NCBI GenBank assembly: GCA_038150265.1
Contig: JAYOTF010000058.1
Span: forward strand, 1 to 13,784
Direction of reading: 5' to 3'
Length of the DNA: 13,784 nucleotides
DNA from: Deltaproteobacteria bacterium
Lineage (GTDB): Bacteria > SAR324 > NAC60-12
Shown here: one piece after another, positions 1-13,784 of the stretch
Position numbering within the stretch: position 1 is the first letter of the stretch
Layout: each line of letters begins with the position of its first letter
Made by a program: the position numbers and the translations under genes
Notes under the pieces: model-generated
Told to the model about the DNA's origin: nothing
The model's database searches: none
What the model saw: only the letters and a program-made list of their open reading frames with translations

Positions 1-1
1 G

Positions 2-121
2 ATCCAGTCCGTGAACCGATGGCCTTATCGGAAGTTCATCGCCCTGCAGCGGGCAAAGAGGAATTTCCATAAAATGATGGGTGAGGAAGGTTCAGGATTT
101 GAAATTGGAGTGTTTGTGTAG
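2..121 (+). CDS. 3' end of an unidentified CDS entering from the left edge (partial)
   Basis: Open frame from position 2 (IQSVNRWPYRKFIALQRAKRNFHKMMGEEGSGFEIGVFV) ends in TAG at 119-121. The first half uses mostly C/G-ending codons like the other genes. An AT-rich intergenic tract follows. Confidence 0.45.
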   Translation: MQSVNRWPYRKFIALQRAKRNFHKMMGEEGSGFEIGVFV

Positions 122-198
122 GTATGACGGCGTATGGGATTTTTATTTTAAATTTACATAATATTAATTTAATTAAGTTTAACTTGAATGGGAACCGA

Positions 199-221
199 CT
201 CTCCGTCCTCAGGACGGGGAG
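199..221. terminator. GC-rich hairpin between convergent genes; possible terminator
   Basis: CTCTCCGTCC-TCA-GGACGGGGAG forms a 10-bp stem (one G-T pair) 2 nt beyond the GDPD stop. No clear U-tract follows on either strand. Confidence 0.4.
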
Positions 222-223
222 GG

Positions 224-1033
224 CTAGCTCCGCTGCTGTTGTTCCCGAATCAGGGCCGCGACCTCAAGGGGGTCATTGGTGAAGATCCACTCGACTCCCC
301 GGTTGAGCTCCCGGAACAGGGCATTTTTTGATTTAGGATATCCTGTACCCATGAACTGATCGGCCGTGAGGTGCCGCTGCACCACCTCGGTTCCAATGAG
401 GAGGTAATGCCCCCCAATTCCGCCAAATCCTTGTTCCAGGGAGGTGTTACTAAATTCCGCAACATTGAAAAACGCGACCAGCAGAAAGCAGGATTTCGGC
501 GCAAAGGTCACCAACCGTTCCAGAGCCGGATCAAGGAGCAGGATGTGAAAATCCCGGCCGGGCTCCCAGCCGGTCAGCAGGTCCCCCAGAATGTGATTCT
601 GACGTTCCAGTTCCGGATACGGCTCTTCCTTCACCTCAATCATCAGGTGGGCCCGATCCCGGCTGAGCTGAATGACCTCCTCCAGAGTGGGAATGAGTGG
701 AAACCGTTCCTTCAGCTCAACAAGGGAAAACGAACTCAGCAGGCGAGGCTCGCCAAACATCCGGAGCAGATCGGCATCATGAAAGACCACCGGCGCCAGA
801 TCCTGAGTCCACCGGACGTCCAGTTCCAGACCCGTGACCTCCGGAGCCTCCAGGGCACGCTGAAAGGCGGCAAGCGTGTTTTCAGGCAGCCCCTGAAATC
901 CGTGCGCCCCACGGTGCGCAATGATCCGGCACCGGCTCAGCACGTCAGGCGGCGGCGTGGGTTGAGGCCAGTACTTGAAGAATGTGTCGCATCCGGCCAT
1001 CAGCAGATGCTCCAACCAGGGAGGAATGTGCAT
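224..1033 (-). CDS. Glycerophosphodiester phosphodiesterase family protein (GDPD, UgpQ/GlpQ-like)
   Basis: Motifs IIAHRG, PENTLAAF, GLELDV, VVFHD, IPTLEE, MIEVK and IFTNDP. ATG overlaps the tex stop (TGATG at 1035-1031). Confidence 0.93.
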   Translation of the reverse strand: MHIPPWLEHLLMAGCDTFFKYWPQPTPPPDVLSRCRIIAHRGAHGFQGLPENTLAAFQRALEAPEVTGLELDVRWTQDLAPVVFHDADLLRMFGEPRLLSSFSLVELKERFPLIPTLEEVIQLSRDRAHLMIEVKEEPYPELERQNHILGDLLTGWEPGRDFHILLLDPALERLVTFAPKSCFLLVAFFNVAEFSNTSLEQGFGGIGGHYLLIGTEVVQRHLTADQFMGTGYPKSKNALFRELNRGVEWIFTNDPLEVAALIREQQQRS

Positions 1034-3366
1034 CAGTGTTTGTTGAATTTTGCCATCAGTTGAGCCATGTCTTTTTGGAAGTCTCCACTCGCCAATGGCT
1101 TTTCACGCGGTTGGGACTCCTTCGGGCCCGACGGGCGATTCTTGCGGCGCTCAGGCTTGCCCGATTTTCGGTTGCCGTCACGTGGCTTGGGGTCAGCCTG
1201 AGGAGTGCTCCGGAGCGAAAGCGAGATGCGTTTGCGAGCCTCATCCACTTCCAGCACCCACGCCTGCACCGCCTGCCCCACCGTCACGGCTTCCATCGGA
1301 TCCTTCACAAATTTGTCCGAAAGCTGGGAGATGTGGGCCAGGCCATCCTGATGCACCCCAATGTCAATAAAGGCTCCGAAGTGTGTGATATTCGTCACGA
1401 TCCCATTGAGGCGCATGCCGGGCTTGAGGTCCTTGACCTCCTGGATCGAGTCATCAAACTCCACCTGCTGGTGATCCTTCCGAGGGTCACGCCCCGGTTT
1501 TTTGAGCTCCTGCAGAATGTCTGACACCGTAAAGGCTCCAGCCTCGGCATACTGGGTCGGGTCAATCCGTCCCACCGCTGCTTCATGCCCCACCAGTTGT
1601 TCCAGCGTCAGCTCATGGTCCTGCGCCATCCGCTCCACGAGGGCATAGTTTTCCGGGTGCACCGCCGAGCGGTCCAACGGGTTTCCGGCTTCGGGAATCC
1701 GGAGGAAGCCCGCGGCCTGCTCAAAGGTCTTCGGCCCCAGTCCACTCACCGTCAGCAGGTCCTGCCGCGACTGAAAGCCCCCCTTTTCGTTGCGGTGGGA
1801 CACAATCCGCTTGGCCAGGGTGCTGCTGATTCCAGAGACGTACCCCAGCAACGACGCTGACGCCCGGTTGAGGTCCACCCCCACAAAGTTCACACATGAC
1901 TCCACGGTCCGGTCAAGCGACTGCTTCAGGCGCGTTTGGTTGACATCGTGCTGATACTGTCCCACCCCAATGGACTTCGGATCAATCTTCACCAACTCGG
2001 CCAGGGGGTCCTGATAACGACGGGCAATCGAGACCGCGCCCCGGACGGTCAGGTCCAGGTCGGGAAACTCTTCGCGGGCAATCGACGAGGCGGAGTAAAC
2101 CGAGGCGCCTGATTCGTTGACCACCAGGGCTTGCGCCGTGATGCCTTCCGCCTGAAAAAACTCCCGGACGAACTGATGCACCTCCCGGGAAGCCGTCCCG
2201 TTTCCGACCGCGACAATTTCCGCATGGAAGCGCTGCAGCAGATCCCGGAGCACGGTGCGGGAGCCCTCCACCTCTTTTTTGGGCTCGACGGGATAAATGA
2301 CGCCGTGGTCCAGGAAGCGTCCCGTTTCGTCAATCACGACCCACTTGGTTCCCGTCCGGAACCCGGGATCCAGCCCAATCACCACCTTGGCGCCGCCCGG
2401 AGGCTGGAGGAGCAGCTGGCGGAGGTTCCGTCCAAACATGTCGATCGACACCTCATCCGCCTGAAGCTTCAGGTCCACCCGCACATCGGTTTCCAGCGTC
2501 GGGGCCAGCAGGCGTTGCCAGGCATCGGCAATGACCCGGCTGGCGTGTTCGGCAAACGCCTCGGCAAAGGGGGGCAGGTGCTGACGAAGGAGGCCATGCG
2601 CCCGCTCTTCCTCCAGCTCAATGCGCATCCGGAGGATTCCGTCTTTTTCCCCTCGGCGAATCGCCAGGTACCGGTGTGGGGCAATCGCGGAAACCTTTTC
2701 GGAAAAATCGTAATACGCTTCAAACTTGCTGGGCTTGCCCTCATGGTCGCTGGCCACCTGAGACAGCACCCGGCCGTCCTTGTGCAGGCGCTCCCGGAGG
2801 GCATTGCGCAGATCCGCAATCTCGGCCAGCCGCTCGGCCCAGATGTCGCGGGCTCCCTGAAGCGCATCGTCTTCCGAGAGGGGCGCCTCCTGCCCTTCAT
2901 TCAGGGCCTGCAGCCACTGCTGAACGTCACTCAGCGTGGTCCCCGCAACGGCCAGCAGGTCCGCAAGGGGCTCCAGGCCCCTGTCCCGGGCAATCGTGGC
3001 ACGGGTCCGGCGTTTGGGTTTGTAGGGAAGGTAGAGGTCTTCAAGCTTCTGCTTGGTCTCTGCCTGCTGAATCCGCTGCTCCAGCTCCGGGGTCAGCTTT
3101 TCCTGCTCCCGGATGCTCTTGAGGATGGTCTGCCGGCGCTCATCCAGGTCACGCAGGTACTGAAACCGGTCGGCCAGGTTGGCAATTTCGACTTCATCCA
3201 GCCCCCCGGTGGCTTCCTTGCGGTAACGGGCAATGAAGGGGATGGTGTTGTCCGCCAGAAGCAGCTTCAGGGTCTCGCGAATCTGGTCCGGACGGTGTCC
3301 CGTTTCCTGATGCAGTTGGGGAATCCAGACGGTCACGTCCGGAGCAGAGGAGGCTAGTTCTTCCAT
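1033..3366 (-). CDS. tex: Tex family RNA-binding transcriptional accessory protein (YqgF, HhH and S1 domains)
   Basis: Motifs TIPFIARYRKEATGGLDE, LEDLYLPYKPKRRTRA, GLDPGFRTGTK, VGNGTASRE, VNESGASVYSAS, KSIGVGQYQHDV, and a C-terminal S1 (NITHFGAFIDIGVHQDGLAHISQL). Start is ATG 3366 or upstream TTG 3411. Confidence 0.97.
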   Translation of the reverse strand: MEELASSAPDVTVWIPQLHQETGHRPDQIRETLKLLLADNTIPFIARYRKEATGGLDEVEIANLADRFQYLRDLDERRQTILKSIREQEKLTPELEQRIQQAETKQKLEDLYLPYKPKRRTRATIARDRGLEPLADLLAVAGTTLSDVQQWLQALNEGQEAPLSEDDALQGARDIWAERLAEIADLRNALRERLHKDGRVLSQVASDHEGKPSKFEAYYDFSEKVSAIAPHRYLAIRRGEKDGILRMRIELEEERAHGLLRQHLPPFAEAFAEHASRVIADAWQRLLAPTLETDVRVDLKLQADEVSIDMFGRNLRQLLLQPPGGAKVVIGLDPGFRTGTKWVVIDETGRFLDHGVIYPVEPKKEVEGSRTVLRDLLQRFHAEIVAVGNGTASREVHQFVREFFQAEGITAQALVVNESGASVYSASSIAREEFPDLDLTVRGAVSIARRYQDPLAELVKIDPKSIGVGQYQHDVNQTRLKQSLDRTVESCVNFVGVDLNRASASLLGYVSGISSTLAKRIVSHRNEKGGFQSRQDLLTVSGLGPKTFEQAAGFLRIPEAGNPLDRSAVHPENYALVERMAQDHELTLEQLVGHEAAVGRIDPTQYAEAGAFTVSDILQELKKPGRDPRKDHQQVEFDDSIQEVKDLKPGMRLNGIVTNITHFGAFIDIGVHQDGLAHISQLSDKFVKDPMEAVTVGQAVQAWVLEVDEARKRISLSLRSTPQADPKPRDGNRKSGKPERRKNRPSGPKESQPREKPLASGDFQKDMAQLMAKFNKH

Positions 3367-3421
3367 GAATTCCGTGAGGGTGGGGTCAATCAACAGGCTC
3401 AATGCGCCCAAAAGAGAAGGC

Positions 3422-5665
3422 TTACCAGACTTTCTGGACCACCTTCAAGGCGCGGAGGCCTTCGCAGATTTTTCGATACTGCACCCACGTGACTGGGGCG
3501 AGCCGAATGCGGTGGTAGGCTTGTTCTTCTGTGGTGACCGAGACCTGGGCATCGCGGATGCTGGCTTCCGCGTCCTTGATCACTTTCACCACCCGGTAGA
3601 GGATTCCGGGGCCTTCGCTGGTGTGGAGGTGGAGGAGGTGCTCACGGCGCTCATCTTTCGGAAGGTCCCAGATCACCTGAACCCGGGTTTGCCGAGAGGC
3701 TTCAACTTCCGAGCAACTGAGCTGATGAACCTCGATCTCATTCTGGTCATTCAGCAGCCCAATGACTCGGTCGCCAGGCATGGGGGCGCAGCATTCCTGC
3801 AACCGCACCATCGGGTCGTCCCAGCTTTGAATCCGGAAGTACGATTCCGCTCCGCCAAAGACGGAGGCAAAGCGTCCGGATCGGAGCATCTCCCGGACCC
3901 GTCCCATCCGTTCGGGACCAATGAGGCCGTGCTTCTTCATGAACTCCCGGGGGGAGCGCTTCTGCATGCCGACTTCCTGCAGGAAGCGTTCGGTGCTGAG
4001 CCGCTCCTGCTCCAGGGCTTCCAGCACCTTGGGGTCTTCCAGCCACTCCTCAATGTGGAGCTGAAATTTCTGCAGCACCCCCTTGAGGTGATCAAAGCCG
4101 AGGCGCCGCATCCGCTGAGCATTCTGCTGCCCCACCGACCGGCGAATCTGCAGTTGGCTCTTGGCCAGGAAGGCATACTCCAGCCACTCGCGTGCTGGAC
4201 GAACCGCAGGATCCGTCAGGATCCGGACCCGTTCGCCGTGGAAGAGCTGGCGATCCCGGGGCACCCGCTGAGCGCCACTGGCGCGTCCGACGCTTTCCAC
4301 CATGGCCCCTGTGCACTGGTTGCCCAACTCGGTGTGGATGCTGTAGGCAAAGTCCAGCACCGTGGCCCCCTTCGGGAGCGCATAGACGTCTCCTTTCGGA
4401 CTGAACACCTGAACCTGGTCCTGCTGCATGGTCTTCAGGACATCGGTCATGCGCAGGTGCTCCTCACCGGCCACCTGGTCCAGCTGATCCAGGTAGGTCC
4501 GGTAGTAGTCGGCAAGCTGAGAAGGCGTGCCCTGCCAGTAGGCCATCACGCCGTTGCGGTTCCCTTCCTTCATCCGGGGGGTGACGATCTCGATGGAGAC
4601 CCGCTCCCCATCCAGCAGAATCAGGGTCTGAAGCCCCTGGTGGCCGTTCCACATGGGGTTGCTGATGTAGTCCCGAATCTGCAAGGGAATGGCGCTGAAC
4701 TCGGTGTGCAGGATGCCGAGGGCCTGGTAACACGCCTGAGGCTTGTCCACCACAATCAGGAATCCCTTGAGGACCTGATCCAGCGGAAAGCCCGGGTAGA
4801 CGTGGTCGGCCACCTCCACCAAAACCGGCTCCACCGTCTGAAGCTGCAGCTGCTCCTGAGTCAGCAGGTCCTGCAGCTGAGCCCGCATGGCGTCCACCCG
4901 CTCCTTGCGCTCGTCCCAAAGCTCCTGGAGCCGCTTCTGCGTATTCCGGTAACGGACTGGATAGAGGTAGCGGAAGCACAGCTCCGAGTGCTCCCGGCTC
5001 AGGTCGCGCAGCCCCAGCCGCTGGGCCAGGGGGACGTACACGCCCAGGGTTTCCCGGCTGATGCGACGGCGCTTGTGGTGCGGCATCGCCTCCATGTCTC
5101 GCATGTTGTCGAGCCGGTCAAAGAGCTTGATGAACAGGGTCCGGACGTCCCGGGTCATCGACTGCAGCATCTTCCGGTAAGTCGCTTCCTGGTGGCTCCG
5201 GGTCTTCGGACCATCCGGATTCTGGATCTTGGTCAGCCCATCGACAATGGCGGCGTACCAGGGACCGTACTGCTCCCGGACGTAATCCTTGGTCATTGGG
5301 GTGTCTTCAATCGCATCATGCAGCAGGGCTGCAATCACCGTCGAGGCATCCAGGCCGGCCTGGCAGATGGAAAGCGCCACCCGCAGCGGGTGCACGACCA
5401 CCGGCTGTCCGGACTTGCGACGCTGGTGGGCATGAAAACGGGAGATGTCTTCAATGGCGCGGTTGAGCAGCCGCACCTCTTCCTCGTTGCCGTGACGCTT
5501 GACGTAGTCCCGGATCTGACGCTTGAGCTTGGAAATGAGCTGCACGTCTTCGGTGCTCACCCCTTCGTCATCCAGCACCACCTCAGGGTGCATGGGCGCC
5601 GAGGGCACCAGGGTTTCGTCAGCAGTCATCAAAGCAGGATTCCCCATGCCTTCCCAATCAATCAA
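3422..5665 (-). CDS. spoT: Long RelA/SpoT homologue (HD, degenerate SYNTH, TGS, ZFD, ACT); predicted hydrolase-only (p)ppGpp enzyme
   Basis: HD motifs HAHQRRKSGQP..HP, ALLHDAIEDT and IKLFDRLDNMR; TGS VFSPKGDVYALPKGATVLDFAYSIHTELG; ZFD LQECCAPMPGD..HQLSC; C-terminal ACT-like segment. Start uncertain (TTG 5665, ATG 5647 or ATG 5629). Confidence 0.92.
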   Translation of the reverse strand: MIDWEGMGNPALMTADETLVPSAPMHPEVVLDDEGVSTEDVQLISKLKRQIRDYVKRHGNEEEVRLLNRAIEDISRFHAHQRRKSGQPVVVHPLRVALSICQAGLDASTVIAALLHDAIEDTPMTKDYVREQYGPWYAAIVDGLTKIQNPDGPKTRSHQEATYRKMLQSMTRDVRTLFIKLFDRLDNMRDMEAMPHHKRRRISRETLGVYVPLAQRLGLRDLSREHSELCFRYLYPVRYRNTQKRLQELWDERKERVDAMRAQLQDLLTQEQLQLQTVEPVLVEVADHVYPGFPLDQVLKGFLIVVDKPQACYQALGILHTEFSAIPLQIRDYISNPMWNGHQGLQTLILLDGERVSIEIVTPRMKEGNRNGVMAYWQGTPSQLADYYRTYLDQLDQVAGEEHLRMTDVLKTMQQDQVQVFSPKGDVYALPKGATVLDFAYSIHTELGNQCTGAMVESVGRASGAQRVPRDRQLFHGERVRILTDPAVRPAREWLEYAFLAKSQLQIRRSVGQQNAQRMRRLGFDHLKGVLQKFQLHIEEWLEDPKVLEALEQERLSTERFLQEVGMQKRSPREFMKKHGLIGPERMGRVREMLRSGRFASVFGGAESYFRIQSWDDPMVRLQECCAPMPGDRVIGLLNDQNEIEVHQLSCSEVEASRQTRVQVIWDLPKDERREHLLHLHTSEGPGILYRVVKVIKDAEASIRDAQVSVTTEEQAYHRIRLAPVTWVQYRKICEGLRALKVVQKVW

Positions 5666-5668
5666 TCA

Positions 5669-6313
5669 TTACTGGGGTTGAAAGCTGCGGAACTCGCCGA
5701 ATCCGGTGCAGTACCGCAACGGCGTGTCCGCCCGAACGGGCTTCCAGCCCACTTCAAAATTTGCATCCCACAGGAGCTGCCGGATGTCCCGAAACAGCTC
5801 AAAGCTGTCGGGATGCACCCAGAAAAAGAAATAGGTTGTTTCTGGACGGTAGCTTCCCAGCATCACGTCCATTGCCCCTCCGGAGCGATTGAACTCGTGC
5901 CACCAGCTTCCGGAGTCACGGTTGGGCAGGAAGTCGAGGCAGTGGGCATTGCCCGAGAGCGTCATGAGGTTCACCTCATAATTGCCCATGTCCAGGCGTT
6001 CCGGAACCTGCCCCGGCCCCGTGACTTCCTCCCGGATGCGCCGGTAAACGGCTGCTCGGTCAAAGAGCACCACCTGGTTGTCCCGGAGGAGCATCAGGCG
6101 GCTGGCCTTCTGAGAGTAGTGCGACCAGGGGATGACGATCTTTTGCTGCTGCTCCACCTCCCGGGAGTCCGGGGAGCTGACCTCCTGTGGCGCCAGCGTC
6201 AGGAGGGCCACAAACACCGAGAGGATCACCAGGATGCCAACGCTGTTGGAGACAATATCCACAAGGGAATCCAGCCCCGCGTTGGAAGGACCCCCAGGAG
6301 GCCGGCGTCTCAT
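5669..6313 (-). CDS. Single-pass membrane protein, ExbD/TolR/AglS-like (uncharacterised)
   Basis: Basic N-terminus MRRR, then LDSLVDIVSNSVGILVILSVFVALLTL (hydrophobic helix with Asp at its start). The soluble domain ends FFFWVHPDSFELFRDIRQLLWDANFEVGWKP. ATGA overlap with the upstream TPR gene. The CDS is well supported; the family is an inference. Confidence 0.6.
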   Translation of the reverse strand: MRRRPPGGPSNAGLDSLVDIVSNSVGILVILSVFVALLTLAPQEVSSPDSREVEQQQKIVIPWSHYSQKASRLMLLRDNQVVLFDRAAVYRRIREEVTGPGQVPERLDMGNYEVNLMTLSGNAHCLDFLPNRDSGSWWHEFNRSGGAMDVMLGSYRPETTYFFFWVHPDSFELFRDIRQLLWDANFEVGWKPVRADTPLRYCTGFGEFRSFQPQ

Positions 6314-8151
6314 CCCTGCTTCTCGTCACTGCTGCTGTCGTCGTCTCCCGACCGCTGGCGGGCCTCCCACGCCTCGCGCTGCTCATGATACCACGCGGTC
6401 AGCTTTTCCGCCAAATCCTGTCGCTTCAGCTTCTGACACACATCGACCATGCAGCGGTAGAGCTCCTGCCGGGGCTCAATCATCACCGCCGCTTCATAAA
6501 TCCGGAGGGCCTCAATGAGCTGTCCGGCCTTTTCGTGATGCTCCGCCCGTGCCAGGTGGTCCTGAATTTCCTTGTCCCGCTCACGCTGCTCCATCTTCTT
6601 GAGCATGTGCTTGAGGTTCGAGACCCGTTGGTCGTTGTTGACCATGTCATGGACCATGATGGCCTTGCGGACCAGTTCCTTCGCCGGGGCAATGCCAATG
6701 GCCTGGTCCAGCAACTGCCCCGCCTTGTCCAGCTCCTTGCGCTTGATCGCATCATCCGACTGCATGACAAAGATGTCCCGCAGTTCCTTGAGCGCCCGCT
6801 TGGCCGTGCTGTTGCCCCGGTCCATCCGGACGGCCTTGAGGAAGGTTTCCTTGGCCGCATCATACTGCTTGTCGGCCAACTGCAGGCGTCCCAGGCCGAC
6901 CAGCAGCTCCAGGTCCTCCAGCTCATCGGCAATTGGCCCCAGGGTTTCCAGGGCCTTCTTGCTCTTCCCCTCGGCAATGTACTGGCGCCCCTCTTCCACA
7001 AAACGGTCAATCGAGTACTCGCCCTTGGAGCGCTCCAGCAGCTTGGCGGCCAGGAAGAAGTACACCCGGGACTGCTGAATCTTGCGCTGCTTGCGGAGCA
7101 GGATCCCCATGTTGACGTTGCTGTAGCGATGGTTGGGGTTGCGCTTCAGCATGCCATTGAGGGCTTCTTCCGCCTTCTCCAGGTTGCCCATCTGGGCCAG
7201 CGAGCACACGAGGAAGCACCGGTAGTCGAGGTTGTTCGGCTCCTTGCGCAGCAGCCGCTCAAAGATCCGGCGGGCCACCTTCGGCGTGTTCTCTTCCATG
7301 CTGTAGACGGCCAGGTCGATCAGCAGTTGCAGCTGCGCCTCGCTCCCGTCCTCCAGGCGCTCCAGGGCATAGGTCAGCAGCTCTTCCGGATTGATTCGGT
7401 ACTCCTCCACTTCCGACTCCACCTTGGGAGGGGGTGGCGGCGGCGGCGGGGGAGGGGGCGGAGGAGGCTCCTCGACATCAATCTCGGCCTCCTTCCTGGG
7501 GGCATCCGGAAACAGCAAATCGTCCGGAAATGCTTCCTCCTCTTCCAACTCATCGAGGGGAGAAGGCGTCCGCTTGGCAGCCACTTCAGCAGCGGCCTGC
7601 TCTTCCTCCTCGGCCGCCAGCAAACTGGAGAGCGAGTCCTTGCGCGGGTGCAGCTTCTCGTGCAGTTCCTTGAGGCGCTCCACGCCATCAGGCGAGCCCG
7701 CCAGCTTGTAGCTCGTCAACTGCTCCAGCGGCTTCACGGCGCTTACGGCACTGGCGTCATAGAGGTCCACTTTCGCAATCGTGGCAGCCAGGTTGTAGGC
7801 CGGAAACTCGTCTCGCGGGTTCTGCTTGAGGCAGTGCAGGTAGAGGTTCTTCGCCTTGTTCGGCTCTCCCTGCTTGCGGTAGGCATTCCCCAGGAAGTTG
7901 GCCAGCTCCAGGTTCTTCTCATCGCGTGCCAGCAGGTTCACCCCCAGCGCCACCATGGCCGACGGATCCCCTGAGGACTGCCCATAAATGTCCGTCACCA
8001 CCGGCATGGCAACTTCCTGGTTGAGGTCCAACGCCTTGTTGAACTCCACCATTGCCCGATCGTAAAATTTACTCTCCAGTAGAGATTTCGCTCTCGTCAG
8101 GATCGCGTTGACCTCGTCGTTGGTATCACCCGAGAGCAGTCTATCCAGCAC
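6310..8151 (-). CDS. Tetratricopeptide repeat protein with central acidic/poly-proline linker
   Basis: TPR signatures such as LANFLGNAYRKQGEPNKAKNLYLHCLKQNP, SNVNMGILLRKQRKIQQS and LLVGLGRLQLADKQYDAAKETFLKAVRMDRGN. GTG start preceded by AAGGA. Confidence 0.88.
   Translation of the reverse strand: MLDRLLSGDTNDEVNAILTRAKSLLESKFYDRAMVEFNKALDLNQEVAMPVVTDIYGQSSGDPSAMVALGVNLLARDEKNLELANFLGNAYRKQGEPNKAKNLYLHCLKQNPRDEFPAYNLAATIAKVDLYDASAVSAVKPLEQLTSYKLAGSPDGVERLKELHEKLHPRKDSLSSLLAAEEEEQAAAEVAAKRTPSPLDELEEEEAFPDDLLFPDAPRKEAEIDVEEPPPPPPPPPPPPPPKVESEVEEYRINPEELLTYALERLEDGSEAQLQLLIDLAVYSMEENTPKVARRIFERLLRKEPNNLDYRCFLVCSLAQMGNLEKAEEALNGMLKRNPNHRYSNVNMGILLRKQRKIQQSRVYFFLAAKLLERSKGEYSIDRFVEEGRQYIAEGKSKKALETLGPIADELEDLELLVGLGRLQLADKQYDAAKETFLKAVRMDRGNSTAKRALKELRDIFVMQSDDAIKRKELDKAGQLLDQAIGIAPAKELVRKAIMVHDMVNNDQRVSNLKHMLKKMEQRERDKEIQDHLARAEHHEKAGQLIEALRIYEAAVMIEPRQELYRCMVDVCQKLKRQDLAEKLTAWYHEQREAWEARQRSGDDDSSSDEKQG
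7426..7467 (-). repeat. Poly-proline tract (14 consecutive Pro codons); G-rich on the plus strand
   Basis: Plus strand reads GGG AGG GGG TGG CGG CGG CGG CGG GGG AGG GGG CGG AGG AGG, i.e. 14 CCN codons on the minus strand using all four Pro codons. Confidence 0.95.
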
Positions 8152-8197
8152 GTTGTTTTCCTTCCAGGAACAAGTTTAACCACCACTTTCCCGATTG

Positions 8198-8213
8198 AGG
8201 CACTGTCCTTGCT
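8198..8213 (+). promoter_or_regulatory. Candidate sigma-54 (-24/-12) promoter facing the fliN-like/fliM-like pair
   Basis: AGGCACTGTCCTTGCT versus consensus TGGCAC-N5-TTGC(A/T), with exact GG-N10-GC spacing, in the 303-bp divergent intergenic region. Confidence 0.45.
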
Positions 8214-8309
8214 CTCAGGTAGTTTTAGCTACCATCGGGGAAGCTCTTTTTGCAAGCCCACAGGTCGTACCACAAACTCCCAAGAGAGTCCAGCGCCCCC
8301 CGTATGGTC

Positions 8310-8338
8310 TTGCAAAAACAAGATGCAACTTATAGTCT
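8310..8338 (+). promoter_or_regulatory. Candidate sigma-70-type promoter for the fliN-like gene
   Basis: TTGCAA (8310-8315), a 17-nt spacer, then TAGTCT (8333-8338); about 115 nt upstream of ATG 8455. Confidence 0.3.
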
Positions 8339-8454
8339 TGCCGAAACGCTAAGAATGCGCAACTTGCGGACCCTCTCTCAAACTCCTGAAGCTGTCTTTT
8401 CTTCAGCCCCCTGTGTGCAAGGAAGGCATTCCCAGAGGATTTTCCAAGGAAACC

Positions 8455-10500
8455 ATGCCCGCTGACGAATTTGATCTGAACGACCTCGACGATCTTTCTG
8501 CCGACGATTTTGACGGGCAAGAACTTCCGGATGCCCAATTTCCGGGCGAAGGAGACGAAATCGAGTCGTTCGACTTCAGCGCGGACGATGACGACTTCCT
8601 GGAGGACGCCCCCGCAGAAGAAGAAGACGCGGGCGATTCCGGACTCGGCTTTGAAGGGTTTGAAGCCGCCCTGGCTGAAAGTGAAGGCACCCCAGAACCG
8701 GAGCCCCCGGAGCCTGAGGCGGAAGAGGTTGAAGAAATTGATGATTTTGGAGACGAAGAAGAGGGCATCCCCGGCATGGCCCTCACCGAAGAGGGCGATG
8801 AGGACCTCGAAGCCTTTGCAGCCGATGCTGAACTCTCCGATTTTGCTGAAGAAAGCGGGCTGGACGACCTTCCCGATGAAGCAGGCCTGAGCTTTGATGT
8901 CACCGGAGACGATGACGACCTGAACTCCGGAGGCGTCTCGGCCAAGCCCCTGAAGCCTGCAGCGGCCGCCGCCCCGGCCGAAGAAGTCCCCGCAGAAGAA
9001 GAAGCACCGGTTGCCGAGCTTCCTCCGGAAGCCCCTGACGAGGCGGTCCTCAGCGAGTCCGAGGAAATCGAGGGGTTGGACGACCTCGGTGACATGGGCG
9101 ACCTCAGCGACCTTGAGGAGCTGGGAGACGCCGCTGAAGAAGCTCCTGCGCTGGAGCCTGTTGCTGAAGACCCGGGGTCAGGCGATCTTCCGGAGGCAGA
9201 AGCTGCCGATTTTGACCTTGAGGAAGCCGACGGCTCTGGACTGGACGACCTTCCGGAAGCCGAAGTTGCAGACTTTGAGCTTGAGGAACCCGAACCCATT
9301 GACCTGGAAGAGGAGCCCCTTGAAGTCCCGGAGGAACCCGCTTCAGAGGAAGCCGCCGCTGTTGAGGGGGTGGACGACCTGGAGCCCGCGGAGGAAGCCT
9401 TCTTTGAGGAGCCCACGGATGAGCTGATGGACGCAGAGCCTGCGGCGCCTGCTGACCTGGGCGAGTTTGATGACGAAGACGAGCAGCTCATCGAAATCCA
9501 TGCGGAAGAGGAGCCCCTCGAAGACGAGGCCGCAGAGCTGGAGCTGACCGACGCGGAGCCGGAGCTTCCGGACGAGGAAGAGGCCTTCTCGGAGGAAGAC
9601 CCCCTTGCCTTTGAAGGAGCCTCCCTGGCTGAAAGCGACGTTCCTCCTGATGCGCCGGAGTGGGAAGACCTGGAGACGCTTCCAGACGAGGAATCCGAGC
9701 TGCCCGAGCTGCCGGAAGAGGAGCCCGAGCCGGCGGATGCTTCCGGAAGTGAGCTGGAAGACCTCGAAGCCCTGGAAAATCCTCCTGACCTGCATGTGGA
9801 ATCGGCTGACCTTGAGGACCTTGAGGAAGGCGCCCCTGACCTGCCTCTCTCACTTGATCAGGAAGAGTCCAGCCTGGAAGACCTTCCGGATGCATTTGAA
9901 GGCGAAGACCCCTTTGCCGAGGAGGCTCCCGACCTGGACGCTCCGGAGGCCATTTCTCTTGAGGAGCCCGAGCTGACAGAGCCTGAGCCTCATGAGCTGG
10001 AGGATCCGCCCCTGGAGGCCAGCGCTGAAGAGGAAGCCGCCGCCCAGGATTCAGAGCAGCCCCCTGAGCCTGAACTTGAACCCCCGCCTGAGGCCGACCT
10101 TTCGGCCCTGGCAGGCGCCGCCAGCATTGTCGCCGTCGCCGGAATGGCGGTCTCGGCTCGTGCCCCGTTGGACCCGGAAGCCCTGCGCTACGGAGGTCCT
10201 TCCCAACACCCCAACGTTCCAGTGGAGAACCAACCTATGTCTCAACCCAACTCCCCTGCAGCCTCTGGCTCCGAGGTGTTGCTGAACTTCCAGCACGAAG
10301 TCGTGGTGGAGGTGGCCCGAACCAAACTTACGGGTGAAGAGATCACCCAGATCACCTACGGCAGCGTGATTGAGCTGGACAAGCTGGCAGGTGAGCCGGT
10401 CGAGCTTGTGCTGGACGGCAAGACCATCGCACACGCCGAGGTGGTCCTCATCAACAAAGAGCGCCTTGGTGTGCGCATCATTGGCATCATGCAGGACTGA
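8455..10500 (+). CDS. FliN/SpoA (FliMN_C)-domain protein with a very long acidic, Pro-rich low-complexity N-terminus (681 aa)
   Basis: C-terminal VVVEVARTKLTGEEITQITYGSVIELDKLAGEPVELVLDGKTIAHAEVVLINKERLGVRII matches the FliN pattern (GSVIELDKLAGEP..IAxGEVVVV..GVRI). ATG 8455 has AAGGA upstream. Residues 1-548 are dominated by D/E/P/A/L. Confidence 0.88.
   Translation: MPADEFDLNDLDDLSADDFDGQELPDAQFPGEGDEIESFDFSADDDDFLEDAPAEEEDAGDSGLGFEGFEAALAESEGTPEPEPPEPEAEEVEEIDDFGDEEEGIPGMALTEEGDEDLEAFAADAELSDFAEESGLDDLPDEAGLSFDVTGDDDDLNSGGVSAKPLKPAAAAAPAEEVPAEEEAPVAELPPEAPDEAVLSESEEIEGLDDLGDMGDLSDLEELGDAAEEAPALEPVAEDPGSGDLPEAEAADFDLEEADGSGLDDLPEAEVADFELEEPEPIDLEEEPLEVPEEPASEEAAAVEGVDDLEPAEEAFFEEPTDELMDAEPAAPADLGEFDDEDEQLIEIHAEEEPLEDEAAELELTDAEPELPDEEEAFSEEDPLAFEGASLAESDVPPDAPEWEDLETLPDEESELPELPEEEPEPADASGSELEDLEALENPPDLHVESADLEDLEEGAPDLPLSLDQEESSLEDLPDAFEGEDPFAEEAPDLDAPEAISLEEPELTEPEPHELEDPPLEASAEEEAAAQDSEQPPEPELEPPPEADLSALAGAASIVAVAGMAVSARAPLDPEALRYGGPSQHPNVPVENQPMSQPNSPAASGSEVLLNFQHEVVVEVARTKLTGEEITQITYGSVIELDKLAGEPVELVLDGKTIAHAEVVLINKERLGVRIIGIMQD
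9184..9287 (+). repeat. Degenerate 63-nt (21-aa) internal tandem duplication in the acidic region
   Basis: DLPEAEAADFDLEE (9184) and DLPEAEVADFELEE (9247), DNA offset 63 nt. A related SGLDDLP motif occurs near 8855. Confidence 0.7.
10224..10239 (+). promoter_or_regulatory. Candidate internal ribosome-binding site and in-frame ATG for a short FliN isoform (10237-10500, 87 aa)
   Basis: GGAG (10224-10227), then the A/C-rich spacer AACCAACCT (9 nt), then ATG (10237), in frame and 13 codons before the FliN domain. Confidence 0.45.
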
Positions 10501-10502
10501 TT

Positions 10503-11459
10503 ATGCTTCATCATGACACCAGCGAGCTCGAGGTCGAGCCCTACGAACTGGTTGAGGCGGAATACGAAACCGGCCGGTTTCCGTGGATGGATGTGGTCTC
10601 TCGGCGCTGGGCCGCCCTGTTGGAGACCACGCTCTATGAGCGCCTGGGGCTGCTCTTTGAGATCGAAGCGGAGCAGGTGGTGTGGATGCGCTTTGCCAAC
10701 CTGATTCAGCACGTCCGGGCTCAGCCCATTTACATTGTGGACATCAACCAGCTGGCCAAGGGGCTGCTCATCCTCGACAACGCCTTTGTGCAGTCCACCA
10801 TGCAGTCTCTGCTTCCGGAAGCAGGAGAGCTGGTGCTGGAAGACTTCATGATGCAGCACCATGCGGCCCTGCAGGACCTGCTGAATGCGGCAGCCAAGGA
10901 CTTTGAAAACAGCTGGACCCACATCAGTGACTTCCAGATGCGCTTCAAGCGGGTCACCACCAGCCGTCACCGCGCCCGGGTGCTGCTGCCCCATGAGCGC
11001 TGCCTGGTCCTCCGGCTCAAGTTTCAGGCTCAGGACACCGCCACCGCTTCCGAGGTCATCCTGGCGCTGCCGTTTACGGCCATGCACAAGACGCTCAACC
11101 GCCTGGAGCCGCTCCGGGTGTTGGCCCCCGAGTCGGTGGAGCCCTACTATGAAAGCGTGGGGCACCGCATGATGAACCTGCTGGAGCAGACCCATCACAA
11201 CCTGGTCAGTGAGTTGGGAAAGGTGGACTTGCGGCAGACCCGAGGGGCCCTCAAGGTGGGGCAGGTGCTACCGCTTCAGAACAACGGGGGCAAGGTGACG
11301 GTTCGGCTCAATGGACGCCCCACCCTGATTGGCAAGATGGGGCAGTCCAACAGCCGCTACGCCGTTCAGATCCTTGGTTGGGAGCCGGCGCAGAAGAGTT
11401 CGTCGCTCAAGCAGCAAGACCAGGCGTTTCAGCCCATTGACCTTCCGGAAGGCCAGTAG
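10503..11459 (+). CDS. fliM: Divergent FliM-like protein (CheC-like middle domain plus C-terminal SpoA domain)
   Basis: VEPYEL..GRFPWMDVVSRRWAALLETTL..MRFANLI aligns with FliM VRPYDF..GRMPTLEIINERFAR..MKFGEF; KDFENSW and VILALPF also fit. C-terminal SpoA LVSELG..LKVGQVLPL..VTVRLNGRPTLIGKMGQSNSRYAVQI. AGGA lies 7 nt upstream and the ATG is 2 nt after the fliN-like stop. Confidence 0.8.
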   Translation: MLHHDTSELEVEPYELVEAEYETGRFPWMDVVSRRWAALLETTLYERLGLLFEIEAEQVVWMRFANLIQHVRAQPIYIVDINQLAKGLLILDNAFVQSTMQSLLPEAGELVLEDFMMQHHAALQDLLNAAAKDFENSWTHISDFQMRFKRVTTSRHRARVLLPHERCLVLRLKFQAQDTATASEVILALPFTAMHKTLNRLEPLRVLAPESVEPYYESVGHRMMNLLEQTHHNLVSELGKVDLRQTRGALKVGQVLPLQNNGGKVTVRLNGRPTLIGKMGQSNSRYAVQILGWEPAQKSSSLKQQDQAFQPIDLPEGQ

Positions 11460-12834
11460 CCCTCCACTCGGCCTCGAGCCAGTCAGCGGGGGTGGCGCTG
11501 GCCGCAAAGCGTTCCAGCACCCCCTCAGCCGGCACACGGCCATCTTTGGTGAACTGCTCGAAGTAGGGCAGCAGCCACTCCTCATCGGCACTCCCCAGCG
11601 CTTCCAGCGCAATCTCGACCAGGCGCTTCCCAATGGCCTCCAGCGAGAGGCTCCCGACCGTGCCCTGCAACGCGTCGCGGGCCGCCACTTCCCGGAGCAG
11701 CGGGTAGGCGTCAGCGGGCAGGTCCAGCAGCAGCGACTCGGCGGCGGCAATGCCAGACTCTTCATACACCAGCCCCTTCAGCAACGCCGGAATGGCAATC
11801 GCCCACTGAGGAGGCAGGCTGTCAAAGACCCGGACCTCAAGGATGTTCTTCAGGCGGATGTCCGGAAACAGCATGCCCAGGTGCGCTTCCCAGTCCTGCC
11901 ACGTCGGCACAATGTCCGGGTGGCTCCCCTCCAGCAGGTTCCGGAAGGCATGGTCGGCGGTCCACACCAGCTTCCCCTCTCGGGCCAGCAGGTAGGGCGA
12001 GGCATCCAGGGCCCAGTTGACGTAGTCTTCGGCCTTGAACTTCGGATCCAGGAAGGGAGCAGGAAGCCCGGAGCGGGTCCGGTCGGTGTCAGACCAGATG
12101 TGCGTCCGGAAGGAGAGGTAGCCGCTGGGCGCCCCCTGAAGGAGGGGACTGTTGGCAAAGAGGGCTGCCAGAAACGGCGCTGCCCGGTTCAGGAGCACCA
12201 TCTTGCGTTCCAGGTCTTCCACTGAGTGGTAGTCCAGATTGACCTGAACGCCACTGGACGCCTTCATCATCCACCGGCCCAGGGTGCCGATCCGTGGCAT
12301 GTGGTCGTACATCACCCGGTAGCGGTGCTTGGCCAGGAAGGGGAGCTGATCAGGGGTGAAGAAGGGGTGGGCGCCCAGGCAGATCATCCGGCCTGAGACG
12401 CTGTCCAGCCCAGCCTGCATGCGGACGAGGTGTTCATTGAGCACCTGGGCCACCTGCGCCAGCTCTTCCCGGGGGGCATCCGAGAGTTCCAGCTGCCCTC
12501 CGGGTTCCACCGTGATGTTCCAGCCCTGCGGCTGCTGCACGCCCAACAGGAGCCGCGAGCCATCTTCCTGCAGTTCCTCAATGCGGGTCCAGGCTTCCTC
12601 GCGGGGGCCCTGGTGCCTGACGGTTTCCAGCACATGCTGCACCCCCTGCTCCTCGCCCATCGGCAGGGGCGCCCAGGGCAAGGGCGTGCCTGGGGGAAGC
12701 TCCCGGTGGGGGGCCGTGCTCGCGCTGGGCACCACGGCAAAGTTTTCAAATTCCAACCCGAGCAGGTCACGCGGAGGGTGGGTACGGCGAGAGATCAGGT
12801 CTCGAAAGTAGGGGGCAATTTCAGCAACATGCAT
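11407..12834 (-). CDS. gshA: Glutamate--cysteine ligase (GCS2 family, plant/alphaproteobacterial type)
   Basis: Motifs GLEFENF, ITVEPGGQLELS, KHRYRVM..MP..GTLGRWMM..SGVQVNLDY, ALFANSP, SFRTHIWSDTD..RSG and HLGMLFPDIRLKNILEVR. Start ATG 12834 (TTG 12843 possible). Confidence 0.92.
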   Translation of the reverse strand: MHVAEIAPYFRDLISRRTHPPRDLLGLEFENFAVVPSASTAPHRELPPGTPLPWAPLPMGEEQGVQHVLETVRHQGPREEAWTRIEELQEDGSRLLLGVQQPQGWNITVEPGGQLELSDAPREELAQVAQVLNEHLVRMQAGLDSVSGRMICLGAHPFFTPDQLPFLAKHRYRVMYDHMPRIGTLGRWMMKASSGVQVNLDYHSVEDLERKMVLLNRAAPFLAALFANSPLLQGAPSGYLSFRTHIWSDTDRTRSGLPAPFLDPKFKAEDYVNWALDASPYLLAREGKLVWTADHAFRNLLEGSHPDIVPTWQDWEAHLGMLFPDIRLKNILEVRVFDSLPPQWAIAIPALLKGLVYEESGIAAAESLLLDLPADAYPLLREVAARDALQGTVGSLSLEAIGKRLVEIALEALGSADEEWLLPYFEQFTKDGRVPAEGVLERFAASATPADWLEAEWRATGLPEGQWAETPGLAA

Positions 12835-12904
12835 ACAGGCCAATCCAGGAAGCCCTTTGAAGAAAACAGTCCTCGGTACTCAGCACCGGGGATTCGGAGA
12901 AAAT

Positions 12905-13543
12905 TCAGGTCACCCATCCCACCATCGACCGACTCAGAGAGGAAATCCAGCTAAATGCACTGAACCCCGGGAGCAGCATGCTCACCACCACCAACCCCAG
13001 CAGCGCCTGAGACCCAAAGCTCAGGTTCCAGGACTCATACCGACGCCTCAGGTCACGAGGCAGGAGCTGCGGCAACACGTAACTGCCATCCAGTGGTCCC
13101 AGCGGAATGAGGTTGAACAGGCAGAGGTTGAAGTTGATGAACATGAACCAGAACAGCAGCTCGTCCAACGGCACCCCCAACACCATGAAGACTCCAGCGC
13201 CGGCAAAGACCTGCCAGAGGACGCCTCCGGCAATGCCCAGCAGGAGGTTCATGCCCGGACCCGCCGCCGCCACATAGAAGTCGGCATTGTGGACCCGGAA
13301 GTTGCGGGGGTTGACCGGAACCGGTTTGGCGTACCCGAATCCCACCATCAGCAGCATCAGTGCGCCGAAGGGATCCAGGTGAGCCAGGGGGTTGGTCGTC
13401 AGCCGCCCCATCATCTTGGCCGTTGTGTCCCCACACCAGTTGGCCACCAACGCATGGGCAAACTCGTGCAGGCTCAGCGCAAAGATGAGGCAAAAGATCA
13501 GGATGATCAGCAGTTGAGGTTGGTCCAACAAACGAAGCAGCAT
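12905..13543 (-). CDS. Site-2 protease family (peptidase M50) intramembrane zinc metalloprotease
   Basis: Motifs LSLHEFAH (HExxH), GRLTTNPLAHLDPFG, GYAKPVPVNP, VAAAGPGMN and FNLIPLGPLDG. ATG 13543 is preceded by GAAGGTG; the ORF-track extension to 13771 does not look protein-like. Confidence 0.94.
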   Translation of the reverse strand: MLLRLLDQPQLLIILIFCLIFALSLHEFAHALVANWCGDTTAKMMGRLTTNPLAHLDPFGALMLLMVGFGYAKPVPVNPRNFRVHNADFYVAAAGPGMNLLLGIAGGVLWQVFAGAGVFMVLGVPLDELLFWFMFINFNLCLFNLIPLGPLDGSYVLPQLLPRDLRRRYESWNLSFGSQALLGLVVVSMLLPGFSAFSWISSLSRSMVGWVT

Positions 13544-13784
13544 CGCACCTTCACCGGGAGATTGTGGGGAATGACTCGTTAGTCCACGGTACCACAGCCG
13601 GCGGGAACAACAAGCCTTCTCGGCAGGCACCGGAGGGCCAGCAGGCGCAGGAATCTGGCGGATTGGGGGTCGGAGGGACGCTGCCGCTGGAAAAAGGGGC
13701 GCTCTCCTTCCAGAGAAAGGATCGGTGCTGGGCCTGACTACGTTGCTTGAGGAGTTCAGAGGCGTTCTCATCCATTCGGTTCCT

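Follow-up and report, generated by a model that had tools for sequence, protein, structure and literature searches.

A SAR324 FliN-like/FliM-like gene pair with a long polyacidic arm accompanies flagellar genes and may belong to the base of the flagellar motor

SAR324 is among the most widespread uncultured groups of ocean bacteria and, to our knowledge, nothing is known of its motility apparatus. Most known additions to the flagellar motor (H and T rings, disks, collar) are periplasmic. The CheY-P-binding peptide of FliM has an LSQxEIDALL-type consensus, and the GGXG loop of the FliM middle domain contacts FliG, as described in the FliM-FliG crystal structure papers. In Campylobacter jejuni and Helicobacter pylori, FliY together with FliN and FliM makes an expanded C-ring with an extra SpoA protein, and the elaborated ring of C. 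jejuni influences more than rotation, namely FlhG localisation, flagellar number and the division site (PMC6946799). The same study notes that some FliN/FliY carry degenerate EIDAL motifs, with a sporadic distribution, and that the C-ring helps localise FlhG (PMC6946799). In another report, highly acidic cytosolic modules of Vibrio HubP serve as the binding sites for its partners, among them ParA-like ATPases and flagellar regulators (PMC8789113). Our literature searches returned no description of a FliM-like/FliN-like pair of the kind analyzed here.

This pair lies in a 13,784-nt stretch of SAR324 DNA (the window), in which a first-pass annotation had pointed out a giant fliN coupled to a following fliM across a 2-nt gap, with no other flagellar or type III secretion (T3SS) gene. 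Coordinates and architecture were confirmed: among 12 ORFs scanned in the window, Pfam detected no flagellar or T3SS gene beyond the pair, and the neighbours matched GDPD, Tex, RelA/SpoT, a TPR protein, GCS2 and an M50 peptidase. The features are as follows.

8455..10500, + strand: FliN-like gene (product FliNL), 681 aa plus stop; ORF, translation, Pfam SpoA match
8455..10257, + strand: polyacidic low-complexity arm of FliNL, presumably disordered; residues 1 to about 601, from composition
10282..10491, + strand: SpoA (FliN C-terminal) domain of FliNL; Pfam PF01052, 52.9-57.7 bits
10493..10502, + strand: fliN-like/fliM-like junction; AGGA, stop TGA at 10498-10500, 2-nt gap, ATG
10503..11459, + strand: FliM-like gene (product FliML), 318 aa plus stop; translation, Pfam FliM and SpoA
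10572..11081, + strand: FliM middle (CheC-fold) domain of FliML, without GGXG; Pfam PF02154, residues 24-193; pLDDT about 90
11247..11378, + strand: SpoA domain of FliML, then a conserved C-terminal tail; Pfam PF01052, 37.9-40.5 bits; alignment A1
8199..8212, + strand: sigma-54-type -24/-12 promoter-like element GGCAC-N5-TTGC, 257 nt upstream of the fliN-like start

The fliN-like frame occupies ORF 8413-10500. Its start codon is likely the ATG at 8455, which is preceded by AAGGAAA and gives an N-terminus (MPADEFDL...) matching that of an orthologue at locus L028 (MPADELDL...). The fliM-like ATG at 10503 is separated from the TGA by TT only and has AGGA 6-9 nt upstream, a junction that suggests translational coupling; canonical fliM-fliN has the opposite order. 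The junction is covered by an RNA-library contig of 151 nt that matches the window exactly (10396-10546) but may stem from DNA carry-over. One metatranscriptome run contained 7% of the sampled words, with two 151-nt contigs over 10396-10698 and the other 27 of 30 bins empty, a coverage too thin for any claim about expression level or habitat.

Both partners retain SpoA domains and are otherwise strongly modified, as the first-pass annotation had noted. The sole Pfam match in FliNL is FliMN_C/SpoA at residues 610-679 (52.9 bits, cut-off 23.8), which passes the PF01052 gathering score. Residues 1-601 consist of 37% D+E and 1% K+R, for a net charge of -218, and contain short acidic-hydrophobic motifs (DEFDLNDLDDL, GLDDL, ADFDLEE); the pattern [DE]-hydrophobic-[DE]-x-hydrophobic occurs 11 times versus 3.2 expected (z 4.8). 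Across 30 orthologues the arm measures 149-601 aa with 20-45% D+E, and it evolves fast, at 65% identity versus 100% for the SpoA domain in the same genome pair. A large tandem-repeat array was considered for the arm and rejected, only one 63-nt repeat present twice and three tiny repeats being found. The SpoA region has 12 invariant columns in 17 orthologues, a dN of 0 relative to genome G002 and a dN/dS of 0.044 relative to G001. FliNL remains below the cut-offs of the FliN equivalog domain TIGR02480 (59.3 bits over residues 608-680, cut-off 84.05) and of FliY NF005995 (61.9 bits over the SpoA end alone, residues 591-680, cut-off 218), and has no CheC or CheX Pfam match; the SctQ model TIGR02551 scored 33 bits, with a cut-off of 100.8.

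FliML combines the middle-domain fold of FliM with a C-terminal SpoA domain. Pfam FliM matches residues 24-193 at 29.1 bits (cut-off 27) and FliMN_C matches residues 249-292 at 37.9 bits. In Foldseek searches with the AlphaFold2 model, Salmonella FliM chains (8umd_C, E 5.6e-19) and FliM middle-domain crystals (4gc8_A, target TM 0.84) ranked best, with CheC and CheX lower. Against the FliM equivalog TIGR01397, FliML scores 62.5 bits, below the cut-off of 219.6. The CheY-binding N-terminal peptide is absent from FliML and from all 35 orthologues: FliML starts about 12-23 residues ahead of the middle domain with MLHHDTSELEVEPYE, whereas the canonical copies of this genome start with MGSVLSQGEVDALL and (M)NPKFSNQEVSTLL. 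Where these copies have FGGTG or FGGSG, FliML has LLPE-AGE; GGXG is missing in 33 of 35 orthologues, only two members of family f2 keeping it, in a stretch that is the most variable and most gapped of alignment A1. Judging by its motifs, FliML is not a normal switch subunit, because both the CheY-binding peptide and GGXG are lost. No part of FliML is better conserved or better modelled than the middle domain (pLDDT about 90; invariant blocks RRW, QPIY, DFEKSW and ERC). FliML has 16 invariant columns. In the C-terminal tail Phe309 is invariant, and most orthologues share F-x-x-I-x-W-P.

The two SpoA domains are predicted to pair. Their modelled complex scored 0.63; of 157 solved complexes, 116 attained this mark, as did 2 of 215 mismatched pairs. 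The best of three controls scored 0.00. At least 93% of contacts agreed between runs, with a partner pLDDT of at least 75, and the modelled interface with FliNL comprises FliML residues 227-292. Since FliM-FliN is a solved textbook pair, this score may reflect likeness to known structures.

A canonical set is encoded elsewhere in the same genome, namely two FliM (336.2 and 242.7 bits against TIGR01397, both above the cut-off), five other FliN (frames of about 104-192 aa), three FliG and one FlhA, so that the pair is indeed paralogous, as had been surmised. The canonical fliM and fliN likewise stand singly among housekeeping genes, and the "orphan" position of the pair is therefore not unusual for this genome. 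A dedicated FliG paralogue was rejected as a partner; FliG copy number (1-5) does not track the presence of the pair, and the near-complete genomes G081, G083 and G084 have a single FliG and still the pair.

The FliML profile retrieved 30 of 1.84 billion representatives at E<=1e-30, and the family is restricted to SAR324. FliM-like proteins form a monophyletic clade (SH-aLRT 99, stem length 1.04) apart from all canonical FliM. In 20 of 20, 7 of 8 and 8 of 8 fetched loci an acidic SpoA protein is encoded directly upstream of the FliM-like gene, and the pair is adjacent, with both frames intact, in all 35 FliM-like loci fetched, which cover three families of the phylum. Together with a FliML dN/dS of 0.068 (relative to G002), the comparisons indicate an old, phylum-wide paralogue of the canonical switch genes that is conserved and under purifying selection.

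The distribution of the pair follows that of flagellar genes. It is present in 60 of 88 genomes of the phylum; 58 of these carriers have flagellar markers. Among the 81 genomes with FlhA or FliG, 58 contain the pair and 23, many of them incomplete, lack it. It is absent from all five single-contig genomes without FlhA and FliG (G007, G027, G032, G064 and G065), although related genomes are not independent and the non-flagellate ones represent about three or four separate losses. In family f2, a sister family, motA-motB lies just upstream of the pair in 4 of 9 loci, on the same strand and with short gaps in L045 and L059; these are the only motor genes beside the pair in the 35 loci inspected. 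The first-pass annotation had proposed a new role away from the flagellar switch. The paralogous origin and the departure from a normal switch subunit stand, but a role away from the flagellum is at odds with this co-occurrence (58/81 versus 0/5) and with the motA-motB linkage. Neither finding named in that annotation as overturning its proposal was obtained: these are not the only fliM and fliN of the genome, and the pair is conserved under purifying selection. Of the three roles suggested, that of an accessory ring is the best match. With a single FHIPEP (FlhA/SctV) gene in the genome, a secretion sorting platform is unlikely; SctQ proteins (SpaO/YscQ/Spa33) likewise assemble through SpoA-SpoA pairs, but the score against the SctQ model stays below its cut-off and the genome offers no second type III system for such a platform. 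The third, a flagellum-independent scaffold, is kept alive by one genome, G016.

We therefore favour, with about even credence, the interpretation that in SAR324 the pair supplies the base of the flagellar motor (C-ring) with a lineage-specific accessory module bearing a polyanionic arm. It is probably such a part rather than a free-standing new machine, because it is conserved across SAR324 alongside normal flagellar genes. The SpoA domains of FliML and FliNL would form a heterodimer, as FliM-C does with FliN, and this heterodimer would dock onto, or intercalate into, the SpoA spiral that canonical FliM and FliN build at the bottom of the C-ring. Without the CheY-binding peptide and the GGXG loop, FliML would neither bridge to FliG nor receive the chemotaxis signal. 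FliNL would hang a disordered, motif-rich polyanionic arm of 150-600 residues into the cytoplasm below the motor. There the arm would act multivalently, tethering or gathering partners that are positively charged or amphipathic, with CheY-like regulators, FlhG/MinD/ParA-type ATPases and export chaperones as candidates. Its mode of action might be similar to that of HubP's acidic cytosolic repeats, or of the degenerate EIDAL motifs found in some FliN/FliY. Counted against the accessory-module reading were the loss of the CheY peptide and GGXG, the scarcity of motor genes as neighbours, G016, the absence of the pair from 23 of 81 genomes with flagellar markers, the non-independence of related genomes and the lack of a sigma-28 promoter.

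Compared with the Salmonella C-ring (PDB 8umd, 8wiw, 9n49), the pair shares the CheC-like middle domain and SpoA of FliM, the FliN-type SpoA at the C-terminal end of FliNL and, as modelled, the SpoA-SpoA heterodimer, but FliNL bears an arm of about 600 aa, FliML lacks two contact motifs, and both fall well below the equivalog cut-offs while canonical copies coexist in the genome. A related case is FliY, an additional SpoA-domain protein that joins FliM and FliN at the ring base (PMC6946799). FliY has a CheC-like middle domain where FliNL has its disordered acidic arm, and the SAR324-restricted family adds a second, motif-less FliM-like protein. A second report (PMC8809382) reportedly describes expanded C-rings with the extra SpoA protein FliY in C. 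jejuni or H. pylori. FimV is a polar hub protein with acidic cytosolic repeats. HubP/FimV and FliNL both have a long, highly Asp/Glu-rich cytosolic region, a likeness of composition only, no homology being found or claimed; the LysM domain, transmembrane helix and C-terminal TPR/FimV region of HubP have no counterpart in FliNL, whose anchor would be its SpoA domain. In SAR324 a duplicate of the most conserved part of the flagellar motor has lost the signalling and torque-coupling motifs, gained a polyacidic arm of several hundred residues and been retained through the whole history of the phylum. Should the module lie below the C-ring, it would elaborate the motor in a new way, on its cytoplasmic face, and would offer a natural example of a disordered brush of high charge on a rotating machine.

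Expression of the module would probably come from a sigma-54-type promoter. GGCAC-N5-TTGC matches the window once (0.23 expected; at least one match in 37 of 200 shuffles). The looser pattern [T/A]GG-N10-GC[A/T] occurs on the sense strand within 300 nt upstream of the pair in 23 of 28 orthologous loci, compared with 6 of 28 on the antisense strand and a mean of 5.4 (maximum 11) in 300 shuffles. Other switch genes of the genome have scattered upstream matches to this loose pattern. A sigma-28 (FliA) class-III promoter was rejected: with a matrix built from six textbook TAAAGTTT-N11-GCCGATAA promoters upstream of flagellin genes of the same genome, no score above 11.7 was found in the 350 nt preceding the fliN-like gene at 28 loci, far below the 31.9-38.6 of the training sites.

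An alternative that we consider improbable is that the complex has separated from the motor and makes up an assembly of its own, cytoplasmic or polar, the acidic arm organising, for example, chromosome-segregation, division or signalling ATPases. The lost CheY and FliG contact motifs would fit, as would the position of the pair, since no locus seen places it in a flagellar cluster and the gene most often next to it is gidB, which is divergent at all 8 loci of family f7. In many bacteria gidB is an origin-region gene. The loss of the pair in the five single-contig non-flagellate genomes, the flagellar markers of 58 of 60 carriers and the motA-motB linkage in f2 argue against this scenario. G016 (91% complete, 30 contigs) retains an intact pair, and no FlhA, FliG, FliP, MotA or canonical FliM/FliN was found in it. 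Its FliML, however, has an end branch of 0.49 versus 0.24 for its sister and an identity about 8 points under the level that a neighbouring housekeeping protein would predict; at 149 aa its acidic arm is shorter than any other found, and no sigma-54 element was found upstream, all of which look like relaxed constraint. This pair was judged by identity ratios and branch lengths rather than dN/dS, because its nearest relative is already only 72% identical at a housekeeping protein and synonymous sites would be saturated. The closed genomes G027 and G032 encode four SpoA proteins each without FliG, FliP or FlhA, so SAR324 can keep SpoA proteins without a T3SS; these proteins are not orthologues of the pair. 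Their giant SpoA proteins were rejected as FliNL orthologues, the SpoA domains matching other FliN copies.

A bolder proposal, which we also find doubtful, is that the complex is a SpoA-anchored polyanionic hub able to assemble and act without a type III apparatus, as G016 hints. SAR324 would then use SpoA/FliM-fold proteins generally as a cytoplasmic scaffold by which ParA/MinD-like ATPases or response regulators are organised at a pole, and a HubP-like function would have been invented from motor parts. We know of no SpoA/FliM-fold assembly that works independently of type III secretion, and the pair, if it acts away from the flagellum, would be, as far as we know, the first.

It is similarly unlikely, in our view, that the pair is a negative regulator or assembly decoy, with the heterodimer contesting the SpoA contacts of canonical FliM-FliN units. 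In response to conditions relayed by a sigma-54 activator, it would either cap or restructure the C-ring or else titrate away FliN, FliH or CheY, and would thus be a brake, a clutch or a control of flagellar number instead of a structural part. A kept SpoA interface without FliG and CheY contacts gives FliML the look of a dominant-negative subunit, the conserved sigma-54-type element would imply conditional expression, and the pair appears dispensable for flagella because 23 of 81 genomes with flagellar markers, many of them incomplete, lack it. The acidic-hydrophobic motifs of FliNL, which presumably resemble EIDAL-type peptides bound by CheY and FlhG, were also counted in its favour. Conversely, the strong conservation of the FliML middle domain argues for a specific partner of its own rather than a mere cap, and Pfam revealed no regulator domain (PilZ, receiver or similar). 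Finally, a decaying, functionless fliM-fliN duplicate, compatible with the low scores against FliM and FliN models and the low-complexity N-terminal region, is an extremely improbable reading already refuted by the conservation data: intact frames at all 35 loci in three families, low dN/dS (0.068 for FliML, 0-0.044 for the FliNL SpoA domain) and 16 plus 12 invariant columns.

Genes flanking the pair (TPR, a 214-aa ORF, RelA/SpoT and GDPD on one side, GCS2 and M50 on the other) were rejected as functional partners, their synteny being limited to the nearest genera. A divergent neighbour of about 1130 aa, found in five genera, weakly matches GlnD-type nucleotidyltransferases and was set aside as housekeeping given a 50%-identical gene elsewhere in the genome (C9). 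A first word-indexed protein search returned 3 matches only, a related-locus search of genome contigs one near-identical locus only, and a protein atlas generic FliM-like clusters only. One orthologue cluster by itself comprises 411 member sequences, located on at least 93 contigs. A precomputed PF28396 annotation is present on many orthologues.

Two adjacent open reading frames of the window encode proteins of the FliM/FliN family, a fliN-like product (FliNL) and a fliM-like product (FliML). The coupled arrangement described by the first-pass annotation is borne out by the reading frames, the 2-nt gap and the Pfam domains. The relevant features are:

8413-10500 (+), open reading frame holding the fliN-like gene (ORF scan)
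8455 (+), ATG, likely start of the fliN-like gene, preceded by AAGGAAA
8455-10500 (+), FliNL, 681 aa, with a single Pfam match (SpoA/FliN C-terminal)
10498-10500 (+), TGA of the fliN-like gene, then 2 bases and the ATG at 10503, with AGGA shortly before this ATG
10503-11459 (+), FliML, 318 aa, with Pfam FliM and SpoA matches
8199-8212, sigma-54-type element GGCAC-N5-TTGC, sole match in the window (0.23 expected by chance)
3422-5665 (-), RelA/SpoT-family (p)ppGpp enzyme
1033-3411 (-), Tex
6310-8151 (-), 613-aa TPR protein

Translation from the ATG at 8455 gives an N terminus (MPADEFDL...) that matches MPADELDL... of the orthologue in a sister species. The SpoA match of FliNL spans residues 610-679 (52.9 bits, cut-off 23.8), while FliML matches Pfam FliM over residues 24-193 (29.1 bits, cut-off 27) and SpoA over residues 249-292 (37.9 bits). 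Residues 1-601 of FliNL form an acidic arm (Asp+Glu 37%, Lys+Arg 1%, Pro 12%, net charge -218) in which the only repeat is a short 63-nt unit present twice. Between this arm and SpoA lies a hydrophobic stretch rich in Ala, Gly and Val, LSALAGAASIVAVAGMAVSA (residues 547-569, window 10093-10161), which might serve as a linker or bind a membrane or a partner weakly; some FliNL orthologues (loci L037 and L040) have a comparable stretch, others do not. A Pfam scan of the other ORFs of the window revealed no further flagellar gene, the remaining genes coding for a GDPD phosphodiesterase, Tex, RelA/SpoT, a 214-aa ORF, the TPR protein, a GCS2 ligase and an M50 peptidase. Synteny of the RelA/SpoT, Tex and TPR genes with the pair is limited to the nearest genera. 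Two long + strand ORFs (3365-6388 and 6187-7974) have no family match and were rejected as antisense shadows.

Contig C58, which constitutes the window, belongs to an assembly of 3.39 Mb and 97.8% completeness that contains nine SpoA matches, three FliM-domain matches, three FliG and one FlhA. The second, canonical switch set whose presence was to be checked therefore exists, and includes two canonical FliM besides the three FliG. Against the NCBIfam FliM equivalog, whose cut-off is 219.6 bits, these two FliM reach 336 and 243 bits and FliML 62.5 bits. Likewise, FliNL remains below the cut-offs of the FliN equivalog domain (59.3 bits versus 84.05), FliY (61.9 versus 218) and SctQ (33 versus 100.8). 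With the single exception of one fliN within a fliL-fliN-fliO-fliP cluster, the canonical fliM and fliN genes are dispersed one by one amid housekeeping genes, so that an orphan position is normal in this genome: the pair does lack flagellar neighbours in the window, as initially noticed, but this is unremarkable. The flagellar gene set of this 3.4-Mb genome (flagellins, three FliG, two canonical FliM, five further FliN) is unusually expanded and dispersed. It is spread over contigs C6, C13, C20, C11, C5, C23, C42, C41, C66 and C4, and includes 16-18 flagellin-N matches (seven on a single contig); contig C12 (28403-30566) carries motA and, after it, a tandem pair of motB paralogues with 49% and 46% identity to one MotB of family f2.

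A search of 41 related genomes with FliML alone returned orthologue-level matches in 31 (28-91% identity, E<=3.4e-27), canonical FliM giving merely weak cross-hits at about 20% identity. A FliNL SpoA domain is encoded immediately upstream of the FliM-like gene in 20/20 loci of the first set fetched, in 7/8 further loci (the eighth being a canonical fliM locus fetched through a cross-hit) and in 8/8 loci of a third family, f7. When a profile built from 17 FliM-like proteins was run against 1.84 billion representatives, 3845 matches were obtained at E<=1e-3 and just 30 at E<=1e-30, canonical FliM starting at about 120 bits, below these 30. In a quick maximum-likelihood tree (64 rows, midpoint root), the FliM-like proteins group in a single clade (32 rows, SH-aLRT 99, stem length 1.04) with all canonical FliM across the root, where both canonical FliM of the window's genome pair together (SH-aLRT 99). 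The two genes are adjacent in all 35 FliM-like loci fetched. The pair does not show relaxed selection in the window's lineage: comparison with the sister species G002 gave a dN/dS of 0.068 for FliML (dS 0.75), 0 for the FliNL SpoA domain (dN 0, dS 0.26) and 0.165 for the aligned part of the arm, which is 65% identical and has a dS near saturation. Across 30 FliNL orthologues, the arm varies from 149 to 601 aa, with Asp+Glu of 20-45%, Lys+Arg of 0-7% and a net charge of -39 to -246. Many of them contain more alternating acidic-hydrophobic words (DLDLD...) than composition-matched shuffles do (z up to 12.9); in the FliNL of the window, [DE]-hydrophobic-[DE]-x-hydrophobic is found 11 times versus 3.2 expected. 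The pair is thus an old, constrained, phylum-restricted paralogue set, the arm of which evolves fast with its composition preserved. Orthologues are deposited under the names 'SAR324 cluster bacterium', 'Candidatus Lambdaproteobacteria bacterium' and 'Deltaproteobacteria bacterium', and public annotation of the pair goes no further than 'FliM/FliN family flagellar motor switch protein'. A precomputed Pfam family, PF28396.1, is assigned to many FliN-like orthologues (among P0184-P0259) and to unrelated FliY/FliM proteins, and is not listed for the closest orthologues of the window; what this family is could matter for the arm or the SpoA region.

In FliM, the GGXG loop contacts FliG and the N-terminal peptide binds CheY. 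Alignment of FliML with both canonical FliM of the same genome, which start with MGSVLSQGEVDALL and (M)NPKFSNQEVSTLL, shows that FliML is devoid of the N-terminal segment bearing the CheY-binding peptide and has LLPE-AGE at the position of FGGTG and FGGSG. The CheY peptide occurs in 0/35 FliML orthologues and GGXG is missing in 33/35; the two that keep it belong to family f2, which fits descent of FliML from a normal FliM. Within a 17-sequence FliML alignment, the GGXG-equivalent stretch is the most variable and most gapped region, whereas the blocks GRF.WMD..RRW, QPIY, DFEKSW and FRAR...ERC are invariant or nearly so and the C-terminal tail is conserved, with an invariant Phe309. An AlphaFold2 model of FliML (mean pLDDT 74, about 90 in the middle domain) matches the Salmonella FliM chain resolved by cryo-EM within the C-ring (8umd_C, E 5.6e-19), as well as crystal structures of the FliM middle domain (target TM up to 0.84); matches to CheC and CheX rank lower. 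The modelled complex of the FliML and FliNL SpoA regions scored 0.63 versus 0.00 for the best of three controls, the mark in this test being attained by 116/157 solved complexes versus 2/215 mismatched pairs, and model runs agreed on at least 93% of contacts with a partner pLDDT of at least 75. Because FliM-FliN is already a solved pair, this model indicates likeness to a known interface rather than proof of binding.

We then consider the link with flagellar genes in 88 genomes of the phylum scanned for the FliM-like profile, FlhA and FliG-C. The FliM-like protein, scored as present at a best E<=1e-41 (canonical FliM reaching 1e-31 at best, and one genome, at 1.8e-35, being scored absent), was detected in 60/88. 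FlhA or FliG was found in 81/88, of which 58 carry the pair, against 0/5 of the single-contig genomes having neither marker (G007, G027, G032, G064 and G065); these counts involve related, non-independent genomes, and the non-flagellate set amounts to about three or four separate losses. Seven genomes lack both markers. One of them, G073, is just 68% complete and has flagellate genus mates. Another, G016 (91% complete, 30 contigs), keeps the pair as its sole SpoA genes, and no FlhA, FliG, FliP, MotA-like gene or canonical FliM/FliN was found in it. Its FliML end branch is 0.49 versus 0.24 in its sister in the quick tree, and their FliML share 56.5% identity, as against 72.3% for a neighbouring housekeeping protein (58.2% and 65.5% in another genus pair). 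It also has the shortest arm found, 149 aa, and no sigma-54-type element was found upstream of its pair; together these signs point to relaxed constraint. In 4/9 f2 loci, motA-motB lies just upstream of the pair, on the same strand and with short gaps in L045 and L059. Genomes with one FliG (G081, G083 and G084) carry the pair, hence no special FliG paralogue is needed. Distribution and context favour a flagellum-linked role usually lost after loss of the flagellum, G016 being a transitional or exceptional case, and do not sustain repurposing away from the flagellum as a full reading.

We regard it as an even bet that the pair forms a SpoA heterodimer accessory to the base of the flagellar C-ring and bearing a polyanionic, motif-rich arm. 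Such a heterodimer would dock on the C-ring without being a switch subunit itself, and its arm would have partners. Supporting analogies come from two papers, in which the highly acidic cytosolic modules of Vibrio HubP bind partners (PMC8789113), and the elaborated C-ring of C. jejuni helps place FlhG, some FliN/FliY bearing degenerate EIDAL motifs (PMC6946799). A flagellum-independent SpoA scaffold, as first proposed, agrees with the retention of the pair in G016 and with the loss of FliG and CheY motifs in FliML, and seems improbable to us given that the pair follows flagellar markers. We give the same low credence to a regulatory decoy that would cap or remodel the C-ring. A decaying duplicate of fliM-fliN is refuted by the conservation data and deserves hardly any credence. 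In the literature searched, we found neither such a pair nor the composition of SAR324 motors described. The pair is a real, conserved and previously undescribed variant of the FliM/FliN system, and our results point to a module that elaborates the flagellar motor instead of being a categorically new machine. The variant is of interest both to the study of how motors diversify and to the biology of this abundant, uncultured phylum.

Upstream of the fliN-like gene, [T/A]GG-N10-GC[A/T] occurs on the sense strand within 300 nt in 23/28 loci, versus 6/28 on the antisense strand and a mean of 5.4 (maximum 11) in 300 shuffles, and an extended form, TGGACTGATTTTAGCA, is common to several distant genera. 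This pattern points to a conserved, putative sigma-54 promoter. Promoters of this class often drive early flagellar genes in polar flagellates, yet are not specific to them. No sigma-28 promoter was found upstream of the pair, though six flagellin genes of the same genome have textbook ones. Two contigs of 151 nt from one metatranscriptome run are identical to the window at 10396-10546 and 10548-10698, the former crossing the gene junction; this candidate transcript is weak support for expression because DNA in the library is not excludable.

In 8/8 f7 loci (L072-L079) and three f2 loci (L046, L057 and L063), the fliN-like gene has gidB, which encodes a 16S rRNA methyltransferase, as its divergent neighbour. 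In two f1 loci, gidA (L040) or gidB, rnpA and yidC (L062) lie near the pair; gidA and rnpA-yidC are origin-proximal in many bacteria. The ancestral site of the pair may thus be the gidB neighbourhood.

Other SpoA proteins were encountered in the phylum. The closed genomes G027 and G032 (1.6-1.7 Mb; L065-L070) encode four each, and gave no FliG, FliP, FlhA or MotA-like match. Their set comprises two small FliN-like proteins, a FliM-like protein that retains an LSDxEL..LL N terminus and a GGAG motif, and a repeat-rich protein of 1001-1014 aa with a C-terminal SpoA domain, encoded beside dnaB. Comparison ruled them out as orthologues of the pair; the presence of SpoA proteins in genomes devoid of a type III system merits separate attention. 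In G017, a 492-aa protein (L064:7452-8930, -) with FliM, SpoA and FliG middle/N-terminal domains appears, from its Pfam matches, to be a natural FliM-FliG fusion; a fliN gene follows, and NACHT/STAND NTPase genes adjoin. Finally, an endonuclease/exonuclease/phosphatase-family gene adjoins SpoA-domain genes in several genomes (L054:7956-9540, on contig C1 of the window's genome; L067:4393-6204; L069:4327-6216; L037:10457-11233). It is divergent from a 182-aa FliN in the window's genome; in G027 and G032 it immediately precedes the FliM-like gene. The proteins that it encodes in the window's genome and in G027 are 46% identical.
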